This document shows, one piece after another, positions 1 through 64,000 of a stretch of 64,000 bases of DNA (the first letter of the stretch is position 1; each line of letters begins with the position of its first letter). The notes below the pieces were generated by a model. That model was not told the origin of the DNA. It saw nothing but the letters and a program-made list of their open reading frames with translations, and did no database searches. The stretch is from a virus. Its lineage: Duplodnaviria; Caudoviricetes. Where the stretch lies: the IMG/VR virus record IMGVR_UViG_3300028591_000110, positions 1 through 64,000 of that record. One strand, given 5' to 3'. The position numbers were made by a program, and so were the translations under genes.

Positions 1-221
1 CAGATGGACAGGTGCAGCGTGGGCCGGACGCCGACCTTGCGGAAGCCCTCTGTGACCTCACTGTAATACAGGCGAGCCTCCAGCTTTCTGCCGTCCGGCA
101 GGGGGATGTATTTGCTGATCTCCTTTTCACCGCGCATGAGGAAGCGGTTCAGGTCGAAGCGGAAGCCGTTGGAGCATTTCGCGTTCCATTTCGTGATCTG
201 TTCTCTCGTGATTTTCGGCAT
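1..221 (-). CDS. Hypothetical protein, truncated by window edge (MPKITREQITKWNAKCSNGFRFDLNRF...)
   Basis: ATG at 221 on the minus strand with a GAAAGGAG RBS. Open to position 1 and downstream of promoter-motif copy 1. Confidence 0.7.
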   Translation of the reverse strand, partial: MPKITREQITKWNAKCSNGFRFDLNRFLMRGEKEISKYIPLPDGRKLEARLYYSEVTEGFRKVGVRPTLHLSI

Positions 222-301
222 GGTGATTTCTCCTTTCAGGCGTTTGTGTTATATAAACAGAAAAAATCCGCCCGGTGCTAACCAGGCGGAGAAATATTTT
301 T

Positions 302-793
302 TCAGAGCTTGCTGTACCATTCCGGCTCGATCATGAGATAACCGTCCGGGTGATCCACGTCCGCGTAGAACGACAGCACGCAGTCGTCCGTCTTCATCAA
401 TGGCATATGCTGCAATGAATCGTCACACTTATAGATGATGCATTCTTCTCCGGAAATGGTTCTTTCCAATGCAGAGACGTAGATAACGCAGCGCGTGACA
501 GATCCGTTCGTGATGTACACCGGCAGCTTGTTTTTCATGGCATAGCAGATTCCGACACGCATATGAAACAGGAGCCGGGACTGATTGTAATAATGAATCG
601 CGGCAGCGTGACGCATCCGGCGACAGGTGCGCCAGAATTTTTCCGTGTCGGCCTCTTCCTCCCAGCGGCGGAGAATGTCGTCCAGCGCTTTGGCGTCAGC
701 CATTTCGATCGTGCGATCCTTCAGCTCGTCGAACGTGCCGTTCGGATCAAGCTGCTGCATCCAGTCCAGAACGTGGTTCAGTGTGAGTTTCAT
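302..793 (-). CDS. Hypothetical protein (163 aa)
   Basis: AGGAGGTG RBS, directly downstream of motif copy 2. Confidence 0.8.
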   Translation of the reverse strand: MKLTLNHVLDWMQQLDPNGTFDELKDRTIEMADAKALDDILRRWEEEADTEKFWRTCRRMRHAAAIHYYNQSRLLFHMRVGICYAMKNKLPVYITNGSVTRCVIYVSALERTISGEECIIYKCDDSLQHMPLMKTDDCVLSFYADVDHPDGYLMIEPEWYSKL

Positions 794-859
794 GTGTTTG
801 CACCTCCTGTTATAACTACAGAGAAAATCCCCGGCTTGCTAACCGGGGATTTGATTTTC

Positions 860-1195
860 TTATTTCGCTTTGATTCCGGTCTGCGAAGTATCGAACGCAA
901 CCTTCTCCCATCCCATTGTGTCGCAGAAATAGCATCCCGGCAAAATTGTGTTGCTGCCGTCATCCAGAATTTCCACGACATCGGAAACGGAAAGAGAATG
1001 GCCGGTAAAATCCACAGGATGCTTTAGATTGAACATCATGAAGATTCCATCCAGATCGGGCTCGTCTGTTTCACCGCTCCAAACCAGATCGTAGATAGAG
1101 CTGTCAAAATCAGCTTCCTGAAAATGACAGAGCGGCATAAACCTCAGACGATTGACATCCCGCTTGCTGTTGATTTGATAGATACAAATTTTCAT
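860..1195 (-). CDS. YodL-like domain protein
   Basis: Signature YDLVWSGE...LDGIFMMFNLKHPVDFTGHSLSVSDVV matches the YodL family. Confidence 0.8.
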   Translation of the reverse strand: MKICIYQINSKRDVNRLRFMPLCHFQEADFDSSIYDLVWSGETDEPDLDGIFMMFNLKHPVDFTGHSLSVSDVVEILDDGSNTILPGCYFCDTMGWEKVAFDTSQTGIKAK

Positions 1196-1245
1196 TGCGA
1201 TCCCTCCCGCTTTATTTACAGAATGATTTTCACCTTTGCTAACCT

Positions 1246-1560
1246 TCAGGCGGGAATTTCTTTCACCTGATAGCGCTGCGCCAGATACGTCCAGAGCGAC
1301 ATGGATTTATAGCGCCGCCAGTCCTCCGCGAAAGCCATGGCGGAATTTTGGAGCCAGTAGGGAACCGCAAGTTGATCCAGCAGCTCAAACGCGAGCCGGA
1401 TTGATCCGCGCGAGACCTCCGCATCCGGATCGTCCGCGCCGTAGCGTTCCCGGATGTAGGACAAATCCGCCGTCCAGCGGGCGAGATATTCCAGCTCTTT
1501 GATGCGTTTGTGATCCAGCAGGACGGTTATGTGTCCATTGGTGATTTCGTATTGTTTCAT
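1246..1560 (-). CDS. Hypothetical protein (104 aa)
   Basis: AGGAGG RBS before ATG 1560, with a motif copy upstream. Confidence 0.75.
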   Translation of the reverse strand: MKQYEITNGHITVLLDHKRIKELEYLARWTADLSYIRERYGADDPDAEVSRGSIRLAFELLDQLAVPYWLQNSAMAFAEDWRRYKSMSLWTYLAQRYQVKEIPA

Positions 1561-1623
1561 ATTATCGCCTCCTGTAATAATTACAGGAGCTTCTCCGGAT
1601 TTGCTAACCGTTCTGAAAAATAA

Positions 1624-1663
1624 AAAAACCGCCATCCGGCGAGCTTTTGACCCGCCGGATGGC
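1624..1663 (-). terminator. Intrinsic terminator
   Basis: GCCATCCGGCG/CGCCGGATGGC stem followed by a T-run on the minus strand. Confidence 0.75.
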
Positions 1664-1672
1664 GATCCCTGT

Positions 1673-1774
1673 TCATCGGAAGATTTCTTTGTCTACAGCC
1701 TCCATTTCATTCAAGATTTCTTCCGAGCTTGCATTCTTCAGCCATTCGATCATGGCGAGTTCTTCCTCTGTCAT
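1673..1774 (-). CDS. Small acidic peptide (33 aa, MTEEELAMIEWLKNASSEEILNEMEAVDKEIFR)
   Basis: ATGA overlap with the upstream gene, ending just before the terminator. Confidence 0.5.
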   Translation of the reverse strand: MTEEELAMIEWLKNASSEEILNEMEAVDKEIFR

Positions 1775-2145
1775 CGCTTCATCATCTCCTCTGCAAGCTG
1801 ATTCAGGTGTGCTTTATGAATTTTGTCCGTGTACAGGCCGAGCTTCATTGCGGCCTCCTCGTCCCAGGAGCTTTCCACCGTTTTCGCCCACTGCGCAGCG
1901 GCTTTGGAAATGCGTCCGTCCCATGCGGCGTGATTGATAAGCGTGGCGATCAGCGCCTCCGCTTTTTCTTTGCCGACGTCCGCGATATAGGCCTCCACCG
2001 TCTGCGCGGGCGTGTGATCCAGCATCATGTGCTGCATGTAGATCGATTCCAGCCTGTTCAGGTCGAAGCGCAGGTCGTCCCGCATTTTGAAGTAGTCCGC
2101 GCGATCCGCGTCCAGCATGGTTCTGATTTCGTTCATGGTTTTCAT
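1771..2145 (-). CDS. DUF3849-like protein
   Basis: LIATLIN..AWDGRISKAAAQWAK...HKAHLNQL resembles DUF3849. AGGAGG RBS. Confidence 0.6.
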   Translation of the reverse strand: MKTMNEIRTMLDADRADYFKMRDDLRFDLNRLESIYMQHMMLDHTPAQTVEAYIADVGKEKAEALIATLINHAAWDGRISKAAAQWAKTVESSWDEEAAMKLGLYTDKIHKAHLNQLAEEMMKR

Positions 2146-2200
2146 ATGATCGCCTCCTGTTATATCTTCAGAAAAGAATCCGTGTTTGCTAACCGGAAAT

Positions 2201-2449
2201 TTATTTTACATATTCAATTTCTTCCTGCCAGCAGATTTCATCGTTTCCGCGCGGCCCGTGCCAAACAGTCTGTTTTTTATATTCTTCCGCAACCTGCATG
2301 GCCTCCGCTTCAGATTTTACGAAACGTCCGATTCCGCAATAGTACCAGCGTGTTTTATCGAAGCTCGTCCAGACTGTTACATTGTGTGTAAATCCGTCAA
2401 CCGGAAAATCCACTTTGTAGATTATGATTTTTCTGAAGAACACCTTCAT
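2201..2449 (-). CDS. Hypothetical protein (82 aa)
   Basis: GGAGG RBS, same operon as 2464-3237. Confidence 0.7.
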   Translation of the reverse strand: MKVFFRKIIIYKVDFPVDGFTHNVTVWTSFDKTRWYYCGIGRFVKSEAEAMQVAEEYKKQTVWHGPRGNDEICWQEEIEYVK

Positions 2450-2463
2450 TTTTCCGCCTCCGT

Positions 2464-3237
2464 TTAATACCAGTCGTTTTCCATGGCGTCGCGCAGGAAC
2501 TGTTTCCGCGCGTCCCGGTAGGCGCGGCGGCGTTCTGCGCTGAAGGAGAGCTTGTCAAAATAGTCGTCCAGACCGGCAGAGTCGCCCAGCCATGGAACGT
2601 CCCCGAAAACGGACAGCACGTCCCAGTCGCCTTGAGCGTTGATGTGATACTCGTGGTTCCCCATCTCGTAGTAAAAGGCGCTTTTCCAGTAATCGTAGTC
2701 GTCCGCAATCTTCATCTTTGCAGCCTGCAGACGGGAGAAAAGCTCTTTATGATGCTCTACAAAATCCTCGTCCAGCGGGTCGTAAAAGGCGAAGCAGACG
2801 GGATTATAGATTTTTCCCGCTACAGACTTTTGATAGGCCTCCTCCTCGGCGTCGTTGTGCGTGATGCAGAATGCGGAAACATAATCCTCCTGCATTCCGT
2901 AATAGTTTGTAAGATAGCCTGATTTTCTCCGGTATTCGTCGTATGTTTTGATCGGCTCCGCGATCTCCGCCTCTGTGAAGAGCTTGTTTTCCAGCGTCCG
3001 CAGATACCAGTCGCGCAGCTCCTCGCGCGTCTTTCCGGCGTGATGCAGCTCGTAGTCGTTCGCGTGGTAGATGTGATGCGCGTTTTTGTAAACCAGAGCG
3101 CTGTAACCGAAATAGCCTCCGAAGTCCACCAGATATACCGTGTGATCCTTGATCGTGAGCGTTTCCAGCGCCATCGCGGCGGCCTCCGCCTCCGTGAGCG
3201 CCTCGATCATATGAATGTCAAAATTTTTCTGTTCCAT
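2464..3237 (-). CDS. Hypothetical protein (257 aa, acidic/aromatic, YEMGNHEY motif)
   Basis: Long ORF with a GAAAGGA RBS and a motif copy upstream. Confidence 0.85.
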   Translation of the reverse strand: MEQKNFDIHMIEALTEAEAAAMALETLTIKDHTVYLVDFGGYFGYSALVYKNAHHIYHANDYELHHAGKTREELRDWYLRTLENKLFTEAEIAEPIKTYDEYRRKSGYLTNYYGMQEDYVSAFCITHNDAEEEAYQKSVAGKIYNPVCFAFYDPLDEDFVEHHKELFSRLQAAKMKIADDYDYWKSAFYYEMGNHEYHINAQGDWDVLSVFGDVPWLGDSAGLDDYFDKLSFSAERRRAYRDARKQFLRDAMENDWY

Positions 3238-3351
3238 GGTTCCGTTCCTTTCCGGCTTGCGCCTGTTCTGTTATATCTACAGAAAGAATCCGTGTTTTGC
3301 TAACCGGTAAAAAAATAAAATAATCCGGGGACGGTGATCCGTCCCCGTGAT

Positions 3352-3519
3352 TCATCCGGCCAGTTTTTCCATGACCATGAAAATGTTCAGAGCGCTGTAA
3401 ACCGGGTCGGAGCCCAGGTTTTTGCATACGACCTCCAGAATGCTCAGCATCCACCATCCGCCGGACAGAATGCCGGCGATTTCCATGACGCTTATGCGCT
3501 TGCGCGTGTTCTTTTTCAT
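3352..3519 (-). CDS. Small putative membrane protein
   Basis: GGAGGT RBS, hydrophobic stretch, followed by a terminator at about 3310-3347. Confidence 0.6.
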   Translation of the reverse strand: MKKNTRKRISVMEIAGILSGGWWMLSILEVVCKNLGSDPVYSALNIFMVMEKLAG

Positions 3520-3686
3520 CAGATTTTGACCTCCGTTCCCGTGATGGTATAGGGCGTGCGGCTCGATCCATAATGCGCCGCGTCCTGCCGCTGGATATAC
3601 CAGCGGCTCGCGACGATCCATGACAGGACGGCCAGCGCCATCAGCAGCGCTGCCGTCCGGCGTTCCGTTTGCTTGCGTTTTTCCAT
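3519..3686 (-). CDS. Small putative membrane protein
   Basis: GGAGG RBS and hydrophobic AALLMALAVLSWIVA. Confidence 0.6.
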   Translation of the reverse strand: MEKRKQTERRTAALLMALAVLSWIVASRWYIQRQDAAHYGSSRTPYTITGTEVKI

Positions 3687-3688
3687 GT

Positions 3689-3982
3689 TCATCCCTCCGT
3701 GATCCATGTCCGGCTGTTGATATATTCGCAGACGTGCTCCGGGTAGCCGTTTTCCCGGACGTAGGCGCAGAGCTCGCGCTTTACGTCATCCTCCGTGCCG
3801 CTGTCCATCGCGCGGGTGATCCGCACGGCGTTTTCTCCGGCGCATCCGTCGATATAGCGGGCAACGTCACTGTAAAACTTTTCCGGTTTGTAGCGAATCT
3901 CCGACAACGTAAATCCGAATCCAAATCCGTTCGGAGCCATGTCGTCGTAAAACTTGCGATCCAGTATGCAATCAATAATCAT
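3689..3982 (-). CDS. Hypothetical protein (97 aa)
   Basis: GGAGG RBS, motif copy upstream. Confidence 0.75.
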   Translation of the reverse strand: MIIDCILDRKFYDDMAPNGFGFGFTLSEIRYKPEKFYSDVARYIDGCAGENAVRITRAMDSGTEDDVKRELCAYVRENGYPEHVCEYINSRTWITEG

Positions 3983-4065
3983 GGTGTTTTCCTCCGTGAA
4001 TTTTTTCCGGGATTGTGCTCCCGTCTATCTATCAGAACGTTTCCGGCGTTTGCTAACCAGTCTTT

Positions 4066-4467
4066 TTAATGGCCGAATTTTTCCATCAGAGCACGTTCGA
4101 TCCATTCATCGAACGACGTGTCGTCCGCTTTGCGATCCAGAAATGCGTCCACCGTGACTCCGCAAAACTCTGCAAGCCTGTTTTCGTCGTCCAGTGTTCC
4201 GCCGATTAAAATTTCTCCGGCGGCCTCCATGTGTCCGGCGCGGCTGCCCATCGTGACCAGCAGGTTATCCCGCAGCGGGCGATCCTGAAAACCGCCAATC
4301 ATCCGAATTGCCTCATCCGCCGAGATCATTTCCTTCTCCCGGTAATAAACCGCCAAATCGCACTGCCGCATTATTTCCATTTTCTGATCCGGCGTCAGCT
4401 TGTCGTCCGCCTCGATTGTGTCCATCCGCGCGTTTGCGTATTTGATAATGTACTGTTCCGTTTTCAT
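4066..4467 (-). CDS. Hypothetical protein (133 aa, acidic)
   Basis: GGAGGT RBS, motif copy upstream. Confidence 0.75.
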   Translation of the reverse strand: MKTEQYIIKYANARMDTIEADDKLTPDQKMEIMRQCDLAVYYREKEMISADEAIRMIGGFQDRPLRDNLLVTMGSRAGHMEAAGEILIGGTLDDENRLAEFCGVTVDAFLDRKADDTSFDEWIERALMEKFGH

Positions 4468-4618
4468 CCGAAATGACCTCCATGTTTTGATCCGGGATTG
4501 ATCCCTGTTATATCTTCAGAAGAAAAGTCCATCCTGCTAACCAGAAATTCAAAAAAATTATTCCGCAAAACAAAAAAACCGCCCGCCGGTTATCCGACGG
4601 GCGCGTCTGTTCCATTTT

Positions 4619-4909
4619 TCAGTCCATGAACGGCTCCTGCCGGGCGAGAATGCGGCCTTCCCAATAAAGCGCCTCCTCGTCGCTGTTCCGGCGCTGTTCC
4701 GGTTTTGACGGGCTGAAATTTTCCAGCCTGTACCCGTCCGGATCGTCCGCGAGCCAGACGATGCCGCTCTCCGCGCGGATATCCAGAAAACGCGGATTCC
4801 GGCCTTTGTCTTTGCCGACGGCCATCAGCCATGCGTAAATCGCTTCCACGTCCAGTCCGGACTCAGCGGCCAGTTTTTCCGCGAGCCCATAAACGTCCTT
4901 GCGTATCAT
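4619..4909 (-). CDS. Hypothetical protein (96 aa)
   Basis: GGAGG RBS, motif upstream, terminator at about 4572-4604 downstream. Confidence 0.75.
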   Translation of the reverse strand: MIRKDVYGLAEKLAAESGLDVEAIYAWLMAVGKDKGRNPRFLDIRAESGIVWLADDPDGYRLENFSPSKPEQRRNSDEEALYWEGRILARQEPFMD

Positions 4910-4984
4910 CGTGTTCCCTCCGTTCCGTTGTTCTGTTATATTTACAGAAGTTTTTCCGGATTTGCTAACCTGTTCCGGAATTTT

Positions 4985-5353
4985 TTATTCCTGCCGGTCG
5001 TGGATACAGAGCGGATAATACGTTCCGGTCTCCGCTCTGAATCGTGAGTCGCTCGTGTGCGCCAGATTCCCGCCGAACATCCACCATCCGGGACGGGCAA
5101 CGACAGCGCCGTTTTCGTCCACCGTGGCCGGGATGATTCGCGCGTGATCCTCCGTCACACCATAGACGAATCCGGACAGGTTGCGGTGTTCCACCATGCA
5201 GAAATTTTCCGGGATGCCGTCATCCGTATCGACCGTGATGTGTCCGTCCGGGCAGGCTACCAGCAGCTCGTTGAACCGGCTGGAGATTCCGCCGTTCGTG
5301 GCGTCCCATTTTCCATGGCGGTAAACGTCTACCGGCAAAGCTTTGATTTTCAT
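4985..5353 (-). CDS. Hypothetical phage protein (122 aa, MFGGN..TSDSRF motif)
   Basis: GGAGG RBS, motif copy upstream. Confidence 0.8.
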   Translation of the reverse strand: MKIKALPVDVYRHGKWDATNGGISSRFNELLVACPDGHITVDTDDGIPENFCMVEHRNLSGFVYGVTEDHARIIPATVDENGAVVARPGWWMFGGNLAHTSDSRFRAETGTYYPLCIHDRQE

Positions 5354-5497
5354 AGGTGATTCCCTCCATGATTGATTTTGTTCCGGGTTTTGTTCCCGTT
5401 ATATCTTCAGAAAGAATTTGATCCGTGCTAACCAGGAAAATAAAAAATCCGGCGGGCATTTTTCAGCCCGCCGTGATCCGTTCCGCGCCTCCCTCCG

Positions 5498-5683
5498 TTA
5501 TGCTGTCAGCGCTCGCCGCTGTGTCCAGCAGCGCACCTCCCGGACACAATAGACCTCCAGAATCATATGTCCGGCAGCGCGTACTTTCTTGACTGCATCC
5601 GTTATGGAATACGCCTTGACATATTCCGTCTTCAGGTAGTTTCCGCGCCCGTAAAACTGTACACAATAGGTTTGACGTTCCAT
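5498..5683 (-). CDS. Hypothetical protein (61 aa)
   Basis: GAGGAGG RBS, terminator at about 5442-5473. Confidence 0.65.
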   Translation of the reverse strand: MERQTYCVQFYGRGNYLKTEYVKAYSITDAVKKVRAAGHMILEVYCVREVRCWTQRRALTA

Positions 5684-5695
5684 GTTCGATCCTCC

Positions 5696-5980
5696 TCACT
5701 GATCCACGGAAGCAAAGCCCTGCTGACGCTCGGCCTCGTCCACCGCGTCATAAAACTTGTCGATCAAGCCGTCCGCCGTCCATTGCTCGCGCTGCACCTG
5801 CACGGCCTCCACCGTCCGGCGGGCGATCCGTCCGCGATTGCCGGACGCCTCCGCACGGCACACCGCGTCGCGTGCCTCCAGAATTTTGCGGCTCCGGTTC
5901 CCGTAGAACATCAGCAGCGCCTTTTCGAGTATGTCCTGCTCCTGCGCGTCGAGCGTCATCGTGATCGTGATTTTTTCCAT
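5696..5980 (-). CDS. Hypothetical protein (94 aa)
   Basis: GGAGGT RBS, motif copy upstream. Confidence 0.7.
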   Translation of the reverse strand: MEKITITMTLDAQEQDILEKALLMFYGNRSRKILEARDAVCRAEASGNRGRIARRTVEAVQVQREQWTADGLIDKFYDAVDEAERQQGFASVDQ

Positions 5981-6100
5981 GGTTCAAACCTCCATTGTTT
6001 TCTGTTCCGGGATTCCTCCCGGTTATATATCAGAAGTTTTTCCGTTCCTGCTAACCAGAAAATAAAAAAATCGCCGGGGATCTCTCCCCGGCGTGATTCC

Positions 6101-6232
6101 TCAATTCATCCAGTCCAGCGCCTCCGCGCCGTCGTCCAGATCGCCGCAGTACATGTCCGCAAAGCTCGTAAAGCCTCCGGATATCTCGTCCAGCGCCTCG
6201 CGCAGCTCGTAGCTGTCAAAGTAATCAAACAT
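6101..6232 (-). CDS. Very acidic 43-aa peptide (MFDYFDSYELREALDEISGGFTSFADMYCGDLDDGAEALDWMN)
   Basis: GAGGAGGT RBS, followed by a terminator at about 6064-6093. Below the ORF-track cutoff. Confidence 0.65.
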   Translation of the reverse strand: MFDYFDSYELREALDEISGGFTSFADMYCGDLDDGAEALDWMN

Positions 6233-6245
6233 GATTCAAACCTCC

Positions 6246-6443
6246 TCAAAGATACGGGTTGCCGATCGTGCACGGCTCCTCGTGCAGCGCCTCGCGCGTC
6301 GTGACCTTCCTGATCTCCGGCTGCTCGCCGTATTCCTCCGCGACCTCTGCGGCCAGCGCCCGCGCGGCCTTCAGGCCGTAGCATCCGCCGACGCCGTTCC
6401 AGCGCCCGGCATTGTCGAAACCGACGTTGTAAAAGTTTTTCAT
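6246..6443 (-). CDS. Hypothetical protein (65 aa)
   Basis: GGAGGT RBS before ATG 6443, motif copy upstream. Confidence 0.65.
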   Translation of the reverse strand: MKNFYNVGFDNAGRWNGVGGCYGLKAARALAAEVAEEYGEQPEIRKVTTREALHEEPCTIGNPYL

Positions 6444-6582
6444 GTGATGACCTCCCGTCATTCGTTCCGGCTGCCGTGGCCGCCGTTCTGTTATATCTAC
6501 AGGCAAAATGTGTTCTGTGCTAACCATGCCAGCAAAAAAAATTGCCCGGCGGGAAAAACCTGCCGGGCGTGTTCCGCGCTCC

Positions 6583-6942
6583 TCAAATAAAGTACATTTC
6601 CCCATTGACTTCCAGGGCGACGGCCTCCTGCTGCATGGAGCGCTTGAGCTCCTCGCAGTGATCGACGACCGCGCCGATGTGCTGCTGGAGATCGCTGTCG
6701 CTCGCGTAGGCGAAAACAACCGTGGTATTTTCGGCGACAAGGCCGGCAGCGGGGGAGAGCCAATAGCCGAGCGCGGGCGTGCTCGTGGCGCCGCCGAAAA
6801 GCCTGGACAGCAGCGCCGCCGTGCTCTTGACCTGTTCCGTGTTATCCGTGGCCGTGTCAACGCCGGACGTGGCCGGGACGTAAACCGTAACTTTACTGGA
6901 AAGCTTGATGCAAGCTTTCAGCCGTGCATTATTGATCGTCAT
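6583..6942 (-). CDS. Hypothetical protein, DUF3574/PII-like fold possible
   Basis: FGGAT...GYW...LVAE...QQEAVALE pattern and AGGAGGT RBS. Confidence 0.6.
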   Translation of the reverse strand: MTINNARLKACIKLSSKVTVYVPATSGVDTATDNTEQVKSTAALLSRLFGGATSTPALGYWLSPAAGLVAENTTVVFAYASDSDLQQHIGAVVDHCEELKRSMQQEAVALEVNGEMYFI

Positions 6943-7059
6943 GGTGTTTGACCTCCTGTCATGAGATGAGGCGCGAGCGGGACGGCCCGCGCCCGGTTCC
7001 GGTTATATATCAGAAGAAAATCCCGGCTTGCTAACCATGCCCGCCGGGATTTTTTCAGG

Positions 7060-7866
7060 TCAGGCCGCGAGCGCGTCAGCAACGGCCTTTTTCATTTTCG
7101 CGATTCGCTTGTGCACGGCGACGTTAGAAATCCCGACATACTGCGCGATCTCGCGTTCCGTCAGGCCGAGCCGGTTATAACTCCAGATCCGGCGGCCTGT
7201 CAGGTCAAACCGGGAAATGACCTGCTCCACAATCACGCGGGCGATGGCGCTCGATTCGGTATTGTCCCGGCGAGCGCTTGCCATGGTCTCGACATAGCTG
7301 TAAGTGTCGCCGTCAGCGTCGACGATCTCGCGGACGCAAGCACGACCGTGCTTGATATCGGCGTAATAGATCGCCGCGATGCTCGCGTGCGCGGAGTCGT
7401 AAACGAGCTTTTGCAGGGACAGCGGACGTTTACCGGAGGCCGCGCGCTTTTCGTTGACTCGCGCGAGCTTTGCGGGATCGGCGAGCTTGCCCGCAATGCG
7501 GAGCCACGTCTCATTTACAAACTCGTCAAACTCATGGCCGTGCAGCGCGAACGCAGGGACTTCAGTAAACTGAAGATAATGGTCTTCGGTCGAATAGCCG
7601 ATATCATTCTTCGCGGCCTTGCGAACGCAAGCCGTCATGAAGCGCATCTGTGCGGCAGTGTCGAGCGCAGCCCATTCAGCCGCGAGCGCGTCAGCATTTG
7701 CGGCGGCATACGGCGCTTCAGCTTCAGCCCACGCGAGCCGGAGGCATTCGCCCCAAATGACAGCGGACACGCTGCAGCCCATATCGGCAGCAGCAGCGCG
7801 ACGGATCGCCCACGCGCGGCGCATGATGGCGGAAAGATCGTACTTGTGGTTGATGGTGTTTTTCAT
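7060..7866 (-). CDS. Phage sigma-70/ECF-like sigma factor
   Basis: Region-2-like FDEFVNETWLRI and C-terminal region-4 HTH GLTEREIAQYVGISNVAVHKRIAKM. Confidence 0.75.
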   Translation of the reverse strand: MKNTINHKYDLSAIMRRAWAIRRAAAADMGCSVSAVIWGECLRLAWAEAEAPYAAANADALAAEWAALDTAAQMRFMTACVRKAAKNDIGYSTEDHYLQFTEVPAFALHGHEFDEFVNETWLRIAGKLADPAKLARVNEKRAASGKRPLSLQKLVYDSAHASIAAIYYADIKHGRACVREIVDADGDTYSYVETMASARRDNTESSAIARVIVEQVISRFDLTGRRIWSYNRLGLTEREIAQYVGISNVAVHKRIAKMKKAVADALAA

Positions 7867-7896
7867 GGTGACAGCTCCTTAAATTAGATAGTCTAC

Positions 7897-8090
7897 AATG
7901 ACGCGCTATGCGAGCAGCAGCGCAGCGGATGGAACCACGCCCGGCAGCCCGCACGGGCAGCCCTGTATCTAATGGTATTGTACCATATATGCGGCCAAAT
8001 GGCAAGCCTCTAATGACGCGCTTTAGATATCGGATCTGTAGAAAAACCAGGATCTATTTTGTGCAATATGCTAGATACTAATGACGCGCT
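7897..8090. repeat. Three direct repeats AATGACGCGCT flanking the sigma-gene promoter
   Basis: Exact copies at 7897-7907, 8012-8022 and 8080-8090. Confidence 0.8.
7977..8005 (-). promoter_or_regulatory. Sigma-A promoter for the sigma-like gene
   Basis: TTGCCA-17 bp-TACAAT with extended TG on the minus strand. Confidence 0.75.
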
Positions 8091-8099
8091 ATCAGAGCG

Positions 8100-8760
8100 C
8101 AGCAGAGGCCGCAGGACGCACGGCAGCAGAGCAGGAGCAGAGACAGAGGAAGAGGAGCAGGACAGCAGCAGAGCGCAAGCAGAGACGCGAGGAGCGCAGC
8201 AGGACGGCAGCAGCGCGGGCACGGCCTCGCCGGAGCCGGGAACCACCTGCACGACCTGCACGGCAGCCCGCACGGCCTCGCCTACGGCAGCGCAGCCGGA
8301 GACCGCCGCACGGCCTCGCCCACCATGCCCGGCAGCCCTGCGCGATCTGCGCGAGCACCTGCACCGCAGCAGCCCGGCACGGAATCCCGGCAGCCCTGCG
8401 CAGCGCCTACGGCAGCTGGAGCAGCCCGCGAGGAGTAAAGCAGAGAAAGCAGGGACGGACGGAAGGAAGGACGGGAAGGAGAAGACCGGACGCGCAACAG
8501 GCCGCCTGTAGCATCAGCAGCAGCCCGCCGCGCTCGCTTGCGAGCCCTTCACGCCCTGCGCGGCCTTGACGACCGCAGCAGCGCCGCAGAGACGCGAAAA
8601 CGCCCGGAAAAGCAATTCTGCACTTTGAGAGATTGCAGAACAGGCCGCCCGCGCGTTGATATCCGGCCATTTTTTCACGCTCCAGAGACCCGGGGAGCCT
8701 CCACATTTTGGCCGGCGACTAGCCAAAAAAATTTTGGCTCAGTACCTTCATCCCCACACC
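8100..8760. repeat. Low-complexity, purine-skewed repeat region at the strand switch
   Basis: CACGGCCTCGCC x3 (about 8220, 8271, 8309), CCCGGCAGCCCTGCGC x2 and GCAGCAG runs. Overlapping ORFs look spurious. Confidence 0.65.
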
Positions 8761-8870
8761 ATCCTCTTTTTCAGCCTTCCCGTCGATCATCGCCTTTCAG
8801 CTATTCGCAAAGCCAATCAACCGCAAAACGATCTTCAACGAAATAGCAAAACACAAAAACACCAAACAAA

Positions 8871-8904
8871 AGTTAGCAAAAACACATAATAATCTGATAT
8901 ATCC
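8871..8904 (+). promoter_or_regulatory. Rightward variant of the phage promoter motif (AGTTAGCA-N14-TCTG-ATA-TATCC)
   Basis: Same boxes and 14-bp spacing as the 13 leftward copies, pointing toward the recombinase. Confidence 0.6.
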
Positions 8905-8969
8905 CACCTGGTCTTACTGAAGATCAACGAGATATTCAGCGATTTTACCAAATAATATCAACATTTCTA

Positions 8970-8998
8970 TTGACAAATCACCATCCATACTATATAAT
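8970..8998 (+). promoter_or_regulatory. Consensus sigma-A promoter for the recombinase
   Basis: Perfect TTGACA-17 bp-TATAAT. Confidence 0.85.
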
Positions 8999-9064
8999 AA
9001 AGAGTGTGCAGAAGCACGTTTTTCATTGCATAAAGCAAAACACTAAAGACTGGAGGACTGCCCG

Positions 9065-9913
9065 ATGGACGAGCAAATCTGCCTTTTTGAAGAACCCATG
9101 CAGCCAGCAGCGCCGGAGCAGAAGGACGGGATCTTGATCCAATTCCCACTGGCTCAGGAAGACTCGAACGTAGTACATCTACCGGGAGTCTCCAAGAAGA
9201 AGGACAAGAGAACCCATAAGAAAGAATGGAAAACCAAAGACAATTTCATCAACAACGCCAGAGCCGGCCAGGAGCAGACGGTCTACGCCATCAAGTCTAT
9301 GGAAGACCGCAAGCGGATGGCAGCTTGGCTATTAGAGAACAAAGACCGGAAATACTTCCTGGCCTTTACGCTTGGCATCAACCTTGGGCTGAGAGCGAAT
9401 GAGCTGCTACAGCTTCGTCAATGCGACGTCTTCAACCCTGACGGATCTTTCCGATACAACGGAGGAGATTTAACAGACACGTCTGACAGGGTAATGGTAG
9501 ATCAGAGCAAGACCCATAAGAGACGCAGACTCTACCTGAACGAAGCATGCATCAACGCCCTTAGCTGGTATTTCCCCGTAAAGGGATCTCAGAACTACAG
9601 CCAAGCCTATCTGTTTAAGAGCAGAGAAGGAGGACACATTGAAGTTGGTACGTTCTGCAAGGTCTTAAAGGAAGCTGCTGCCGCATGTGGGATCAAGCTC
9701 AATGTTGGTACGCACACCCTGAGAAAGACATACGGATACGAACACTTCAAAAGAAACCATGATGTGGTTTATCTCCAGCAGCTCTTTGGTCATTCCAGTC
9801 CTCTGATCACCATGCGATACATTGGTGTTACGGAAGAAGATGAGAAAGCTGCTTTCCATGCAATGTCTATGGACTTCCTGAAGATGTTGAATGAGGAAGA
9901 GACGGGGGATTGA
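9065..9913 (+). CDS. Tyrosine recombinase (integrase/XerC family, catalytic domain intact)
   Basis: GLRANE (R), HTLRK (HxxR), FGHSS (H) and RYIG (Y). GGAGG RBS. Confidence 0.92.
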   Translation: MDEQICLFEEPMQPAAPEQKDGILIQFPLAQEDSNVVHLPGVSKKKDKRTHKKEWKTKDNFINNARAGQEQTVYAIKSMEDRKRMAAWLLENKDRKYFLAFTLGINLGLRANELLQLRQCDVFNPDGSFRYNGGDLTDTSDRVMVDQSKTHKRRRLYLNEACINALSWYFPVKGSQNYSQAYLFKSREGGHIEVGTFCKVLKEAAAACGIKLNVGTHTLRKTYGYEHFKRNHDVVYLQQLFGHSSPLITMRYIGVTEEDEKAAFHAMSMDFLKMLNEEETGD

Positions 9914-10320
9914 TTACATTGATTCCTTTTACGGTGTCTCCACATGATCCTTCTACTGTTACTGCGCAGTAGAGTTTAGCACCCTGCATTATTGATAGCT
10001 GGTTGCTAACCGTGTTTTAGAGGTCTTTCGTCAAGCACCCCCGGAGGGGCGCTCGAACGAAAGTGAGAGCAAGACTGTAGGTTCTGAATATTATGCATAA
10101 ATGACTGTATATTTTCTTTGCTTGCAAAAGTAGCAAGCTACGCTTAAGGGGCGATTTTTGAAAAGTGAGTGTTTTCAATGCCTTGAGGGGTGTAAAAAAA
10201 CGATTTTAGAACCTCGGAAGTTCTAAAATGCTTTTTGAGGCATCCGAAAATATTCATTCAATGCATAAATATACAGAATACAGTGTATATCAGTGAATAT
10301 AGCGTATAAAGGAGTTTTAC

Positions 10321-10542
10321 ATGATTCACGAACAATTTGGCTGCCCGCCGGACTACAATCCCGGCTTCTGTTACGAGCCTATGGATGATGAGTGCACCCG
10401 CTGCTGGCGCGGCTGGTTCCGGGAGAACGGATGGCAGCTTGACCAGGCACGCCGGATCGTTAAGGCGTACAACAGTTTGAAGGAGTCTCCGCAGGTGTGC
10501 GTGGTTCCGGATTTCTCAGAAGAAAGAGGTGACGACGAGTGA
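10321..10542 (+). CDS. Hypothetical Cys-containing protein
   Basis: AAGGAG RBS, first gene of the rightward operon. Confidence 0.65.
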   Translation: MIHEQFGCPPDYNPGFCYEPMDDECTRCWRGWFRENGWQLDQARRIVKAYNSLKESPQVCVVPDFSEERGDDE

Positions 10543-10823
10543 GATGGGAGAACCGCTTGTATAAGGTGGTCTTGCATGGTGACGACTGCGTGCTGTGCTC
10601 GGCGACAAGGATGAGCAACGGACACTGGCTTGCCTGCCTCACCATTGACGAGAATCCATATGAGCAGCAGCGGTGGTTTATCAGGAAAGAGACACCGGAA
10701 GACGTCATGAAGGAGCTGTCTACGCTGATTTATAATTACTGCATGAAAAAGGCGGCCCATTATTCCGGCATTGTCAATGGGCTGCCTGATATCGAGAATT
10801 TGACAGAGGAGGAGAAATCATAA
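10539..10823 (+). CDS. Hypothetical protein
   Basis: GAGGTG RBS, GTGA overlap. Confidence 0.65.
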   Translation: MRWENRLYKVVLHGDDCVLCSATRMSNGHWLACLTIDENPYEQQRWFIRKETPEDVMKELSTLIYNYCMKKAAHYSGIVNGLPDIENLTEEEKS

Positions 10824-11044
10824 TGGGCTGGATTATTGCAGCAGCGTATTTGCTGATCGGGTTTGTTACATCTGTGCTGTTCTGTAAGTATGGATGGAAT
10901 GACTACGATGTAGGGGATGTTGCGCTTCAGATTATCCTTTGGCCTGTGGCGGTTGTCCTTACGATCTTCTACTTTGCGGCATGGGCTGCGCACAAGCTTG
11001 CCGGTAAGAAGCTGGATAAAACATACAGAGAGTATATGGGGTGA
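10823..11044 (+). CDS. Small two-TM membrane protein
   Basis: Two hydrophobic helices with YLLIGF...ILWP, similar in pattern to 11886-12116. Confidence 0.7.
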   Translation: MGWIIAAAYLLIGFVTSVLFCKYGWNDYDVGDVALQIILWPVAVVLTIFYFAAWAAHKLAGKKLDKTYREYMG

Positions 11045-11057
11045 GGAGTAGGAAGGT

Positions 11058-11309
11058 ATGCATTATGCGTGCGAATATAGCGCAGCTTATCTGCGCGATC
11101 ATGGATATCAGGTAGTTCCGCCAACTGTCAGTCTTTGCTGGACATGCAAGCACCGCATTCGTGAGTGGGATTTCTTTAACGATTGTTGGAGGACGTGCGC
11201 AATGAATGGAAATCTTGTGATTGTAACGGCGGATGGGGTACGCAAAAGAGTGGAAAAACTGCCTGCGAAAATGAGATGCCATGAATATATCCCGGTTTGG
11301 GAGGAGTGA
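11058..11309 (+). CDS. Hypothetical Cys-rich protein
   Basis: RBS and CWTCKH motif. Confidence 0.6.
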   Translation: MHYACEYSAAYLRDHGYQVVPPTVSLCWTCKHRIREWDFFNDCWRTCAMNGNLVIVTADGVRKRVEKLPAKMRCHEYIPVWEE

Positions 11310-11313
11310 TGAT

Positions 11314-11697
11314 ATGGATGACGAGAGAATGAGATGGGTTGACGGCGCCTGCGGCAAACGGGCTATGCTTATGGAAGGCAATAAGATCATCGCCGTGTTG
11401 GAGCGGTATGATCTTGATGATTCTTGTCCTGATTTTATTTGGACGTGGGAAGTTCTGATGCGCGGCATCGATCTGCCCAGCCTTATCATGAATTATGAGA
11501 GTATGGCCGTGGCGGAGTTCAAGGCGACGCAGGAAATCGCCAAGATGTGTATCAGCAGGGAAGAATACTACAGACGGATCAGAGAACATCTTCCGGACTG
11601 GGATGATGTGTACCATAAGATGGCGTTTGAAAAGGCTTGCCAAAATGCCGTGGCGGAATATGAGAATATGAAAGCGAGGAGTGGTTGGACATCATGA
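11314..11697 (+). CDS. Hypothetical protein
   Basis: GGAGGAG RBS before ATG 11314. Confidence 0.7.
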   Translation: MDDERMRWVDGACGKRAMLMEGNKIIAVLERYDLDDSCPDFIWTWEVLMRGIDLPSLIMNYESMAVAEFKATQEIAKMCISREEYYRRIREHLPDWDDVYHKMAFEKACQNAVAEYENMKARSGWTS

Positions 11698-11873
11698 ACA
11701 ATGTGATTCTTAGAAATAACGAGCTGTACATCAATGGATTTAAGGCGCCGCTGCCGAATCCAAAGCGCAAATACCACAGGGTATATCAGAACAATGACCG
11801 GCTGTTTGTTGACGGCTACGAATGGAAGAACGGGACGTGGAAGTGGTCTCTGATCGCCTTCCTGTTCTACTAA
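11694..11873 (+). CDS. Hypothetical protein
   Basis: ATGA overlap with the upstream gene. Confidence 0.55.
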   Translation: MNNVILRNNELYINGFKAPLPNPKRKYHRVYQNNDRLFVDGYEWKNGTWKWSLIAFLFY

Positions 11874-11885
11874 AGGAGAAAAAAG

Positions 11886-12116
11886 ATGACTACTGTATTA
11901 TTTATTCTGGTATATCTGGCTGTCGGGATTTTGGTCACGTCTGTTGCGGTAAAAGTTACTCCTGGTGACTTTGATGTTGAAGATGTCTTCTTTTCAGTGA
12001 TTGTATGGCCTTTTGTGTTTTTCATCGGTGTGCTTGTAGGAACTGGATATGTTTTGTGCAAGGCGGTTGAAGCGATTACAGGAGAGTCTATTAGCTACAG
12101 AGGATGGTGGTATTGA
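11886..12116 (+). CDS. Small two-TM membrane protein
   Basis: AAGGAG RBS, YLAVG...VWP. Confidence 0.7.
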   Translation: MTTVLFILVYLAVGILVTSVAVKVTPGDFDVEDVFFSVIVWPFVFFIGVLVGTGYVLCKAVEAITGESISYRGWWY

Positions 12117-12520
12117 CGAGCGGCGCACTAATCAAAACCATTTTGCTGCTGACAATGCTGTATTTTCACATTATGGATGACTACAGACACCAGGGCATTC
12201 TAGCCTCTATGAAGCAAAAGAGCTGGTGGCAGCAAAACGCTCCGGACGGGATGTACCGGAATGACTATATCGTCGCTTTATTTGAGCACGCATTCTCATG
12301 GACGTTTGCGATCCATATTCCTGCTATCTTCTATAAGGCGGTTGTTGGTTGGGATATGGGGATTGGGCTTTTTCTATTCGTGTTCATCTTTATGTGGACA
12401 ATGCATGCGTTTGTCGATCATATGAAGGCGAACCTCCATATGCTGAATCTCGCGCAGGATCAGCTCGTTCACTTAGCTCAGGTTGTGTTTGTGTGGGGAT
12501 ATTACTGCTTTACGCGATAA
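12104..12520 (+). CDS. DUF3307-like membrane protein
   Basis: HIMDDYRHQ...EH...HAFVD..K...QDQLVH metal-binding membrane motif. Confidence 0.7.
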   Translation: MVVLTSGALIKTILLLTMLYFHIMDDYRHQGILASMKQKSWWQQNAPDGMYRNDYIVALFEHAFSWTFAIHIPAIFYKAVVGWDMGIGLFLFVFIFMWTMHAFVDHMKANLHMLNLAQDQLVHLAQVVFVWGYYCFTR

Positions 12521-12530
12521 GGAAAGAAAA

Positions 12531-12860
12531 ATGATTCTATGGGTAGATGACATCAGAGAGCCGCCGCAGCAGAAGGGATACCGCTGGGTTAAAAGCGTGA
12601 ACGAGGCCAAGGCTGCCATTGATGATTTTGAAAAGAAGATCGACAAGGGCGTTATGCATCCGTGGGCGGAGATCCGCTATATCGACATCGACCACGACGC
12701 CGGCGACTATGCCTGTGACGGCGGTGATTACATTAAGCTGCTGGACTGGCTGGAAGAGCGCGGTGCCTGCTATGATATTCGGATTCACTCTATGAATCCG
12801 GTTGGTGTTATACGAATGCGTTCAATTATTGAAAGAAATAAGTGGAGGGAAGTATTTTAG
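12531..12860 (+). CDS. Cyclic-phosphate-processing receiver (REC-like) domain protein
   Basis: LWVDDIR.PP...IDHDAGD...IHSMNPVG signature. Confidence 0.75.
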   Translation: MILWVDDIREPPQQKGYRWVKSVNEAKAAIDDFEKKIDKGVMHPWAEIRYIDIDHDAGDYACDGGDYIKLLDWLEERGACYDIRIHSMNPVGVIRMRSIIERNKWREVF

Positions 12861-13280
12861 ATGGATAGCTTCAACAATATGTCTGATACAAATACAGAAA
12901 CGGATTTTACATATATTACAGGGTCATGCAGTCTGCGACTTCCGTGTGGTGTTTGTATGATGACGAACAAAGTTTGTCCTATGCATGGTTCGTTTCCGCA
13001 AACGCCAATTTATGGCACGGGAGAATTTACCTGTTCAGCAAACAGCGGGAAAACGTCAAAAACTGTAAAAAATGTGTATACAAAAACAACAAGCACACCT
13101 GTCGTTACAAATTATGATTATTTGCAATCTCTTGGTTTGAAAGAGTTTGCAAAGGTTCTTGGTGATGGTTTGTGCCCAGGATTTGATGATAAGACGTGGG
13201 AATGCAGAACCAATGAGCATGGAGAAGCGGAATGCAAAGTTTGTGTTTTGGAGTGGCTGTCGAGTGAAGCCAGAGTTTAA
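12861..13280 (+). CDS. Cys-rich hypothetical protein
   Basis: CSLRLPCGVC..TNKVCP and a C-terminal TNYD...C..C..WL pattern. Confidence 0.65.
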   Translation: MDSFNNMSDTNTETDFTYITGSCSLRLPCGVCMMTNKVCPMHGSFPQTPIYGTGEFTCSANSGKTSKTVKNVYTKTTSTPVVTNYDYLQSLGLKEFAKVLGDGLCPGFDDKTWECRTNEHGEAECKVCVLEWLSSEARV

Positions 13281-13495
13281 GTTTGCAGGCCAACGCGCTT
13301 TGGTAGCTGCGCCTTGTGTGGATAATTCTGGAGGTGCTGCAAAAAGCGCGTTTATGAAGTGGTTTTACGATCACTATTATCCAGATCTGCCGGATAAGTG
13401 GAGGCAGATAATTGAGGATAGGCAGAAGCGCGTGTTAGATTCCGGAGCATCAGAAGGAGTCGGACGGGAAGATCGTGCCGGCGGAGACGTGTAGT

Positions 13496-13849
13496 ATGTT
13501 TAGAGTGATTATTGCAGGAAGCCGGGATTTTGACGACTACAGTCTGCTCAAAACCAAAATGGACTCTCTGCTGCGCAATAAGGATGACGACGTATGCGTT
13601 GTATGCGGAGAAGCAAGAGGGGCGGACACGCTCGGGAGGCGGTACGCGGAGGAGCGTGGGTATCAAATCATGTCATTTCCTGCGAAGTGGTCTGAGCATG
13701 GCAAACAGGCCGGGTATCTTCGCAATATCGAAATGGCGGAGAACGCGGATGCGCTTGTCGCGTTTTGGAACGGAGAAAGTCATGGGACGAAGCACATGAT
13801 CGATACTGCAAAAAGATACGGGCTTCAGATCCGGATTATAGAAGTATGA
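13496..13849 (+). CDS. SLOG-family (DUF2493/YspA-like) protein
   Basis: VIIAGSRDF, GEARGAD, AGYLRN.EM and S.GT.HMI motifs. Confidence 0.85.
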   Translation: MFRVIIAGSRDFDDYSLLKTKMDSLLRNKDDDVCVVCGEARGADTLGRRYAEERGYQIMSFPAKWSEHGKQAGYLRNIEMAENADALVAFWNGESHGTKHMIDTAKRYGLQIRIIEV

Positions 13850-13864
13850 AAGCAGGTTTTGATA

Positions 13865-14320
13865 ATGATCAAAATTGTTCAAGGAGATCTCTTATCGGCG
13901 AACGCTGATGTAATCTGCCAGCAAGTAAATTGCCAAGGTGTTATGGGTGCTGGGCTTGCAAAAGAAATCTATACTAAATGGCCGTGCGTCAAAAGGATGT
14001 ATCAATCATTTTGCAAAGCAGTCGGAGATCCGTATATGCTACTCGGTATGGTATATGTTATTCAGATACCAGATGTCCCATTTATCATTGCAAACGTATT
14101 TGGTCAATTGAATTATGGCAGACAGCGTGTGTGCTATACAAGCTACGATGCTCTCAGGACGGCGTTTACAAAAATCCATAATACATATCCGACAGATAAG
14201 ATAGTCGCGTTCCCGTATGGATTTGGCTGTGGGCTTGCAGGAGGAGATTGGAAGACTGTACTAAATATCATCGATGAATGCTTTGTTGGTCGTATGGTAC
14301 TTGTCTATAAAAAGGAATGA
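13865..14320 (+). CDS. Macrodomain protein (Poa1p/DarG/TARG1-like ADP-ribose hydrolase)
   Basis: GDLL, QVNCQGVMGAGLA and PYGFGCGLAGGDW. Confidence 0.88.
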   Translation: MIKIVQGDLLSANADVICQQVNCQGVMGAGLAKEIYTKWPCVKRMYQSFCKAVGDPYMLLGMVYVIQIPDVPFIIANVFGQLNYGRQRVCYTSYDALRTAFTKIHNTYPTDKIVAFPYGFGCGLAGGDWKTVLNIIDECFVGRMVLVYKKE

Positions 14321-14335
14321 AAGCAGGCTTTTATC

Positions 14336-14596
14336 ATGTTTGATTTTCGGAGAGCGTTTCATCCAACGCGAGAAGAACAAGAGGAAGACCGTCTCAGATA
14401 TATGGAAGTATGTCAGAAGGCCGTTGAAAGAAAAGCGTGCTGCACATGTGCCCATCACATTAGTGTGTCCGGTTATCATCCTGGTTTTGTTACAGGGGCA
14501 GATGAAGATTGTGAATTAGGACGATGCCCAATCGAAACGTGCGAAGATTATGAATTAGACTCAGCAGATTTTGTAAATGAAAGCAGGTTGTTATGA
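14336..14596 (+). CDS. Cys-rich hypothetical protein
   Basis: CCTCAH motif, operon context. Confidence 0.6.
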   Translation: MFDFRRAFHPTREEQEEDRLRYMEVCQKAVERKACCTCAHHISVSGYHPGFVTGADEDCELGRCPIETCEDYELDSADFVNESRLL

Positions 14597-14817
14597 GTTA
14601 CGATATCAATGTGGACGATCTGATTCGGTATTTTGAAGATCAGGGATGCATTATTACGAAGGCCAAGGAAGGGCAAGGCGGTTTTTTCATCGACGGCAAG
14701 CCGATCAATCTGGCAGAAGTATTTGAGCCGGACGTCTGCGCGAGCTGCGGCAACAACCCAAAGAACGGCGGCAGCGGAGTTTGCCATTGTGTACTTGGGC
14801 AAAGAACATTTTACTGA
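14593..14817 (+). CDS. Hypothetical protein (C..C.NNPKNGGSGVCHC)
   Basis: ATGA overlap and Zn-like motif. Confidence 0.65.
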   Translation: MSYDINVDDLIRYFEDQGCIITKAKEGQGGFFIDGKPINLAEVFEPDVCASCGNNPKNGGSGVCHCVLGQRTFY

Positions 14818-14835
14818 AAACGGAGTTTACTGAAT

Positions 14836-15186
14836 ATGGACGAGATCCCGAAGTATCGGAAGAAAGCAAAGAAAAAGACCCCGCCGAAGGCAAAGCACAA
14901 GCATGTCTATGAGGACTGTGTGATTGAGTATCCGCTGGAGATCCCGTGGAAGCCGGGTGAGACGCGCAGGAAAATTGAATCTTACTGCCCAATTTGCGGA
15001 AAGCGCGGATATATGATGAACAGGGAGAAGTGGACGGTAAACGGAAAGGGCAAATATGGCTATTTCGTAGAATTGAGTGATGCTGCGATTGCAGAGCTGA
15101 ACGAAGAGACGCGCACGCTTCCGCTTTTCTATGTGCCGGATTATGTATATACGAAATATTTTGATTTGGAGCAGAAGCAATGCTGA
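14836..15186 (+). CDS. Hypothetical protein (HKH.Y..C / CPICGK Zn motif)
   Basis: ORF track and operon context. Confidence 0.7.
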   Translation: MDEIPKYRKKAKKKTPPKAKHKHVYEDCVIEYPLEIPWKPGETRRKIESYCPICGKRGYMMNREKWTVNGKGKYGYFVELSDAAIAELNEETRTLPLFYVPDYVYTKYFDLEQKQC

Positions 15187-15455
15187 GAACCTATAAGATC
15201 GATCATATCGATGACATCACCATCTACTTTACGGATGAAGACGGCATGTATAAAAGGGCGACGGTGAAAATTGAGATCCCGGAGTGGTTTAAGTCTGTGG
15301 GAAGTATTTCGATCACTGAAAAATCCGCCTTGCGTAAGATTGACGGATTCACGGTGAAAGAAGAGCTTGGAGTGCTCTTTGAGCTGAATGCTTCTTGTGA
15401 CCGTGTGAGTTTACAGACTGAGGAGCTATATAAATCAGGAGGTGTGAATGTATGA
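15180..15455 (+). CDS. Hypothetical protein
   Basis: Operon context. Confidence 0.6.
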   Translation: MLRTYKIDHIDDITIYFTDEDGMYKRATVKIEIPEWFKSVGSISITEKSALRKIDGFTVKEELGVLFELNASCDRVSLQTEELYKSGGVNV

Positions 15456-15613
15456 TTTCTGCATGGCATTTGGCGTGGATTGCGCCGCTTTGCACGGTGT
15501 TCGGATTTGTCATCTGCGCGATGTTCAAGGTCGGCGCTGCTGCGGATCTGGCTATGCTGCCAATTGATTATGACGAGCGGCAGTTTTACTTTGACTGATA
15601 AGAAGGTGGTCAT

Positions 15614-15889
15614 ATGGTAGTGGGATCTGATTATGATGTCGCGATGAAGAAAGTTGACATGAGTGCAGAGTCGATTTTTGTGATCCAGTACGATCAAAGG
15701 AAGATCCGCTGTGAAGAAGCAAATAACATCTTCCAAGCCGCAAAGCGAATTGTGGGAGAACAAAAAGTGCTTATGATTCCTGATATTTGCGTCATTGCAA
15801 CGTGGGATAAGCGCACTCTTACGAAGCTGAGGGTTTACATCGATGGGCTTTTGGAAGCGACGCCAAACAAAGAGGAGGGTAATACATGA
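15614..15889 (+). CDS. Hypothetical protein
   Basis: AAGGTGG RBS, operon context. Confidence 0.6.
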   Translation: MVVGSDYDVAMKKVDMSAESIFVIQYDQRKIRCEEANNIFQAAKRIVGEQKVLMIPDICVIATWDKRTLTKLRVYIDGLLEATPNKEEGNT

Positions 15890-16161
15890 ATGAACAGGAT
15901 TTTTTGAAGCTGTGCAAGGAGCTTGTGCGTGATTACGCGAACGAGCATCTTGACAAGGCGGACGGTGTGCAGATCACTGTCGCAGATGTGTTTTGCGTCT
16001 GGGCGTGTAAAACACTTCAAAACAACAAAGCGATGCTGAGTACAACGCTGTTTGACGGTATGTACTATGAGCTGACTTATAACGGCGACAAGGATGAGCT
16101 TTATTTTGACGCTTATAAAAAGTTCGAGAACCGCCGAATCCCTCTGTATTCTCATTCGTGA
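15886..16161 (+). CDS. DUF6275-family phage protein
   Basis: VWACKTLQNNKAMLST..DGMYYELTYNGDK.ELYFDAYKK. Confidence 0.75.
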   Translation: MNEQDFLKLCKELVRDYANEHLDKADGVQITVADVFCVWACKTLQNNKAMLSTTLFDGMYYELTYNGDKDELYFDAYKKFENRRIPLYSHS

Positions 16162-16172
16162 TGAGGTGACAG

Positions 16173-16742
16173 ATGGGAAGAAAGCTGTATATCTCAGATC
16201 TTCATCTCGGTCATGCCAATGTCATCCGGTTTGACGGCAGGCCTTATGAAACGGTCGATGAAATGGATGCTGACATTATCCGCAGATGGAACAGTGCGGT
16301 GCAGACGGACGACACGGTGTATATCCTCGGAGACTTTTGCTGGGGTAAAGAGGAAGACTGGATTCGGTATCTGCGGCAGATGAAGGGCAGAAAAGTGCTG
16401 ATTCGCGGAAATCACGATCTCAGAACGATGTCTGTCAGGCTGCGAAACATGTTTCAGGACGTGAAGGACTATCTGGAGATTAAGGATGGAGATCTGAATG
16501 TGATTATGTGTCACTATCCGATCCCATTTTATAAGCGTTCGTATTTCGAGCGGACGTTTATGCTGTTCGGACACGTCCACAACACCAGAGAAGACGGATT
16601 CCTGACGCAATGGCGCAGGCTTCTGCAGGAGACCAGATGCTGCGCGGGAGACGCCAGAGGGCAGTTTTACAACGTCGGCTGCATGATGCCCTATATGGAC
16701 TACACACCAAGGACGCTGGACGAAATTTTGAGCCGCGTCTGA
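16173..16742 (+). CDS. Calcineurin-like metallophosphoesterase
   Basis: SDLHLGH, LGDF, GNHD, CHYP and GHVH. Confidence 0.9.
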   Translation: MGRKLYISDLHLGHANVIRFDGRPYETVDEMDADIIRRWNSAVQTDDTVYILGDFCWGKEEDWIRYLRQMKGRKVLIRGNHDLRTMSVRLRNMFQDVKDYLEIKDGDLNVIMCHYPIPFYKRSYFERTFMLFGHVHNTREDGFLTQWRRLLQETRCCAGDARGQFYNVGCMMPYMDYTPRTLDEILSRV

Positions 16743-16788
16743 TTAAAAGCGCAAAGCAAAACATTAAAGACCAGAAAAGGAAGATGAA

Positions 16789-17076
16789 ATGAGCGGATAT
16801 AAGATTGCAATCATTGCGGCGCTCGCAGCGCTTTTTGTTGAGTGGACAGTGGCGCTGATTCTGGCGCAGCGCGACGAGGATACTGCGCTGCGCTGGGCGA
16901 TGGGGCCGGTCTATCCGTTGGCATATCTGCTGACCTACCCGATCAGAATGTCGCGCAGATATGACAACAACCGCAAGCGATATGAGGACGCCGGCATTAC
17001 AAAATGGCAGTACATCTGCGGCAAGAAACCGGATTACAGCAAAATGGATTATCCGGACGGATGGGGCGGACTATGA
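16789..17076 (+). CDS. Putative membrane protein
   Basis: Hydrophobic N-terminus and RBS. Confidence 0.6.
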   Translation: MSGYKIAIIAALAALFVEWTVALILAQRDEDTALRWAMGPVYPLAYLLTYPIRMSRRYDNNRKRYEDAGITKWQYICGKKPDYSKMDYPDGWGGL

Positions 17077-17231
17077 ATGCTGAAACGAGTCTTTTGGTCA
17101 GAAGGCTCGACTCCGGCGGGTACACCGTCGTTCTGGATGACAAGGCATGGGAGTGCGCGGATCAGGAAGAATTGCTTGCGCTATTAAGACAAATCACCGC
17201 AGACAGCGGCGAATATGGAGGACAGCAATGA
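17073..17231 (+). CDS. Small hypothetical protein
   Basis: ATGA overlaps on both sides. Confidence 0.5.
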   Translation: MNAETSLLVRRLDSGGYTVVLDDKAWECADQEELLALLRQITADSGEYGGQQ

Positions 17232-17413
17232 ACGGCAGGATGATTTACTTCGCAGAGAAGAATATCCACGGCGGCTGGGCCGTCTACGGCGAGATCGGTG
17301 TGCATCAGTATTACGGCTGCACGAAGAAGGAGGCGCTGAATATGTATGCCTCTGAGTGCAAGCGGACGGTAATCCGCTGCCAGAAAAAAGATAAGGACAA
17401 ACAAAAATGCTGA
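17228..17413 (+). CDS. Small hypothetical protein
   Basis: GGAGG RBS before ATG 17228. Confidence 0.6.
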   Translation: MNGRMIYFAEKNIHGGWAVYGEIGVHQYYGCTKKEALNMYASECKRTVIRCQKKDKDKQKC

Positions 17414-17622
17414 CATGTGAAGGCTATAAGATGTTTTTCGGACGGGCAACTATTACGCCGGTTAATATGCGCGGATCATTCACGGTGGTCGGAACCTGGC
17501 TTTATAAGCCGGAGTATCGGTGCTGGTATGTGAACGGCGAAAGTTATCCGGAAGAAATTGTGTCCTCGCTTGTGGAGATGGAGCCGGAAGAAGATGATGG
17601 GGAGTTTGACATCCCGTTTTAA
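17407..17622 (+). CDS. Small protein with acidic SSB-like C-tail (EEDDGEFDIPF)
   Basis: AAGGA RBS and C-terminal DIPF. Confidence 0.6.
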   Translation: MLTCEGYKMFFGRATITPVNMRGSFTVVGTWLYKPEYRCWYVNGESYPEEIVSSLVEMEPEEDDGEFDIPF

Positions 17623-17894
17623 GGAGGCGAAACAGAATCGATATACCAGACGCGCCCTGGATTAGAGAGACTGAGCAAACAGGGTATTGCAGCAGCGGGT
17701 GGTGGAACAACCCGCCAAAGGACGCCGCAGCAGACGAGGAGCAGAAGTATTGCCACGAGTGCGTGCACTTCGGATGGCGAGACATTCTGAACCATACCGG
17801 GATCTGCAGCAAAAGAAAAGAAGGCAGGTACGCTTACGATTTTGTATGCGACTGCTTTATCGAAGAATATCCAATGGAAAGGAGCAACACAGAA

Positions 17895-18107
17895 ATGAAA
17901 GAACTGACGCTTGAATATACGCTGGAGGTTACGGAGATCGTAAAGATCCCGGACGAAGAGGAGTTTTCTCCGCTGTTGTATGACAAGGAGGCTATGAAGA
18001 AGTTTATTCAAGAAAGCGTGAAAGCGCGGCTTGACGTGGACGACGTTCTTGTGAAGAAATACAAGATCTTCGAGACCGGTAACGGCGATGCAGCCTCAGA
18101 CGAATAA
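17895..18107 (+). CDS. Hypothetical protein
   Basis: GAAAGGAG RBS before ATG 17895. Confidence 0.6.
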   Translation: MKELTLEYTLEVTEIVKIPDEEEFSPLLYDKEAMKKFIQESVKARLDVDDVLVKKYKIFETGNGDAASDE

Positions 18108-18477
18108 AAGCAGCGAATCGCTGCAGGTCATTGCTATGCATGGGTTGTTGAGAAAGATGAAGGAAACACAAGAAACAGTGATTTGCGATCTGAAGGCAAA
18201 GATTGATGAGCTTGAAGCTGAGGTTAGCGTATATCGGTCTGAGCTTGCAGAGTACGAACAGATGGCGGCATCGTATGGCATCGACGCAAAAACGATGTGT
18301 ACACTTGCAAAGAGCCAGATCAAAACATGCGCCGAGAACATCCGCCTGCGGGAAGAGAACGAATTGTACCGGCATATCTTCAGGTGTGTTGGAGCGATTT
18401 TTTCACATCAAAGAGATTTCGAAAAGCTTTCCAGTCAATTGGAAGGCATTGCGGAAGAGAGGGCTTCGTGGTTGTAA
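18088..18477 (+). CDS. Coiled-coil hypothetical protein
   Basis: Heptad-rich ORF. Confidence 0.6.
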   Translation: MQPQTNKSSESLQVIAMHGLLRKMKETQETVICDLKAKIDELEAEVSVYRSELAEYEQMAASYGIDAKTMCTLAKSQIKTCAENIRLREENELYRHIFRCVGAIFSHQRDFEKLSSQLEGIAEERASWL

Positions 18478-19682
18478 AGGTTTGTGACATGATCATGGGC
18501 GGTGGCAAGACACAGGCCGCCGTCACACAAATGAATACAGACTCAGAAAGCAAGTACATTTTCATCACGCCTTATCTGAAAGAGGTTGAGCGCATCAAGG
18601 AGAGCTGCGCGGACAGGCATTTTCTGGAGCCGATGAATCACGGCGAAGGGAAGCTGGAAGATCTGCACGCTCTTCTGAGCGACGCCTGCAATATCGCAAG
18701 CACGCACGCCCTGTTTTGCGCATACACCGAAGAAACGCTGCGGCTAATTCGTGAGGGACATTACAAGCTGATTCTGGACGAGGAGCTGCAGGTGCAGAAG
18801 CAGATCCCGATCACCAAGAGCGACTGGGACATGCTTTTGAATGAGAAAATGATCGTCATCAACGAGGACGGAGCCGTGAAGTGGCTCGAAGGCGACTATG
18901 AGGGCGAGTTCTCGGCGCTGAAGGCGATGTGCGAGACCGGAAACGTGACTTGGTATGACAACTATCTGATGGTCTGGACGTATCCGGTAGAGGTTTTTGA
19001 GGCGTTTGAAGATGTGATCATCCTGACGTATATGTTCGACGGCCAGTTTCAGAAGTATTACTTCGATATGAACGGCGTGGAAGTCCAGAAGATTGGCACT
19101 GAATACGTTGACGGAGAATATCGTTTTACGGAGCGCGTTACGACGCCGGCGTATGTTCGCGGTCTGAGAGACAAAATTCATATTGTTCAGGATCGTAAGC
19201 TCAATGAAATTGGAGAGGCCGGCGGTGCGCTGTCTGTTTCGTGGTATGACCGCGCTCGCCGCTCTCCGAGCCAAAAGAACCTGAAACAACTGAAAAAGAA
19301 TCTTGCCAACGTCTTTAAGAACAAGTTTTCCTCCCCGACGGACAAAAACCTCTGGACGACCTTTAAGGATTACAAGGACATCTTAAAAGGGAAAGGCTAC
19401 ACAAAGGGGTTCCTTCCGTTCAACGTCCGCGCAACCAACGCATACAGAGACCGAAACTGTCTCGCATACTGCGTCAATGTGTTTTATAACCCGGTTATGA
19501 AGCATTACTTCGAAGAGCATGGCGTAGAAGTCAAGGAGGACGACTTCGCACTGAGCGAGATGATCCAGTGGATTTGGAGATCCGCGATCCGCTGCGGCGA
19601 AGAGATCTGGGTTTATATCCCAAGCAAGCGGATGCGGATGCTTCTGGAAGGCTGGCTGAATGAGATGGCGAGATTGAGGTGA
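18468..19682 (+). CDS. P-loop NTPase, DEAD/SF2-like helicase
   Basis: Walker A MGGGKT, Walker B LILDEE and QWIWRSAIR. GTG start at 18468 after GAGAGG. Confidence 0.75.
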   Translation: MVVKVCDMIMGGGKTQAAVTQMNTDSESKYIFITPYLKEVERIKESCADRHFLEPMNHGEGKLEDLHALLSDACNIASTHALFCAYTEETLRLIREGHYKLILDEELQVQKQIPITKSDWDMLLNEKMIVINEDGAVKWLEGDYEGEFSALKAMCETGNVTWYDNYLMVWTYPVEVFEAFEDVIILTYMFDGQFQKYYFDMNGVEVQKIGTEYVDGEYRFTERVTTPAYVRGLRDKIHIVQDRKLNEIGEAGGALSVSWYDRARRSPSQKNLKQLKKNLANVFKNKFSSPTDKNLWTTFKDYKDILKGKGYTKGFLPFNVRATNAYRDRNCLAYCVNVFYNPVMKHYFEEHGVEVKEDDFALSEMIQWIWRSAIRCGEEIWVYIPSKRMRMLLEGWLNEMARLR

Positions 19683-19686
19683 ACAA

Positions 19687-20049
19687 ATGGCGGGAGACTG
19701 CAAAGAAACTGCGTGGGATCATGTATCCGGTGATCAAAGCGCAATGTTCTTTTCTTCTGAGAAGAAATATATTAAACGGATCTATGATCTGATGGCGGAA
19801 TATCCGGATGACGTCGAGATGGTTGCTGAGAATCAAGACGGCAGTATTTGCGTTCGGATTCCAATTGAATGGCTGAGGATTCGGCCAAAGAAGAAAACAA
19901 ATTTAACACCCGAGCAAAAGGCTGCGGCTGCGGAACGCTTGGCGAAATACAGATTGCAGAATCAGGCAGACGGCCCGGAGTGTGAGAAGGGAGAGGAGCC
20001 ATGTGTTTCTGGCGAGGAGATTGTCTCTGGGCGGATCAATGCGGGATGA
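19687..20049 (+). CDS. Hypothetical phage protein (AENQDGS motif)
   Basis: GAGGTG RBS. Confidence 0.7.
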   Translation: MAGDCKETAWDHVSGDQSAMFFSSEKKYIKRIYDLMAEYPDDVEMVAENQDGSICVRIPIEWLRIRPKKKTNLTPEQKAAAAERLAKYRLQNQADGPECEKGEEPCVSGEEIVSGRINAG

Positions 20050-20195
20050 CAGATCCTGATGTGTGCGACGATTACACGCCGGTTGATTTGTCAGAAAAAG
20101 ACGAGCGTTTTTATGACGAAACATTGAAAGAAAACCAGGAAGAATATCTGGAAATGATAAAAGACTACTCGGATGGTAGAGATTATGAATCGTGA
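20001..20195 (+). CDS. Small acidic Cys protein
   Basis: GAGGAG RBS. Confidence 0.55.
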   Translation: MCFWRGDCLWADQCGMTDPDVCDDYTPVDLSEKDERFYDETLKENQEEYLEMIKDYSDGRDYES

Positions 20196-20550
20196 AGAAA
20201 GAAGAAAAAACGCAAAGAAAGAAGCAGCGCTGAAAAAGCTATATGCCAATCTTTGGAAAAATCTGCGGGAGATGAATCTGGAGGAACTTGTAAAGGCGGC
20301 TGCGGAAGACGACGCGCTGAAGGACGGAGACCGCGTGAAGCTGGATCTGCAGCGGATTCAGGGCAGACAGGACTATCGGCGCATGCAGCGCGAGTATAAA
20401 ATCTTTGTTGAGACGCACAAGGACGATATTTTTACGGTGAAGCTGCTTCAGAATGAGCGTTATCCGGCGATCGTGACATTCTATGAGGATGACACTTGGC
20501 ATTTTTGGAGCGGCGATCTGAAAAGGATGCGGACGGAGGGATCGGAATAA
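20185..20550 (+). CDS. Hypothetical protein (MNREERR start)
   Basis: ORF track, operon context. Confidence 0.7.
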   Translation: MNREERRKNAKKEAALKKLYANLWKNLREMNLEELVKAAAEDDALKDGDRVKLDLQRIQGRQDYRRMQREYKIFVETHKDDIFTVKLLQNERYPAIVTFYEDDTWHFWSGDLKRMRTEGSE

Positions 20551-23339
20551 CGAATCGGTCAGTATGCATTGTGTCGGCGGACGCGAAGGATTTGTATTTG
20601 GCCTGCTATTCCGCGCCTTCCAGCACGGAATACAGCGTTCTATATCGCAAGGGTCAGAACGCCGGCGAGATCAACACAAGACGGTTTATCAACACACTGG
20701 ATTACAGTCTTGATCTGATCAAGCTGAGAGAAGTCTATGAAAAGGTGTACCGGCGTCTTGATTTCTCCTTTGAAAAGAGAGGCAGAGAGTATTGCAAAAG
20801 TGTCATCAATGTCACTTTCAAGTACAGTGTCAAGGAATACAACCTGTTTCACGACAAGACGTATGTCAAGCTCGGCTATGTGCCGGCGGATGTGGAGCTG
20901 CACGATAATATCTGCGTGAAAAACGGAGAACTGATTGCGATCCGCGTGGAGAATCCGGTCGAGGCTCCCGTTTCTGCGGATATTCTCGGGAAATACTTTA
21001 CATTTGACGATGGCGAATACCGTCTGAACAAGGCGCTGAAGGTTGTACATACCGTAGCAGATCTGAGAAGGATGCTGTATCAGAACGGATTTGTGTGCGA
21101 CGGCGTGCGATATCGACGCTTCAAGCGTTCCAGCGGCAGCAGCCGCGTCGGAAAGTGTCTCTTTATCGATGATCGCCTGTATGACCGGATGCATAAATGG
21201 GAAATGTGCGGGCTGAAAGTAAAGGAAGGGCAGGAAGTGGATCTTGCTGCCCTGGAAGCCTATATTGCTCTGACGCTGAGCAGCATTATCGGGACGATTC
21301 CGCTTCGGCCTGAAAACTTCCTTGTGATCGACGACTTCGAAAGTGTATTTCAGGATCGTGCGGTTGTATCTCGCATCGGAGACGACGGCTGGCTGGAGTC
21401 CAAGCCGGAGGATGTAGAGGTGAAAAACAGTATTTGGGACGGTCAGTCTCTGATCGACAAGTCTGCGATGGGAGAGTATCAGGATTTCGGTATGATCCTG
21501 CTGCGCAACCGCTTCTTCAAGTCTGCCTGCTTCAACACCAACATTCAGCAGTTTTTCGCGGATCACGGTATCACGGACATTTCGCAGCTCAACGGGTTCA
21601 CGCTCGCGGAAAAGCTGGAAGACGTTCTGATCATCACGACGCCGAGCAGCATCAAGTACCAGAAATTCGGCAGTCTTGAAACGTGGCTGCGGATGCTGGA
21701 TGAAGACGGCGAGTTCGGTATTGTGAAGCACGAGAAGAAAACACACTTTTTCGATGGCCGCATGGTCATGACGCATTATCAGTTGCTGAATACGCTGCAG
21801 ATGACGCAGGAAGAGGTAGACGAGTTCGTGAAGCCTTCACTGGATTATCTGCGCATGATTCACACAGATCCGGCTGTTTTAAGGTATCATATCAAGTTCT
21901 CCGGCTATGGTGAGCCGATCAACCCGGCGCAGTCCGCAAACGAGGTTGTATATCAAATGCTCGGGATCACGGACAAGTTCTTCTACACGAAGCTGTGCGA
22001 CGATTTCAAGCATGATGTGGTCAAGTCCTTCAAGAAGGCGCTGAGCCACGGGCATATCCTCGTAAACGGAAACTATTCAACCTTGCTTGGCAACCCGATT
22101 GAGATGCTGTATGCGTCTATCGGGGAGTTTGACGGAGAAAGTCAGATCGGCGTTGGGAATATCTACTGCAAGCGTTTCCCGTTCGGGCAGCGGCTGCTTG
22201 GATCAAGGTCGCCCCACGTCACTGCGGGCAACATTCTATTAACGAATAATGAAGACAACGCGGAGATCTCGAAGTACCTCAATCTCACAAATGAGATTGT
22301 TTGTATCAACAGCATCGGGGAAAACATTCTGATGCGTTTGTCGGGTGCAGATTTTGATTCGGACACGATGCTGCTGACAGACCACCCGTTGTTGATTATG
22401 GCGGCGGAGCGCAACTATCACCGTTTTCTGGTTCCAACCAGCATGGTTGAGGCAAAGAAGGTTGTCAGACATTATACGCGAGATGAGCAGTCTGATCTGG
22501 ATATCAAAACTTCGGTCAACAAGATCGGCGAGATCGTGAATCTGAGTCAGGAACTGAACACGATGATGTGGGATCGCATGAACAATGGCGAGCAGTTTGA
22601 AGATGTGGAGGAGCTTTATTGCGACATCGCGAAGCTGGATGTGCTCAGCGGCATTGAAATTGACAAGGCCAAGAAGGAGTTTGCGGTCAACAGCGTCGGA
22701 GAAATCAAGAGACTAAAGAAAAAATACAGCGCACTGGATGAGACCGGGCGACAAGTGAAACCGAATTTCTTTGGAAAGATCGCCAGAGGGAAGGGGTATT
22801 ACGACAGTAAGCGCAAAAACTATCAATTTCACGACACGACGATGGATTATTTGCAGCACACGCTGAATGCCTATCGCGCCGGCAAGGCCAAAGATGGCGT
22901 CATTCCGTTCTCGGATCTTCTCATTTCTTCGGATGATGTAAGCGCACACCGGGTTTGGCTGCCGCAGGTCAGCAGAATCATCGGATTGGTTCGCAACATG
23001 AGATCGCAAATTCAGGCGGTATGGAACAATACGGATGACGGTCTTGACAATGAGACGAAGACTGTTATCACAGCGGAGATCCGTGAGAACTGCTACAGTT
23101 ATATCAAGTCCATTCAGATCAGCAAGTCCACGGCATACCGTCTGTTGCTTGAGATTGAGGCGGCTGAAAACAAGGATATCGGAAGAAGTCTGTTCTACAC
23201 GCTGTTCTCGCTGCCGAACGAAAGTTTCTTGCGATTGATTGAGGCGCAAAGAGAGGATATCCCTGTCATTGAGGAAGTGCATGGTGATGATTATGACCTG
23301 CAGATTTACTCGTTCAAGTTCAGCAAAATTGCATCATAA
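20547..23339 (+). CDS. YonO-like single-subunit DNA-dependent RNA polymerase (eukaryotic RdRP-related double-psi fold)
   Basis: RSSGSSRVGK, WDGQSL, RSPH and catalytic GADFDSD. About 930 aa. Start uncertain (ATA 20547 after GGAGG, or TTG 20496). Confidence 0.85.
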   Translation: MTNRSVCIVSADAKDLYLACYSAPSSTEYSVLYRKGQNAGEINTRRFINTLDYSLDLIKLREVYEKVYRRLDFSFEKRGREYCKSVINVTFKYSVKEYNLFHDKTYVKLGYVPADVELHDNICVKNGELIAIRVENPVEAPVSADILGKYFTFDDGEYRLNKALKVVHTVADLRRMLYQNGFVCDGVRYRRFKRSSGSSRVGKCLFIDDRLYDRMHKWEMCGLKVKEGQEVDLAALEAYIALTLSSIIGTIPLRPENFLVIDDFESVFQDRAVVSRIGDDGWLESKPEDVEVKNSIWDGQSLIDKSAMGEYQDFGMILLRNRFFKSACFNTNIQQFFADHGITDISQLNGFTLAEKLEDVLIITTPSSIKYQKFGSLETWLRMLDEDGEFGIVKHEKKTHFFDGRMVMTHYQLLNTLQMTQEEVDEFVKPSLDYLRMIHTDPAVLRYHIKFSGYGEPINPAQSANEVVYQMLGITDKFFYTKLCDDFKHDVVKSFKKALSHGHILVNGNYSTLLGNPIEMLYASIGEFDGESQIGVGNIYCKRFPFGQRLLGSRSPHVTAGNILLTNNEDNAEISKYLNLTNEIVCINSIGENILMRLSGADFDSDTMLLTDHPLLIMAAERNYHRFLVPTSMVEAKKVVRHYTRDEQSDLDIKTSVNKIGEIVNLSQELNTMMWDRMNNGEQFEDVEELYCDIAKLDVLSGIEIDKAKKEFAVNSVGEIKRLKKKYSALDETGRQVKPNFFGKIARGKGYYDSKRKNYQFHDTTMDYLQHTLNAYRAGKAKDGVIPFSDLLISSDDVSAHRVWLPQVSRIIGLVRNMRSQIQAVWNNTDDGLDNETKTVITAEIRENCYSYIKSIQISKSTAYRLLLEIEAAENKDIGRSLFYTLFSLPNESFLRLIEAQREDIPVIEEVHGDDYDLQIYSFKFSKIAS

Positions 23340-23502
23340 TTATACTTCAAATTGTGCAAAATATACAATTTTCAATCAAAATCCTCGACGGAATTTTGCG
23401 GCATGGCCGATGATTAACGGGCGAGCCAGCGGATGAAAATTTGGTGATAAGGGTAGAACGAATCATTCTACCCGAAATTCATAAAAAAGGATGATGTAAT
23501 TA

Positions 23503-23736
23503 GTGATCCAAATCACCAAAGAAGAGAAGCAAAAGCTGGAGTTGCTGTACCCGAACTATCAGTATCCGAGAACGATGAAGCAGGACTCCAAGAGACACCA
23601 CTATTACTGCACGGAGTCTGAGGAGCTGATGCGTGCAATCGCGGATACGAACGACCGTGCCGCAGAGTGCGTGAAGGAGTTTGACCGGCAGCATGCGCTT
23701 CGTGCCGCGAGAAAGAAGAATCGCGGAGGTAAGTGA
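23503..23736 (+). CDS. Hypothetical protein
   Basis: AAAGGA RBS. Confidence 0.65.
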   Translation: MIQITKEEKQKLELLYPNYQYPRTMKQDSKRHHYYCTESEELMRAIADTNDRAAECVKEFDRQHALRAARKKNRGGK

Positions 23737-23737
23737 A

Positions 23738-23938
23738 ATGGCGAAGCAGAATTATGCGGAGGTTTTCTTCAATGCCAAGATTGATCTCTCTGATATGACG
23801 ATTACGGAGATATACGATGATGCTATTCTCGTGCATTCATTGACTGATTTGCTGAACCGGTGGAGCGGCGCCGATGGTGTGACGCTGGCGCTCTCGCGTG
23901 AGACAACGATTCAAGGGAAACGGGGTGATGCGACATGA
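23738..23938 (+). CDS. YonK-like small protein
   Basis: GGAGGT RBS. Size, sequence pattern and position before the phosphoesterase match SPbeta synteny. Confidence 0.55.
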   Translation: MAKQNYAEVFFNAKIDLSDMTITEIYDDAILVHSLTDLLNRWSGADGVTLALSRETTIQGKRGDAT

Positions 23939-25161
23939 ACCCCAAGTACGCCAGAAAAGAGGGAGAAGAACTCTATGAATACGGTCTTCGCCTGATTGAG
24001 ATCAAGGTGGAACAAAAGCCTGAAGATCTGGATTGGGAAGATATCGTGGAGGCTGCCGGACTGGACTGCCACAGAGACAGTCTGCGGAAGGCCGCTGCGG
24101 TGACGCCATACAGCGGATATGCAGTGGCGCAGTATTTCAAGCGGAAGCTCGCCTCACAGTATGCGGAGCGTCCGGATGAGTATCTGGACGAGGTTGACGT
24201 GAAGCTGGCCGAGCTTCGCAAGGAGAGCAAGAAGTTCTTTGATCAGCGGCGCGAGTTTAACAAGCTGCTGGATCAGCTCGGCAGGGAAGAGCATCTGGAA
24301 GATCGTCTTGTGGACGCGGCGATGGCTCTGAACGAGCTTCGACCACTGGAGGCTGACAAGGATATCGCTTTCTACCACAAGAACTGCGAGGCCGTGATTG
24401 TGTTTGCGGACTGGCACTATGGCATGAAGACAGACAACATCTGGCAGCACTATGACACAGAGGTGTGCCGGGAGCGCGTCGATCAACTGATTACGGAGTC
24501 GATCAAAAGAATCCGGCTGCATCATTGCGAAAAGCTGCATATTCTTCTGCTCGGCGATATGGCCCACGGCGCCATCCATGTAAGTGCCAGAGTGGCATCA
24601 GACGAGCTTGTTTGCAATCAGCTTATGCAGGTTTCTGAGATCATTGCAGAGGCAATCAGTACACTTGCAGACGTGGTGGAAGAAACCTATGTACATGCGA
24701 CATACGGGAATCATTTGCGGACGGTTCAAAATAAACAGGACAGTATTCACGCCGACAACATGGAGCGTCTGATCCCGTGGTGGCTGCAGCAGCGCCTTTC
24801 CGGAAGAGACGACGTGTTTTTCCCGGAAGCGGAATACTATGAGTTCCTTTACTTTGATGTATGCGGTCATCATATCTGCGCGACGCACGGCGATCTGGAC
24901 GGCCTGAAAGCCGCCGGCAAGACGCTGAACACGCTGTTTATGAAGAAATACGGAACCGGGATCGATTATGTGATTCTGGCCGACAAGCACCACAAGGAAG
25001 AGTTTGAGGAGCTTGGGATCGAGAGCATGATTGTCCGCAGTCTTTGCGGCACGGATGATTTCGCAAACGGAAAGCGGCTTTATTCCATGCCGGGTCAGCT
25101 CATGATGATTTTCAACCAGGAAGATGGCTGCGACGCATGCTATCAAATCAAATTTAAGTAA
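23935..25161 (+). CDS. Metallophosphoesterase with N-terminal coiled coil (SPbeta YonJ-like)
   Basis: ADWHYG, LGDM, GNH, THGD and ADKHH. Confidence 0.8.
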   Translation: MNPKYARKEGEELYEYGLRLIEIKVEQKPEDLDWEDIVEAAGLDCHRDSLRKAAAVTPYSGYAVAQYFKRKLASQYAERPDEYLDEVDVKLAELRKESKKFFDQRREFNKLLDQLGREEHLEDRLVDAAMALNELRPLEADKDIAFYHKNCEAVIVFADWHYGMKTDNIWQHYDTEVCRERVDQLITESIKRIRLHHCEKLHILLLGDMAHGAIHVSARVASDELVCNQLMQVSEIIAEAISTLADVVEETYVHATYGNHLRTVQNKQDSIHADNMERLIPWWLQQRLSGRDDVFFPEAEYYEFLYFDVCGHHICATHGDLDGLKAAGKTLNTLFMKKYGTGIDYVILADKHHKEEFEELGIESMIVRSLCGTDDFANGKRLYSMPGQLMMIFNQEDGCDACYQIKFK

Positions 25162-25172
25162 GGTTGTGTAGA

Positions 25173-25490
25173 ATGGTAAAAAAGAAAAGCGATCTCATTG
25201 ACGAGCTCGCAAGAATGGGATATGTGAAGAGTCAGGCCAAAGAGGTTGTCAACGACATCCTGATTGTGCTTTCCAAATGGATGGCGGCACATTACAGCGT
25301 TTCGCTGCACGGCTTCGGCGGATGGAGCGTACAGATGCACAAGGGGCATCCGATCCAGAACGCCAACACAAAGGAAATTGAGGTAATCCCGGATTATCCC
25401 GTGATCAAATTCACGCCGGGGAACAATCTGAAAGATGCGGTCAAGAGCGGAGACGCAAAGAAGATGACGGTTCTGCTGCAAGGGGACTAA
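25173..25490 (+). CDS. HU/IHF-family DNA-binding protein
   Basis: KKSDLI...VSLHGFG.W...NANTKEIEVIP...IKFTPG..LKDAV. Confidence 0.88.
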   Translation: MVKKKSDLIDELARMGYVKSQAKEVVNDILIVLSKWMAAHYSVSLHGFGGWSVQMHKGHPIQNANTKEIEVIPDYPVIKFTPGNNLKDAVKSGDAKKMTVLLQGD

Positions 25491-25508
25491 AAAAAATAAA
25501 ATATTCTC

Positions 25509-25537
25509 TTGACAAACCGGAATCTGTCTGATACAAT
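25509..25537 (+). promoter_or_regulatory. Sigma-A promoter of the tRNA cluster
   Basis: TTGACA-17 bp-TACAAT with extended TG. Confidence 0.85.
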
Positions 25538-25562
25538 GCATATAGCAAAACACAAAAGACGA

Positions 25563-25638
25563 GCCGGCGTAGCTCAGATGGCAGAGCAGGGCATTTGTAA
25601 TGCTCAGGCCGGGGGTTCGAGTCCGTCCGCCGGCTCCA
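25563..25638 (+). tRNA. tRNA-Thr(UGU)
   Basis: Cloverleaf, loop TT-TGT-AA, GTTCGA, CCA. Confidence 0.92.
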
Positions 25639-25639
25639 T

Positions 25640-25713
25640 GCTGGCGTAGCACAAAGGTAATGCGGCGGTTTCGTAAGCCGTTGATGGCGGTTCGATTCCG
25701 CCCGCCAGCTCCA
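25640..25713 (+). tRNA. tRNA-Thr(CGU)
   Basis: Loop TT-CGT-AA, CCA. Confidence 0.9.
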
Positions 25714-25777
25714 AAAGCGCAAACAGCAACCGTTGTGAATGTTTGGCGCCATTTTTGCCAAGTTTTCATTGCGCTTT
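25714..25777 (+). ncRNA. Stem-ACAGCAA element A (hairpin cargo)
   Basis: AAAGCGC-AA-ACAGCAA...GCGCTTT. Confidence 0.65.
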
Positions 25778-25809
25778 GATTTTTTTATTCATAGCAAGCC
25801 ATAAAAGAC

Positions 25810-25885
25810 GGGGCTGTAGCTCAGTTGGGAGAGCATCTGCTTTGCAAGCAGGGGGTCTGGGGTTCGAGTCCCCATAGCTCCACCA
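25810..25885 (+). tRNA. tRNA-Ala(UGC)
   Basis: Loop TT-TGC-AA, G3-U70, CCA. Confidence 0.93.
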
Positions 25886-25891
25886 TTCTTC

Positions 25892-25967
25892 GGGCGTGTA
25901 GCTCAGATGGAAGAGCAGCAGACCTTTAATCTGTTGGTCGCGGGTTCAAGTCCCTCCACGCCCACCA
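25892..25967 (+). tRNA. tRNA-Lys(UUU) with C33
   Basis: GCAGA-CCTTTAA-TCTGT, CCA. Confidence 0.88.
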
Positions 25968-25972
25968 AGCGA

Positions 25973-26048
25973 CTGGGCGTAACTCAGATGGAAGAGTGCG
26001 AGATTTGGGATCTCGAAGCCGCGAGTTCGAGTCTCGCCGCTCAGACCA
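25973..26048 (+). tRNA. tRNA-Pro(UGG)
   Basis: Loop TT-TGG-GA, CCA. Confidence 0.9.
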
Positions 26049-26065
26049 AATAATTACAGAAGGGT

Positions 26066-26275
26066 GTGAATGTGTTGAACGACAAGTCCAGCAAAGCATC
26101 GTCAAGCTCAGGGATCGGATTTTGCGGTCTTCTGACGATTGCGTTTATCGTGCTGAAATTGCTCCATGTGATCGAATGGTCATGGGTGTGGGTTTTGGCG
26201 CCGATGTGGATTGGCCTTTTGATCGGGATGATTATTCTTGCGGTCGTCGTGGTCATTGCGCTGAAAGTCGATTAG
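26066..26275 (+). CDS. Small two-TM membrane protein (GIGF.GLLTI.FIVLKL..VI.WSW.WVLAP family)
   Basis: Recurrent phage membrane-protein pattern. Exact start uncertain. Confidence 0.75.
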   Translation: MNVLNDKSSKASSSSGIGFCGLLTIAFIVLKLLHVIEWSWVWVLAPMWIGLLIGMIILAVVVVIALKVD

Positions 26276-26294
26276 GGAGTGTCCTGGAGGATTC

Positions 26295-26474
26295 ATGAGT
26301 ATGAAACAGACAGATGTTCAGGAATGCACCGTGCGATGTGCGGAGTGTTCAAATCATGACATGACATTCACGTTCTCTGACGGGTATGAAGTAACGTGCG
26401 GATATCTGCTGCGGCATGGTAAAGCCAGAGGATGCCCTGCTGGTGATGAATGCAAGAGGTTTGAAGAAGGATAA
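26295..26474 (+). CDS. 59-aa Cys-rich protein
   Basis: GGAGG RBS and CAEC...CGY...GCPAGDEC. Below the ORF-track cutoff. Confidence 0.55.
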   Translation: MSMKQTDVQECTVRCAECSNHDMTFTFSDGYEVTCGYLLRHGKARGCPAGDECKRFEEG

Positions 26475-26574
26475 GCGAATTGAGTAGTGAGTAAAGATCC
26501 TCACAAAGCGTGCCGCAATGTACACCCATTCATAACAGAGACCGTACAACTCTTTGGATGGTGCGGCAGGGACT

Positions 26575-26651
26575 AGACGTATGGTGTAGCGGGAGCAAGC
26601 CCGATGGAGTGCCACGGGAGGGTGTAAGTTCGATTCTTACATGCGTTGACC
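26575..26651 (+). ncRNA. tRNA-like RNA with aberrant anticodon arm
   Basis: T-arm GTAAG-TTCGATT-CTTAC and acceptor GACGTA/TGCGTT. The CCCG/CGGG stem closes an 11-nt loop. Confidence 0.55.
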
Positions 26652-26850
26652 GAAAAGAAAATCTCTTAAAAGCGTGATGTGTGAAGTAACTGAGAAACGG
26701 CTTCGATGACTGAAGATTAAAAATGCCACTTGGTTGGGTTGCGCAGCCCGGTCAAGGCTCAGTTCCCATAGGTGTGAGACCTGTGGCTCAATTCCAAAAA
26801 GATCTGATCGTAGGACGCGATCATGATAATCAAAAGAATGTTCAAAGATC

Positions 26851-26905
26851 AGACGCGAACAGCAACTTTATGATGCAGGATATAGGATTTGCGTTTTTAG
26901 CGTCT
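26851..26905 (+). ncRNA. Stem-ACAGCAA element B (hairpin cargo)
   Basis: AGACGC-GA-ACAGCAA...GCGTCT. Confidence 0.65.
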
Positions 26906-26918
26906 AGCATTACACAAA

Positions 26919-27087
26919 AAGGCACGCACAGCAATCTTTTTAAAAAGAAGATATGTTTTGAACAATGAACGAACGAGATCAGGATCTGATCTGAGATGAC
27001 GGTGCCTGCACCGGAGCCTTTTATTCGATTCCGCGCGTAGCCCCGATTTGGCCGCGTGACGGTATCGCAACTTTCCTTTTGTGCCTT
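26919..27087 (+). ncRNA. Stem-ACAGCAA element C (about 145-nt multi-hairpin cargo)
   Basis: AAGGCAC-GC-ACAGCAA...GTGCCTT. Confidence 0.6.
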
Positions 27088-27095
27088 GATAATAA

Positions 27096-27171
27096 TGGTG
27101 GGTAGCTCAGTCGGTAGAGCCCCGGCCTGTTAAGTCGGTTGTCGTGGGTTCGAGTCCCACCCCATCAGCCA
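27096..27171 (+). tRNA. tRNA-Asn(GUU)
   Basis: Loop CT-GTT-AA, GCCA end. Confidence 0.92.
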
Positions 27172-27238
27172 AACCACATTTTAAGCGAAAAAGCTCGGCG
27201 GGCAGCTTCCAAACATGGTTTTACAACCGCCACGATAT

Positions 27239-27313
27239 TGCGGAGTGGAGGAGCGGTTTCCTTGTCGGCCTCATAAGCCGAAGACACGGGTTCGAATCCC
27301 GTCTCCGCAACCA
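27239..27313 (+). tRNA. tRNA-Met(CAU), initiator-like
   Basis: Loop CT-CAT-AA with fMet-like acceptor and D arm. Anticodon stem is TCGGC/GCCGA rather than three G-C pairs. Confidence 0.85.
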
Positions 27314-27435
27314 GGGGAGTGCGTGCGCTACACTTCAAAGCGACCCCGAAAACGGAAAAAGAAGTGTGACTTTTCGGAATAGGCGAGACCGATGACGCAA
27401 TGTGATAACAGCGCACAGCCGATAGACGGCTGTAT

Positions 27436-27512
27436 GGCCGGTTAGCTCAGCCGGTTAGAGCACTTGCCTTACAAGCAAGGGGGCGCAGGTTCGAGCCCTG
27501 CACCGGCCACCA
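27436..27512 (+). tRNA. tRNA-Val(UAC)
   Basis: Loop CT-TAC-AA, CCA. Confidence 0.93.
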
Positions 27513-27521
27513 ACTGAATAA

Positions 27522-27597
27522 GCGGGCGTGGTGTTTAATGGTAACATCCCGGCCTTCCAAGCCGGTGTTGCGGGTTCAAGTCCCGTTGCCCGTTCCA
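27522..27597 (+). tRNA. tRNA-Gly(UCC)
   Basis: Loop CT-TCC-AA, TCCA end. Confidence 0.92.
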
Positions 27598-27600
27598 CCA

Positions 27601-27683
27601 GGGCGAGTGATGAAATTGGCAGACATGTCGGATTTAGGTTCCGGTGCTTCGGCGTGCGGGTTCAAATCCCGCCTCGCCTACCA
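27601..27683 (+). tRNA. tRNA-Leu(UAG)
   Basis: Loop TT-TAG-GT, long variable arm, CCA. Confidence 0.92.
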
Positions 27684-27704
27684 AACACTTTTGCAATGAA
27701 AATG

Positions 27705-27765
27705 AGAGCGCTTGCAGCAACTTTTCTTGGAATAGACTTTTAATCTATAAACCCAAAGGCGCTCT
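27705..27765 (+). ncRNA. Stem-GCAGCAA element D carrying a Lys(UUU) anticodon stem-loop
   Basis: AGAGCGC-TT-GCAGCAA...ATAGA-CTTTTAA-TCTAT...GCGCTCT. Confidence 0.7.
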
Positions 27766-27772
27766 GGATTAT

Positions 27773-27857
27773 GGCGATGTGATGGAATCGGCAGACGTGT
27801 CTGACTCAAAATCAGATGCCGCAAGGCGTGTGGGTTCAAGTCCCACCATCGCCACCA
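27773..27857 (+). tRNA. tRNA-Leu(CAA)
   Basis: Loop CT-CAA-AA, long variable arm, CCA. Confidence 0.92.
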
Positions 27858-27879
27858 ATACTGCAAAGTAAGGAATTTT

Positions 27880-28296
27880 ATGACAAGGTTTCAGCAAAAC
27901 GGGCATGATTGCCGCGTGAAGGAGAAGCTTTCCACCGGGCAGACGATAGACATGTTTTTCGAGTGTATTGATGAATATAAAGGCACTCTCTATTACAATA
28001 TCTCTTTGTCTGTTTACTCGAAGCGAAAGCACGCTTACAAAAACGAAGACGAGAAGAAGATCACCGGGAAGAACCCGGTTGAAACCGTGTTGGCTGCCAG
28101 AAGGATCTTTTATGAAATTGAGGATCATATCATCGCCGAATGCAAAGCCGCAGGTCTGGATGTAGTGTTCGAGGTATTCTGGACAGACAAGCGAAGAAGA
28201 GATGCGTACTATAAGGCATTATCCAAGGATGGATATCGGTATGGTATGCGCGATGATGTGAAGTGCCTGGAAAAACGGGTATTTCATGATGAATGA
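27880..28296 (+). CDS. Hypothetical protein within the tRNA cluster
   Basis: AAGGA RBS, 138 aa. Confidence 0.7.
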   Translation: MTRFQQNGHDCRVKEKLSTGQTIDMFFECIDEYKGTLYYNISLSVYSKRKHAYKNEDEKKITGKNPVETVLAARRIFYEIEDHIIAECKAAGLDVVFEVFWTDKRRRDAYYKALSKDGYRYGMRDDVKCLEKRVFHDE

Positions 28297-28305
28297 ATCG
28301 ACGAT

Positions 28306-28384
28306 AAGTCTCACACAGCAATTTTCTTGGTAAAAACAAATGACTGCAAATCATATGTCGTGGTTCAAATCCACATTGAGGCTT
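28306..28384 (+). ncRNA. Stem-ACAGCAA element E carrying a Cys(GCA) tRNA body
   Basis: AAGTCTC-AC-ACAGCAA, ATGA-CTGCAAA-TCAT, T-arm GTGG-TTCAAAT-CCAC, closing GAGGCTT. No CCA. Confidence 0.7.
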
Positions 28385-28408
28385 GCTTGAAACATTTTTA
28401 TTCCTCCA

Positions 28409-28521
28409 AAGTCGCTGACAGCAATGATTTACTCCGGCCTCCGGAGAGTAGTTCAAGGGTAGAATATGCGCCTGATAATCGCAAGCTGCGGGTTCGAATC
28501 CCGCCTTAATAAATGCGACTT
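28409..28521 (+). ncRNA. Stem-ACAGCAA element F carrying an Ile(GAU) tRNA body
   Basis: AAGTCGC-TG-ACAGCAA, D arm TAGTTCAAGGGTAGAAT, loop CT-GAT-AA, T-arm GCGGG-TTCGAAT-CCCGC, closing GCGACTT. Confidence 0.7.
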
Positions 28522-28529
28522 GTTTATAT

Positions 28530-28606
28530 AGTTCGGTAGCGAAGATGGTTATCGCGCTGGCCTGTCACGCCAGAGATCGCGGGTTCGATCCCCGTCCGGA
28601 CTGCCA
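28530..28606 (+). tRNA. tRNA-Asp(GUC)
   Basis: Loop CT-GTC-AC, GCCA end. Confidence 0.92.
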
Positions 28607-28611
28607 AAAGT

Positions 28612-28898
28612 CAATCGGCGCGGCGATTAAGCTTGGTAAGCGAGGCAAAGTCTTTATATCATCTACTGTGGGGAGAATGTTAAATCCCGCCGAGTCGCGC
28701 CGATATGAACAGAGAGATTGCCGCAGAGTGGATGATGCGGGATAAAAATATCGACCATCCTCTATGGGTAGGGAGGCTGAAATGTTGTCGGCCACATAGA
28801 GTGAGTCCTAGGCCCCATGGCGCTAATGGAGCATGCGTGAATGGAGAAACTCGTTAATCGATGACACTCCTAAAAAGTGCCTGAAACGCTAGGCATTA
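28612..28898 (+). ncRNA. Unidentified structured RNA with probable pseudoknot
   Basis: ATCGGCGCGGC/GTCGCGCCGAT stem. Loop ATCATCTACTGTGG is complementary to the downstream CCGCAGAGTGGATGAT. Confidence 0.45.
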
Positions 28899-28901
28899 TA
28901 A

Positions 28902-28976
28902 TGGGGCGTCGCCAAGCGGTAAGGCACAGGACTTTGACTCCTGCATCCGCTGGTTCAAATCCAGCCGCCCCAGCCA
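28902..28976 (+). tRNA. tRNA-Gln(UUG)
   Basis: Loop CT-TTG-AC, GCCA end. Confidence 0.93.
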
Positions 28977-29081
28977 AAGGACAAGGCAAAGTCGGTAAAA
29001 CCCCTCGTGGGCGGTCTGTAGTGGTTAAGCGTCTTGCGGTAGTTTTCTGTTGATTCCGCAACGAAGCACAAAGAACAGATA

Positions 29082-29257
29082 GATGCGGTGGCGGAATAGA
29101 CCGGGTAAGACGCCGGGTGCTGAGATAGTCAGCGCCGCTGTATAGCGGAGGAATAGTAGACGCTTCAGGTGCTTGATGTCGCAAGGGTGCACACTTGAAA
29201 TAGCACAAGGGGTACAAAAATCGACATCCTGTAAGGTGCAAATCCTTACCCGCATTG
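29082..29257 (+). ncRNA. Oversized tRNA-like RNA (176 nt)
   Basis: Acceptor GATGCGG/CCGCATT, split D arm GGCGGAATA...GTAGACGC and T-arm GTAAGG-TGCAAAT-CCTTAC. Confidence 0.6.
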
Positions 29258-29262
29258 AATAT

Positions 29263-29338
29263 ATACCTCTGGTGTAATTGGAAACATACCGGTCTCCAAA
29301 ACCGGGAGATCGGGGTTCGAGTCCTCGGGGGTGTGCCA
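29263..29338 (+). tRNA. tRNA-Trp(CCA)
   Basis: Loop CT-CCA-AA, GCCA end. Confidence 0.88.
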
Positions 29339-29342
29339 ATAT

Positions 29343-29419
29343 GCTGCTCTCTTCTAACCGGCATAGGAAACCGGCCTCTCAAGCCGGAAATACGAGTTCG
29401 AGTCTCGTGAGCAGTACCA
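29343..29419 (+). tRNA. tRNA-Glu(CUC)
   Basis: Loop CT-CTC-AA, CCA. Confidence 0.88.
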
Positions 29420-29423
29420 CTAT

Positions 29424-29499
29424 GGCGCTGTAGTCGAGAGGGCTAAGACGCCGGCCCTTCAAGCCGGAGACGCGGGTTCGATTCCCGCCAGCGCTGCCA
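29424..29499 (+). tRNA. tRNA-Glu(UUC) with C33
   Basis: CCGGC-CCTTCAA-GCCGG, GCCA end. Confidence 0.88.
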
Positions 29500-29511
29500 A
29501 AGGAGATTTTT

Positions 29512-29715
29512 ATGGCTGACAGAATTGCAAGAAAGATTCCGGCAAGCGAGAGCGGCGCAGGGAATACGATTCATACAAAGAGCGGCAGAGTTTATCGGAT
29601 TACGATGAATCCGGACAAGCGGGTTCATACAATCTGGGAGGTCGTAGAAGGCGGCTTCCGGAAGATCGCAAGCGCGGATTCGCCGCTGAAGCTGCATAAG
29701 CATGTGCAGGAATAA
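29512..29715 (+). CDS. Small basic hypothetical protein
   Basis: AAAGGAG RBS. Confidence 0.65.
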   Translation: MADRIARKIPASESGAGNTIHTKSGRVYRITMNPDKRVHTIWEVVEGGFRKIASADSPLKLHKHVQE

Positions 29716-29718
29716 CAT

Positions 29719-29805
29719 GGGGGAGCGCCGGAGTTGGTGAGCCGGGGCGGTCTGTAAAACCGTTGCCGTTTGGCTGAGATGGTTCGAATCCATCCTCCCT
29801 CACCA
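29719..29805 (+). tRNA. tRNA-Tyr(GUA)
   Basis: Loop CT-GTA-AA, long variable arm, CCA. Confidence 0.9.
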
Positions 29806-29814
29806 TTGATATAT

Positions 29815-29899
29815 GCCGAGTGACGCAATCCGGCGATTGCACCGGTCTTGAAAACCGTGGGTACGAGAGTATGGGGATCGACACCTCCGCTCGGCGCCA
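29815..29899 (+). tRNA. tRNA-Ser(UGA), atypical T-loop ATCGACA
   Basis: Loop CT-TGA-AA, variable arm, GCCA end. Confidence 0.8.
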
Positions 29900-29904
29900 A
29901 TTAT

Positions 29905-29981
29905 GGGCGGTTAGCTCAGTTGGTAGAGCGCTTGGTTGAAGCCCAAGGCTTGCGGCGGTTCGATTCCGTCACTGCCCACCA
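29905..29981 (+). tRNA. tRNA-Phe(GAA) with G37
   Basis: CTTGG-TTGAAGC-CCAAG, CCA. Confidence 0.88.
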
Positions 29982-30154
29982 AACGGACATGCAGTCCGTG
30001 AGAATGCAGGATTGCAACCTTCCGTGAAAGCCGGACGGAGGCAAAACCCGATAGAAAACCTGAACGCTGTAAGCAAAGCGGCAAGCCGATCAGGAGCGCG
30101 GCGGCGCGGTGCATGCCAACGGAACTTCGAGAGTCTGAAAATTTGCACACTTTT

Positions 30155-30180
30155 GACCAGAGTAACGCTCTGGTCTTTTT
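30155..30180 (+). terminator. Intrinsic terminator ending the RNA cluster
   Basis: GACCAGAG-TAACG-CTCTGGTC-TTTTT. Confidence 0.8.
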
Positions 30181-30208
30181 CATTTGCTTTTGAACGGAGG
30201 TGCAGAGT

Positions 30209-31165
30209 GTGGCGAAAAAGCAAATCAAGAAGGTTGTCAAGGTCAATAAGGCAGCGTTGTTGAATGAAGAAAAGCTGAAAATTGAAAATGACGAAGAGTA
30301 TCGCTGCACATGCTGCGGGCATAAATACAAAAAACAGGACGGAAACTTCTACCGTTCGAGATCCCCGATTTACAAGGGGAACAACGGATATCTTTCTATT
30401 TGCAAGCCCTGCGTGACGGAGTTGTACAACAAGTTCGTGCAGTTCTATGACAAAAACGAGGATGAGGCCGCAGAACGGATGTGTCAGCTTACGGATATGT
30501 TCTTTGAAGAAACGGCGTGGGGCGCGACACGAAAGAGCAATAACCGGATTGCCGCCTATGTTCCGCAGTTAAATCTTGCGCAGGCAAAAGGGAAGACCTA
30601 TTCCGACACGCTGGTGCGGAGATGGGAGGAGCAGGAGGCGGAGGGGATTCGTCCGGAGGATCTGGAAGAGGACGACTCCATTGATCAAGAGGTTGTAAAA
30701 CGGTTTGGCTTTGGATTCGCGTCTGAGGAATATGACGCGATGAAGTATGAATACGAAAACTGGGTGAGCCGCTATGGTGAGCCTATGGATAAAAGACAGG
30801 AAGAGCTATACGTTTCCATCTGCTATTTGAAGCTGAATCTCCAAAAAAGCATTCGGGCAGACGCCAGCAGCGGCGTCGGCGCAATTGCGAACGCTTACAA
30901 AAACTTCATCGAAGCGGCTACGACAGAGATTGAAGATCGAAAGCGCAAGGCAGAGGCGGAGCGCGTACTAACCCCTCTTGGCGTACTCACCAGAGATATG
31001 GAGATGTACACGCCGGCTGAATTTTACAAGGATAAAAAGATCTACAAGGATCACGCGCAGTTGGGAAAGTATTACAACAATGTTCTTGTACGAGCGCTGA
31101 TTAACTTGCTGTCCGGCTCAAAGGATCTCGACCCTGAGTATAGTCTTTCCGACACGGAGGAATGA
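30209..31165 (+). CDS. Putative terminase small subunit/packaging protein with Zn finger
   Basis: CTCCG...ICKPC, directly before the large terminase. GGAGGTG RBS. Confidence 0.6.
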   Translation: MAKKQIKKVVKVNKAALLNEEKLKIENDEEYRCTCCGHKYKKQDGNFYRSRSPIYKGNNGYLSICKPCVTELYNKFVQFYDKNEDEAAERMCQLTDMFFEETAWGATRKSNNRIAAYVPQLNLAQAKGKTYSDTLVRRWEEQEAEGIRPEDLEEDDSIDQEVVKRFGFGFASEEYDAMKYEYENWVSRYGEPMDKRQEELYVSICYLKLNLQKSIRADASSGVGAIANAYKNFIEAATTEIEDRKRKAEAERVLTPLGVLTRDMEMYTPAEFYKDKKIYKDHAQLGKYYNNVLVRALINLLSGSKDLDPEYSLSDTEE

Positions 31166-32985
31166 GTATGGACTATCGGCGGGTTATGGACGAAAAGCAG
31201 CTTCATTTGCATGAGCACTTTCCGTCAACGCATTATTTGAGCGATCCGGAGCATGTAAAGCGGACAATGGAATGGGTGACTTTCTGGAGACGCAATATCA
31301 ATTTGTTCATTGAGTATTACTTCAACATGAAGCTGCATCTGTTCCAGCACATTATTTTATATCTCATGACTTGGTTCCCGAGCATCTGCATTGTTGCTGC
31401 TCGAAGCGCATCCAAGTCATTTATTATTGCCGCGTATGCCTGCGCGGAGGCTATTTTGCGGCCAGGATCAAAGATCGTGATCGCCTCGGCAACCAAAAAG
31501 CAGGCAAGGCTGATTGTGACGGAGAAGATCAAAAAGGAGATCATGCCGAACGCGCCGCTGCTTGCGGCTGAAATTGAAGACTTCCGAACGAATCAGAATG
31601 AGATTGAGGTTGTATTCAAAAACGGCAGCTCCATCATCGTGGTTACTGCGGACGATAACTCCCGTGGTTATCGCGCAACGATCATGATCTATGAAGAGTT
31701 CCGAATGATCAAGAAATACATCGTTGACTCTGTTTTGTCTCCGTTTCTGGTGATCCGGCAGGCTCCGTTTCTGAATGATGAACAATATGGGCATCTTCAG
31801 GAAGAGTCAAAAGAGATTTATATCAGCTCCGCATGGTACAAGAACCATTGGATGTGGAAGGACATTATTGTTCCGTTTTCGGAAAAGATGGTGCAGCATC
31901 CGATGGGCGGAGATCAGTCTTCGCTGGTGATTGCAATGGACTACAGCGTTGCGCTGCGGCACAGGATCAAGACAAGGAATTTCCTTTTGAAAGAGAAACG
32001 AAAGCTGGACGCGGTTGCATGGGCGATTGAGTATGAGAACCAGATGATCGCGGAAAATGCCAACGCATACTTCACATATGAGATGCTGAACAAGAACAGG
32101 ACGCTGAAAAAGGCTTTCTTCCCGCGCAAACCGCTGGAGCAAGCGTCCAAGTGGAAGGCGAGATCCGTCACGCAGAAGCAGCCCGGAGAGATCCGGATTG
32201 TATCTTGCGATATCGCAACCGCCGGCGGCAACGACAACGATAACTCTGTGTTTTCCTGCATTCGGCTGCTGCCGGAAAGCAAGGAGTACAAGGCAACCGG
32301 GAAAGACGGAGAACACATTGAGGTCAAGCAGGGATATCGACGGCAAGTCCAGTATATGGAGGCCAGAAACGGCGGAGAGACGTCAAAGCAGGCAATTCGA
32401 ATCAAACAGTTGTTCAATGACTTTGACGCTGATTACTGCGTGCTTGATATTCAGAACGCCGGTCGTTCGATTTACGACGCGCTGGCAAAGGTTTTGTATG
32501 ACGAGGAGCGCAATTGCGAATATGTGCCATGGAAGGCCATGAACAATGACGACATGGCGGGGCGTATTGTTGTGTCCGGTCAGATCCCGGTTATTTTTAC
32601 GGTGTCCGCAACCGGCGCCATGAACAGTGATATTGCCGTGGCGATGAGAAAGACGCTGGAGGACGGCATGATTGATCTGCTTGTGAATCATCAGGAGGGC
32701 GTCGAATACATTCAGCAGCTCATCCCGGAATACGCAACGGCAGATCCGGAGGATCAGCTATTCTATGAGCGTCCGTATCTGGAAACGGTTGCTCTGATCA
32801 ATGAGATGATCTCCCTTGAATACTCCGTGTCTGCACAGACCGGATATATCAAGGTGGAGGAAAAGGGCAAGAAGCGAAAAGACCGATATACTTCCGTGGC
32901 TTACGGAAATTATTTTGCATCGATGCTGGAGCAGGATCTTCTGTCTGACAGCTCGGAATATGAATATCTAACGATTATTGATTAA
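31162..32985 (+). CDS. Terminase large subunit
   Basis: Walker A AARSASKS, Walker B IYEEFR, YISSA, nuclease CDIA...ND.S and KDRY. Confidence 0.88.
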   Translation: MSMDYRRVMDEKQLHLHEHFPSTHYLSDPEHVKRTMEWVTFWRRNINLFIEYYFNMKLHLFQHIILYLMTWFPSICIVAARSASKSFIIAAYACAEAILRPGSKIVIASATKKQARLIVTEKIKKEIMPNAPLLAAEIEDFRTNQNEIEVVFKNGSSIIVVTADDNSRGYRATIMIYEEFRMIKKYIVDSVLSPFLVIRQAPFLNDEQYGHLQEESKEIYISSAWYKNHWMWKDIIVPFSEKMVQHPMGGDQSSLVIAMDYSVALRHRIKTRNFLLKEKRKLDAVAWAIEYENQMIAENANAYFTYEMLNKNRTLKKAFFPRKPLEQASKWKARSVTQKQPGEIRIVSCDIATAGGNDNDNSVFSCIRLLPESKEYKATGKDGEHIEVKQGYRRQVQYMEARNGGETSKQAIRIKQLFNDFDADYCVLDIQNAGRSIYDALAKVLYDEERNCEYVPWKAMNNDDMAGRIVVSGQIPVIFTVSATGAMNSDIAVAMRKTLEDGMIDLLVNHQEGVEYIQQLIPEYATADPEDQLFYERPYLETVALINEMISLEYSVSAQTGYIKVEEKGKKRKDRYTSVAYGNYFASMLEQDLLSDSSEYEYLTIID

Positions 32986-32998
32986 GGAGGTGAGGCGA

Positions 32999-34681
32999 TT
33001 GGCAACAGAATCACGGTTCCGCTTGTGGGGGAGCCGAGAGCAGACGCACGACGAAAAGCGAGCCGACATTGGCGACAAAGAGAAGGTCGCAGAAAGCAAT
33101 TCGGATGCGGGTGAGCAGAATGCGTGGAATGTACCGACGCCATCCTTTGTGAATCTATTCAATGAAGACGCACTGAAAGGTGCGCCTTTTTCTGTACACA
33201 GGCTGTCTGAGATGGCGAGGAGTCCGATGCGAAACATCAGAGATCTCCGGCGTTGGGCGCGTTGGGCATACAACGCGAACGGAACGGTGTCCACTGCGGT
33301 GGACGCACTGACCTACATCTATTCTCTGGATCATTTTGTCGTGGCGAAACCGAAACGCCGCAATGCGGACAAGTCTGTGCGCAATGAGAAAATTGCGCAA
33401 ATGAATAAGGCGCTTTCCGGCATGCGGGTCAAAGAAGTGATTCGCGACGCGCTGTTTTATGACATGCGCGACGGCATGTACGTCGGGTACTTTGAGACGC
33501 GCAATGCGCAGGCTTCCAGCAAAAAGGCTTTCACGGACTATGATCTGGATTTCTATACAGAGATCAATGACCGCAGCGAACATGCAACCGTTATTTCGCT
33601 CCCAATCGACTATGTAAGAATCGTCGGGAGACGCAACAGTTGTTATGAGGCCGCATTTGACTTGAGATACTTTGAGGCCATGACGGATGATCAGCGGGGC
33701 AGAACGCTCAAGGGTATGCCGAGGCAAATTCAGGAAGGCTGGGAGAAGTACAGTAAGGGTGACTTCAAAAACGGAGAATGCTGGATTCTCCTGGATTGGC
33801 GAAAAACCATTATCCACAAAATCAAGAGCGGAAGCAGAGATCCCTTTGGTGTGCCGTTTGTGATTGCGGCGCTCGACGACATTGAATACGCAAAGTATTT
33901 CACAAATACCAAGCGAAACGTGCTGGACAGCGTAAACAACCAGATCTACTACGAGACGTTCCCGGAGGGCAAGGAAAAGGGCACTTCCGCGCTGACGCAA
34001 AAGCAGCAAAAGGAGCAGCACGAAAACGTGAAGTCTGCGCTGACGACGCGGAAGAACAAGAACGGCGTATCGTTCTTCAGCTTAGCTGCCGGAACGAAAA
34101 TGGATCGCCTGCCGGTCGATATCTCTCTTCTTGACGAGGATAACGAAAATGCGATCAAGGAAAACGTGAACAAGGGCATTGGCGTTTCTGCTGCGGTGCT
34201 GAACGGCAGCGCATCCGGAACCTATGCAACCGCAGCGCTGAATCTGCAATTGGTTGCATCGGACGTCTATGCGTGGATTGAGGCACTGACGGAGGAAATC
34301 AACAAGTGCGTCAACCTGAATCTGATCAAGAGCGCGGATTACAGAGTGAACATGTGTATGCTTCCGACATTTTTTGTGAACAGAGCTGAATTTGTGAAGC
34401 AGTTCGCAGATCTTTATGCGAGAGGCAAGGGCAGTCTGATCGCGTGGATTGCAGCTACCGGCGTAAACGCCGATGACTATATTACACTTATGGACTACGA
34501 GCTTGATGAAGACTTTGAGAACAAGTATCCGGTACATAAGACGAGTTTCACTGTAACGGGTAAGGACGCACCGGAACACGAGGATGTTGATGATAACAAC
34601 GGCGGCTTGGAATCCAATCCAAGCACTGAATCGACGGTAGCGAACAACGGGAATGCAAGCCCGGCCCCATCTGACAATTGA
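32999..34681 (+). CDS. Portal protein
   Basis: Follows the terminase, about 560 aa. TTG start after AGGAGGTG. Confidence 0.78.
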   Translation: MATESRFRLWGSREQTHDEKRADIGDKEKVAESNSDAGEQNAWNVPTPSFVNLFNEDALKGAPFSVHRLSEMARSPMRNIRDLRRWARWAYNANGTVSTAVDALTYIYSLDHFVVAKPKRRNADKSVRNEKIAQMNKALSGMRVKEVIRDALFYDMRDGMYVGYFETRNAQASSKKAFTDYDLDFYTEINDRSEHATVISLPIDYVRIVGRRNSCYEAAFDLRYFEAMTDDQRGRTLKGMPRQIQEGWEKYSKGDFKNGECWILLDWRKTIIHKIKSGSRDPFGVPFVIAALDDIEYAKYFTNTKRNVLDSVNNQIYYETFPEGKEKGTSALTQKQQKEQHENVKSALTTRKNKNGVSFFSLAAGTKMDRLPVDISLLDEDNENAIKENVNKGIGVSAAVLNGSASGTYATAALNLQLVASDVYAWIEALTEEINKCVNLNLIKSADYRVNMCMLPTFFVNRAEFVKQFADLYARGKGSLIAWIAATGVNADDYITLMDYELDEDFENKYPVHKTSFTVTGKDAPEHEDVDDNNGGLESNPSTESTVANNGNASPAPSDN

Positions 34682-34699
34682 AATAGGAGGTGAATCAGT

Positions 34700-35851
34700 T
34701 TGAACAAGAATGCAAATGGATACTTTCCTATTTACGAAATTGCGGCAGAGTCCGCAGTCAATGGGCGGAGACATATCAAGGTGATTCTGCACGAGATTCA
34801 CGCAGATGAAACTCACTACCAGAAAAACGGCATCTCCTGGAACGAGGAGTATACAAGGGCAAATCTGCACACGGTTGAGGGAATGTCGATCGTGGCGGAG
34901 TTTGTAGACGATGAAAGAACCATGCCTTACGGGCATGGTCTTACTTCTATTCGGGACAATCTGCCTTTGTTTGAAGACGCAACGGTGGTCGGCCATTTCG
35001 ACAAGGCGTACATCGATGACGTTGAGCTTGGCGGTGAGAAAAAGCGTGTGCTTGTAGCGGAAGGCACGTTAGATGAGATGCGTTACCCGAATTTTGTACA
35101 GTGGATTCAAGAACAAAAAGAGAAACGAGCTGTAGAAGGGTCTGTAGAGATTGTCGGCAAAAAGGATCACGAAGGCGTGATTGTGTACAAGGACGGCTGG
35201 AAAGAGACCGGACGTGTGCCGATGCTCTATGACTACAGCGGATACGCAATCCTGAACGTCGCACCGGCAGACGCCGCTGCGGTTGTGATGGAGCTGAACA
35301 ACAAGCATGGAATGCCGAAGGAGGAAGAGTATATGGATGAGAAGCAATTGGAGGCTCTGAAAGAGGCTTTGACTCAGACCGTGACTGAGACCAATTCCAA
35401 AAATGCGGAATATGAGACTCAGATCGCAGAGCTGAACGCAAAGATCGAGCAGCTTCAGAACGATGTTGCTGCAAAGGACGCAGAGATCGCAGAGCTGAAC
35501 AGCGCTGTTGAGACGGCAAAGAACGAGTCCGCCGAGAAGGACAGCAAGATCAGCGAAGTCAATGCCGAGCTGGACAAGGTTCGGAATGAAAAGGCAATTA
35601 GCGAGCTGAACGCCGCGCTCGAAGGCTACACCGACGAGCAGAAGGCGATTGCCGCTGATGACATTAAGGCTTTCAACGAGAATCCGGGCAGCGTGGAGAT
35701 CAACAGCATTGTTGGCAAGATCTGCACCGAGATCGTGAAGAAGGCCAAGGAGGCCGCTGCTGGCGAACCCACTCAGGTGGACGTTTTTGGCATGGTCGAG
35801 ATCAACGAGGAAGAGCCCAAAGAGGGCGAAGACCCCGTTGAAGTATTTTGA
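34700..35851 (+). CDS. Prohead protease/scaffold fusion
   Basis: N-terminal protease-like domain (NGISW, GHG, GSVEI) plus acidic coiled coil with AELN repeats. Confidence 0.72.
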   Translation: MNKNANGYFPIYEIAAESAVNGRRHIKVILHEIHADETHYQKNGISWNEEYTRANLHTVEGMSIVAEFVDDERTMPYGHGLTSIRDNLPLFEDATVVGHFDKAYIDDVELGGEKKRVLVAEGTLDEMRYPNFVQWIQEQKEKRAVEGSVEIVGKKDHEGVIVYKDGWKETGRVPMLYDYSGYAILNVAPADAAAVVMELNNKHGMPKEEEYMDEKQLEALKEALTQTVTETNSKNAEYETQIAELNAKIEQLQNDVAAKDAEIAELNSAVETAKNESAEKDSKISEVNAELDKVRNEKAISELNAALEGYTDEQKAIAADDIKAFNENPGSVEINSIVGKICTEIVKKAKEAAAGEPTQVDVFGMVEINEEEPKEGEDPVEVF

Positions 35852-35860
35852 TAAGGGAGA

Positions 35861-36352
35861 GTGAAAAAGATGAAGGGTAAGACACTTGGATACATCAAGG
35901 GCGTACAGAACGTCCCTTACTGCAAGGCTGATGCTGACCTGAAGGTCGGTATGGGCGTCATTCTGGATCGCGTGAACAAGCTGGCAAAGCTGCCTGACAG
36001 CGCCGACGAGGCAAAGGCCTGCCACTACATCGTGAGCAACATCAACGACAAGCCGGAGCTTCACAACTTCAGCGAGACGCTGGATGTGAAGGAAGGCGAA
36101 TATGTCCGCGCAGACGATCTGACTTCCGTTGCAAACCTTGAGATGGAGTTTGCCGATTATGAAATCGACGACGATGTTGATGATCTCGCAGTCGGTGACG
36201 TTCTCGGCTTTGGCACTTCCGGTCTGCTTGAGAAGCTGGAGGCCGCTAAGGAAGGCGACGATCCCGCAGAGGGCTACAAGGTTTCCTTTGAGGTGATCCG
36301 CAAGACCGGCTACATGGGCAAGGGCGTTGACGTTCTCGTCCATGCGGACTAA
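35861..36352 (+). CDS. Head decoration/capsid-associated protein
   Basis: Position between scaffold and capsid genes. Confidence 0.55.
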   Translation: MKKMKGKTLGYIKGVQNVPYCKADADLKVGMGVILDRVNKLAKLPDSADEAKACHYIVSNINDKPELHNFSETLDVKEGEYVRADDLTSVANLEMEFADYEIDDDVDDLAVGDVLGFGTSGLLEKLEAAKEGDDPAEGYKVSFEVIRKTGYMGKGVDVLVHAD

Positions 36353-36379
36353 TGAGAGAAATAGAGGAGGGAGAAGAAG

Positions 36380-37486
36380 ATGAACAACATCTATGAAATC
36401 AACATGCTGAATGCTCAGCGTGACGTAGATACAGGTCGGGTAAAGCAGGAGTCTCCTGTTGTCGAGGTTTTCTCTGCCCTGACCTCCGGTGTTGCGCCCA
36501 AGGTGGACGCAAAGACCAAAGACGCCGCTGTCAAGACCCTAAAGGATCTTGGCGCCAAGGCGCACGAGGGCGACAAGGAAGCCCGCAGCGAGGTAAACTC
36601 TATCGTTCGCTTCGCGATTCAGCCCAAGCTGCTCAAGCAAATTGAGCTCTATCGTTTCCTCGGCAGCCACAAAAAGCTCGACTGGAACGAAGCTGCCTAC
36701 ATGAAGACCTACAACTACGAAAGCATTGACTCTCGCTTCCAGGCCAGCAGCGGCGACGTGCCGTTTGGCTTTGTGAATTGGCGCGAGTATCCCATTGCAA
36801 CCCAGACCATTTCCGGCGGCATTGCAGTGGACTACCGCGAGATTGCAACCGGCAACTTTGACGGCAATCTTGCAGAGGCTATGAATCAGGTCAAGATTGA
36901 CATGCAGAACAAGATCGGCTACTACACGATCAATACGCTCTACAATGCAATCAAGTATGCAAAGGGCGTCAAGCACTTCTCTGAGGCTGCCGGCGTGTCC
37001 AAGCTGGCGGTGGACGACATGCTGAAGGTTATGCGTCGTTACGGCAAGGTCAACATCTGCGGCGACTACTCTGTGGTTTCTCAGATCAATGAGTTTGAGG
37101 GCTTCAAGACGATTGGCGCTGTTACCATTCCGTTCGGCGACGCCACTGTTGCTGAGGAAATTCGCAAGACCGGCCTCGTGAACTGGTATAACGGAGCATT
37201 CGTGACCGAGCTTCAGAACCAGATCAACTTTACGAAGCTCAATGCAACCGGCGACGATTACGAGCTTTATATGCCGCAAGGTCTGCTGTTCTTCCTGCCG
37301 GAAGGCGCAGTATCCCCGGTGCAGAGCTTTGTGCGCGGAAACCTCACCACGATGAGCGGCGACGACATCGTGACCCGTCAGCACATGATCCGTCTCGACC
37401 TCGAATTTGGCGTCGGCGTCGCAGAGGGTATGGAGCATCAGATCGGCCTGATCTCCGACAGCAACTACGATCTTCCCACCGTTTAA
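36380..37486 (+). CDS. Major capsid protein
   Basis: 368 aa, strong RBS, biased codons, expected position, terminator downstream. Confidence 0.78.
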   Translation: MNNIYEINMLNAQRDVDTGRVKQESPVVEVFSALTSGVAPKVDAKTKDAAVKTLKDLGAKAHEGDKEARSEVNSIVRFAIQPKLLKQIELYRFLGSHKKLDWNEAAYMKTYNYESIDSRFQASSGDVPFGFVNWREYPIATQTISGGIAVDYREIATGNFDGNLAEAMNQVKIDMQNKIGYYTINTLYNAIKYAKGVKHFSEAAGVSKLAVDDMLKVMRRYGKVNICGDYSVVSQINEFEGFKTIGAVTIPFGDATVAEEIRKTGLVNWYNGAFVTELQNQINFTKLNATGDDYELYMPQGLLFFLPEGAVSPVQSFVRGNLTTMSGDDIVTRQHMIRLDLEFGVGVAEGMEHQIGLISDSNYDLPTV

Positions 37487-37507
37487 TCGGCGGGCTTTTT
37501 CTATTTC

Positions 37508-37536
37508 AGGGAGCGGATAACACCGCTCCCTAATTT
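37508..37536 (+). terminator. Hairpin/terminator after the capsid gene
   Basis: AGGGAGCGG/CCGCTCCCT stem. Confidence 0.65.
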
Positions 37537-37560
37537 CAACTAAAAGGAGTCTTTTATTTT

Positions 37561-38019
37561 ATGGCGAACAACAATGTGAAGCTGAACAATTTGTGTGCAT
37601 GGCCTCTGTACTTCAACCGCGCAAGCGGCATGGGTTCCGTAAAGGTTCCTGCGAGTGCGAAGGGATATTCTATGCTGGATTTTGACGAGGTTCGGGCGCA
37701 GATTCAGCTTAACAACAAGTTTTTTGTTGGTGAGGACGGCATGGGCAACCATGCGCGGCTGCAGATTGTGGACGAAAAACAGCGCAATGAGCTGTTTGGA
37801 CTGGCAGAGGATGAGGTGGACGAGCCTGTGCTGCTTAATGACGAGAGCATCCGCGCACTGCTGGCGATCAAGTCCAAAGCCAAGTTTAACGACAAGCTGA
37901 ACAGTCTCGTGAAGACGAGCGCCGAGAAGAAAATGCTGGTACAGCTCGCATTTGCTGCCGGCGCGGAAGAGTGCGAAGCGTGGAAGGTTGACGCTCTTCG
38001 AGCAATGGCGGACGCCTGA
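37561..38019 (+). CDS. Hypothetical virion-region protein
   Basis: AAAAGGAG RBS, synteny. Confidence 0.7.
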   Translation: MANNNVKLNNLCAWPLYFNRASGMGSVKVPASAKGYSMLDFDEVRAQIQLNNKFFVGEDGMGNHARLQIVDEKQRNELFGLAEDEVDEPVLLNDESIRALLAIKSKAKFNDKLNSLVKTSAEKKMLVQLAFAAGAEECEAWKVDALRAMADA

Positions 38020-38043
38020 TAAATGATAAAGGAGGCGTGGTAA

Positions 38044-38436
38044 ATGGCTACGCAATTTCAGGAAATTCAGACCCGATTCCATTCCATGCCCCGAACAAAA
38101 TATGAAATTCCGGAGGCGCTGGAGGCGGAGTGGCTGAAAACCGCTGTTGCAGATTATGAGCTCAGCATTGGGTGCAATTTGGATTATGACGAGGACAATC
38201 AGGCGTTTTATGACACGCTTGATAATCAGGTCATCAGAACGCTTGCGCAAATGATGTATGTTTCCTATCTGCAAAGAGAGCTGAGCAGGGTAATGGCCTT
38301 GAATGGGATCTACGGAAAGGACATTCAGATTACCGGGCAGGACGCCACCAAGCGCGTGACAAAACAGGAGCTGGACACTCAGATCGGTCTTGTGGAAACG
38401 CTGCTGCACAGACAGAAAAAGCACGCCTTTGAGTGA
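38044..38436 (+). CDS. Putative head-tail adaptor
   Basis: Size and position. Confidence 0.55.
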   Translation: MATQFQEIQTRFHSMPRTKYEIPEALEAEWLKTAVADYELSIGCNLDYDEDNQAFYDTLDNQVIRTLAQMMYVSYLQRELSRVMALNGIYGKDIQITGQDATKRVTKQELDTQIGLVETLLHRQKKHAFE

Positions 38437-38447
38437 GGTGATACCAG

Positions 38448-39494
38448 ATGTCGGAAGAATCTAAACAGTGGTATCTCATGGACAGGCCGCTTTTTAACAG
38501 CGGGGATGAGAGCGAGGAGTTTTACCGCTTTGCGCAGGATGGATTTCAGGAGGTCTTGGAGTCTTTCATCGCAAAGACGGTTCGCGTTTATGACAAGACG
38601 ATCCATAAAAAGCCAACCGAGATCCGCGCGATCATCCAGAATGTGACCGCTGACACGCACAGCGGAACTTACACCCGGCAGATTTTGTGCGAAATCGGGA
38701 ATCTGCATTGCGGTCAGTACATCGAGTGCGACGGCGTGATGTGGATGGTTGCGTCCATGCCGGACAACAACCAAGTCTACGAGAAGGCTGTGCTTTGGAA
38801 GTGCAAGCAGAGTATCCGGTTTATCTCTCCGCTGACGGGCGAAATGGTGGAGTATCCGGTTTACAGCATCAACAGCACGCAGTACGGCACGGGCGAGAGC
38901 ACGCGGCAGTATATCACAGTCGGAGACGCGCAGCATCTGATTTACATTCCGTACAACGAAGAAACCATCCTCATGGATGACAGAGCGCGGTTTTTGATCG
39001 ACCGCAACCCGGAGCGCGTGACGGCTTTCCGCATTACGCAGGTAGACACGATGTCTTATGCCGTCGGCGACGAGTTTGCTGACGATGGTTTACTGCAATG
39101 GACTGTGATCGAGACGCAGTACAACGCCGAGACAGACGACATGGAGCTGGAAATCGCGGATCTTCACAAGAAGGACGAGCCCGGTTCTGTCGCCGTTGAT
39201 ACGGACGGGAAGACCATCATTCTTCAGGATCAGGACGGAGACAGAATGATTGCGATCGGCGAATCCAAGACGATTCATGTGTCGGTCGGATGGAATGTGC
39301 AGGACGGCGACGCGCCTGCGATTGAAGCAGAAATGACAGACGGTGCGCAATATGTGCAGATCGAAGCGGTTGACGGTACGGATGTTACCATTCGCGCTGC
39401 AGATGATTTTTCTGCCGTTGGAAAAACCGCGAGAATTGCGGTGAGAGCCGGCGGCGCGGAGGCGCATATGACGCTGAAAATTGTCGGATGGTAA
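38448..39494 (+). CDS. Putative head-closure/neck protein with C-terminal Ig-like domain
   Basis: Position and beta-rich C-terminus. Confidence 0.5.
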   Translation: MSEESKQWYLMDRPLFNSGDESEEFYRFAQDGFQEVLESFIAKTVRVYDKTIHKKPTEIRAIIQNVTADTHSGTYTRQILCEIGNLHCGQYIECDGVMWMVASMPDNNQVYEKAVLWKCKQSIRFISPLTGEMVEYPVYSINSTQYGTGESTRQYITVGDAQHLIYIPYNEETILMDDRARFLIDRNPERVTAFRITQVDTMSYAVGDEFADDGLLQWTVIETQYNAETDDMELEIADLHKKDEPGSVAVDTDGKTIILQDQDGDRMIAIGESKTIHVSVGWNVQDGDAPAIEAEMTDGAQYVQIEAVDGTDVTIRAADDFSAVGKTARIAVRAGGAEAHMTLKIVGW

Positions 39495-39506
39495 GGAGGG
39501 GATGAT

Positions 39507-40004
39507 TTGACACATTTTCTTTCGATGACGCACGAGAAGCAAAAGCTTCGCAGAGCGCTTTTGAATAACCAAAAGGTTGTAAATCTCCTCGTAAACACCG
39601 GCGACAATGAAGAGAGCTTTTCCAACGTCCCGATCGGCAGCAAGAGTCCGGCGTCAGAGCTTGTCAAGGCGCACTTCTATGTTCCAGGCACAGAACAGGA
39701 GGGGCGCAATTATATCACGATGCGCAATCGCGTTGTGTACTCTGCGTCCACTCACATTAAACAAGTGCAGCTTGTTGTATATATCATCTGCAATGAAGAT
39801 CAGATTGACATGCTGCAGGGATCTCGTGCAGATCTGATCGCAGACGAGCTAGATCAAATTTTGAATAACTTCCAAGATCCCCTGTTTGGGCTTGGAGGCA
39901 TTGATATATCCAGCGCAGAAGAGGTTCAGTTTAACAACGGGTACTCAGGCTGGGAGATCGCATACGCGACATTTGAGCGAAACCGGAGGCCGGAGATTTC
40001 ATGA
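39507..40004 (+). CDS. Putative tail terminator
   Basis: Position and R.DLIADELD motif. Confidence 0.5.
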   Translation: MTHFLSMTHEKQKLRRALLNNQKVVNLLVNTGDNEESFSNVPIGSKSPASELVKAHFYVPGTEQEGRNYITMRNRVVYSASTHIKQVQLVVYIICNEDQIDMLQGSRADLIADELDQILNNFQDPLFGLGGIDISSAEEVQFNNGYSGWEIAYATFERNRRPEIS

Positions 40005-40714
40005 CTGATACCCTGAAGGCGTTTCGAGGAGCGCCGTATCAAATCAGCGAAGGCGTGGTTGTGCATCAGCCGACGCTGGATCAGATTGCGGAATATGGCG
40101 AGCAGAAGTATTTCAATTTGATCTACTTTTTGTGCGCAACACCTGCGGACAGAAAAGTGGAGCTTTGGGATACTCTTCATATTTTTTGGGAGGAAATGGA
40201 CGAGTATCAATTGTTTGTTTCATCTCTTGGCGCTTTTACGCAAGACGATACAAAGATTATTCTTCCGGATTTGGATCTCGCATCCTTCTCTATTTACATC
40301 GCTCCGGACAGCGGAGATATCATTCTGCGGAATAAAGAGGGGGTTACGCTGGATCGAAAAGGTTATCTGGATCTCACAGACTATCTGCGAAGCGTTCATC
40401 TGATGACGAAGAACGTAGACATCGGAGCGGACAACACCACTCGAAAAGTGATGATTGATGTGTCTCGCTCTGACCAGGAGGCGGCGGCGAGGAAGCAGTA
40501 TGAATCTGTCATTATCCCGTTTGCTTCCGTTATGATGATGCAACAGCCGTTGAATCAGATTTTTGAGCTGCCTATCGGAGCATTTATGCACGGAATGGGC
40601 AGGGCATTGAAGGTCAAGGACTATGACCACATGATGCAGGGAATCTACAGTGGCTGCATTGATATTAAGAAAATAAATAAAAAGGATCTGAACTGGTTAG
40701 GGAAGCTGAAATAA
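40001..40714 (+). CDS. Tail-region hypothetical protein
   Basis: HQPTL..I ... GIYSGCID..KI...LNW pattern. GGAG RBS. Confidence 0.65.
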   Translation: MTDTLKAFRGAPYQISEGVVVHQPTLDQIAEYGEQKYFNLIYFLCATPADRKVELWDTLHIFWEEMDEYQLFVSSLGAFTQDDTKIILPDLDLASFSIYIAPDSGDIILRNKEGVTLDRKGYLDLTDYLRSVHLMTKNVDIGADNTTRKVMIDVSRSDQEAAARKQYESVIIPFASVMMMQQPLNQIFELPIGAFMHGMGRALKVKDYDHMMQGIYSGCIDIKKINKKDLNWLGKLK

Positions 40715-40755
40715 GCTTCTCTTTTTGTTTGGAGAAAGAAAGGAATGAAAGCAAT

Positions 40756-41562
40756 ATGAAGCAAGTTGATTATCTGATTGACCGTGCGTTGAGCCTGAGC
40801 CGAATCGATTTGACTTCCGGTGATCTGACGTGGGTTGCAAAGAATATCGAAAACCCTCAGCTTGAGTTCACCGGAGAGACCACGGAGAAGAGAGACGCAC
40901 AGGGCACTCTGATTGCGCAGTTCGACACCGCGAAGGGCGCTACGCTGTCCGGCGAGCTGTCTCTGCTCAATATGATGGTGCTGGCCTCTCAGCTCGGTAC
41001 TGAGGTACAGTTTGGCGCTCAGAATGCCGCTATCGAGGTTGACTATGTTGACGAGATGGTCGCAGAAAAGGGTGAGAACGAGACTCAGTTTAAGTGCAAG
41101 ACCAAGTATAAGCCCAAGACTTCTCCTACCGCTATCTATGCACTGAATGCGGACGGCAGCATGGGAACCAAGTACACGATCGCCACCGGCGAGAATGTTG
41201 CTACTTACGCAGCGGGAACCGGAGACGACGCCGGCATCGGCATCATCACGCTCCCCGCTTCGGTTACTACCGGCGGCAAGTTTGTCGTGGCGTATAAGTA
41301 TGACAGCGAAACGGCTGTTATGGTCGAAGACAACGCTGAGGAGTTCGCGGTTCCTGCAAAGTACGTCCTGAAGATTCTGGGCGCAGACGTTTGCAACCCC
41401 GCTCTCAAGCGTTCCGGCGCAATCGTCTTCCCGAAGGCAAAGCTGGACAACAACTTCAGCCTGAACCTGACCACGGACGGCACGCATCCGTTCAGCCTGA
41501 CTGCTCTGAAGGATTACTGCGACGAAGCCGGCAAACTGTGCTACGTCGTCTGGGATGAATAA
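40756..41562 (+). CDS. Major tail tube protein
   Basis: Highly biased codons, beta-rich sequence, expected position. Confidence 0.68.
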   Translation: MKQVDYLIDRALSLSRIDLTSGDLTWVAKNIENPQLEFTGETTEKRDAQGTLIAQFDTAKGATLSGELSLLNMMVLASQLGTEVQFGAQNAAIEVDYVDEMVAEKGENETQFKCKTKYKPKTSPTAIYALNADGSMGTKYTIATGENVATYAAGTGDDAGIGIITLPASVTTGGKFVVAYKYDSETAVMVEDNAEEFAVPAKYVLKILGADVCNPALKRSGAIVFPKAKLDNNFSLNLTTDGTHPFSLTALKDYCDEAGKLCYVVWDE

Positions 41563-41567
41563 TCTCT

Positions 41568-41945
41568 GTGAGTGATCAGAAAAAAATGCTTCGCTGCAAG
41601 GTGTGTGGCGCTGAATATGAAAGCTGCTATTCCTGTGAAAAGGATCGCGGCTGGCGCATGCACACCGACACGGCAGAGCATTATCAAATTCTTTGCGCCC
41701 TGATGGAGTATCAAACCTACAAGGATGCAAAGAGCGCGTATCGTGCGCTGAGAAAACTCGGCGTCGATATGCAAAATACAGACGGGTACGTTGAAAGCGT
41801 ATCCGGATTGCTCCGCGAAATTGCCGGAGTACGGCGTGAAAACAGTAACGTCGAAGGCGGCAGCGACGCTGAGCCTGAAAAGGCTCAGCGCAAAGCTGCT
41901 GGAAAGCGTGCAGAGGCATTTGCCAAGAGCAGAAAGGATAACTGA
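41568..41945 (+). CDS. Zn-finger hypothetical protein
   Basis: CKVCG..Y..CYSC...WR. Confidence 0.65.
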   Translation: MSDQKKMLRCKVCGAEYESCYSCEKDRGWRMHTDTAEHYQILCALMEYQTYKDAKSAYRALRKLGVDMQNTDGYVESVSGLLREIAGVRRENSNVEGGSDAEPEKAQRKAAGKRAEAFAKSRKDN

Positions 41946-41946
41946 T

Positions 41947-41973
41947 AAGGAGGGCTGAACGCCCTCCTTTTTT
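41947..41973 (+). terminator. Intrinsic terminator
   Basis: AAGGAGGGC/GCCCTCCTT plus a T-run. Confidence 0.8.
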
Positions 41974-41990
41974 CAGTCGTGTGAAAAACT

Positions 41991-42524
41991 ATGAAAATTA
42001 TATCTGTTGACCAGGCGAGACATGGCGCGTGGGCGCTGTTTGACTATGAGTCAAAGACGCTGCTGGATCACGGCACATTTGATTTTGACAACAGAAACTA
42101 CCGCTTTGAGGAGGCGGTTATGAAGATCGAGGCTTTGATCGATGAGGTGATAAACATCCACGGGGCTGACGCGGTTTTCTTTGAGGATATTCAGCTTCGG
42201 AGAAATCCGAGCTCTTTCAAAAAGCTGGCGCAGTTACAGGGTGTACTCGTGAATCTTTGCGAGAAGAACGAATACCTATATGGGTTAATCTCCCCATCAC
42301 AATGGCAGGAATACTGCAAGGCGAGAGGCAGGACTGCCAAGGAGCAGGACAGCGGCGCGAAGGAAGTGACTACAAAATCCGGAAAGCCCGCATCAAAAGT
42401 GCTGTCGATTCAATATGTAAAGGAGCACTTTGGAATCGACACGGAGAACGACAACCTGGCAGACGCGATCTGCATGGGATATTACGCAGCGAATAATATT
42501 CGCATCAGAAAAACCAATACATAA
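41991..42524 (+). CDS. RuvC-like Holliday junction resolvase
   Basis: ISVDQ, FEDIQ, PSQW and DNLADAI acidic tetrad. Confidence 0.85.
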   Translation: MKIISVDQARHGAWALFDYESKTLLDHGTFDFDNRNYRFEEAVMKIEALIDEVINIHGADAVFFEDIQLRRNPSSFKKLAQLQGVLVNLCEKNEYLYGLISPSQWQEYCKARGRTAKEQDSGAKEVTTKSGKPASKVLSIQYVKEHFGIDTENDNLADAICMGYYAANNIRIRKTNT

Positions 42525-42541
42525 GAGAATGGAGAACCGCA

Positions 42542-43192
42542 ATGATGAAAACACCGAAAAAGGGCGAATTTGACTTCTTTGATATTGAACTTGTTGGCAT
42601 GGGAGATCTTGCGAATTTGAAGCTTCCAGATCCTGCATTGCTTGCATATTATCAGAATCTTGATCAGCGGACAATCTACTGGAACTGCACCGTGGACGAA
42701 ACGATCACGGAGATCGGAAATTATATCAGAAAGTGGAACGCAGAAGATACCGGAGTCCCGGTTGAACAGCGGATGCCGATTCGGATCTTTATCAATACGG
42801 ATGGCGGAGATCTGATTTCGACGATGTATGTAGTGGACGTGATCAAGGCGTCGAAGACCCCGGTTTATACCATCGGCATGGGCAAGACGTACAGCGCCGG
42901 CGGTCTGCTGCTGATGGCCGGACACAAGCGATTTATTTTCGAGAACACCTCCTGCCTGATTCATGACGGACAGACCGGAGCCTATGGCAGCACAGGAAAG
43001 GTACTGGACAACGCGAAGTTTACAGAGGAGATGGAGGCGCGGCAAAAAAAATACATCCTCGGTCAGACAAAAATTACGCCGGAGCAGTACGATCAGCAGT
43101 ATCGGCGCGACTGGTTTATGTTCGCGGAGGATATGGTGAAATACGGCATTGCAGATAAGATTATCCACGATCTCAGTGAAATCGAGATTTGA
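42542..43192 (+). CDS. clpP: ClpP-family serine protease
   Basis: INTDGGD, YSAG (Ser), LIHDG (His), RDWF (Asp) and YGIADKI. Confidence 0.85.
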   Translation: MMKTPKKGEFDFFDIELVGMGDLANLKLPDPALLAYYQNLDQRTIYWNCTVDETITEIGNYIRKWNAEDTGVPVEQRMPIRIFINTDGGDLISTMYVVDVIKASKTPVYTIGMGKTYSAGGLLLMAGHKRFIFENTSCLIHDGQTGAYGSTGKVLDNAKFTEEMEARQKKYILGQTKITPEQYDQQYRRDWFMFAEDMVKYGIADKIIHDLSEIEI

Positions 43193-43200
43193 GGTATGCC

Positions 43201-43938
43201 ATGGCAAAGAAGAAGACGGTGGATTTTAAGGATGAGATGCCGTCCACTTTGGACGATCATCCGTTTTATGGCTTGGAACTGGACGAGTATCAGAAGGCGT
43301 TTCGAGACGCGATCTGGAATGAGAATAAAAGAATTGTCTTTTGCAACGCAAAGGCCGGAACCGGAAAAACGCTGATTGCGACGGCAACAGCAAATCTGCT
43401 TTGCAGATATGAGGCTTATGACGGAATTGTGTATATCGCCTCTCCGACGCAGGAGCAAAAGCAAGGGTACTTGAAGGGGACGATTGAAGAAAAGTCGGAG
43501 CCCTATTTTGAGCCATTTTATCAGGCGCTCAGAAAAATCGGTGTGAATATGAACACGGCATTCTATGATAAGCCGGAGAATGAAAAGTACGCAATGGCAT
43601 ATATCGAATGCGTAACACACACGTTTTTGCGAGGCGTCAATTTTGAGAACAAGGTTATTATCATTGACGAGGCGCAGAACTTCTATTTCGACGAGCTGAA
43701 AAAAGTTTTGACCCGCATCCACGACAACTGCAAGGTAATCGTGATCGGTCATGACGGACAGAATGACTTGCTTGTAAACACGGAGAGATCCGGGTTTATC
43801 CCTTATTGCAAGTGGTTTGAGCCGAACGAGGAAGTGGTTGCGGTCTGCAAACTGGAAAAGAATTACAGAGGCTGGATCAGTCAGATGGCGGACAACCTGA
43901 CGCCGGAAGTGGCGAAGCATCTTAGAAAGGATTTGTAA
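43201..43938 (+). CDS. phoH: PhoH-family ATPase
   Basis: AGTGKT, FLRGVNF, IIDEAQN, LTR and GHDGQND. Confidence 0.9.
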   Translation: MAKKKTVDFKDEMPSTLDDHPFYGLELDEYQKAFRDAIWNENKRIVFCNAKAGTGKTLIATATANLLCRYEAYDGIVYIASPTQEQKQGYLKGTIEEKSEPYFEPFYQALRKIGVNMNTAFYDKPENEKYAMAYIECVTHTFLRGVNFENKVIIIDEAQNFYFDELKKVLTRIHDNCKVIVIGHDGQNDLLVNTERSGFIPYCKWFEPNEEVVAVCKLEKNYRGWISQMADNLTPEVAKHLRKDL

Positions 43939-43940
43939 GA

Positions 43941-44594
43941 ATGAAGAAAATCGCTGTAGGTACAATCAAAAACTACATGAAGGAACAGCGTGAAAAGGAT
44001 ACGAAGCGGTTTACCGCAAACTATAAGATCGGTGATTCTGCGTTCGAGGTAGAGTTTCGATATGATCTGAGTGTGGACGAACGGGATCAGTTTATCCGCC
44101 GTGTGGTACAGGGCAGCTTTGATGGTCTCGGTCAGTATCATCAGGCGTTTTTTGTTGCGATGCGAAACGCGACTCTGCTGCAGATGTGCAGCAACGTGCC
44201 GGCGCTTGCCGTGAGCGGAGAGCGTGCGGACGACGGCAGCGCACTTCTGGACGTAAACGCAATGGACGAGTTGTGCCGGATGCTGATGGACAACAAGGCT
44301 GTGCTCGAAAACGCAGAATTTCAGGCGTTTGTAAATGACATCTATCAGGATTGCTTCGGCGCAATGCTGGATCGCAAGGAAGAGCTTGAGCGCATCAACT
44401 CCGCGTCCTATGCGGTGCGGGATCTTGTGTTCACCTTGAAAGATCTGATTGAGCGGATCGGCAACATGGTCGGCGACGTGAATCCGGAGGAACTGATGAA
44501 GTACGCCGGAGCGCTGGCACAGAACACGGAGGGGCTGAATCGTGACGAGCTTGCGGACAAGGTGATTCAGCTTCATCAGGAAAACGATCAGTAA
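43941..44594 (+). CDS. Hypothetical protein (possible tail assembly chaperone)
   Basis: Position upstream of the tape measure gene. Confidence 0.55.
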   Translation: MKKIAVGTIKNYMKEQREKDTKRFTANYKIGDSAFEVEFRYDLSVDERDQFIRRVVQGSFDGLGQYHQAFFVAMRNATLLQMCSNVPALAVSGERADDGSALLDVNAMDELCRMLMDNKAVLENAEFQAFVNDIYQDCFGAMLDRKEELERINSASYAVRDLVFTLKDLIERIGNMVGDVNPEELMKYAGALAQNTEGLNRDELADKVIQLHQENDQ

Positions 44595-44610
44595 AAAAGG
44601 AGATGACGGG

Positions 44611-45102
44611 ATGACGATTGCAGAGGCATTAAAACAGGCCAATGAAAAATTGAAGCCGAAGATCGACAACGCTCTTACCAAAGAGGTATTCGAAGCGGTG
44701 AGAGAGACGGAAGCTGCTGTCATCCCGGACGTGGTGTATGGGGCGTATCAGCCGATAATTTATCAACGAAGAGGCCAATATGAAGGTCTCGGCGATCCAT
44801 ACAACATTGAGATTGCTGGCGGCGCTGCGACGGGCGGAGTTCTGACCGTGGTAAACACGACTGAGCCGAATCCCGGCGGCGTGATGGACAGGGGCAGAGT
44901 GACCACGGACAAGAACCTGCCGCTATTGGTGGAAAAGGGTCATGGCGCCGGCGGCGCTTATGACTTCCCAAGAAGAGGACGCGGCTATATGAAGCCGCGT
45001 CCATTTACTGAAAAGACAATTGAAGCCCTGATGGTCAGCAATGAGCATGTGGAAGCGCTCAAAGCAGGCTTGAGACGACAGGGCGTGAAAATCATCAAAT
45101 AA
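44611..45102 (+). CDS. HK97-gp10-like tail completion protein
   Basis: VY..Y.P..Y.RR and PRPF motif just before the tape measure gene. Confidence 0.6.
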   Translation: MTIAEALKQANEKLKPKIDNALTKEVFEAVRETEAAVIPDVVYGAYQPIIYQRRGQYEGLGDPYNIEIAGGAATGGVLTVVNTTEPNPGGVMDRGRVTTDKNLPLLVEKGHGAGGAYDFPRRGRGYMKPRPFTEKTIEALMVSNEHVEALKAGLRRQGVKIIK

Positions 45103-45123
45103 CAGAGAAAACAAGGTGGTGAG

Positions 45124-47856
45124 ATGATGGATGAAGAGCTGAAAGTAGTAGTAACCAGCGTACTGGAAGCGGATGAAGCTGCTTCAGCACAACGAATCAC
45201 AGGGCAGCTCCCGGCAATCTCTCAGCGCATCAATTCAAGCGGTAAGATTAAGGTGCAGGTTGAGCTTGACGACTCTACGGCCACTTCAAACGCAAAATCA
45301 TACGCACAAAAAGTAAGTCAGGCTGCAAAGTCTCAGCGCATCGGGCTTCCGATTGAGTTGGATCACTCATCAATTAACAAGATAAGATCGGAGCTAAAAA
45401 AACTTGGCGTTGATACCAACATCTCACAAGCTATGGTAAAAGAGCTTGACCAGATGTTTGCCAAGGTCAACCAAGTGAAGGGAACTTGGGGAGAGATCGC
45501 GAGCGAGGAAGAACATCTACTAAGCGTTTTGGTCGACGGTGTTGACCAGTTTGGCAGAAATGTTTCTGTTTTGCAGAGATATAATGCCGAAACGGGTGAT
45601 CTTGATAATAAAGTTACAAGCGTGACTTTGAATCTTGAAAAGATGCGTCAAGAGGACGAGCGAGCATCAAAAGCTGCAAAAACTGCGAATGACAATCGTA
45701 TTGCGGCTCTGCAAAAGCAGCTTGATATGCTGGAAAAGCTAAAGGCAAATTATTCCGGCAACGGAAAAGGCGATGCTGTAACCGGAACAGATCATCTGGA
45801 AACGCTATCAGCAAAATACCATGAAATCAAGCGGCAGATTCAGGATTTACAAAATGCGTCCGGCGCTTATGACAAGACCAGAAAGGTTGGAATTGACTCT
45901 GAGATTCGTGCACTTGAGCGCCTGATTACAGAGTACCAAAAAGCAGAACGAACGGCCACGGATCTTAGATCCAAAGATGTTACGACTGTAAAGACGGAGC
46001 AAGAGTTTAAGCTAAACGAGTTTGAATCGAAGCTGAAAACAGCAGGTATTCTTACTGATGAGCTAAAAGGAAAAATTACTTCTCTACGCAATGAGCTCGC
46101 TGGTGTTGGCGACTCTCAGGGAATGACGAAGTTCCTTGACAACTTCGGTGCAGCAAAGGCGCAGGCTTCGGCTACTGCGGCGGCAGAACAGTTCCGACAG
46201 AGCGTTGCCAGTGCAAATGCAGAGATGGCAGCAATGCCGTCTAACATCTCAGCGATGGAAGGGCGGATGCGTCAGCTATCAGCGCCGACAGACAACCTCA
46301 AAGCAAATGTTGCTGAGGTGCATCGCCTGATGGCGGAGTGGAATAAAGATCCGTCAGACGAAAAGAAGATTCAGATTTATGAGCAGATCAATGAAAAGCT
46401 GAAGCTGTGCAATTCTGAGATCACTCGTTTGAACCAAGCGCAAAACGCAGGTGTCAGAGACGTTAAGCTGATCCAAGGGCTCGACAAAGCGAAGGCCGAT
46501 CTGGCGACGATCCGCAGACAGTGGAGCGCGTTTACGAATGACAAGAGCTTGGAGCAAAAGTTCCAAGTTCTATCCAGGGGTTTGAACAACATCCGCAATC
46601 AAGCGGATTTGACGAAGTGGAATGCGCAGTTTGCAACGCTGAAATCGGAAATCAAGGCCGCAGGTCTGAATATGCAGTCGCTCGGCGATGTCATTAAGAA
46701 CAACCTCGCAAAAGTCGGACAATGGCTTGGCGCGACGACGATTATCTTCCGTGCAATCTCTACGATTAAATCAGCCGTAAATACGGTTATCGATATGGAC
46801 ACGGCGATGATCGATCTGCGGAAGGTTACGACCGGCACGGCAGCAGACTACGATAATTTCTATAAGTCTGCAAATGAGACCGCAAAGGCGCTCGGCGCTA
46901 CGACGGAAGAAGTTATCTCTCAAACTGCCGAGTGGGCCCGTTTGGGATACGCCATGAAAGACGCAGCAGAGCTCGCGAAGAACTCTGCTATTTTTGCGGC
47001 TGTATCCCCCGGCATGGGTCAAGAACTCGCAACAGATGGCTTGGTAAGTATTATCAAGGCGTTCGATGTTGACGTTGAAGACTCTATGGATGGGATTATT
47101 TCAAAGGTAAATGCGGTTGGTAACGCATTCGCCGTCAGCAACGCAGATATCGTGAACGCTCTCACGCGCTCATCTTCTGCGATGGCGGCAGCAAATAATA
47201 CCTTTGATGAAACCGTGGCGCTTGCTACGGCGGCAATTGAGATCACAAGAGACGCTGAGAGTGTGGGACAGGGCTTAAAGACCTTATCCATGAGAATCAG
47301 AGGCTATGACGAGGAGACTGAAGAATACTCCGAAGACGTGGCCATGCTTACTGGTAAGATCGCAGATCTTACCAAAACAGCAAAAACCCCCGGCGGCATC
47401 AGCCTATTTGAGCCGGGAGATCCCGACACTTATAAATCAACTTATGACATCCTGAAAGAAATCAGCGAGATCTGGGAAGATCTGACGGACAAGAACAGAG
47501 CAAGCCTCTTGGAAGCGCTGTTCGGAAAGCGTCAGGCTCAGATCGGCGCAGCGATCCTCTCCAACTTCGATCAGGCCAAGGCGTCCATCGAGACGATGGC
47601 GAACAGCGCCGGCAGCGCTGAGCGCGAGATGGAGAAGATCACGCAGAGCCTGGAATACCGCATCAATGCGCTCGGCCAGACATGGGTTGGCGTTGCGCAG
47701 AACCTATTCCAGACCGGCGATCTAAAGGGTGTAATATCTGTGCTTCAAGTTTTCTCCTCTGCTATTCAGGAGATTACCGATAAAGCCGGATTACTTGGAA
47801 CGATTGCAATTGGCGGCGGAATTACGTCGCTTGTGCAGGCGTTCAAAACTGTGGGT
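45124..47856 (+). CDS. Tape measure protein, exon 1 (911 codons)
   Basis: TP901-type core (IDMDTAMIDLRKVT, EWARLGY, GLKTLSMRIRG). Ends at the proposed 5' splice site. The unspliced ORF stops at 47931. Confidence 0.85.
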
Positions 47857-48211
47857 AGACCCAAAATGAGGGGTTTCATAAATGTGCCCACATACGCTCC
47901 GGTGGCGACACGGAACGAGCTTGCAGCGTAAGCGTGCTGCGGGCAAGGGAGCGTTGGCAAAATCACCGAACATGGCCTTTGCAGGCGATGGGTTTGAATC
48001 ATTCCCATCCGGGAACCCGAAAGGGAATCCGCAGCCAAGCTCGTTGTAAAAACTATATAGTTTTTCTAACGAGACGGTTCAGAGAGCATAATGGTGACGC
48101 GGCAGACCAGACGATACCGGTATCTGTCGTGATGGGGTGCTCCACATCGACGCAAAGCGATTTGCGAAAAATGATTATGCGGTTTGCCGCCGCACCCAAC
48201 AAAGGCAAAGA

Positions 48212-48238
48212 AAATGACGCCCAAGGCGGGCGCCATTT
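48212..48238 (-). terminator. Hairpin, probable terminator of the intron cargo gene
   Basis: AAATGACGCCC/GGGCGCCATTT with a T-run on the minus strand, 11 nt after the stop codon. Confidence 0.55.
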
Positions 48239-48249
48239 GTCAAGTAAAA

Positions 48250-48957
48250 TTAAAATTTACTGCCGCAGTTTTCACACTGCCAAGTCTTGCCGAGATCCCC
48301 GGCTCCGTATATTCCAAACAATGAAATTTTAGATGCTTTCTTTACGGTGGAAATCTTTTTTAGTTTTGTGGAATTACAGATCGGGCAATGAGGAATGTTC
48401 TTAGCGACATCTGCTTTTATTGGTTTTGGCTGCGCGGATCGTGGCACTTCATAAACAGGATGATTATAATCTTGAGGATTTGGCTTGACTTCTTTAACCG
48501 GTCTGTTTGGAAACGCAGCATTGCACTCTTCGATTCTGCTGAATAGTTCATTGACTGTATCTGTGTATTCCTTTGATTCTTTATCTCCAATATTGTATGG
48601 AATAACAAAGTGATTCAGAATGTATAGGTGCGCTCCAACTGTATAGTATCTGCCTCCGTTTGCGTAGTTTACTTCAACGCCAGGGTATTTTTCTCCATGG
48701 AACTGACATCCACAATCGGGGACGTATTCGTTTTTAGACAGATCAAAAGAAAAAGGCTTTGCGCATTTGATACAGACTTTCACTCTAGGGTTTGGAAGAG
48801 ACAGAGAATAGGGTTTAATTTGCCTTGTTAGTCTCGAAAATTCCTTAGATACTTCTTCCTTATCTACATAGTCTGATATCGGGAAACCGCATTTTGGGCA
48901 AGTTGAAGCTCGTGATGATACTTGGTTGTTGCATTCCGGGCAAGTGATCAGCGCCAT
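48250..48957 (-). CDS. Zinc-ribbon protein (intron cargo, AT-rich)
   Basis: CPEC..CPKC, CIKC, CPIC and CENC. GAGGTG RBS. No LAGLIDADG, GIY-YIG or HNH motif seen. Confidence 0.8.
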   Translation of the reverse strand: MALITCPECNNQVSSRASTCPKCGFPISDYVDKEEVSKEFSRLTRQIKPYSLSLPNPRVKVCIKCAKPFSFDLSKNEYVPDCGCQFHGEKYPGVEVNYANGGRYYTVGAHLYILNHFVIPYNIGDKESKEYTDTVNELFSRIEECNAAFPNRPVKEVKPNPQDYNHPVYEVPRSAQPKPIKADVAKNIPHCPICNSTKLKKISTVKKASKISLFGIYGAGDLGKTWQCENCGSKF

Positions 48958-48975
48958 ATTATCACCTCACATAAT

Positions 48976-49004
48976 ATTATACATTCATTTTAAGCTATGG
49001 GCAA
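48976..49004 (-). promoter_or_regulatory. Sigma-A promoter for the cargo gene
   Basis: TTGCCC-17 bp-TATAAT on the minus strand. Confidence 0.65.
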
Positions 49005-49027
49005 GCTTAAGTTGAATACCAGATGGG

Positions 49028-52000
49028 ACATTAAAAATTGGCGATTTTGTTGCATCGATGCAACAACTTAGCAACGTGTCGTTCTATGGCACAACACAAG
49101 ACACACTAAAATATATTTCCACTTTAAGCGGAATGACGCAGGCGCAACAGGCGGCTATTATTTCCTCGCACGGATATACTGCTGCTCAGGAGCAGGAAAT
49201 TCTTACAATGGTTCGCGCAATCGCTTCTTTGGAAGCTTATACGGTTGCCGAGATGGAGTCTGCTCTTGGAATCAAGAACGGAGAGCTGGCTAAAAAGCTT
49301 AATGTAGCTGCAACAGAGCAGCTAACACAGGCAAACATCAGACTGCTTTTGGCGGACACCAGTTTGTCTGCTGAGCAAAGAGCAGTTCTGCTAGGCATGG
49401 TTCAGGACAGCGCGGCAAAGCTGACCGCTGCTGCTGCAACTGACACTGCGACTGTCGCAAATGTCGGGTTTGCCGCATCTCTAAAAGCAGTATGGGTCGC
49501 TATGAAGGCGAATCCGATTGGCCTTCTTCTGACAGCGCTGCCGCTTCTTGTTATTGCAGTTAAGGCGTTTGTCAAAGCTATGAACGACGCGCATCCGTCT
49601 TTGGATACGCTGAAAGATGATCTTCAAGGTTTGAAGACAGAAGAGGAAGATCTTGAAACACAATCTTCCGAGCTCAACGATCGGATTAAGGAACTGCAAG
49701 ATCTGAAAAACGCCGGCACGATTACTCTTACAGAAGAGGAGGAGCTTGGAAGGCTCGAAAGAGAAAACGAACTGCTCAGGCAGCAAATCGAGCTCCAGAA
49801 AGAGCGTATTGCAGCACAGGAAGAAAAGGTTCAAGACAAGGCGGAAAGCAATGCGTCGGACTTTTTCAACCCGAACAAAGGCGGAAACGGTGTTTATAAT
49901 AACAACGCAACCGGTCTGAAGAATCTAATCGACAGATACAATCAGGCAAAAGAAGAGTTTAGCAAGGCAGTGAATGAAAAAGATACGGACAGCATGGAGA
50001 AGTGGCAGGATGTCATGGATTCCGCCAGAGAACGTATTGCAAGCATTCATTCACAGTTGGTCTCTATGCGAGGAGATCTCGGAGAGGATTCAGAATACCT
50101 CCCCAAAATTGACGAGCTTTTGGACAGCATTGCGGAGACGCTTGGACTATCGTCTGATGGGCTTCCGGACAGCTTAAAGGAAGCATACGAAGCGTACCAA
50201 AAGCTAAAGGATGCTGTTGGAGAAGAAGGCGCAAAGGGTTCAGATGAGTTCAAGACGCTTGAAGAGGAAGCAGGCAAGGCCGGTCTTACCGTCGAGCAGG
50301 TCACGGAGCGTATGGGCGAAAACAGCGCCGCTGCCGCTGCGGAGGCGGAAGAGCTTGAAAAGCTGAAAGCAAGCGCGACAAAGGCGACGGAAGCACTTGC
50401 AGGATTGCAGTCTCAGCAAAGCCTTGTTTCCGGCGCGGCCAAAGAACAGACTGAATCCGGATATCTGTCCGTTGAAACGTATGACAAGCTGATTGCCGCA
50501 TCTGCGGATTATGCATCCTGCATTGAGTACGAGAACGGCTCCATGCAGCTCAACACCGAAAAAGCGAAAGAGTTGACGGACGCAAAGTATGAGCTTCAGC
50601 TTCAGGAGATTGAGCTTGCAAAGGCGCAGGACGTTGCGAAGTGGAAAGAGAACGCTGCGGACATTGCAGATCTGGAGAGCAGATATGCGTCTCTGTCTGA
50701 TACGGAGCTTGCGCATTTAGCAAGCCTGCAAAGCGAAAATGGCGTTCTGGAGCAGAACATCCAGAAATACAACGTCATGAAGAGCGAGATCATCGAGCTA
50801 ACCGGCGCATACAAAGAATGGCTGGACGCGCAGAGCGGGCCGGAATCCGGCGACATGTATGATTCTCTGAAGACGGCGCAAAAGGCGATTGAGGAGGGGC
50901 TGGAGTCCGGCAAGACCGGAACGGCGAAATACAAGTCTGCTTTGAAGCTGCTTGTGCCGGAGGATGCGAGAGCGGATGCTGCTGCTTATATGCAGAACCT
51001 GCAGCGCTATATCTCAGACGATTCTGCCGGCGTAACCAACTTCATTCACGACATGGTAGCTGCCGGTCTGATGATCGAGGATGGCGACAATGTGCAGCTA
51101 GTGCCAGATACGGCGATCCAGGATATTTGCGAGAAGCTTCATATTACGCCGGAGATGGCAAAGGCGATTTTCGGAGAGCTTGAAGAATACGACTTCCATT
51201 TTGACTGGGAAGACGAGGACTTTGAGTTTAATACAAACACGAAGTCTTTGGATGAGATCAACGCCAAGATCGCGGAGACGAAGCAAAAGATTGAAGAGAT
51301 CAAGGCTTCCACGGTTGATCCGCAGGTCAAGCTGGAGCAGATTAACGAGGCTAAGCAGGAAATGCAGCAGCTCCTGCAGGACAAGGCTGCATTGGAAACG
51401 CCGACGGAAGCGGACGTTACGACGAACTCGGAGACCGCGAAGACGCAGCTGTCCGAGATCACAGGAACGCTGGATGAGATTGCGAAAAAGATTGACGAGG
51501 TTGCTGCAAAGCAAATCGGAGATCTCGGCGCAAGCTCGACCATTACGGCGCTGCAGAATGTGCTCAATAAGCTGAACGGAATCAACAGCATTAAGCTGAG
51601 AGACAAGACGTTCACGGTCACACAGATCACCAAAACAGATCCTGCCGGCGCCTATGGATTCCCGGCTGCCGGTGGTACACGCGGCGCACCCGGCGGCTTG
51701 ACGCTAGTTGGTGAGCTCGGGCCGGAGCTGGTTGTGTCCGGCAATCATTATTACACGGTAGGCGATCTCGGCGCTGAGTTTGTAAATCTCAAAGCCGGGG
51801 ATATCGTCTTTAATCATAGAGATACCGAAAAACTCTTGAAGGGCTTGACTGGCGTTCGTGGCACTGCGCTTGCGCAAGGCACGGCTATGGCCGGAAAGAT
51901 CAGCGGCGGCGGCAGTCTCAGCAACTTGCCGGGTTATAAAGTAACCAGCGCGAGCACGGTGCAATCGCAGACCACGGCGACGGTTAATGTCAATGTGAAA

Positions 52001-54682
52001 ACCGGCGCGAAGGATCTTGGTGAGGCGCTGGAAGATCAGCTAAAGACGCTGAAAGAAGAGCTGGACGACATTCTCGGCCAGTTTGATTTCAAGATCTTTA
52101 TGGCAGAGAAGCACAACGCATCTGCCAAGGAGATTATTGAAATCTATCGCAAAATGCAGGAAGCGGTTCATGCTCAGGCTGAGAAGTACCGCTCAATGGG
52201 CGTTGACGAGAACAACGAATACATCCGGGATCTGAAAAAGCAGTGGTGGGAATACGAAGAAGCGATCAAGGACGCTCGCAAGGACGAGTTTGATGAATGG
52301 ATGAAGGATTCCAAGTTTGCAATTGAAGCGATGGATCGCGATCACACCGGAACGGACAAGATGTTGGAATCCTGGCGGACGGTGCTGAGATCCATCAATG
52401 ATGAGATCGCATATTATACCGCTCGCGGATATGACATGGCTTCGGATGAGATTCAGGATCTGCTGAAAGAGGCGTGGGACGCCGAGAGCGAGATCGAGTC
52501 GATTCTTGAGCATACGTTGGATGCGGTCAACGACAGCATTGACAACATTCAGGATCTCTATAAGACATTAAAGGACGCTGCGGAAGAGTTTGCGGAAACC
52601 GGATACATCTCACTAGATGCGTATCAGGAAATCGTGAACATGGGCGTGGAATACATGGCGTATTTGCGCGACGAAAACGGTTATCTGCACATCAACCGCG
52701 AGCGCGTGGAAGCGGTGCTGACAGCGAAGACGCAGCAGATGGCGGTAGAGTCTGCTTTGAACTATGTTCGCCAGATCGGATTGGCGCTTGCCAACAACGA
52801 GACGGAGGAACTGAAGCGGCTGCTGGACGCTACGGAGCAGACGTCGGACGCAACATGGGGGCTCGTCTACGCGAACCTTGCGTTCCTGAATCTGACGGAC
52901 AAGCAGAGAGCTGCGGCGAGAAAGAACATTGACAGCCTGCGGGCGATTGCGGACAACGTATCTGCAAACATCTCCAAGAATCTGGATGACGAGGAAGGCG
53001 CCGAGTCGGTAACGGACACGAAGGATGCACTGGAAGACATTTTGGAGTTGACCAAGGATCTGATCAAGCATGAGCATGATCAGATGCTGGACGCTCTGGA
53101 CGATCAGCTTGACAAGTATAGAGAGATCATCGACGCGAAGAAGGAATCTTTGGCGTTGACTAAATCCGAATTGAGCTACAATAAGGATGTTCAGGACAGA
53201 ACGAAAGAGATCTCCCAGATTCAGGCGCGGATTGCGGCGCTTGAGCTGGATGACAGCAGGGAAGCGGCAATCGAACGCGCGAAGCTGATGGAAGAGCTCG
53301 CCGAAAAGCAGGCAGAGCTGGAAGAGAAGCAGCGCGATCATGCGTATGATCTGCAGATGGATTCTCTGGACAAGATGGCAGAGGCGCAGGAGAAGTCTGT
53401 GAACGAGCGCAAGGAGCAGATCGAGAACGAAACCAGCTCCGAGCAGAAGCTGTATGACCTCGCGATCAAAAAGATCTCCGAGGAATGGGATACGCTGGAA
53501 GATCAGCTTTTGGCCTGGAACACCGAATATGGCCGCAGCCTGAACAAAGACGTCATCGAAAAGTGGGACGCAGCCCGTGAAGCAGCGGAGCGTTACGGTA
53601 GCTTTGTGGAGGCGCTGAATCAGATGGGCATCGCCCCGGCTGAGGATGGCGAGAAGCCAACCTCCGATATTGTCGGCAAGGTGGAAGTTTATGACGACGC
53701 GGAGCGCATTCAGGAGATCGCGGAGCAGATGCAGAAGAACTCTCTGGAATGGTTCGGGGCGACAGATGATCGCCGCAGAGAACTGGAACGCGAGAACGAG
53801 AGCCTCAGCGCCGAGCTTGAGCAATACACCAATTACGGCATCTACAAAGAGAAGGGCACATGGTATCGAGCAGACGGAAGCACACTGTATTCACTTAATC
53901 CAGATGTAAAAGACGCCGCTATTACTGCCGCGATGAAACAGAACTCCATTGCATGGTGGACTGCCTCTCCAGAGGATCAGGCGAAGCTTGCAAAGAGGAA
54001 TGAGGATCTTGCCAGCTATTCAGACGGACGCATTACGAAGCAGAATAACCAGTGGGTTGGCGTGGATGGTAATCCGCTGTATGCCATTTCCAAGGAGGAA
54101 AAGGATGCGATTGCACATCAGCTTGTGGCGATGATGAAAGCCAACAGCGCGGCATGGTCTTCTGCAACCGATTCCGGGAAGCAGAATCTTTCCAACGAGA
54201 ATACAAGGCTGGCAAAGCTGCTGGAACAGCTTCTTGGGTCAAAGGTTACACGAGACAATGGCACTGGCACTTGGTACATTGACGGGAAGCCTCTTTATGA
54301 TGTTTACCACAAGGGCGGCGTCGTCGGCGGCGGAAATCTTCGCAGCCAGGAACGATTTGCGCTGCTGGAAGAGGGCGAGATGGTTCTTGCGGAAAAGCAC
54401 TTCAAGGCAATCGACCAGATGATTGAAATGATGAAGTTCATGAAATCGCGGTCTGCGGATTTGTCCAAGGTGTATTCTGAGACGAACCAAGTCAACGCCA
54501 TGAAGGAGCGCAGCGAGAAGATCAACAGCATCCTTCAAACCAGAACGTCAAAGTCTGAGGAGAGCGTTGTCAACGTGGACGCCTCCATTTCTGTAAGCGG
54601 AATCGTGGACGAGCACGTTCTGCAGGCGATCCGGAGACATCCTCGCGCAGTGGCAGAGGAAGTTGCCAAACAATTCGTATAA
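49028..54682 (+). CDS. Tape measure protein, exon 2 (1884 aa)
   Basis: Long coiled coil with ANPIG, LVGELGPELVV and YHKGGVV. No RBS before ATG 49058, and the frame is open from 49016. Confidence 0.85.
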   Translation, partial: TLKIGDFVASMQQLSNVSFYGTTQDTLKYISTLSGMTQAQQAAIISSHGYTAAQEQEILTMVRAIASLEAYTVAEMESALGIKNGELAKKLNVAATEQLTQANIRLLLADTSLSAEQRAVLLGMVQDSAAKLTAAAATDTATVANVGFAASLKAVWVAMKANPIGLLLTALPLLVIAVKAFVKAMNDAHPSLDTLKDDLQGLKTEEEDLETQSSELNDRIKELQDLKNAGTITLTEEEELGRLERENELLRQQIELQKERIAAQEEKVQDKAESNASDFFNPNKGGNGVYNNNATGLKNLIDRYNQAKEEFSKAVNEKDTDSMEKWQDVMDSARERIASIHSQLVSMRGDLGEDSEYLPKIDELLDSIAETLGLSSDGLPDSLKEAYEAYQKLKDAVGEEGAKGSDEFKTLEEEAGKAGLTVEQVTERMGENSAAAAAEAEELEKLKASATKATEALAGLQSQQSLVSGAAKEQTESGYLSVETYDKLIAASADYASCIEYENGSMQLNTEKAKELTDAKYELQLQEIELAKAQDVAKWKENAADIADLESRYASLSDTELAHLASLQSENGVLEQNIQKYNVMKSEIIELTGAYKEWLDAQSGPESGDMYDSLKTAQKAIEEGLESGKTGTAKYKSALKLLVPEDARADAAAYMQNLQRYISDDSAGVTNFIHDMVAAGLMIEDGDNVQLVPDTAIQDICEKLHITPEMAKAIFGELEEYDFHFDWEDEDFEFNTNTKSLDEINAKIAETKQKIEEIKASTVDPQVKLEQINEAKQEMQQLLQDKAALETPTEADVTTNSETAKTQLSEITGTLDEIAKKIDEVAAKQIGDLGASSTITALQNVLNKLNGINSIKLRDKTFTVTQITKTDPAGAYGFPAAGGTRGAPGGLTLVGELGPELVVSGNHYYTVGDLGAEFVNLKAGDIVFNHRDTEKLLKGLTGVRGTALAQGTAMAGKISGGGSLSNLPGYKVTSASTVQSQTTATVNVNVKTGAKDLGEALEDQLKTLKEELDDILGQFDFKIFMAEKHNASAKEIIEIYRKMQEAVHAQAEKYRSMGVDENNEYIRDLKKQWWEYEEAIKDARKDEFDEWMKDSKFAIEAMDRDHTGTDKMLESWRTVLRSINDEIAYYTARGYDMASDEIQDLLKEAWDAESEIESILEHTLDAVNDSIDNIQDLYKTLKDAAEEFAETGYISLDAYQEIVNMGVEYMAYLRDENGYLHINRERVEAVLTAKTQQMAVESALNYVRQIGLALANNETEELKRLLDATEQTSDATWGLVYANLAFLNLTDKQRAAARKNIDSLRAIADNVSANISKNLDDEEGAESVTDTKDALEDILELTKDLIKHEHDQMLDALDDQLDKYREIIDAKKESLALTKSELSYNKDVQDRTKEISQIQARIAALELDDSREAAIERAKLMEELAEKQAELEEKQRDHAYDLQMDSLDKMAEAQEKSVNERKEQIENETSSEQKLYDLAIKKISEEWDTLEDQLLAWNTEYGRSLNKDVIEKWDAAREAAERYGSFVEALNQMGIAPAEDGEKPTSDIVGKVEVYDDAERIQEIAEQMQKNSLEWFGATDDRRRELERENESLSAELEQYTNYGIYKEKGTWYRADGSTLYSLNPDVKDAAITAAMKQNSIAWWTASPEDQAKLAKRNEDLASYSDGRITKQNNQWVGVDGNPLYAISKEEKDAIAHQLVAMMKANSAAWSSATDSGKQNLSNENTRLAKLLEQLLGSKVTRDNGTGTWYIDGKPLYDVYHKGGVVGGGNLRSQERFALLEEGEMVLAEKHFKAIDQMIEMMKFMKSRSADLSKVYSETNQVNAMKERSEKINSILQTRTSKSEESVVNVDASISVSGIVDEHVLQAIRRHPRAVAEEVAKQFV

Positions 54683-54697
54683 CAGGAGGTGCTGTTT

Positions 54698-55516
54698 ATG
54701 GCGTTTTATGCATGCACATTTCGTTACGATGGCATCTCAAGCGAAGAGTTTGGGCTGACATTGTGTGAGATCGCAAGTAACAAGCAAAACGGAGGGGCTA
54801 TCAATGATGGCTTCTCCGTTTTATCAGACCACATGGCAAGGAGATCGCAGCCGATTCACTACGGCGTGCAGAAGAGCGATCACCTTGAATTTGATCTTAT
54901 TTTCGGCGCCGATGAATATCTGGACAGGACTGTGGTTGCAGATATTGCAAAATGGCTGCTCGGAAGATCGAAATTCGCACCGCTTGTCATTGAGCAGGAG
55001 GATATGAAGGGATTTCAGTATAAGGCAATTATTACAACGATGAAGATTATTCCCGTCGGCGGGAAGACGATCGGCTTCAGCGCACACGTTGTTTGCGACG
55101 GGCCGTTTGCCTACACTGAAAGAATCATTTCGTCCTATAAATGCGAAGGGGTGAAAAGTTTCTATTTCAGAAACTTGTCCAATGTTCCGGAGCTGTATGC
55201 GCCGGATGTTGCAATTATTCTTGACGCAAATTCCGATTTCAAAATGGTGAACAACACGACCGGAGAAACCGTGTCGTTTGAGTTTGATGGGGCGAACACA
55301 TCCAACATTGCCATTTCCATTCACGGAAAGACGAAGGTAATGACCTATGCGGAAATCGGAGAGAGCGTCACCTTGAACTTGTATGAGTGCATGACGCTGA
55401 ACGGTGAGCGGCATTTTGTTTTCCCGCGATTTGCTCAGGGGGATAATCTGATCACCGTAACCGGCAACTGCACTTTGAAAATAGAATCTGAATTTCCTAT
55501 GGCGATAGGAACATAA
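54698..55516 (+). CDS. Distal tail protein (Dit)
   Basis: F.YDGISSEEFG, CDGPFAY and FPRF..GDN. Follows the tape measure gene. Confidence 0.75.
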   Translation: MAFYACTFRYDGISSEEFGLTLCEIASNKQNGGAINDGFSVLSDHMARRSQPIHYGVQKSDHLEFDLIFGADEYLDRTVVADIAKWLLGRSKFAPLVIEQEDMKGFQYKAIITTMKIIPVGGKTIGFSAHVVCDGPFAYTERIISSYKCEGVKSFYFRNLSNVPELYAPDVAIILDANSDFKMVNNTTGETVSFEFDGANTSNIAISIHGKTKVMTYAEIGESVTLNLYECMTLNGERHFVFPRFAQGDNLITVTGNCTLKIESEFPMAIGT

Positions 55517-55538
55517 AAGAGAAGGGAGGTAAGGCATA

Positions 55539-58500
55539 TTGAATGTTAATTTGAGTGCGCTGCATGCGGCAGCGAACGGCGGGATTGAGCCGGCGTATCT
55601 GATTTTGAAGACCATGCACGGGAAAACAATCGGGCTGATTACGCAGCACATTGATTTGCAGCTTGAGCTCAAATTTATTGACGACTCAAAAATCTCATTC
55701 AAGATCCCTGCTTATGACGGAGAAGAGCCAACGGCGCTCTATGACGAGCTGATCTCCATGCGCAAGATTGAAGTTCCAACCATCGGAACCTTTGTTTTGG
55801 ACGAACCAAAGACGGAAGGGGATGGGCTGAAGGAGGTCAAGGAAATTACCGGATACTCCGAAGAGCGCGTGTTTGCGAACAGGGATATCTTGCTGGAGCA
55901 GGGGACGTATAGACTGTACTCCGCAGATGACCTTGCCTCCGAAACCCCGACAACGATCATGGGCATCGCGCATCGGCTGATGCCCAAATGGTCGATCTGG
56001 GTGGACGAGAGCCTGTATAACAAATACAGGACGTTTGACAATACGAAAACCGGGCTTCTGGGATGGCTGCGCGGGACTGCTGCAAAAGCGTATGGATGCC
56101 TGTTCAATTTTGATTCTGCAACCAAAACGCTTTATGTGCTGGACGCGAACAAGGAGTACAGGACGAATCCGATTTACCTGTCTTATGATAATCTTTTGAA
56201 AAAGGGAGTACGGACAGAGTACACGAAAGAGTTTCTGACGGTGTTGAATGTTTACGGCGCAGATCCCGTGAACATCCGCGAGGTAAACCCGATCGGCAGC
56301 AACAAGATCTACAATCTGGATTACTTTATCGAGATCGGAGACATCCCGGAAGATTTAAGCAATAAATGGAGAGCATGGCAGGCAGAGATTGTGCTTGCTC
56401 AAAACAACTATACTACAATGCAGCTTCTGCGCAATGCGGAGATGATGCGCAGGGAGACTCTGAATGCGTCAAAGCGCGATCTGGAAGGGGAAGCGACAGA
56501 CATTGAAAACCGGATCAGTGTTGTGACGCAGGAATTGGCGCTGACGGAGGACGAGGAAGACAAAGAAGAACTGCAGGATACGCTGGAAGGTCTTGTCGAT
56601 CAGAAAGCGGCAAAGCAGGGAGAGATCGACGACGTTCAGGATGAGATTGACGCTTCGCAGGACACGATCGACGAACACAATGCGGCGCTATCCGATATCG
56701 TTGCGGAGCTGTCTTACAACTCCTACTTCACGGCGGAAGAGCGGTCGATCCTTGACGATTACTTTATTGAGGGCGACTTCACCGACGAGACGTTTGCTGT
56801 GTTCGATGTGGATATTTCAGGCGAACAGGATTACTACGAGAAGGCGGAGACGTGCACGATCTCTGTAGAAACAGACGAGGACGAGCAGGTTGAAGAGCTG
56901 GATTTGTCTGAGGTAGATCCCGGCAACATCATCAACAAACGAGTCATCCGTGTGAGCGGCGGCGTTTTGACGGCTGAGATCGGCAACACCGAGATTGAGG
57001 CAAAGATCCTATCCGGCACGGTGGAGCGCGACAGCGACACCGGAAGAACGGTGTGTTCTTTCTACACCGGCGCAGGAAATCTCACAAAATCGAATAGCGT
57101 GACGACGTTTGTGAACGCAAACGTCAACTTTATCAGCTCCGATTCAACGCTGCAAAACGGCGACAATCCGCTGAGTAATGCTGTGCTTTCTGAATGCAGT
57201 GCATATTTCACGAAAAACAAGACGCAGTTTGAGTCTTACGCGGTGCAGCAGCAACTGTTTGATCACGCCGCAGAACAGCACCGCGCGATCGCGTATCCGA
57301 CGTGTGAGTTCGACATCGAATCCGGCAACGTCATTTACGCGGAAGAGTTTGAGCCGTTCAAGGATGTGCTTCGTCTTGGCGAAGGTGTGTATCTTGATTT
57401 TGGCGACGGCACGGTTTTGACGCCGCTGCTTTTGGAGATGCATTTCAGTTTTGACGACCCATCCAAATTCGACCTGATCTTTTCAAACAGCTATTCGCGT
57501 TCCGGCAGCGTGAAAACGATGAAGGATCTGCTTGCAGAAAGCCACGTCAGCGCGAGAACACTGGAAATGTCGAAGTATAACTACGGAGCGTTTACCAGAT
57601 CCGGTGCGGAGAGCGAAGTGTCGAAGCTGTTCACGCAGGGACTTGACGCGGCGACGAAACAAATTCTGGCCGGTGTGAACAACAGCGTCGTGATCGACGG
57701 CTCCGGCATTACGATCCGGAATCCAGATGATGAGACGGTCTATCTGAAAATGAACAACGGCATGTTTGCTTTCATGGATGGATCTGACACGGCGAAGCTG
57801 GCGATCGGTAAGTTTTATGATACGGGTATGGGTCAGGTGATGTACGGCATTGTGGCGCCGAATATTGTCGGCACGCTGCTGGCCGGCGAGAATCTGATTA
57901 TCCAAAGCCCGAAATTTGACGGTACAAATATGTATTTCTCTGTGGATGCAGACGGCGTTCGGTTGGCGAACGGTCAGTTTGATATCTACAAGATTTCCAG
58001 CCAAGAGGGCTTGAGTGTTTCTGAAAAGTCAATCTCCATTGATCCGAACCTCGGTATTCTCGGCGGCGATCTTGATAATGCGATTGCGTATGATCAGAAC
58101 GGTGCTGTTACGGGCGTGAAGATCATGAACGGCAATACGCTTATCGGAACTGTGACAAGTATTGCTGACGCAAAAGCAAATTACACCAATTCAATTCAGC
58201 ATTTGACTCCAAACTTCTGGCTTGATCTGAATGGCGATGCGTTTTTCCGTGGTACGATCTATGCGACGGACGGTTATTTCTCAGGTACGGTTCACGCAAC
58301 AGACGGCGAGTTTAGCGGAACTCTGAATGCCCCAACACTGACCGGAACAATGGTTGCCGGCAGCGGCGGTGTGATTCGCGGCGCTCGGATTGAGGTTGGC
58401 GGTGCGAATTACGATAAATTCGTCGTAACAAGCAGCGGTGATGTGTATCTTGACGGCAATATCCACATGACCGGTCAGATTGACTGGGGCGATAATACCG

Positions 58501-61229
58501 GGCCGGACAGCGGCGACGACAGCGAATTTGTTGACAGTGTTAATGCATATATGAGTGCCAATGATGCTGCGCTGCTGCTGATGCAAAGACAGCTTGACGG
58601 CCAGATTATGACGTACTTTGAAACATATGCCCCGACACTTGCAAATGAGCCGGCGTCAGCGTGGACAACCGATGCGCTGAAGGATGAGCACCTTGGCGAT
58701 ATGTTTTACAACAGCACAACCGGATATGCATATCGGTTTGTCAAAAACGGTGATACATATGAATGGGAGCGCATCGGCGATAACTCTGTCATTCAAGCGC
58801 TTGCGCTTGCTGCGAAAGCGCAGGATACGGCAGACAGGAAGCGGCGTAACTTTATTGTGCAGCCATACCCGCCGTATGATGTCGGAGATATCTGGATGAA
58901 CGGGACGAAAATCCTTGTCTGTGTTCACGCACAGACAATCAGCGGAGCATTCGATGAGGATGACTGGGAAGAGCGTGTTGCATATACCGACGATTCTGTG
59001 GCATTGGCAATTGCACAAGGCACATACACCGGCGGCGCGTTTATTGATGGTAAAATACTTCATATGCCTATTGTTTCAGGCGGAAGGCTGTATGGGGCAA
59101 TCAGCTTGCAAGTCGGCGCGAACAACAATAATTTTACAGCGGACAATATGCTGGAATACAATTACAATTTTGCTGTGTCGCAAAACGGAGCGCTTGGAAT
59201 CGGTTATAACGCTGGAGCTCAGAGCTCAAACTATCGTAACTTCTACGTTGATCCAACCGGCAATGTGTGGCTGATGGGCAATATCCACATGATTGGTGCT
59301 ATTGACTGGGGGAGCAACACAGCGCCGACAGGCGATGCTGATTACGACGCTCTTTCTTCAAGAGTGAGCAATCTTGATATTATGCTTCGGCAATACATCC
59401 AGTCAAACGGCGCTGAGGTTTCCGGGTTGAGAGACCGCATGGTTGAAACATATTATTTTAATTATGCTCCTACATTAAATAATATCCCAGCATCAGAGTG
59501 GACTGAAGATTACCAAAAGGCGGAACATGTAGGCGATTTGTTTTTTGACAAATCTACAGGTTATACATATCGTTTCAATGATGCCACGACTACGGTTAAT
59601 GGTGAAGAAGTTACGACTTATAGCTGGGATCGAATCGAAGACAGCGATATTACCGAGGCTTTAAGCGCAGCCTCTGAATTGGAGGCAGCCATCGACGGAC
59701 ACATCAGGCATTTTGTAACAACACAAGAACATCCTACTCCGTATCCGCCTTATGACGAAGGTGATCTCTGGACGGATGGCGTCACGATGTATACATGCAT
59801 TCGAGCGAGGACAAGTAATGAGTCATATAGCAGATCTGACTGGGCTAATGCAACTGCGCTGCAAAAAATAGTAGGCGGCGATTACGATGGGCATTCCTAT
59901 ATTGATGGCGTAATGCTTCAAATGCCTATTATCAGCGGTGGCGATATTTATGGTGCAGTCAGTCTTAATATCGGAGCAAGAGGGAATAATCAAGGCTACA
60001 ATTTCGTTGTCGATCAATATGGAAGTGTGACAACCGCTGGAGACGTTACGCTTGGCGGCAACATTACTCTGAGCGGCAACATTACTTGGGGAACCGGGAC
60101 GAGCCCGACGCAGGTCGTGTACGCAGAAACACAACTTTCAAAACCGATTGATGGGACAGCGTATAGTACAGATAATTTCCCGCTTACAAGCAGCTCGACA
60201 TGGCATAGGAGAATGTCTGCTTCTGATATGTATGCTTCTTATACATATGACGGAGGCACAACATGGACGATGGCAGTTAAGATCAAGGGAACCGATGGTG
60301 ATCCTGCAACGGTAACAAGGGATTCTATTGTTTCTGCACTTCGGAATGCAACAAGCGGGCTGCCTGACGGCATTTATCCATATTCGTATACTGATAGTGG
60401 TACAACCAAATACGCTATCGGCATCAACGCTACTTATATTAAAGCTGGTACTATTGATGCAAATGGTATTCGTTTTTATGGAACTAATACATTAAATAAT
60501 GTTACCGGCGGCGGTGGCTTCCATGTTGGCACTGGTCATGACGGCAACAGCACGACATATGGCGCGAAGATGTATGGTTATAACGCAGAAAATACGAACT
60601 ATATTATCGCAACCAATGCTGGTGTTAGAATGACGTCCGGTGGTGGAACTACAGAAATGTGGTGCATCAACGATCAAATTAGCATTGGATATTATAAGAG
60701 TGCAACAAACCATGGATCTGGACAGCATTATGGAAAAATCTATATTAAAAAGGACGCAAATAATAATGGTCAGGTAAATATAGAGTGTAATGATTTCAGC
60801 GTCGGTGCTGGCAGTGTTCATTTTAATCTTGGTGGCGGAGTCGTATACTATGGCGATACGCCGGTACATGGTTCTGACGCAAGTTTAAAATATGATATTC
60901 GATATGATTATGATAAGTATGAAGACTTCTTTATGAAGCTCAAGCCGTCTGTTTATAAGCTTTACACAGGGAACAGTGGAAGGGATCATACTGGGTTTAT
61001 TGCGAATGATATTCAGAATGCGTTATCAGAAACGAATATATCCACAAATGAATTTGCGGCATATGTCGAAGAGAAAATGTATGACGAAGAAGGCTTGTTT
61101 ACTGGAATAAAACGAGGGTTGCGGTATACAGAGTTTGTATCTCTGAACACCTATATGATCCAAAAACTATACGCTCGAATTGAAGAGCTTGAAAACAGGG
61201 TTGCACTTTTATCTGGAGGAAATGAATGA
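55539..61229 (+). CDS. Tail-associated (Tal/tail spike) protein with C-terminal peptidase S74 intramolecular chaperone
   Basis: Follows Dit. C-terminal SDASLKYDI...LKP..YK...HTGFIAND...LRYTEF plus coiled coil. Internal duplication. Confidence 0.8.
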   Translation: MNVNLSALHAAANGGIEPAYLILKTMHGKTIGLITQHIDLQLELKFIDDSKISFKIPAYDGEEPTALYDELISMRKIEVPTIGTFVLDEPKTEGDGLKEVKEITGYSEERVFANRDILLEQGTYRLYSADDLASETPTTIMGIAHRLMPKWSIWVDESLYNKYRTFDNTKTGLLGWLRGTAAKAYGCLFNFDSATKTLYVLDANKEYRTNPIYLSYDNLLKKGVRTEYTKEFLTVLNVYGADPVNIREVNPIGSNKIYNLDYFIEIGDIPEDLSNKWRAWQAEIVLAQNNYTTMQLLRNAEMMRRETLNASKRDLEGEATDIENRISVVTQELALTEDEEDKEELQDTLEGLVDQKAAKQGEIDDVQDEIDASQDTIDEHNAALSDIVAELSYNSYFTAEERSILDDYFIEGDFTDETFAVFDVDISGEQDYYEKAETCTISVETDEDEQVEELDLSEVDPGNIINKRVIRVSGGVLTAEIGNTEIEAKILSGTVERDSDTGRTVCSFYTGAGNLTKSNSVTTFVNANVNFISSDSTLQNGDNPLSNAVLSECSAYFTKNKTQFESYAVQQQLFDHAAEQHRAIAYPTCEFDIESGNVIYAEEFEPFKDVLRLGEGVYLDFGDGTVLTPLLLEMHFSFDDPSKFDLIFSNSYSRSGSVKTMKDLLAESHVSARTLEMSKYNYGAFTRSGAESEVSKLFTQGLDAATKQILAGVNNSVVIDGSGITIRNPDDETVYLKMNNGMFAFMDGSDTAKLAIGKFYDTGMGQVMYGIVAPNIVGTLLAGENLIIQSPKFDGTNMYFSVDADGVRLANGQFDIYKISSQEGLSVSEKSISIDPNLGILGGDLDNAIAYDQNGAVTGVKIMNGNTLIGTVTSIADAKANYTNSIQHLTPNFWLDLNGDAFFRGTIYATDGYFSGTVHATDGEFSGTLNAPTLTGTMVAGSGGVIRGARIEVGGANYDKFVVTSSGDVYLDGNIHMTGQIDWGDNTGPDSGDDSEFVDSVNAYMSANDAALLLMQRQLDGQIMTYFETYAPTLANEPASAWTTDALKDEHLGDMFYNSTTGYAYRFVKNGDTYEWERIGDNSVIQALALAAKAQDTADRKRRNFIVQPYPPYDVGDIWMNGTKILVCVHAQTISGAFDEDDWEERVAYTDDSVALAIAQGTYTGGAFIDGKILHMPIVSGGRLYGAISLQVGANNNNFTADNMLEYNYNFAVSQNGALGIGYNAGAQSSNYRNFYVDPTGNVWLMGNIHMIGAIDWGSNTAPTGDADYDALSSRVSNLDIMLRQYIQSNGAEVSGLRDRMVETYYFNYAPTLNNIPASEWTEDYQKAEHVGDLFFDKSTGYTYRFNDATTTVNGEEVTTYSWDRIEDSDITEALSAASELEAAIDGHIRHFVTTQEHPTPYPPYDEGDLWTDGVTMYTCIRARTSNESYSRSDWANATALQKIVGGDYDGHSYIDGVMLQMPIISGGDIYGAVSLNIGARGNNQGYNFVVDQYGSVTTAGDVTLGGNITLSGNITWGTGTSPTQVVYAETQLSKPIDGTAYSTDNFPLTSSSTWHRRMSASDMYASYTYDGGTTWTMAVKIKGTDGDPATVTRDSIVSALRNATSGLPDGIYPYSYTDSGTTKYAIGINATYIKAGTIDANGIRFYGTNTLNNVTGGGGFHVGTGHDGNSTTYGAKMYGYNAENTNYIIATNAGVRMTSGGGTTEMWCINDQISIGYYKSATNHGSGQHYGKIYIKKDANNNGQVNIECNDFSVGAGSVHFNLGGGVVYYGDTPVHGSDASLKYDIRYDYDKYEDFFMKLKPSVYKLYTGNSGRDHTGFIANDIQNALSETNISTNEFAAYVEEKMYDEEGLFTGIKRGLRYTEFVSLNTYMIQKLYARIEELENRVALLSGGNE

Positions 61230-61609
61230 AAGTATCTGTAAAAGATGTGTTGGCGGCGAGTGTCGCAATTCAGTTTATGGAAATCACCGGCACGGTTCCG
61301 TTCAAGACGGTGCGCGGTCTGAGCAAGATCAGAACGTCTTTGGCGGAAGAGGCGCAGATTGCGAACAAAGAGCAGGAGCGCCTGCTTGGTGAATATGAAG
61401 GCAAGGTGCTTGGGAACGGATCAATCTCATTCCCAAGCGCAGAGAAGAGAAAAGAGTTTGAAGCGGCCTGGATCGGCATCCTCAATTCAGAGGTGGAGTT
61501 CGATCAAGACCGCTTTGATCTATCAGCGCTGGTAGATCAAATTGTATTTCATAACGCGAACGTGGACGTGGATGCACTGTCCACGTTCTTTGATTTTGAT
61601 GGGGATTAA
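61226..61609 (+). CDS. Hypothetical protein
   Basis: GGAGG RBS, ATGA overlap. Confidence 0.7.
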   Translation: MKVSVKDVLAASVAIQFMEITGTVPFKTVRGLSKIRTSLAEEAQIANKEQERLLGEYEGKVLGNGSISFPSAEKRKEFEAAWIGILNSEVEFDQDRFDLSALVDQIVFHNANVDVDALSTFFDFDGD

Positions 61610-61626
61610 AAAAGAGAGGTGATCTT

Positions 61627-64000
61627 TTGATTCAGAGAATCAATGTTTCAGACCCTCCGAGACGGAAGATTAAAATCGGATACTACGAGGAGAACGAGTT
61701 CCGCAAGGTCGTGTTTGACGTATCCGATTGGAGGGAGGCGTACCCGAACGGCACGGCGTCTATCATCTTCAAGCGTGCTGACGGCGAGGTATATCCGATT
61801 GTGCCGAGAACTGACAGCGACGGCAATCCGGTATTTGTGCCGACGACCACGGAGACATGCAAGGTAGGCGACTGCGAGTTCCAGCTTCAGTGGAAGTCCG
61901 GAAGTGTGGTCGGCAAGACCTGCAATCTCCAAATGTGCGTGGAATCGGCGATTGGCGAATACGGAGACGTGCCGACGGATACAACCGACGACTGGATCGC
62001 ACAGATTGTTGCCGCGACGAGTGAGATTGTCGGACAGGCGCAGCAGGCGCAGAGAGCCGCTGAGACGGCTGCATCTCAGGCGCAGAGCGCAGCGCAGGCA
62101 GCTTCGCAGAGTGCTTCTTCGGCGAATGCAAGCGTCGGCAATCTCTCGGAGCTGCAGACGACGAACAAAGGCACTGTTGTCGCCGCCGTGAATGAAGTTC
62201 ACGGCGAGGCTGCTGCGGCACAGTCTGCCGCTGCTTCTGCAGCTTCGGACGCCAGCAGCGCAAACGCAGGAGTAAACACACTGAACGGCAAGGTTGGAGA
62301 TCTGAGCAATCTTACTACGGATGCGAAAAACAATCTTGTTGCTGCCGTCAATGAGGTGGATGCTCATGCGGACGCAGCACAGACTGCTGCGAATCAGGCG
62401 GCGTCTGCTGCTGCGCAAGCTGCAACGGCTGCAAGTCAGGCTGCTTCCAGCGCAGACGCGGCAAGCGGAAAAGTTGGAGATCTCAGCTCGCTGCAAACGC
62501 AATCAAAGAATAATGTAGTTGCGGCGTTGAATGAGGTGCTTCAGCGAATCGGAAGTTCGCTTAATCTTGATCTTCAAATGGATACAACAAACGGCAAACT
62601 GTATATCATGCAAGAAGGTGTTAAGGTTGGCCTAGGCGCGACAATTGCAGCAGAATCCGGTCTGTTGTTTGACAGCGGATTTGTTTCAAAGGTTGATGAC
62701 AATGGAATGCCTTCTGAGAATTATTACTTGCATCTCACTAAAGAGGGTGTAGAGCTGTCTTTGGACGATTTTGTTCCGTTTGTTGTACACGGAGACGGAG
62801 GCGGCGGTGGTGGTGGTCTCGTTTTTGACAGCGGCGCTTTTGAAAAAATTGACGAGGACGGCAACGCTTCCGACAGCTATTATCTGCATCTGAAGAGTGG
62901 GGACGAGGATATTACCGGCTTTACTCCAATTGAAGTACCGGCTGAGATGGGAAGCGGAGGCGGAGGCGCCGCAGCAGGCGGATCAACACTTATTCTGCGG
63001 TCAAGAATGGACTCCAAGACGTTTTCAATTATGGATGCGCAGACGGAGCTTCAGATGCTGTTTACATGGTCAAGCATTGACAACGCGACAGAAGAACCAA
63101 CCGGGGACGGCACTGCAAGCTGGTATGTCAACGGCACTCGCGTTGCAACAACGACCGTTGAGCAAGGTGACGGATCTTTTAACATCCGCCCATACCTTAC
63201 AACCGGACAGGCTAACTCTGTTAAGTTGTCAATTGAGGATAACTATGGCGTTGTCCGTCCATACACATGGAACGTCACGGTAACTGCTTATACCCTGACA
63301 TGGAATGCTCCTGCTTTGGAGAACCATGGTGAATCTTCAGACTATCAGCTTCGACTTGTAGCAAGCGGCGTTGGGAATAAGACGCTTGTTGTAAAGGTCG
63401 ATAACACGGAAGTGTCACGGCAGAATGTGGCTACAAGCGGCAGAACTACTACCGTTACAATTCCTGCAAATAATCTCGGACATGGAGCACACACTATTAC
63501 TGCATGGCTTGAGGTTACAATTGATGGTGATGTGATTTCAACGAATCCGCTTCGTCACGTCGGTATTTGGAAGAGATCTTCTTCCGTTACGCCGATTGTT
63601 GCAATTTACGACAGCGAGATTACGATGAAACAGCTTGCCACATACGGCATTAGATACATGGTATATGATCCTGCGTACTCTCCTGTTAATACAGAGCTTA
63701 TCGTAGACGGGGATACTGTGGCTAATGTAAGTGTTGGCCGTGACATTCAGACTTGGGCATACCGCGCAACTGAGGTCGGACAGAAAACGCTTTCAGTGAA
63801 ATGCGGTGTCACTACGGCTTCTGTCAGCGTGACGGTCGAGGATCTTGGATATGATATTGCCCCTGTAACGGATGGTCTTGTTGTTGACTTTGATCCTTCC
63901 GGACACAGCAATTCGGAGTCAAACAGAACCAGCTTTGGCTACAAGGATGCAAACGACACTGTGCATCCGCTCATTTATTCTGACGGAACAACGCAGAACC
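61627..64000 (+). CDS. Tail fibre/baseplate-upper-like protein, truncated by window edge (absent from ORF track)
   Basis: GAGAGGTG RBS, TTG 61627, open frame to 64000. BppU-like N-terminus and three (V)GDLS.L.T..K..VVAA.NEV repeats. Confidence 0.75.
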   Translation, partial: MIQRINVSDPPRRKIKIGYYEENEFRKVVFDVSDWREAYPNGTASIIFKRADGEVYPIVPRTDSDGNPVFVPTTTETCKVGDCEFQLQWKSGSVVGKTCNLQMCVESAIGEYGDVPTDTTDDWIAQIVAATSEIVGQAQQAQRAAETAASQAQSAAQAASQSASSANASVGNLSELQTTNKGTVVAAVNEVHGEAAAAQSAAASAASDASSANAGVNTLNGKVGDLSNLTTDAKNNLVAAVNEVDAHADAAQTAANQAASAAAQAATAASQAASSADAASGKVGDLSSLQTQSKNNVVAALNEVLQRIGSSLNLDLQMDTTNGKLYIMQEGVKVGLGATIAAESGLLFDSGFVSKVDDNGMPSENYYLHLTKEGVELSLDDFVPFVVHGDGGGGGGGLVFDSGAFEKIDEDGNASDSYYLHLKSGDEDITGFTPIEVPAEMGSGGGGAAAGGSTLILRSRMDSKTFSIMDAQTELQMLFTWSSIDNATEEPTGDGTASWYVNGTRVATTTVEQGDGSFNIRPYLTTGQANSVKLSIEDNYGVVRPYTWNVTVTAYTLTWNAPALENHGESSDYQLRLVASGVGNKTLVVKVDNTEVSRQNVATSGRTTTVTIPANNLGHGAHTITAWLEVTIDGDVISTNPLRHVGIWKRSSSVTPIVAIYDSEITMKQLATYGIRYMVYDPAYSPVNTELIVDGDTVANVSVGRDIQTWAYRATEVGQKTLSVKCGVTTASVSVTVEDLGYDIAPVTDGLVVDFDPSGHSNSESNRTSFGYKDANDTVHPLIYSDGTTQN

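Follow-up and report, generated by a model that had tools for sequence, protein, structure and literature searches.

The phage analyzed here, a temperate phage of 135 kb that infects gut Oscillospiraceae, encodes its own very diverged sigma factor behind a host-type promoter, and this sigma factor probably drives a transcription circuit private to the phage, in which a 26-copy promoter array serves accessory cassettes. Judging from sequence, the phage sigma most likely switches on approximately 26 cassettes through a conserved non-host promoter. Upon infection or induction, host sigma-A RNA polymerase would read one leftward gene, probably guarded by lineage-specific operators, to produce a very diverged ECF-like sigma factor (sigma-2 plus sigma-4). 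Together with host core polymerase, this protein would recognize a bipartite promoter consisting of GGTTAGCA as the -35 element, a short CTG-centered -10 element after an invariant 15 nt and, 3′ of the latter, an AT-rich melting and start region (TAGATATAAC). Each of the 26 units would be insulated by an intrinsic terminator, which in 9 of them would lie within the promoter itself, and recombination between motif copies would add, drop and reorder cassettes, giving rise to a hyperplastic accessory region.

Our window comprises the first 64,000 nt of a 135.4-kb contig whose first 126 bp are repeated at positions 135417-135542, indicating that the contig is circular or terminally redundant. The array spans the contig junction and extends over approximately 20 kb, with 26 co-oriented copies of the general form GGTTAGCA-N15-CTG-N3/4-TATAAC. 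Thirteen of these lie inside the window and the other 13, likewise minus-strand copies, beyond position 1, reaching genome position 122209. Within the window, 10 minus-strand matches to the exact pattern GGTTAGCA-N14-YCTG-N3-4-TATAA were counted, compared with 0.00 expected from 100 shuffles, and relaxing the 3′ part of this pattern yielded the 13 window copies, again all on the minus strand. The first-pass annotation had described an array of 13 co-oriented copies, which is correct for the window but not for the array, as this has 26 units.

The gene at the head of the array (7060-7866, minus strand) encodes a 268-aa protein with a Gp111-like helical N-terminus, a sigma-2-like domain, a beta-hairpin linker and a sigma-4 domain. 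It falls below every curated sigma-factor HMM threshold of Pfam and NCBIfam (Sigma70_r4_2, E 1e-3, and sigma70-ECF, E 2e-3, both miss the cut-off), and a profile search of the PDB returned only Lrp/AsnC-type helix-turn-helix proteins (E about 0.005). According to the AF2 model (pLDDT 77), the protein is predicted to fold as a two-domain, ECF-like sigma factor, for which the sigma-4 part is clear and the sigma-2 part weak but consistent. The best Foldseek matches of the modeled protein were sigma factors. Its sigma-4 domain aligned with region 4 of sigmaE and SigD (Z 10.3-10.5, rmsd 1.5-2.3), and an alignment over residues 55-268 was obtained with the whole of sigmaE and AlgU (Z 9-10.5). When the middle domain alone was compared with 48,161 chains in an unbiased search, sigma-2 domains made up approximately 16 of the 20 best matches, with Z values of at most 5.1; Foldseek with this domain alone gave no matches. 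The segment FDEFVNETWLR is similar to the ECF region 2.1/2.2 motif, and one homologue carries the JGI label sigma-24 family protein. The modeled fold and the structural matches are thus in line with the first-pass description of the head gene as sigma-like. The host sigma-A promoter ascribed to it was likewise found, at 7977-8005 on the minus strand (TTGCCA-17-TACAAT with a TG extension, TGgTACAAT), and 13 of 16 relatives tested have a sigma-A-type promoter 117-186 nt upstream of the sigma gene. Within positions 1-9200 it is the sole host-type promoter on the minus strand; the only other good sigma-A-type promoter there belongs to the recombinase gene, the remaining consensus matches being at chance level. 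The same scan revealed neither a sigma-A-type promoter belonging to the cassettes themselves nor a -35 element for host polymerase as an alternative to the box.

Every copy is followed by one to three ORFs, the number of small genes that had been stated for each unit, and these ORFs have Shine-Dalgarno sites; position G1 of the box is the higher coordinate of each minus-strand copy given here. In copy 1 (7003-7036), the box occupies the loop of a hairpin (-21.7 kcal/mol) that could terminate the sigma transcript; this copy precedes a 119-aa gene (6583-6942, minus strand) that is the sole positionally conserved cassette gene, being present in 46 of 50 related loci. Copy 2 (6491-6525) is followed by ORFs 6246-6443 and 6106-6273, copy 3 (6023-6056; CTG-N3-TATAAC) by 5696-5980 and 5498-5683, copy 4 (5399-5433) by 4985-5353, copy 5 (4936-4970; box in a hairpin loop) by 4619-4909, and copy 6 (4508-4542) by 4066-4467. 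Downstream of copy 7 (4024-4058; degenerate 3′ part, ATAGATAGAC) are ORFs 3689-3982 and 3519-3686 and one more small ORF of uncertain bounds, as the one called (3218-3427) would cross a terminator and the next promoter box. Copy 8 (3271-3305) precedes ORFs 2464-3237 and 2201-2449; copy 9 (2160-2194), in which AGGAGG adjoins TATAAC, a DUF3849 gene (1771-2145) and ORF 1673-1774; copy 10 (1575-1609; CCTG and TATTAC) ORF 1246-1560; copy 11 (1210-1244; degenerate 3′ part) a YodL-like gene (860-1195); copy 12 (810-844) ORF 302-793; and copy 13 (249-283) an ORF running from 221 across the contig junction. The boxes of the last two are in the loops of hairpins of -19 kcal/mol (followed by a T-run) and -18.6 kcal/mol (267-290), respectively. 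A lone degenerate rightward copy of uncertain status (8871-8904, plus strand; AGTTAGCA-N15-CTGATATATCC) lies 100 nt ahead of the recombinase gene's perfect sigma-A promoter (8970-8998) and had no counterpart in the relatives checked.

Terminator-like hairpins were found at 3326-3347, 4580-4603, 5450-5473 and 6072-6093, upstream of copies 8, 6, 4 and 3, respectively, at 1624-1670, behind the genes of copy 9, and, recognized by eye, near 6545-6575 ahead of copy 2. All six terminators reported earlier (about 1624, 3310, 4572, 5442, 6064 and 6534) therefore correspond to hairpins. In 9 of the 26 copies there is a strong hairpin in which the box forms the loop, while the 3′ arm and T-run constitute the spacer. 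Many motif copies thus also act as the predicted terminator of the preceding cassette.

The distance from box to CTG is 15 nt in every copy, and 4 nt separate CTG from TATAAC, except in two copies with 3 nt. The ribosome-binding site begins 0-2 nt from TATAA in 11 of the 26 copies, and the same gap is seen in 124 of 398 copies from relatives. Among these 398 distinct copies, the ribosome-binding site starts 10-12 nt past CTG in 124 and nearer in only three. As the ribosome-binding site abuts TATAAC, transcription should start in or at TATAAC, which makes the CTG element the better -10 candidate. Hence TATAA is unlikely to be a canonical -10, and the start site a few nucleotides past TATAA that the first-pass annotation expected is doubtful. 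Alternatively, the sigma-like protein may be an activator whose sigma-4-like helix-turn-helix contacts GGTTAGCA at around -40, recruiting host sigma-A holoenzyme to a weak TATAA(C/T) -10. Several lineages (types B and E) have a good TATAAT as their AT-rich element, placing TATAAC at -12 to -7 would put the box at -42 to -35, where class II activators typically bind, and the failure to reach curated sigma HMM thresholds and the Lrp/AsnC-like helix-turn-helix would also agree with such a role. However, it is the box-CTG and not the box-TATAAC spacing that is invariant, with a canonical -10 at TATAAC about one-third of the copies would start transcripts within or beyond the adjoining ribosome-binding site, and the sigma-2 matches of the middle domain and the alignment of the whole protein with sigmaE and AlgU also oppose this explanation, which we consider unlikely.

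We then analyzed the conservation of the arrangement. In approximately 50 related phage and prophage loci, with sigma identities of 35-57%, an array of the same orientation comes immediately after the sigma gene, its box being GT(T/A)AGCA with the 15-nt spacing unchanged and with lineage-specific downstream elements. Our linkage survey covered 39 viral, 13 genomic and 1 metagenomic loci that had a full-length sigma match and enough downstream flank, and the sigma-array linkage was unbroken in all of them, even where sigma identity was as low as 35%. The recognition helix of sigma-4 (AVHKRI) does not vary, and the box hardly does; the only lineage with a GTAAGCA box has NRA in place of SNV at the start of this helix, and the -10 region (CTG, CTC, GGG) varies together with sigma-2 residues, this covariation representing one or two independent lineage events only. 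The two-step cascade proposed in the first-pass annotation, in which host RNA polymerase would make the phage sigma and this would in turn fire the array, held at each step that could be checked. A tyrosine recombinase gene (9065-9913, plus strand; 282 aa) diverges from the array head and adjoins the sigma gene throughout the phage family. As it is linked to the array as universally as sigma, co-occurrence alone cannot say which of the two proteins binds the box.

The box might be an operator at which the adjacent recombinase-fold protein or another repressor silences, in the lysogen, many early promoters read by another polymerase. There is a precedent in SPbeta (~134 kb), likewise a large temperate Firmicutes phage with a YonO-type polymerase gene and a recombinase-fold protein encoded nearby, where MrpR binds a 15-bp element, SPBRE, at ten early promoters (PMC10516654). 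SPBRE, however, is bound by a repressor at promoters of the host type, and MrpR is catalytically dead, having lost residues crucial for catalysis (PMC10516654), whereas here the repeated element is the only promoter-like sequence, with no other -35 element for host polymerase, and the recombinase retains the catalytic R, HxxR, H and Y and matches integrase families. In addition, the box is a single asymmetric 8-mer in fixed register with the rest of the promoter. Three 18-bp direct repeats (7890-8090; core AATGACGCGCT on the plus strand, at 7890, 8005 and 8073) flank the sigma promoter on both sides and are candidate repressor operators; relatives have other, lineage-specific repeats at the equivalent place. 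Repeats that evolve this fast would fit immunity acting at the sigma promoter rather than at the box, which is conserved between lineages. We therefore assign the operator explanation a low probability.

A further candidate for reading the motif is the phage's single-subunit YonO-like RNA polymerase, in which case the sigma-like protein would have another role. The window does encode a 930-aa protein (20547-23339) with a weak match to the RdRP/YonO-type family, and the promoter sequence of YonO itself is not known (PMC5467207). Against this, MT835469 has an RNAP-like protein at 48% identity, only two motif sites (chance level) and no array, and a profile search (E up to 10) found no sigma homologue there, although this phage may simply have changed promoter specificity. 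Conversely, sigma and array are retained in two genomes (G003 and G005) whose RNAP-like protein is only 23-25% identical. By these comparisons the motif appears to track the sigma gene and not the RNA-polymerase-like gene, and its fixed-spacing bipartite -35/-10 layout is typical of sigma-dependent promoters, making transcription by the YonO-like enzyme very improbable.

The approximately 26 cassettes are small, fast-changing accessory genes. Family matches corroborated the YodL-like (E 5e-24) and DUF3849-like (E 4e-7) genes noted earlier; the other named products are DUF932 and one DarB-like methylase-helicase, and the rest are orphans. The anti-defense role suggested earlier is backed by almost none of these genes. 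In relatives, cassette content turns over and shared genes stand in differing orders, one deletion fuses two copies of the motif, which itself makes up the 29-bp overlap, and 69 of 190 homology breakpoints are in the motif (18 expected), a statistic in which shared events are counted several times and the motif is not separable from any gene boundary. These observations support the earlier proposal that the motif mediates gain, loss and shuffling of cassettes, and the approximately 45 bp of identical regulatory sequence in every unit would permit recombination between copies. It is extremely unlikely that the motif or hairpin is instead, or in addition to a promoter, a site of the XerC/D-like recombinase in an integron-like platform: the divergent recombinase followed by co-oriented cassettes with hairpin-forming repeats, the sub-threshold matches to integron-integrase models, the breakpoints and the box GTTAGCA, which we take to resemble the integron core GTTRRRY, would fit, but strong hairpins occur in only 9 of 26 copies, their terminator-like T-runs and 5-8 nt loops are unlike attC sites, the attC order (AAC...GTT) is reversed in GGTT...AACC, integrated prophages in the family need an integrase anyway, and homologous exchange, as at the PeSLs discussed below, explains the breakpoints equally well.

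The proposed sigma-driven circuit resembles phage sigma cascades, of which T4 gp55 is an example, in that host sigma-A polymerase would make a phage sigma that redirects core polymerase to a phage-specific promoter class. The SPO1 cascade of gp28 and gp33/34 is another (PMC13401047). The SPO1 and T4 sigmas have no detectable sequence relationship to the present protein, which differs in its two-domain ECF-like layout with an extra N-terminal domain and in a regulon apparently comprising accessory cassettes only, rather than replication or structural genes. As in group 4 (ECF) factors such as E. coli sigmaE, sigma-2 and sigma-4 are present without sigma-3, the -35 is G-rich (GGAACTT vs. GGTTAGCA here) and the very short -10 core contains G/C (GTC vs. 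CTG here) (PMC6648896); unlike these, our protein is phage-encoded, falls below curated HMM cut-offs, has no identified anti-sigma partner, and carries an N-terminal Gp111-like domain of ~55-100 residues and a linker beta-hairpin. In its architecture, the array matches the cassettes that T4-type phages carry behind promoter-early stem-loops (PeSLs) (Arbiol 2010, PMC2839356; Comeau 2014, PMC4122927). Both have a short composite terminator/promoter motif in dozens of copies, mostly before small orphan genes in a hyperplastic early region, and relatives differ by insertion, deletion and replacement at motif copies. The PeSL stem-loop can be upstream of the -35, overlap it, or be located between -35 and -10 (PMC2839356; PMC4122927). 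However, PeSLs occur in lytic T4-like myoviruses, and their promoters have the host sigma-70 consensus and use unmodified host polymerase, whereas in this temperate Oscillospiraceae phage there is no host-type -35/-10, all copies form one contiguous single-strand array, and the promoter appears to be coupled to a phage-owned sigma encoded at the array head.

The array of promoter-like motifs described in the first-pass annotation is real, and the whole genome doubles its count. The exact motif pattern gave 10 matches in the window, compared with 0.00 expected, and a slightly relaxed pattern recovered 13 copies, all on the minus strand. The window represents the first 64 kb of a phage contig of 135,563 bp, which carries 18 tRNA genes and, on the plus strand, a terminase and very large structural genes. 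Since positions 1-126 are identical to genome positions 135417-135542 (a 126-base end overlap), the genome is circular or terminally redundant, with a length of ~135.4 kb, and the array crosses the junction. A whole-genome position-weight scan located 13 more copies past position 1, up to genome position 122209, as well as two weak intragenic look-alikes (115099 and 106432), giving a total of 26 good copies in ~20.2 kb of a single strand. In all copies, 15 nt separate GGTTAGCA from CTG, TATAAC follows CTG after 4 nt (after 3 nt in two copies), and 1-3 ORFs with Shine-Dalgarno sites are found downstream. A degenerate copy at 8871-8904 on the plus strand, which points rightward to the recombinase gene and is followed by a perfect sigma-A promoter 100 nt farther on, has no equivalent in the relatives checked and was dropped as a member of the system. 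Neither megablast of positions 1-9200 nor tblastn of the sigma-like protein encoded at the head of the array matched any of 50,697 phage records; a literature search with the box sequence returned unrelated primers only, and the literature yielded no paper about this phage family.

We found only two good sigma-A-type promoters in a consensus scan of positions 1-9200, the other matches being at chance level, which indicates that the cassettes have no host-type promoter of their own. One is the host promoter predicted earlier for the sigma-like gene (8005-7977, minus strand), and the other, at 8970-8998 on the plus strand, precedes the divergent recombinase gene and matches the consensus perfectly (TTGACA-17-TATAAT). 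The motif copies contain no sigma-A-type hexamer pair. Terminator-like hairpins were found where unit ends had been proposed (about 1624, 3310, 4572, 5442, 6064, and 6534). Furthermore, the box of 9 of the 26 motif copies lies within the loop of a strong hairpin (-14.6 to -22.5 kcal/mol), such that the 3′ arm and the T-run occupy the -35/-10 spacer, and most of the remaining copies have a separate strong hairpin immediately upstream.

The position of the ribosome-binding sites constrains where transcription could begin. AGGAGG starts exactly 10 nt past CTG, abutting TATAAC, in 11/26 copies. Of 398 distinct copies from relatives, 124 have a ribosome-binding site that starts 10-12 nt past the CTG equivalent and only 3 have one that starts nearer, although the +10 limit may partly mean that the motif itself fills those bases. 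Because ribosome-binding sites abut TATAAC, we rejected it as a canonical -10 element (-12 to -7), as transcripts would then begin inside or after their own ribosome-binding site. A simpler reading is that CTG, at its fixed distance from the box, is the -10 core and the AT-rich run the melted region, with transcription starting on the C of TATAAC or on a neighboring base. On this reading the motif would resemble ECF-type promoters, for which a comparison was made with published sequences only, although TCTGA may be a sigmaE -10 element. ECF-type promoters combine a G-rich -35 element with a very short G/C -10 core; for sigmaE, the -35 element is GGAACTT and the -10 core is GTC (PMC6648896).

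The candidate reader of this motif is the sigma-like protein (268 aa; gene at 7060-7866, minus strand), which did not reach the cut-off of any curated sigma-factor HMM. Sigma70_r4_2 scored 19.0 bits against a cut-off of 25.7 and TIGR02937 (sigma70-ECF) 17.9 against 42.9, both with E ~1e-3, and only weak Lrp/AsnC helix-turn-helix matches emerged when the sigma alignment was used for a PDB profile search. When an AF2 model (pLDDT 77) was used for a Foldseek search, sigma factors were the top matches. Residues 202-268 superimposed on DNA-bound sigmaE region 4 (2h27; Z 10.3, rmsd 2.3, 67/71 residues) and on SigD region 4 (3vfz; Z 10.5, rmsd 1.5), so that the modeled structure has a predicted C-terminal sigma-4 domain, a helix-turn-helix of the -35-binding class. 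Whole sigmaE and AlgU align onto residues 55-268. The middle domain (residues 50-200) was folded alone and submitted to a VIA comparison with 48,161 chains without prefilter; sigma-2 domains made up ~16 of the top 20 matches (among the matches were pro-sigmaK, sigmaE region 2, SigK, SigB, SigH, SigI, sigma-70, SigR, and SigC), but these were weak, with Z ≤5.1, and Foldseek with this domain alone returned noise and no match. The assignment of sigma-2, the domain class that binds core polymerase and recognizes the -10 element, is tentative, and we read the model as a probable, very diverged two-domain sigma factor with an extra N-terminal Gp111-like domain. The prediction that the protein binds core polymerase and initiates at the motif is indirect, being drawn from a bipartite motif that has invariant spacing and tracks the gene across lineages.

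We assessed this association in 39 viral, 13 genomic, and 1 metagenomic locus, the last being the single, distant relative obtained from a metagenome scan. The sigma-like protein has 294 homologues, many of them on contigs of 125-140 kb, and the nearest share 83-90% identity. Each lineage whose flanking sequence is long enough has a co-oriented array immediately behind the sigma gene, even at sigma identities as low as 35%, and the relatives' arrays carry GT(T/A)AGCA with a second element exactly 15 nt further on. The box is nearly invariant across relatives, as is the sigma-4 recognition helix AVHKRI, and the second elements are lineage-specific (TCTGTAATTATAGTAG; CTGTAATAAnAATAG; TTCTCatGTAT; GGGTAGATATAAT; GGGTAGTTAA). 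In the sole GTAAGCA lineage, the recognition helix begins with NRA in place of SNV, and the GGG lineages have common changes in the putative sigma-2 helix. As these represent one or two independent covariation events, they are consistent with the model and do not prove it. A sigma-A-type promoter is located 117-186 nt upstream of the sigma gene in 13/16 relatives. Taken as computational tests, these results support the two-step cascade suggested in the first-pass annotation, in which host RNA polymerase would produce the phage sigma and this would in turn activate the array. In two related loci (L017, position 9810; L020, position 9801), one motif copy precedes the sigma gene itself by ~200 nt, an arrangement suggestive of positive autoregulation there. 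Relatives are also present on 160-390-kb contigs of the cultured Oscillospiraceae isolates Dysosmobacter segnis BX15 (L053) and Hominicoprocola fusiformis CLA-AA-H269 (L054), making the circuit experimentally accessible.

Two other proteins could be considered as readers of the motif. In all relatives, the recombinase gene (9065-9913, plus strand) and the sigma gene are divergently oriented, and the recombinase is therefore not separable from the motif by co-occurrence. It might be the box-binding protein, in the manner of MrpR, the repressor that acts at the SPBRE operator of Bacillus phage SPbeta. However, MrpR has lost crucial catalytic residues, while the recombinase retains R (LRANE), HTLR, GHSS, and the RY tyrosine and matches integrase families; this phage family includes integrated prophages, which need an integrase anyway; and the repeats around the sigma promoter differ from lineage to lineage, which is usual for immunity operators, whereas the box is conserved. 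These points argue against box binding by the recombinase. The RNAP-like protein (930 aa, YonO-like; 20547-23339), which has a strong match to phrog_8308 and a weak one to an RdRP/YonO-type PHROG, can be separated from the motif, as two related genomes (G003 and G005) retain the sigma gene and array with an RNAP-like protein at only 23-25% identity, and the 176-kb human-gut phage MT835469.1 (L042) encodes a counterpart that is 48% identical across 99% of the protein, yet has no sigma homologue, no motif array, and two chance-level motif sites only. That phage, with the RNAP-like protein but neither sigma nor array, is a useful natural control.

At 7890-8090, three 18-bp direct repeats with the core AATGACGCGCT (plus strand) lie on either side of the sigma-A-type promoter that precedes the sigma gene. 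Other repeats occupy the same place in relatives (GCAACAAAGAAAA in four copies in L003; a 23-mer in three copies in L019), and such repeats are likely immunity operators. Between the sigma and recombinase genes, positions 8100-8600 are GC-rich and contain a tandem unit of 42 bp alongside several families of 11-17-bp repeats; this stretch was judged non-coding by eye, plus-strand ORFs at 8059-8511 (150 aa) and 8081-8569 (162 aa) being listed there. Similar GC-rich repeats occur at the equivalent place in relatives, and the region may be an origin or iteron region.

Gain, loss, and shuffling of cassettes at the motif, as had been proposed, were supported in the relatives. Blocks of 93-99% identity make up mosaics in nine arrays that are closely related to one another, and 69 of their 190 homology breakpoints fall inside 66-bp motif windows, compared with 18 expected, counts in which some events are common to several genomes and motif windows are gene boundaries too. 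A deletion distinguishing L003 and L008 joins two motif copies with a 29-bp overlap that is the motif itself. Comparison of cassette order showed that shared genes stand in different orders among relatives. The 119-aa gene of the first cassette (6583-6942, minus strand) directly follows the sigma gene in 46/50 related loci, and 34 of the 48 other array genes have no homologue in these 50 loci. This gene belongs to phrog_3543, with no named family, and an Atlas look-up gave no function; it could be a sigma partner, for example by serving as co-factor or anti-sigma or by inhibiting host sigma.

Among the cargo, Pfam and PHROGs named only YodL and DUF3849, both recognized earlier, together with DUF932 and a methylase-helicase fusion. 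The shape-modifying activity of YodL is linked to MreB, and conjugative elements of Firmicutes commonly carry this family (PMC5512222). The fusion is a 1014-aa N6-adenine methylase with an SNF2/ResIII helicase and a DarB-like antirestriction PHROG match, encoded behind the last promoter of the array on the minus strand (genome 119114-122158, equivalent to 3551-6595 of L040, a piece of the same genome). It is plausible, from this gene content, that the cassettes carry host-takeover or anti-defence genes. The 26 cassettes here and ~400 in relatives would then provide a candidate pool of such genes, nearly all without assigned function, and a temperate phage could silence this large and fast-changing arsenal through repression of one promoter. 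In addition, an unannotated sigma family, encoded by cultured Oscillospiraceae lysogens and on hundreds of contigs from gut metagenomes, would here be paired with a precisely defined promoter. Its several natural variants of promoter specificity may serve as orthogonal expression parts for gut Clostridia, and represent a natural experiment in sigma-promoter co-evolution.

Cassette arrays also call to mind integrons. If the XerC/D-like recombinase, the sigma gene, and the hairpin-bearing array formed a cassette platform whose promoter/terminator module is also a recombinase target, the phage would act as integrons do, capturing, excising, and reordering accessory genes by site-specific recombination, with each gene expressed from a private sigma-dependent promoter. 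We consider this very improbable. Integron attC sites are long imperfect palindromes of the form R''(RYYYAAC)...R'(GTTRRRY), whereas the hairpins here are short and terminator-like, have T-runs, occur in only some copies, and have the form GGTT...AACC. A closer parallel is found in the promoter-early stem-loops (PeSLs) of T4-type phages, in which the same range of hairpin/promoter arrangements has been described (PMC2839356). There, a repeated promoter and stem-loop terminator precede small orphan genes, as in the 26 copies here, and motif copies are points of insertion, deletion, and replacement, as in the arrays of the relatives. However, the PeSL promoter is an early one that fits the host sigma-70 consensus and is read by host polymerase, and the array motif does not fit this consensus. 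PeSL architecture and sigma cascades are already known; their combination is new, and would consist of a PeSL-like array that shuffles its genes, is driven by an unannotated ECF-like sigma factor belonging to the phage, and is conserved across a family of temperate Oscillospiraceae phages. This would place the PeSL principle, by which one regulatory repeat insulates, drives, and shuffles genes, on a transcription channel owned by the phage.

What the first reader, a model, noticed from the sequence alone, without database searches (positions are those of the whole stretch)
25714..28521. Six 'stem-RCAGCAA' RNA cassettes that wrap tRNA fragments inside the tRNA cluster
Seen: six elements (25714, 26851, 26919, 27705, 28306, 28409) share one architecture, a 6-7 nt arm, 2 nt, (A/G)CAGCAA, variable cargo, then the complementary arm. 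The arms differ in sequence but covary: AAAGCGC/GCGCTTT, AGACGC/GCGTCT, AAGGCAC/GTGCCTT, AGAGCGC/GCGCTCT, AAGTCTC/GAGGCTT and AAGTCGC/GCGACTT, with two invariant C-G pairs. Cargo is 35-145 nt: a bare Lys(UUU) anticodon stem-loop, a Cys(GCA) body, an Ile(GAU) body, or unrelated hairpins. None ends in CCA. Known analogy: bacterial Y RNAs (YrlA) join a protein-binding terminal stem to a tRNA-like module, but their conserved motif is different. Inference: a modular handle-plus-cargo RNA system. It could display decoy substrates for anticodon nucleases or T-box/synthetase sensors, or the handle could be a processing, circularisation or protein-loading signal. I do not recognise it as a named family.
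Basis: partly seen in the sequence, partly recalled or inferred. Interest (0 to 1): 0.92.

Follow-up and report, generated by a model that had tools for sequence, protein, structure and literature searches.

The report
Phage Y-like RNAs with ACAGCAA handle
Six small RNA genes hidden among this rumen phage's tRNA genes share a conserved "handle" (a short closing stem plus ACAGCAA) that in many unrelated phages lies beside the gene for a Ro60-shaped RNA-binding ring protein, which this phage also encodes, so they are most likely an undescribed cousin of Y RNAs that displays tRNA look-alike parts.

Summary
Six plus-strand elements (25714-28521) have a 6-7 bp closing stem, 2 nt, RCAGCAA, a variable cargo and the complementary arm. 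They lie only in the tRNA array. No Rfam family reaches threshold; the best sub-threshold hit is Dictyostelium Class I RNA (RF01414, 17.8 bits).

Related phages keep the same architecture in tRNA-like slots, and the arms covary. A lead from earlier notes of this scan, which found this family before on other DNA, was tested here and held.
- The same genome encodes a DUF2828 protein. Its AlphaFold model matches Ro60 over its full length (Z 22.7).
- Five more handle RNAs lie directly upstream of that gene, and an RNA ligase gene lies two genes downstream.
- Around 80 diverse DUF2828 genes, a model built only from this phage's clade found 110 hits, all on the gene's strand.
- 43% of cargoes carry an anticodon-arm mimic, most often Lys(UUU).

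Most likely these are Y-RNA-like partners of a Ro60-like protein: a new variant of a known kind, absent from the papers I could search. Binding, RNA ends and biological role remain untested.

The parts
25509..25537 (+). Sigma-70-type promoter-like site at the head of the tRNA/handle-RNA array (TTGACA, 17 nt, TACAAT, with TG)
   Evidence: 11 of 12 matches. It is a consensus match only; transcription start not shown.
25714..25777 (+). Handle RNA 1 (64 nt): arms AAAGCGC/GCGCTTT, spacer AA, ACAGCAA, hairpin cargo. It starts directly after the CCA of tRNA-Thr(CGU).
   Evidence: covariance model R1 gives 27.6 bits, E 2e-4.
26851..26905 (+). Handle RNA 2 (55 nt): 6-bp arms AGACGC/GCGTCT, spacer GA, ACAGCAA, hairpin cargo. 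It starts 2 nt after the RF02925 '6A' hit.
   Evidence: R1 gives 37.1 bits, E 1e-6.
26919..27087 (+). Handle RNA 3 (169 nt): arms AAGGCAC/GTGCCTT, spacer GC, ACAGCAA, 146-nt multi-hairpin cargo. It ends 8 nt before tRNA-Asn.
   Evidence: R1 hits the 5' part at 19.4 bits. A related strain's contig keeps the flanks but has 129 other letters in place of 26941-27071 (table 5).
27705..27765 (+). Handle RNA 4 (61 nt): arms AGAGCGC/GCGCTCT, spacer TT, GCAGCAA. The cargo is an anticodon-arm mimic of tRNA-Lys (stem ATAGA/TCTAT, loop CUUUUAA). It lies between tRNA-Leu(UAG) and tRNA-Leu(CAA).
   Evidence: R1 gives 49.7 bits. Orthologues in relatives keep the loop, with a covarying stem ATCAA/TTGAT. The best Rfam hit is RF01414 at 17.8 bits.
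28306..28384 (+). Handle RNA 5 (79 nt): arms AAGTCTC/GAGGCTT, spacer AC, ACAGCAA. The cargo is a tRNA-Cys(GCA)-like anticodon arm plus T arm.
   Evidence: (tRNA model 22 bits). Its cargo resembles that of a free-standing handle RNA next to the DUF2828 gene.
28409..28521 (+). Handle RNA 6 (113 nt): arms AAGTCGC/GCGACTT, spacer TG, ACAGCAA. The cargo is a tRNA-Ile(GAU)-like D, anticodon and T arms without an acceptor stem. It ends 8 nt before tRNA-Asp.
   Evidence: tRNA model 43.9 bits at 28442-28512; not called by ARAGORN.
30155..30175 (+). Terminator-like hairpin plus T run after the last tRNA; probable end of the array's transcription unit.
   Evidence: 9-bp stem, 5 G-C pairs, TTTTTCATTT. Pattern match only.

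Best explanation
The six elements are genes for small, Y-RNA-like RNAs. Each is transcribed with the tRNA array and freed by the enzymes that trim the neighbouring tRNAs. Its 5' and 3' ends pair into a 6-7 bp stem that presents the single-stranded ACAGCAA.

This handle is the docking site for the phage's own Ro60-like ring protein. That protein is a 516-aa DUF2828/DUF7788 protein with a vWA domain and an intact MIDAS motif, encoded at about 112.4-114.0 kb of the same genome, outside the window. The variable cargo is a tRNA part (a Lys anticodon arm, a Cys body, an Ile body) or other hairpins. The particle would display this cargo to enzymes that recognise tRNA. By analogy with Rsr/YrlA/RtcB, and because an RNA ligase gene lies in the protein's operon, the most likely role is to protect or repair the tRNA pool during infection, by decoying or sensing anticodon nucleases or by recruiting repair or modification enzymes.

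Shown: the architecture, its conservation and covariation, the gene-neighbourhood link, and the Ro60 fold of the protein model. Inferred: binding, RNA processing and biological role.
For: 1. Structure and conservation.
- 23 elements from this phage's clade align in register. Five of seven stem pairs change on both sides.
- In 100 distinct hits from diverse phages, all seven pairs covary and 99.4% of cells are paired. The slid controls give 28-49%.
- In relatives the elements lie 2-5 nt after one tRNA and 7-16 nt before the next, like tRNA genes.

2. Protein.
- The genome has a DUF2828 gene that also matches DUF7788, with a weak vWA_Ro60 hit. The MIDAS residues D-S-S...T...D are invariant or nearly so in 69 homologues.
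- The AlphaFold2 model has pLDDT 90.9.
- Foldseek's top 12 listed PDB hits are all Ro60/TROVE.
- VIA-align gives Z 22.7, rmsd 4.1 A over 417 residues to Xenopus Ro60 (1yvp_A). The top 10 are all Ro60; vWA-only hits score 11.8 or less.

3. Linkage.
- Directly upstream of that gene, on its strand, lie two free-standing handle RNAs and three tRNA-like genes with the handle as an internal hairpin.
- In 80 loci around DUF2828 homologues of 38-67% identity, ACAGCAA density is 1.03 per kb within 2 kb on the gene strand. It is 0.13 per kb further away and 0.087 on the other strand.
- 190 strict elements lie on the gene strand and 15 opposite; permuted-motif controls give 1-16 per strand. 67 of 80 loci have at least one within 2 kb.
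- Model R1, built only from this phage's clade, found 110 hits at E<=0.01 in those loci, all on the gene strand.
- Cultured phages show the same: Zakai, LMTA-57 and the FelixO1-type phage 'dune'. Vibrio phage Luma, whose cluster holds 17 annotated tRNA genes and which lacks DUF2828, has no R1 hit.

4. Cargo. 81 of 189 unique elements carry an anticodon-arm-like hairpin, against 12.7 +/- 3.1 in shuffled cargo. UUU (Lys) is the commonest at 23, with 0.55 expected.

5. Operon. On the minus strand the order is Band-7, handle RNAs and tRNAs, DUF2828, class-V aminotransferase, RNA ligase (phrog_968). This parallels the Ro60/Y RNA/RtcB operon (PMC7790460 abstract; PMC4201824).
Against: - No binding experiment exists, and no tool here models protein-RNA contacts.
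- The six window elements lie about 84-88 kb from the DUF2828 gene, so for them the link rests on sharing the handle with the adjacent set.
- The protein does not match the Pfam TROVE model. Its profile reaches Ro60 chains only at E 0.009-0.23.
- The known Ro60 handle motifs (GNCGAAN0-1G, GGUCCGA, CGAA) are absent.
- The RNAs that most resemble the handle, Dictyostelium Class I RNAs, are reported to bind an RRM protein directly. An ACAGCAA handle can therefore have another partner.
- Within this phage's clade, relatives without DUF2828 also have only 1-6 tRNAs in the locus examined (the 10 kb on each side of the query ORF). That co-occurrence is confounded and not independent.
- RNA ends and abundance are not shown.
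Confidence: 0.6

Rival explanations
1. The handle binds a host factor, or another phage protein, and not DUF2828. The DUF2828 gene merely shares operons with tRNA-related genes.
For: Class I RNAs with the same motif are reported to bind an RRM protein directly in Dictyostelium. The six window elements are far from the DUF2828 gene. DUF2828 genes often lie beside tRNA genes anyway.
Against: Elements cluster within 500 nt to 2 kb of DUF2828 genes on the same strand in 67 of 80 diverse loci, many without a large tRNA array. In whole-genome scans of Zakai and LMTA-57 the only R1 hits lie next to the gene. The protein has the fold of a known Y-RNA-binding ring.
Confidence: 0.13
2. The elements act without a dedicated protein. 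They would be free decoys or sponges, such as tRNA anticodon-arm mimics that soak up host anticodon nucleases. The stem plus ACAGCAA would only stabilise the RNA or define its ends.
For: Anticodon-arm mimics are strongly enriched, with Lys(UUU) first. In this phage the real tRNA-Lys(UUU) and tRNA-Glu(UUC) have C33, whereas element 4 keeps the canonical CUUUUAA loop. From my own knowledge, tRNA-Lys(UUU) is the classic target of PrrC-type nucleases.
Against: An invariant 7-nt single-stranded motif and two near-invariant C-G pairs are more than stability needs. More than half of the cargoes have no anticodon-like hairpin. The tight linkage to one protein family is left unexplained.
Confidence: 0.12
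3. The handle is an RNA-processing element of polycistronic tRNA transcripts: a nuclease entry site, a self-cleaving ribozyme or a circularisation signal.
For: The elements lie in tRNA-like slots with tRNA-like spacing. A G follows the 3' arm in 88% of cases. From my own knowledge, ribozymes are known in phage tRNA arrays.
Against: Many elements stand next to DUF2828 genes with no flanking tRNA. Conserved letters lie on one strand of an asymmetric loop, with no conserved partner or pseudoknot. No Rfam ribozyme family matches, even at E<=10. Handles also occur as internal hairpins inside tRNA-like genes.
Confidence: 0.08
4. They are decaying tRNA pseudogenes, or DNA-level repeats such as miniature transposons or recombination sites, with no RNA function.
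For: Elements 5 and 6 contain recognisable tRNA bodies lacking acceptor stems. This phage lacks the tRNA-Cys and tRNA-Ile genes that its relatives have.
Against: Strand bias is 110:0 relative to the neighbouring gene. There is compensatory change in all stem pairs, with 79 different arm sequences among 154 elements. A motif absent from tRNAs is conserved across phages of very different hosts.
Confidence: 0.03

Closest known systems
YrlA-type bacterial and phage Y RNAs with Ro60/Rsr (Rfam RF02553; Chen et al. 2014, PMC4201824)
   Same: Small RNAs whose 5' and 3' ends form a stem carrying the protein-binding site, with recognition mainly through a conserved 5'-strand motif. They have a variable or tRNA-like module and are encoded within a few kb of a Ro60-fold protein on the same strand. 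There are often several per genome, and they are linked to RNA ligase genes. The Zakai element even has the permuted T-arm/D-arm order of YrlA.
   Different: The motif is ACAGCAA, not GNCGAAN0-1G or GGUCCGA. Rfam YrlA scores are 21 bits or less against a threshold of 69. The protein is DUF2828/DUF7788 and does not match Pfam TROVE. Cargo is often only an anticodon-arm mimic. Six copies lie far from the protein gene, inside a tRNA array.
Ro60 of Thermus phage phiLo with Yrl1 and Yrl2 (PMC12135203; PDB 9KOP, 9L5Y)
   Same: A phage-encoded Ro60-fold ring that binds phage-encoded small RNAs lying upstream of its gene. It is a structural match of the model here (Z 14.4-15.4).
   Different: phiLo's RNAs were picked by a CGAA motif in a large internal bulge. 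The protein is a TROVE-domain protein.
Class I RNAs of dictyostelid amoebae (Rfam RF01414; Kjellin et al. 2021, PMC7919456)
   Same: A short stem joins the 5' and 3' ends. ACAGCAA follows the 5' strand within a conserved 11-nt motif. The rest is variable, and the median length is about 60 nt. The C positions of the stem and the ...CUG 3' end are shared. The Rfam consensus reads GaUcuCCUUACAGCAAUua...GagAuCUG. RF01414 is the best Rfam hit of element 4 and of the Zakai element.
   Different: Scores of 17.8-20.9 bits fall below the 41.5 threshold. The spacer is 2 nt of any base here, where Class I has CUU. Class I RNAs are eukaryotic genes with their own promoter element. Their reported direct partner is an RRM protein. 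The paper found none outside Dictyostelia.
tRNA (Rfam RF00005)
   Same: Same array, spacing and strand. The 7-bp terminal stem resembles an acceptor stem. Cargoes reuse D, anticodon and T arms.
   Different: No cloverleaf with a paired acceptor end, no CCA, and not called by ARAGORN. ACAGCAA replaces or precedes the D region.

Membership tests
Y RNA / YrlA (RF02553) | Score at or above the Rfam gathering threshold (69 bits) | tested here: not met
   Best hits in the window are 17-21 bits, on T-arm regions only. The Zakai element scores 21.4 bits. No gathering-level hit appears in 11 loci.
Y RNA / YrlA (RF02553) | Conserved Ro60-binding motif GNCGAAN0-1G (bacteria) or GGUCCGA (animals) near the 5' end | tested here: not met
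   The elements carry NN-ACAGCAA instead. The motif definition comes from PMC4201824.
Y RNA / YrlA (RF02553) | Terminal stem formed by the 5' and 3' ends, supported by covariation | tested here: met
   5 of 7 and 7 of 7 pairs change on both sides.
Y RNA / YrlA (RF02553) | Encoded within about 4 kb of a Ro60 orthologue on the same strand | tested here: inconclusive
   Not met for the six window elements, which are about 84-88 kb away. Met for five sister elements in the same genome and for 67 of 80 diverse loci. The protein is Ro60-like by fold only.
Y RNA / YrlA (RF02553) | Physically bound by the Ro60 protein | not testable with these tools
   Needs RIP, CLIP or EMSA.
Dictyostelium Class I RNA (RF01414) | Score at or above the Rfam gathering threshold (41.5 bits) | tested here: not met
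   17.8 bits for element 4 and 20.9 bits for the Zakai element.
Dictyostelium Class I RNA (RF01414) | Short 5'/3' stem directly followed by the 11-nt motif ending in ACAGCAA | tested here: inconclusive
   The stem and ACAGCAA are present in all six. The first four motif letters (CCUU in the Rfam consensus) are not conserved here: there is a C and then two variable nt.
Dictyostelium Class I RNA (RF01414) | Eukaryotic gene with the upstream DUSE promoter element, restricted to Dictyostelia | tested here: not met
   These are phage genes inside a bacterial-type operon. The restriction is as stated in PMC7919456.
tRNA (RF00005) | Cloverleaf with a paired 7-bp acceptor stem closing the D, anticodon and T arms | tested here: not met
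   ARAGORN calls none of the six. In element 6 the Rfam hit's own acceptor positions do not pair; the outer stem is separated from the body by a 24-nt linker after ACAGCAA on the 5' side and by 10 nt on the 3' side.
Ro60 / TROVE protein family (for the partner protein) | Match to the Pfam TROVE domain (PF05731) | tested here: not met
   No match at E<=1 in the whole genome. vWA_Ro60 scores 14.3 bits, below its cut-off. The profile against PDB reaches E 0.009 at best, with Ro60 as the top four hits.
Ro60 / TROVE protein family (for the partner protein) | HEAT-repeat ring plus a C-terminal vWA domain with MIDAS, over the full length | tested here: met
   Predicted model only: Z 22.7 over 417 residues to 1yvp_A, with the top 10 all Ro60. 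Foldseek's top 12 listed hits are Ro60. MIDAS residues are conserved.

The most novel reading that the evidence does not exclude
The stem-plus-ACAGCAA handle would be the recognition element of one ancient ribonucleoprotein family built on DUF2828 (Ro60-fold) proteins. This family would run from phages of many bacterial phyla to eukaryotes. The unexplained Class I RNAs of Dictyostelium would then be its eukaryotic members. Their unidentified pull-down partner DDB_G0281243 may be the DUF2828-type protein. In phages the particles would display anticodon-arm mimics, above all Lys-UUU, to blunt or sense host anticodon nucleases.
Probability: 0.2. Interest if true: 0.92.

Novelty: new variant of a known kind. 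Interest (0 to 1): 0.8.

Why it matters
Ro60 and Y RNAs are a conserved but poorly understood RNA-surveillance system. A second, very large branch appears to exist with its own handle and interchangeable tRNA-mimic cargo. More than 6,800 protein clusters match at E<=0.001, and 706 cultured-phage records carry the gene.

This would do three things.
- It would assign partners to the DUF2828 family, for which I found no functional study.
- It would explain the "structured spacers" in many phage tRNA islands, including those of easily handled phages such as FelixO1-type coliphages, Listeria phage LMTA-57 and mycobacteriophages.
- It would give a testable route into how phages defend their tRNA supply against host anticodon nucleases.

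The shared handle with Dictyostelium Class I RNAs could also open a long-standing question about that RNA class.

Tried and rejected
- Rfam at gathering and at E<=10 over the array: no family for the elements and no ribozyme.
- blastn of the array against 50,697 phage records: only tRNA-level matches, no close relative.
- A permissive arm scan (6 of 7 pairs, one motif mismatch) was far too noisy and was dropped.
- Model R1 misses elements 5 and 6 (long cargo) and the FelixO1-type variant at E<=0.001, so R1 counts are lower bounds.
- Own-genome searches for RtcB, CCA-adding enzyme and T4 Rnl1 found nothing. The Rnl1 model also rang in no control genome, so that blank says little.
- PF09414 gave only a sub-threshold hit; PHROGs then named that gene an RNA ligase.
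- Sequence search of the protein against PDB: no hit for the single sequence.
- Looking for longer or fused homologues, hoping for named eukaryotic ones: two uninformative hits.
- The Atlas look-up returned only the protein's own family.
- Aspegren 2004 is not held and Avesson 2011 has no PMC id, so I could not check what DDB_G0281243 is. The supplement of Chen 2014 is not held.
- Reads: only contigs were available. A sheep-gut metatranscriptome holds an identical 1,276-nt contig over 25857-27132 at depth 17.5, against 3-4 on the upstream genes. That is at most a weak hint of transcription and says nothing about RNA ends.
- The co-occurrence of elements and DUF2828 within this phage's own clade is not independent evidence. 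The DUF2828-less relatives also lack large tRNA arrays in the locus examined.
- No protein-RNA complex prediction is offered.

Full report
**What is there**

The window is the first 64 kb of a 135.6-kb IMG/VR virus record rated complete. The record comes from sheep or cattle gut material. Positions 25.5-30.2 kb hold a plus-strand array of 18 ARAGORN tRNAs. A near-consensus promoter-like site at 25509-25537 and a terminator-like hairpin at 30155-30175 bracket the array.

Each has a 7-bp arm (6 bp in one), 2 nt, ACAGCAA (GCAGCAA once), 34-146 nt of cargo and the complementary arm. Six RCAGCAA on one strand in 2.7 kb compares with about 0.5 expected. In a scan of 80 phage loci, only about one control site in ten acquires such arms by chance. 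A whole-genome pattern search found the 5' handle pattern only here on the forward strand.

Cargo:
- Element 4 carries a Lys(UUU) anticodon-arm mimic.
- Element 5 carries a Cys(GCA) anticodon arm plus T arm.
- Element 6 carries a tRNA-Ile(GAU) body without an acceptor stem.
- The other three carry unrelated hairpins.
- None is followed by CCA.

**Is it a known RNA?**

No Rfam family reaches its threshold, and no ribozyme family appears even at E<=10. Searched alone, element 4's best hit is the Dictyostelium Class I RNA model (RF01414) at 17.8 bits against a threshold of 41.5. The printed consensus, GaUcuCCUUACAGCAAUua...GagAuCUG, shows the same design: a short terminal stem with C at the same stem positions, ACAGCAA, and a 3' ...CUG. 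Kjellin et al. describe Class I RNAs in just these terms and found them only in dictyostelids.

**Relatives**

The ORF upstream of the array recovered 47 related loci. Those with large tRNA arrays carry the same architecture: GRRRCRC, then mostly UA, then ACAGCAA. The elements lie in conserved positions, 2-5 nt after one tRNA and 7-16 nt before the next, for example between tRNA-Leu(UAG) and tRNA-Leu(CAA). The orthologue of element 4 keeps the loop CUUUUAA while its stem covaries.

An alignment of 23 elements puts both arms in register, and five of seven pairs change on both sides. The elements were chosen for having arms, so the percentage paired is partly built in. The variety of arm sequences is not.

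**The protein link**

My first guess was tRNA-derived stable RNAs with an unknown protein partner. Earlier notes of this scan reported the same handle in at least 39 other genomes, travelling with a Ro60-like DUF2828 protein. I tested that lead here.

- **The gene.** The same genome has a 516-aa DUF2828/DUF7788 gene on the minus strand at about 112.4-114.0 kb. Pfam TROVE does not match. A 69-sequence alignment shows an intact MIDAS motif.
- **The fold.** The AlphaFold2 model (pLDDT 90.9) matches Ro60 over its whole length. Foldseek's top 12 listed PDB hits are all Ro60/TROVE. VIA-align gives Z 22.7, rmsd 4.1 A over 417 residues to Xenopus Ro60. The top ten are all Ro60, including the Thermus phage phiLo protein, whereas vWA-only matches stop at Z 11.8. 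At sequence level the profile reaches Ro60 chains only weakly (E 0.009-0.23), although they are its top four hits.
- **A second set of handle RNAs.** Directly upstream of this gene, on its strand, lie two free-standing handle RNAs. One has a Cys anticodon-arm cargo like that of element 5. There are also three tRNA-like genes in which the handle is an internal hairpin (arm', loop, arm, NN, RCAGCAA). Two of them end in CCA and pass the Rfam tRNA threshold. A first-reader note on this genome describes the same set.
- **The operon.** It runs Band-7/SPFH, handle RNAs with two tRNAs, DUF2828, a class-V aminotransferase (the cysteine-desulfurase fold), then an RNA ligase.

**Generality**

The protein family is large: 6,889 cluster representatives at E<=0.001. 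Around 80 viral loci holding homologues of 38-67% identity:
- ACAGCAA is 8-12 times denser within 2 kb on the gene's strand than elsewhere.
- 190 strict elements lie on the gene strand and 15 opposite. Permuted-motif controls give 1-16 per strand.
- 116 of the 190 lie within 500 nt of the gene, and 67 of 80 loci have at least one within 2 kb.
- A covariance model built only from this phage's clade found 110 hits at E<=0.01, all on the gene strand. All seven pairs covary among 100 distinct sequences.
- There are 79 different arms among 154 unique elements.

The family consensus is [A/U/G]AGRCRC-NN-ACAGCAA-(A/U-rich)...GYGYCU[U/A/C], followed by G in 88% of cases.

The gene occurs in 706 cultured-phage records, where it is variously annotated 'RNA-binding protein', 'vWFA protein' or 'Ro-like RNA binding protein'. 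Mycobacterium phage Zakai, Listeria phage LMTA-57 and the FelixO1-type phage 'dune' all have handle elements next to it. In Zakai and LMTA-57 those are the only model hits in the whole genome. Vibrio phage Luma, whose cluster holds 17 annotated tRNA genes and which lacks DUF2828, has none. One Zakai element joins the handle to a permuted T-arm/D-arm module like that of YrlA.

**Cargo**

Of 189 unique elements, 81 carry an anticodon-arm-like hairpin, against 12.7 +/- 3.1 in shuffled cargo. UUU (Lys) is by far the commonest at 23 against 0.55 expected, followed by Ser, Asn and Leu. The sequences are unique but not phylogenetically independent.

In this phage the true tRNA-Lys(UUU) and tRNA-Glu(UUC) have C at position 33. 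All 17 tRNA-Lys(UUU) genes of relatives have the canonical loop, and so does element 4. That fits a decoy idea, but it is a single case.

**Interpretation**

Known Y RNAs have four features in common with these elements. They have a terminal stem with the Ro60 site, read mainly on the 5' strand. They have a variable or tRNA-like module. Their genes lie within 4 kb of Ro60 on the same strand. They are linked to RNA repair genes (PMC7790460).

Everything but the motif and the protein's sequence family matches. I therefore read the six elements as Y-RNA-like partners of the phage's Ro60-like protein, placed in the tRNA array so that they are made and trimmed with the tRNAs. Their likely role is to display tRNA parts to tRNA-directed enzymes during infection.

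Binding, ends and function are inferences. Rivals are a different partner, protein-free decoys, a processing element or ribozyme, and pseudogenes or DNA repeats. They are listed with their odds.

**Caveats**

- Within this phage's own clade, near-complete genomes with elements mostly have DUF2828 and those without elements lack it. The latter also have only 1-6 tRNAs in the locus examined, so this adds little.
- RNA evidence is limited to contigs of one metatranscriptome.
- In the held library, DUF2828 appears in five papers only incidentally. No paper joins ACAGCAA with Ro60 in a relevant way. The library is incomplete, so prior description elsewhere cannot be excluded.

**Verdict**

The family is real and conserved, and I found no description of it in the papers I could search. 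It is a new variant of the Ro60/Y-RNA kind, and this scan has already met it on other DNA. This window adds three things:
- a genome in which six copies have moved into the main tRNA array;
- two copies that have swallowed the bodies of tRNA-Cys and tRNA-Ile, genes this phage otherwise lacks;
- a clear Lys anticodon-arm mimic.

Noticed in passing
window 25892-25967 and 29424-29499: tRNA-Lys(UUU) and tRNA-Glu(UUC) have C instead of the near-universal U at position 33 (loops CCUUUAA and CCUUCAA). All 17 tRNA-Lys(UUU) genes in related loci have CUUUUAA. This may be an anticodon-loop change that evades a host nuclease.
   Followed up: partly
window 26800-26848: A hit above threshold to Rfam RF02925 '6A RNA' (47.3 bits against 41.2) ends 2 nt before handle RNA 2. 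No 6A hit appeared in seven other loci searched. Its function and its relation to the handle RNAs are unknown.
   Followed up: partly
window 28306-28521, compared with L008, L012 and L022: This phage has no ARAGORN tRNA-Cys(GCA) or tRNA-Ile(GAU), which its relatives carry as ordinary genes. Those two bodies appear here only inside handle RNAs 5 and 6.
   Followed up: partly
window 26940-27072: A contig from another sheep-gut run matches the flanks of handle RNA 3 but has 129 different letters in place of its cargo (table 5). This suggests cargo replacement between close strains with the handle kept.
   Followed up: no
L008 11726-12314 and 12649-13065; also L010 and L042: Related phages carry a ROOL RNA (RF03087, 343-382 bits) and a tmRNA (72-93 bits) inside the same tRNA array. 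The window has neither.
   Followed up: no
window 26576-26648, 29814-29896, and the gaps 28607-28901, 28977-29262 and 29500-29718: There is a weak tRNA-like hit (26 bits) and a tRNA-Sec-model hit (42.3 bits, below 47; probably a long-arm tRNA missed by ARAGORN). Several 200-300-nt stretches of the array have no called gene.
   Followed up: no
window 20496-23339: A 947-aa ORF upstream of the array has a sub-threshold match to eukaryote-type RNA-dependent RNA polymerase (PF05183, E 0.003). From my own knowledge, crAss-like phage RNA polymerases give such hits.
   Followed up: no
window 26066-26474 and 27880-28296: Three small ORFs lie inside the RNA array and match no family: 69 aa (membrane-like), 59 aa (Cys-rich) and 138 aa.
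   Followed up: no
L136 2060-3052 (Zakai) and the own genome about 115.3-116.1 kb, minus strand: A Band-7/SPFH membrane-protein gene lies just upstream of the DUF2828 gene and its RNAs both in this rumen phage and in Mycobacterium phage Zakai. It may be a conserved third component.
   Followed up: no

Follow-up and report, generated by a model that had tools for sequence, protein, structure and literature searches.

Cytidine 33 in the anticodon loops of phage tRNA-Lys(UUU) and tRNA-Glu(UUC), a possible escape from host attack

Two tRNAs of a 135-kb gut Clostridia phage, tRNA-Lys(UUU) and tRNA-Glu(UUC), carry a C at position 33, where U33 makes the U-turn that presents the anticodon and is, for this reason, among the most conserved nucleotides in biology. 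The same U33C change recurs in phage tRNAs and was not found in the host-class genomes that we searched. This repeated, independent loss of U33 in phages, and not in the searched bacteria, suggests a strong selection specific to phage tRNAs, and our preferred reading (probability of about 0.45) is that C33 is a selected variant through which functional phage tRNAs evade host defences aimed at the anticodon loop, probably nucleases cutting 3' of U33. Both genes lie in a tRNA array within the window (the whole 64,000-nucleotide stretch of DNA that was analysed), organized as follows:

25509..25537, plus strand: putative sigma-70-type promoter (TTGACA, 17 nt, TG-n-TACAAT; consensus match only)
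25563..29981, plus strand: tRNA array with 18 ARAGORN tRNAs, Ser(UGA), an Ile(GAU)-like element and interspersed tRNA-like RNAs (ARAGORN, Rfam)
25892..25967, plus strand: tRNA-Lys(UUU), loop CCUUUAA, C33 at 25924 (direct reading, ARAGORN, Rfam)
28442-28512, plus strand: Ile(GAU)-like element, T33 (Rfam match)
29424..29499, plus strand: tRNA-Glu(UUC), loop CCUUCAA, C33 at 29457 (direct reading, ARAGORN, Rfam)
29814-29896, plus strand: Ser(UGA), T33 (Rfam match)
30155..30175, plus strand: terminator-like hairpin and T run past the last tRNA (consensus match only)

By direct reading, the anticodon arm is GCAGA-CCTTTAA-TCTGT in tRNA-Lys(UUU), with C32 at 25923 and the anticodon at 25925-25927, and CCGGC-CCTTCAA-GCCGG in tRNA-Glu(UUC), with the anticodon at 29458-29460. 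ARAGORN folds both as full cloverleaves with an encoded CCA, and their Rfam scores (RF00005, 63.3 bits for Lys and 67.1 bits for Glu, gathering score 29) are among the highest in the array. The D-loop GG and the conserved T-loop positions (G53, T54, T55, C56, A58 and C61) are present in both (T-loops TTCAAGT in Lys and TTCGATT in Glu), and the U33 of a canonical bacterial-type elongator tRNA is replaced by C in each. The original prediction of C33 in these two tRNAs is thus confirmed by direct reading and by ARAGORN. Its statement that the other 17 keep T33 needs a minor correction: T33 is found in every other tRNA (16/16 remaining ARAGORN tRNAs of the array, plus the Ser(UGA) and Ile(GAU)-like matches), as well as in two further tRNAs at 114.5 kb, which makes the proportion 2/22 rather than 2/19. 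The affected tRNA-Lys(UUU) is the sole Lys tRNA of the phage, tRNA-Glu(CUC) (29343-29419) adjoins tRNA-Glu(UUC) yet keeps U33, and AAA/AAG and GAA/GAG together make up ~12% of phage codons. The candidate promoter, directly upstream of the first tRNA, matches at 11/12 hexamer positions and has an extended -10 element; the terminator-like hairpin has 9 pairs followed by TTTTTCATTT.

It is extremely improbable that C33 reflects a sequencing or assembly error or marks dead pseudogenes. Lys C33 is identical in assemblies from other samples (SRR8436538, ERZ27292107) and the Glu loop is the same in at least 12 independent assemblies; the same bases in many assemblies from different runs rule out sequencing error, and nothing was found in favour of this reading. 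Compared with a strain whose spacers are 11.3% different, tRNA-Lys(UUU) has no difference and tRNA-Glu(UUC) one difference over 76 nt each, and this conservation argues, with the intact cloverleaves and high Rfam scores, against pseudogenes. The C33 tRNAs therefore look like functional and selected genes, as had been predicted. A close strain encodes a tRNA-Tyr with C33, C38 and an altered 31-39 pair, i.e., a remodelled anticodon arm.

Among relatives (prophages of Clostridia whose TerL is 63-66% identical), C33 is placed elsewhere, in tRNAs for Met, Val, Pro, Cys, Ser, Thr, Tyr or Glu. The claim that exactly Lys and Glu are changed thus holds for this phage and is no rule in the clade, where 13 genuine C33 were found among 215 unique tRNAs, across 10 anticodons and different lineages. 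With three 2-thio-U34 tRNAs (Lys, Glu and Gln) among 21, the chance that both members of a pair belong to this group is 3/210 = 0.014; the figure is post hoc, and the pattern breaks down in relatives. Deviations at other invariant positions of the clade tRNAs were 0-1 each for G53, T55, C56 and C61, 7 for T54 (6 of them A) and 3 for A58, while the U8C cases all came from one Tyr lineage. In the lysogen Bacterium D16-76, 35/35 chromosomal tRNAs have T33 and the prophage tRNA-Thr(UGU) has C33.

Beyond this clade, IMG/VR yielded 26 unrelated C33 tRNA-Lys(UUU) genes on 34 contigs, and 3/80 loci (~4%) were C33 in a phage tRNA-Lys(UUU) sample not selected on position 33. In one pair of phages, 91-97% identical (L124 and L185), U33C is the sole tRNA-Lys difference. 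A C33 tRNA-Lys pattern had no match in 401 Clostridia genomes, the control U33 pattern matching 38/41 genomes. Across 880 unique phage tRNAs, position 33 was C in 25 and A/G in 8, the non-U33 residue being nearly always C in well-formed tRNAs. C33 was 3.8-fold enriched in ANN decoders (17/324 vs. 8/556 for others, p = 0.002), and C33 tRNAs clustered in the same phages beyond expectation (9/139 vs. 16/741, p = 0.01). The phage anticodon arm thus differs from the host type, as represented by the lysogen of a related prophage and by Clostridia genomes, at or near a nuclease site.

Under the escape reading, C33 would turn the anticodon loop into a poor substrate for host anti-phage enzymes, the likeliest being anticodon nucleases of HEPN type (PrrC-, RloC- or Cas13-like), which cleave tRNA-Lys(UUU) and tRNA-Glu(UUC) at the U33/U34 junction. 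In the cases studied, such enzymes leave a uridine 2',3'-cyclic phosphate or have a preference for uridine at the cut, and U33C would take that uridine away while retaining a pyrimidine, the substitution at 33 that is best tolerated by the ribosome according to older tRNA work. If a nuclease is the selective agent and is blocked by C33, the host Lys and Glu tRNAs, which have U33, would be cleaved during infection, the phage copies, presumably charged and used, would go on reading AAA/AAG and GAA/GAG, and residual cleavage could be mended by a predicted phage repair operon:

L248 4083-5030, minus strand: AAA_33 polynucleotide kinase with HD domain (PF13671 1.3e-20, PF01966 3.2e-7, phrog_505)
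L248 5825-7261, minus strand: RNA ligase (phrog_968, E 4.5e-63; PDB Naegleria RNA ligase, E 1e-3)

In addition to these two, the same genome holds a nucleotidyltransferase gene, a cysteine desulfurase gene adjoining the RNA ligase gene, and a gene for a DUF2828 RNA-binding protein. Kinase, end-healing phosphoesterase-type domain (HD) and RNA ligase are encoded together, and this heal-and-seal gene set appears consistent with the predicted anticodon-nuclease context.

Published specificities largely fit such attackers. PrrC, RloC and Cas13a all cut beside U33 and have Lys(UUU) and Glu(UUC) among their prime substrates (PMC2610378, PMC11042736): PrrC cleaves 3' of U33, RloC removes nucleotide 34, with Glu as its first choice and Lys as its second (PMC2610378), and LshCas13a acts preferentially on Lys(UUU), Glu(UUC), Gln(UUG) and Thr(UGU), cutting at the first anticodon nucleotide with a preference for uridine and independently of modification (PMC11042736). 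A Cas13b excises U33 of tRNA-Val (PMC13692257), and evasion of defence nucleases by phage tRNAs through anticodon-arm changes is established (PMC10264068, PMC11464382, PMC12409363). Of the nucleases originally named as targeting these tRNAs, PrrC and RloC agree with this literature and PARIS AriB fits poorly: the AriB cut falls between positions 40 and 41, with U36-A-A-U39 as the string that the enzyme reads (PMC12409363), and this site is kept in tRNA-Lys(UUU), which reads U36 A37 A38 U39 C40 U41 (U36-A-A-U39-C40 intact) and has neither of the T5-type changes U39A and A41C. Several points weigh against nuclease escape. The Gln(UUG) tRNA of this phage, a target common to Cas13a and gamma-toxin, keeps U33; yeast gamma-toxin, the one nuclease for which U33C has been tested, was unaffected by it (PMC2275089); and a uridine-specific enzyme could still cut, since the Lys anticodon of a C33 tRNA retains its three uridines. 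Three lysogen genomes gave no match to PF13166, the PrrC/RloC ATPase domain, which is weak evidence because the lysogens are not the resistant hosts.

The original prediction also paired the resistant tRNAs with a decoy:

27705..27765, plus strand: Cassette D, conserved tRNA-like RNA with a Lys-type anticodon stem-loop (compensatory changes)

A wild-type Lys loop is indeed present there by direct reading (27732-27748, ATAGA-CTTTTAA-TCTAT, in which a 5-bp stem carries a perfect CUUUUAA loop), within a 7-bp outer stem (27705-27711 pairing with 27759-27765) and next to a single-stranded GCAGCAA and an inner U/A-rich stem. Four pairs show compensatory changes among 5 phages, which marks Cassette D as a genuine RNA structure under conservation, and isolated anticodon stem-loops serve as PrrC and gamma-toxin substrates (PMC2275089), in favour of a cleavable decoy that soaks up the nuclease. 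We nevertheless consider such a decoy very improbable, because Cassette D is uncoupled from the C33 state of the tRNAs. Relatives with a U33 tRNA-Lys, and relatives whose fetched stretch contains no C33 tRNA, have a Lys-loop cassette in the corresponding position (L026, L040 and L079), and in L039, L081 and L024 the loop is CUGUUAA, of Asn type. We found no Glu-type cassette in the phage, and Cassette D is one of at least 11 RCAGCAA-tagged tRNA-like RNAs, a family that also shows Cys, Asn, Ile and His loops. The decoy part of the prediction is therefore not upheld.

An unlikely alternative is that C33 blocks host modification of the loop, namely formation of t6A37 in ANN decoders (Lys among them) and perhaps of xm5s2U34 in both Lys and Glu, so that an under-modified phage tRNA would decode differently or evade enzymes recognising the modified loop. 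The ANN enrichment among the 880 phage tRNAs fits a t6A37-linked cause as well as a nuclease, Lys(UUU) being itself an ANN decoder, and the cysteine desulfurase beside the RNA ligase hints at an interest in tRNA thiolation; loss of s2U34 would, however, be expected to impair charging by GluRS, as known from E. coli work. E. coli TsaBCDE is unable to add t6A to a U33C tRNA (PMC8887486) and eukaryotic Elongator requires U33 for U34 modification (PMC11096365), but the bacterial TsaBD-tRNA structure has no base-specific contact with U33, which its authors call unrelated to t6A (PMC13276492). Within the clade, moreover, ANN decoders are not enriched (4/67 vs. 10/146), and the Glu, Val, Pro, Cys, Ser(UGA) and Tyr tRNAs that carry C33 there are not t6A substrates.

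It is distinctly unlikely that C33 is simply tolerated, this T-to-C transition drifting in nearly neutrally under a U33 constraint relaxed by the redundancy of phage tRNAs with host tRNAs. Some non-U33 does occur in phage tRNAs generally, the affected set varies between relatives without an obvious rule, and eukaryotic initiator tRNAs function with C33 (PMC8887486). Drift would, however, leave unaccounted for the lack of similar relaxation at other invariant positions, the bias towards C, the conservation of C33 in Lys and Glu next to diverging spacers, its retention in 26 deeply diverged tRNA-Lys lineages, and its co-occurrence in the same phages. A self-immunity, with the phage making or activating a nuclease that shuts off host U33 Lys and Glu tRNAs and spares its own C33 copies, appears to be a long shot. 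Such host tRNA degradation followed by replacement with phage tRNAs is reported for other phages, and this phage has an unusual wealth of tRNA-directed functions (~22 tRNAs, tRNA-like RNAs, DUF2828 protein, ligase, kinase and nucleotidyltransferase); against it, no such nuclease was identified within the scanned part of the phage proteome, and the different tRNAs protected in relatives are left unexplained.

Returning to escape from host attack, we would tentatively extend it, at less than even odds, to a general and repeatedly evolved counter-defence signature, a one-base escape from host enzymes needing U33. If so, the class would include ~4% of phage tRNA-Lys(UUU) genes and, for Asn, Ile and Thr, a few per cent of the tRNAs, with L124/L185 an example of a natural isogenic pair, and the C33 tRNA set of an uncultured phage would reveal the host tRNAs being attacked in its ecosystem. 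Should the force be immunity directed at the anticodon loop, C33 would serve as a sequence-readable marker of targeted tRNAs and a minimal design rule for nuclease-resistant tRNAs, and would also probe how far the ribosome needs U33.

In phage T4, Pnkp/Rnl1 repairs PrrC-cut tRNA-Lys. The phage described here similarly has a kinase, an HD phosphoesterase-type domain and an RNA ligase in one operon, but its repair genes coexist with altered tRNAs, and its ligase, whose tRNA activity is predicted, belongs to another family (phrog_968, with weak similarity to Naegleria RNA ligase). Resistant phage tRNAs are published as a concept; recurrent U33C does not appear to be. Van den Berg et al. (2023, PMC10264068) share, in their anticodon-loop mutation hypothesis, the idea that phage tRNAs alter the loop where nucleases cleave or recognise it, in a pattern that varies by phage; their study deals with sites of VapC, PrrC and colicins in mycobacteriophages and coliphages, explains the tRNA-Lys case by repair rather than mutation, and, judging by its full text, does not discuss position 33. 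A natural tRNA with C33 is also known in the cytoplasmic initiator tRNA-Met of multicellular eukaryotes, where C33 is an anti-determinant for some t6A enzymes (PMC8887486), whereas the tRNAs described here are bacterial-type elongators for Lys and Glu, in a phage. There is also a likeness to T5, whose tRNA-Lys(UUU), also a phage copy with an anticodon arm unlike the host's, sustains translation when the host tRNA is cut by PARIS AriB (Burman 2024, PMC11464382; PMC12409363); T5 escapes through U39A and A41C in the stem, by the 40/41 cut, whereas this phage has U33C, a change within the loop.

The window covers the first 64 kb of a phage genome that forms a single contig of 135,563 bp (50.9% G+C) and whose structural genes have matches in Yon families of the SPbeta type and in a large terminase. 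Relatives with a terminase 63-66% identical are common in IMG/VR and also occur in Clostridia genome assemblies (e.g., the isolates 'Clostridiaceae bacterium strain 9' and 'Bacterium D16-76'), where they are probably prophages. A search of INPHARED gave no close relatives of the phage, only generic tRNA matches. The tRNA array and its surroundings are organized as follows:

25509-25537, near-consensus sigma-70-type promoter, upstream of the array
25563-29981, tRNA array
25892-25967, tRNA-Lys(UUU), anticodon arm GCAGA-CCTTTAA-TCTGT, C33 at 25924
26800-26848 (+), within the array, Rfam '6A RNA' family RF02925 (47.3 bits vs. a gathering score of 41.2)
29424-29499, tRNA-Glu(UUC), anticodon arm CCGGC-CCTTCAA-GCCGG, C33 at 29457
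29814-29896 (+), tRNA-Ser(UGA), long variable arm, loop CTTGAAA
30155-30175, terminator-like hairpin, downstream of the array

Loop sequences and ARAGORN confirmed that the base immediately 5' of the anticodon is C in tRNA-Lys(UUU) and tRNA-Glu(UUC) and T in every other tRNA of this phage, i.e., the remaining 16 ARAGORN array tRNAs (Gln(UUG) and Glu(CUC) included), the Ser(UGA) gene and an element resembling tRNA-Ile(GAU) (both found by Rfam only), and the two tRNAs at 114.5 kb. The Ser(UGA) gene is missed by ARAGORN in the window strain and scored as tRNA-Sec-like by Rfam (42.3 bits), and is called Ser(UGA) in related strains. Both C33 tRNAs fold into complete cloverleaves, have a canonical T-loop and encode their CCA, and they score 63.3 (Lys) and 67.1 bits (Glu) against the Rfam tRNA model. 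Since AAA, AAG, GAA and GAG represent ~12% of the phage codons, and the C33 tRNA-Lys is its sole Lys tRNA, the phage needs these two tRNAs.

Gene order around the C33 tRNA-Lys (25810-26048) was compared with that of four relatives (L026, L030, L039, and L040), in which tRNA-Lys is the final array gene, preceded by Phe or, in arrays that lack Phe, by Ser. In the window phage this end-of-array slot is empty, the C33 gene lies between Ala and Pro, and its closest U33 homologue within the clade is 83% identical. The C33 gene thus seems to have replaced the clade's tRNA-Lys, not to have arisen from it by point mutation.

Sequencing error, a doubt that the original prediction had itself raised, is ruled out by recurrence across assemblies and runs: contigs in many public assemblies encode neighboring proteins identical to those of the window phage, with the Lys C33 identical in the Logan assembly of SRR8436538 and ENA assembly ERZ27292107, and the Glu C33 recurring in 12 or more assemblies of separate runs. 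Between strain L070 and the window, non-tRNA array DNA diverges by 11.3% (321 of 2845 positions), with tRNA-Lys unchanged and a single difference, at the discriminator, in tRNA-Glu(UUC), which indicates that both C33 tRNAs are under purifying selection. Separately, L070 and two further near-identical strains (L071 and L072) have whole tRNA alleles swapped or strongly altered relative to the window (20 differences in Asp, 11 in Tyr, up to 7 in Gln, and 7 in Glu(CUC); regions 28530-28606, 28902-28976, 29343-29419, and 29719-29805); the adjoining tRNAs are identical.

Across the clade, 13 well-formed tRNAs out of 215 unique ones have C33, in an isoacceptor that varies by lineage:

C33 tRNAs among relatives of the window phage
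L022 / L039: Met(CAU) and Val(UAC); Pro(UGG) in L022 only
L025 and L030 groups, Clostridiaceae strain 9 prophage: Ser(UGA)
L030, L031, L033, L052, L080 (part of the preceding set): Cys(GCA)
L078, rabbit-gut MAG: Pro(UGG) and Glu(UUC)
L081, D16-76 prophage: Thr(UGU)
L060 / L072, close strain of the window phage: Tyr(GUA), with C38 and an altered 31-39 pair

The restriction to exactly Lys and Glu is therefore local to the window phage and does not hold as a rule. Those relatives have U33 in 15/15 tRNA-Lys(UUU) and 12/12 tRNA-Glu(UUC). Other invariant positions are mostly quiet, with 0-1 deviations each at G53, T55, C56, and C61, three at A58, and seven at T54 (six of them to A), which argues that position 33 is a specific site hit repeatedly, the change being always to C in this clade. 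Every clade tRNA-Tyr(GUA) (window 29719-29805; L022-L081) also has C8 instead of the near-universal U; as a sign of general relaxation this was rejected, the U8C cases tracing either to this single Tyr lineage or to offset ARAGORN calls for Pro. On the D16-76 host chromosome, all 35 tRNAs have T33, its own Thr(UGU) included.

Beyond the clade, a generic C33 tRNA-Lys(UUU) pattern matched 34 contigs in IMG/VR, including many large phages, with 26 distinct C33 genes, no pair of which reaches 85% identity. The share of C33 was taken from a pattern with Y33, i.e., a sample blind to base 33, and amounts to 3 of 80 IMG/VR loci. Scanning IMG/VR for the exact anticodon arms of the window with Y33 recovered 21 unrelated tRNAs with T33 for Lys, and no matches for Glu, which says little about the lineage of the window phage. 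Among Clostridia, the C33 Lys pattern had no match in 401 genomes; the U33 version matches 38 of 41 genomes. Two contigs 91-97% identical around tRNA-Lys(UUU) (L124 and L185; IMG/VR 3300045988_140539 and 3300045988_136005) differ within this gene only by C vs. T at position 33, and provide a natural isogenic pair usable for testing. In 880 further unique phage tRNAs, 25 had C33, more commonly in decoders of codons starting with A (Asn, Ile, Thr, Met; 17/324 vs. 8/556, p = 0.002) and in phages already having a C33 tRNA-Lys (p = 0.01). One 391-kb jumbo-phage contig (L005, IMG/VR 3300028898_000252) carries a C33 tRNA-Asn(GUU) alongside A33 and G33 tRNAs, perhaps degenerate.

Published nuclease sites and resistant phage tRNAs lead us to favor the reading that C33 would protect the phage Lys and Glu tRNAs from anticodon-loop nucleases by removing a uridine. 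PrrC cleaves tRNA-Lys 3' of U33, and RloC removes the wobble base with a preference for Glu, then Lys (PMC2610378). The preferred tRNAs of LshCas13a are Lys(UUU), Glu(UUC), Gln(UUG), and Thr(UGU), which it cuts at the first anticodon nucleotide with a preference for uridine and independently of modification (PMC11042736), and a Cas13b excises U33 from tRNA-Val (PMC13692257). C33 would take away the uridine beside the scissile bond, and the Lys and Glu tRNAs encoded by the phage would then survive such an attack. Anticodon-arm changes can indeed make phage tRNAs resist defense nucleases (PMC10264068, PMC11464382, PMC12409363), and the interpretation in the original prediction is partly supported, with U33C a candidate further form of this known class. 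Our literature search, with subscription journals mostly outside its coverage, found no paper on recurrent U33C in phage tRNAs, nor one on PrrC or RloC acting on U33 mutants. The PrrC/RloC ATPase domain (PF13166) had no match above cut-off in three lysogen genomes, a result of little weight because lysogens are permissive hosts. Not every nuclease fits: PARIS AriB recognizes U36-A-A-U39, with its cut placed between positions 40 and 41 (PMC12409363), and is a poor candidate because the 36-41 string is intact in the phage tRNA-Lys; for gamma-toxin-like enzymes, U33C leaves cleavage unaffected (PMC2275089).

The main rival is that C33 may work through tRNA modification: E. coli t6A enzymes fail on U33C tRNA (PMC8887486), Elongator requires U33 (PMC11096365), and the excess of C33 among decoders of A-starting codons fits. 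However, the bacterial TsaBD structure has no base-specific contact to U33 (PMC13276492), and the clade's C33 tRNAs, Glu included, are mostly not t6A substrates. Neutral drift is disfavored by positional specificity and conservation, it is unlikely that C33 spares these tRNAs from a nuclease of the phage itself, and C-to-U editing of C33 was considered and set aside for lack of evidence.

The accompanying proposal of a cleavable decoy is not supported. The proposed decoy and its kin are:

27705-27765, cassette D: outer stem, single-stranded GCAGCAA, inner stem, Lys-type stem-loop
25723, 26859, 26928, 27714, 28315, 28418 (+), RCAGCAA copies in the window
114071-114939 of the complete genome (-), further RCAGCAA copies

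Cassette D is a genuine structured RNA, with compensatory changes at 4 pairs among five phages compared. Relatives with a U33 tRNA-Lys have it flanked by Leu(UAG) and Leu(CAA), and it also occurs in L026, L040, and L079, with no C33 tRNA within the fetched stretch; its loop is CTGTTAA in L039, L081, and L024, and none of the cassettes compared has a Glu loop. Its retention beside U33 tRNA-Lys and the lack of a Glu counterpart indicate that it is not the partner of the C33 change; its function may concern tRNA-binding proteins. The genome has at least 11 tRNA-like RNAs tagged with RCAGCAA, cassette D among them. The motif itself occurs 37 and 45 times per strand, and clusters only in the two regions with tRNAs, where 6 copies fall within 2.7 kb of one and 5 within 0.9 kb of the other. 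Each clustered copy is preceded by a GC-rich stem and followed by tRNA-like pieces with loops of the Lys, Cys, Ile, Asn, and His types, T-arms being present in some.

Outside the window, a five-gene operon lies beside the stretch at 114.07-114.94 kb that holds two tRNAs and five of the RCAGCAA RNAs:

L248:4083-9977 (~108.1-114.0 kb of the complete genome), minus strand, putative RNA repair operon

Its genes code for an RNA-binding protein of the DUF2828/DUF7788 type (phrog_850), a cysteine desulfurase of the class-V aminotransferase type, an RNA ligase (phrog_968), a nucleotidyltransferase (phrog_388), and a protein that joins a polynucleotide kinase to an HD domain. This gene content shows a phage that apparently invests in tRNA damage control, with its ligase and kinase-HD genes following the same heal-and-seal logic as in T4.
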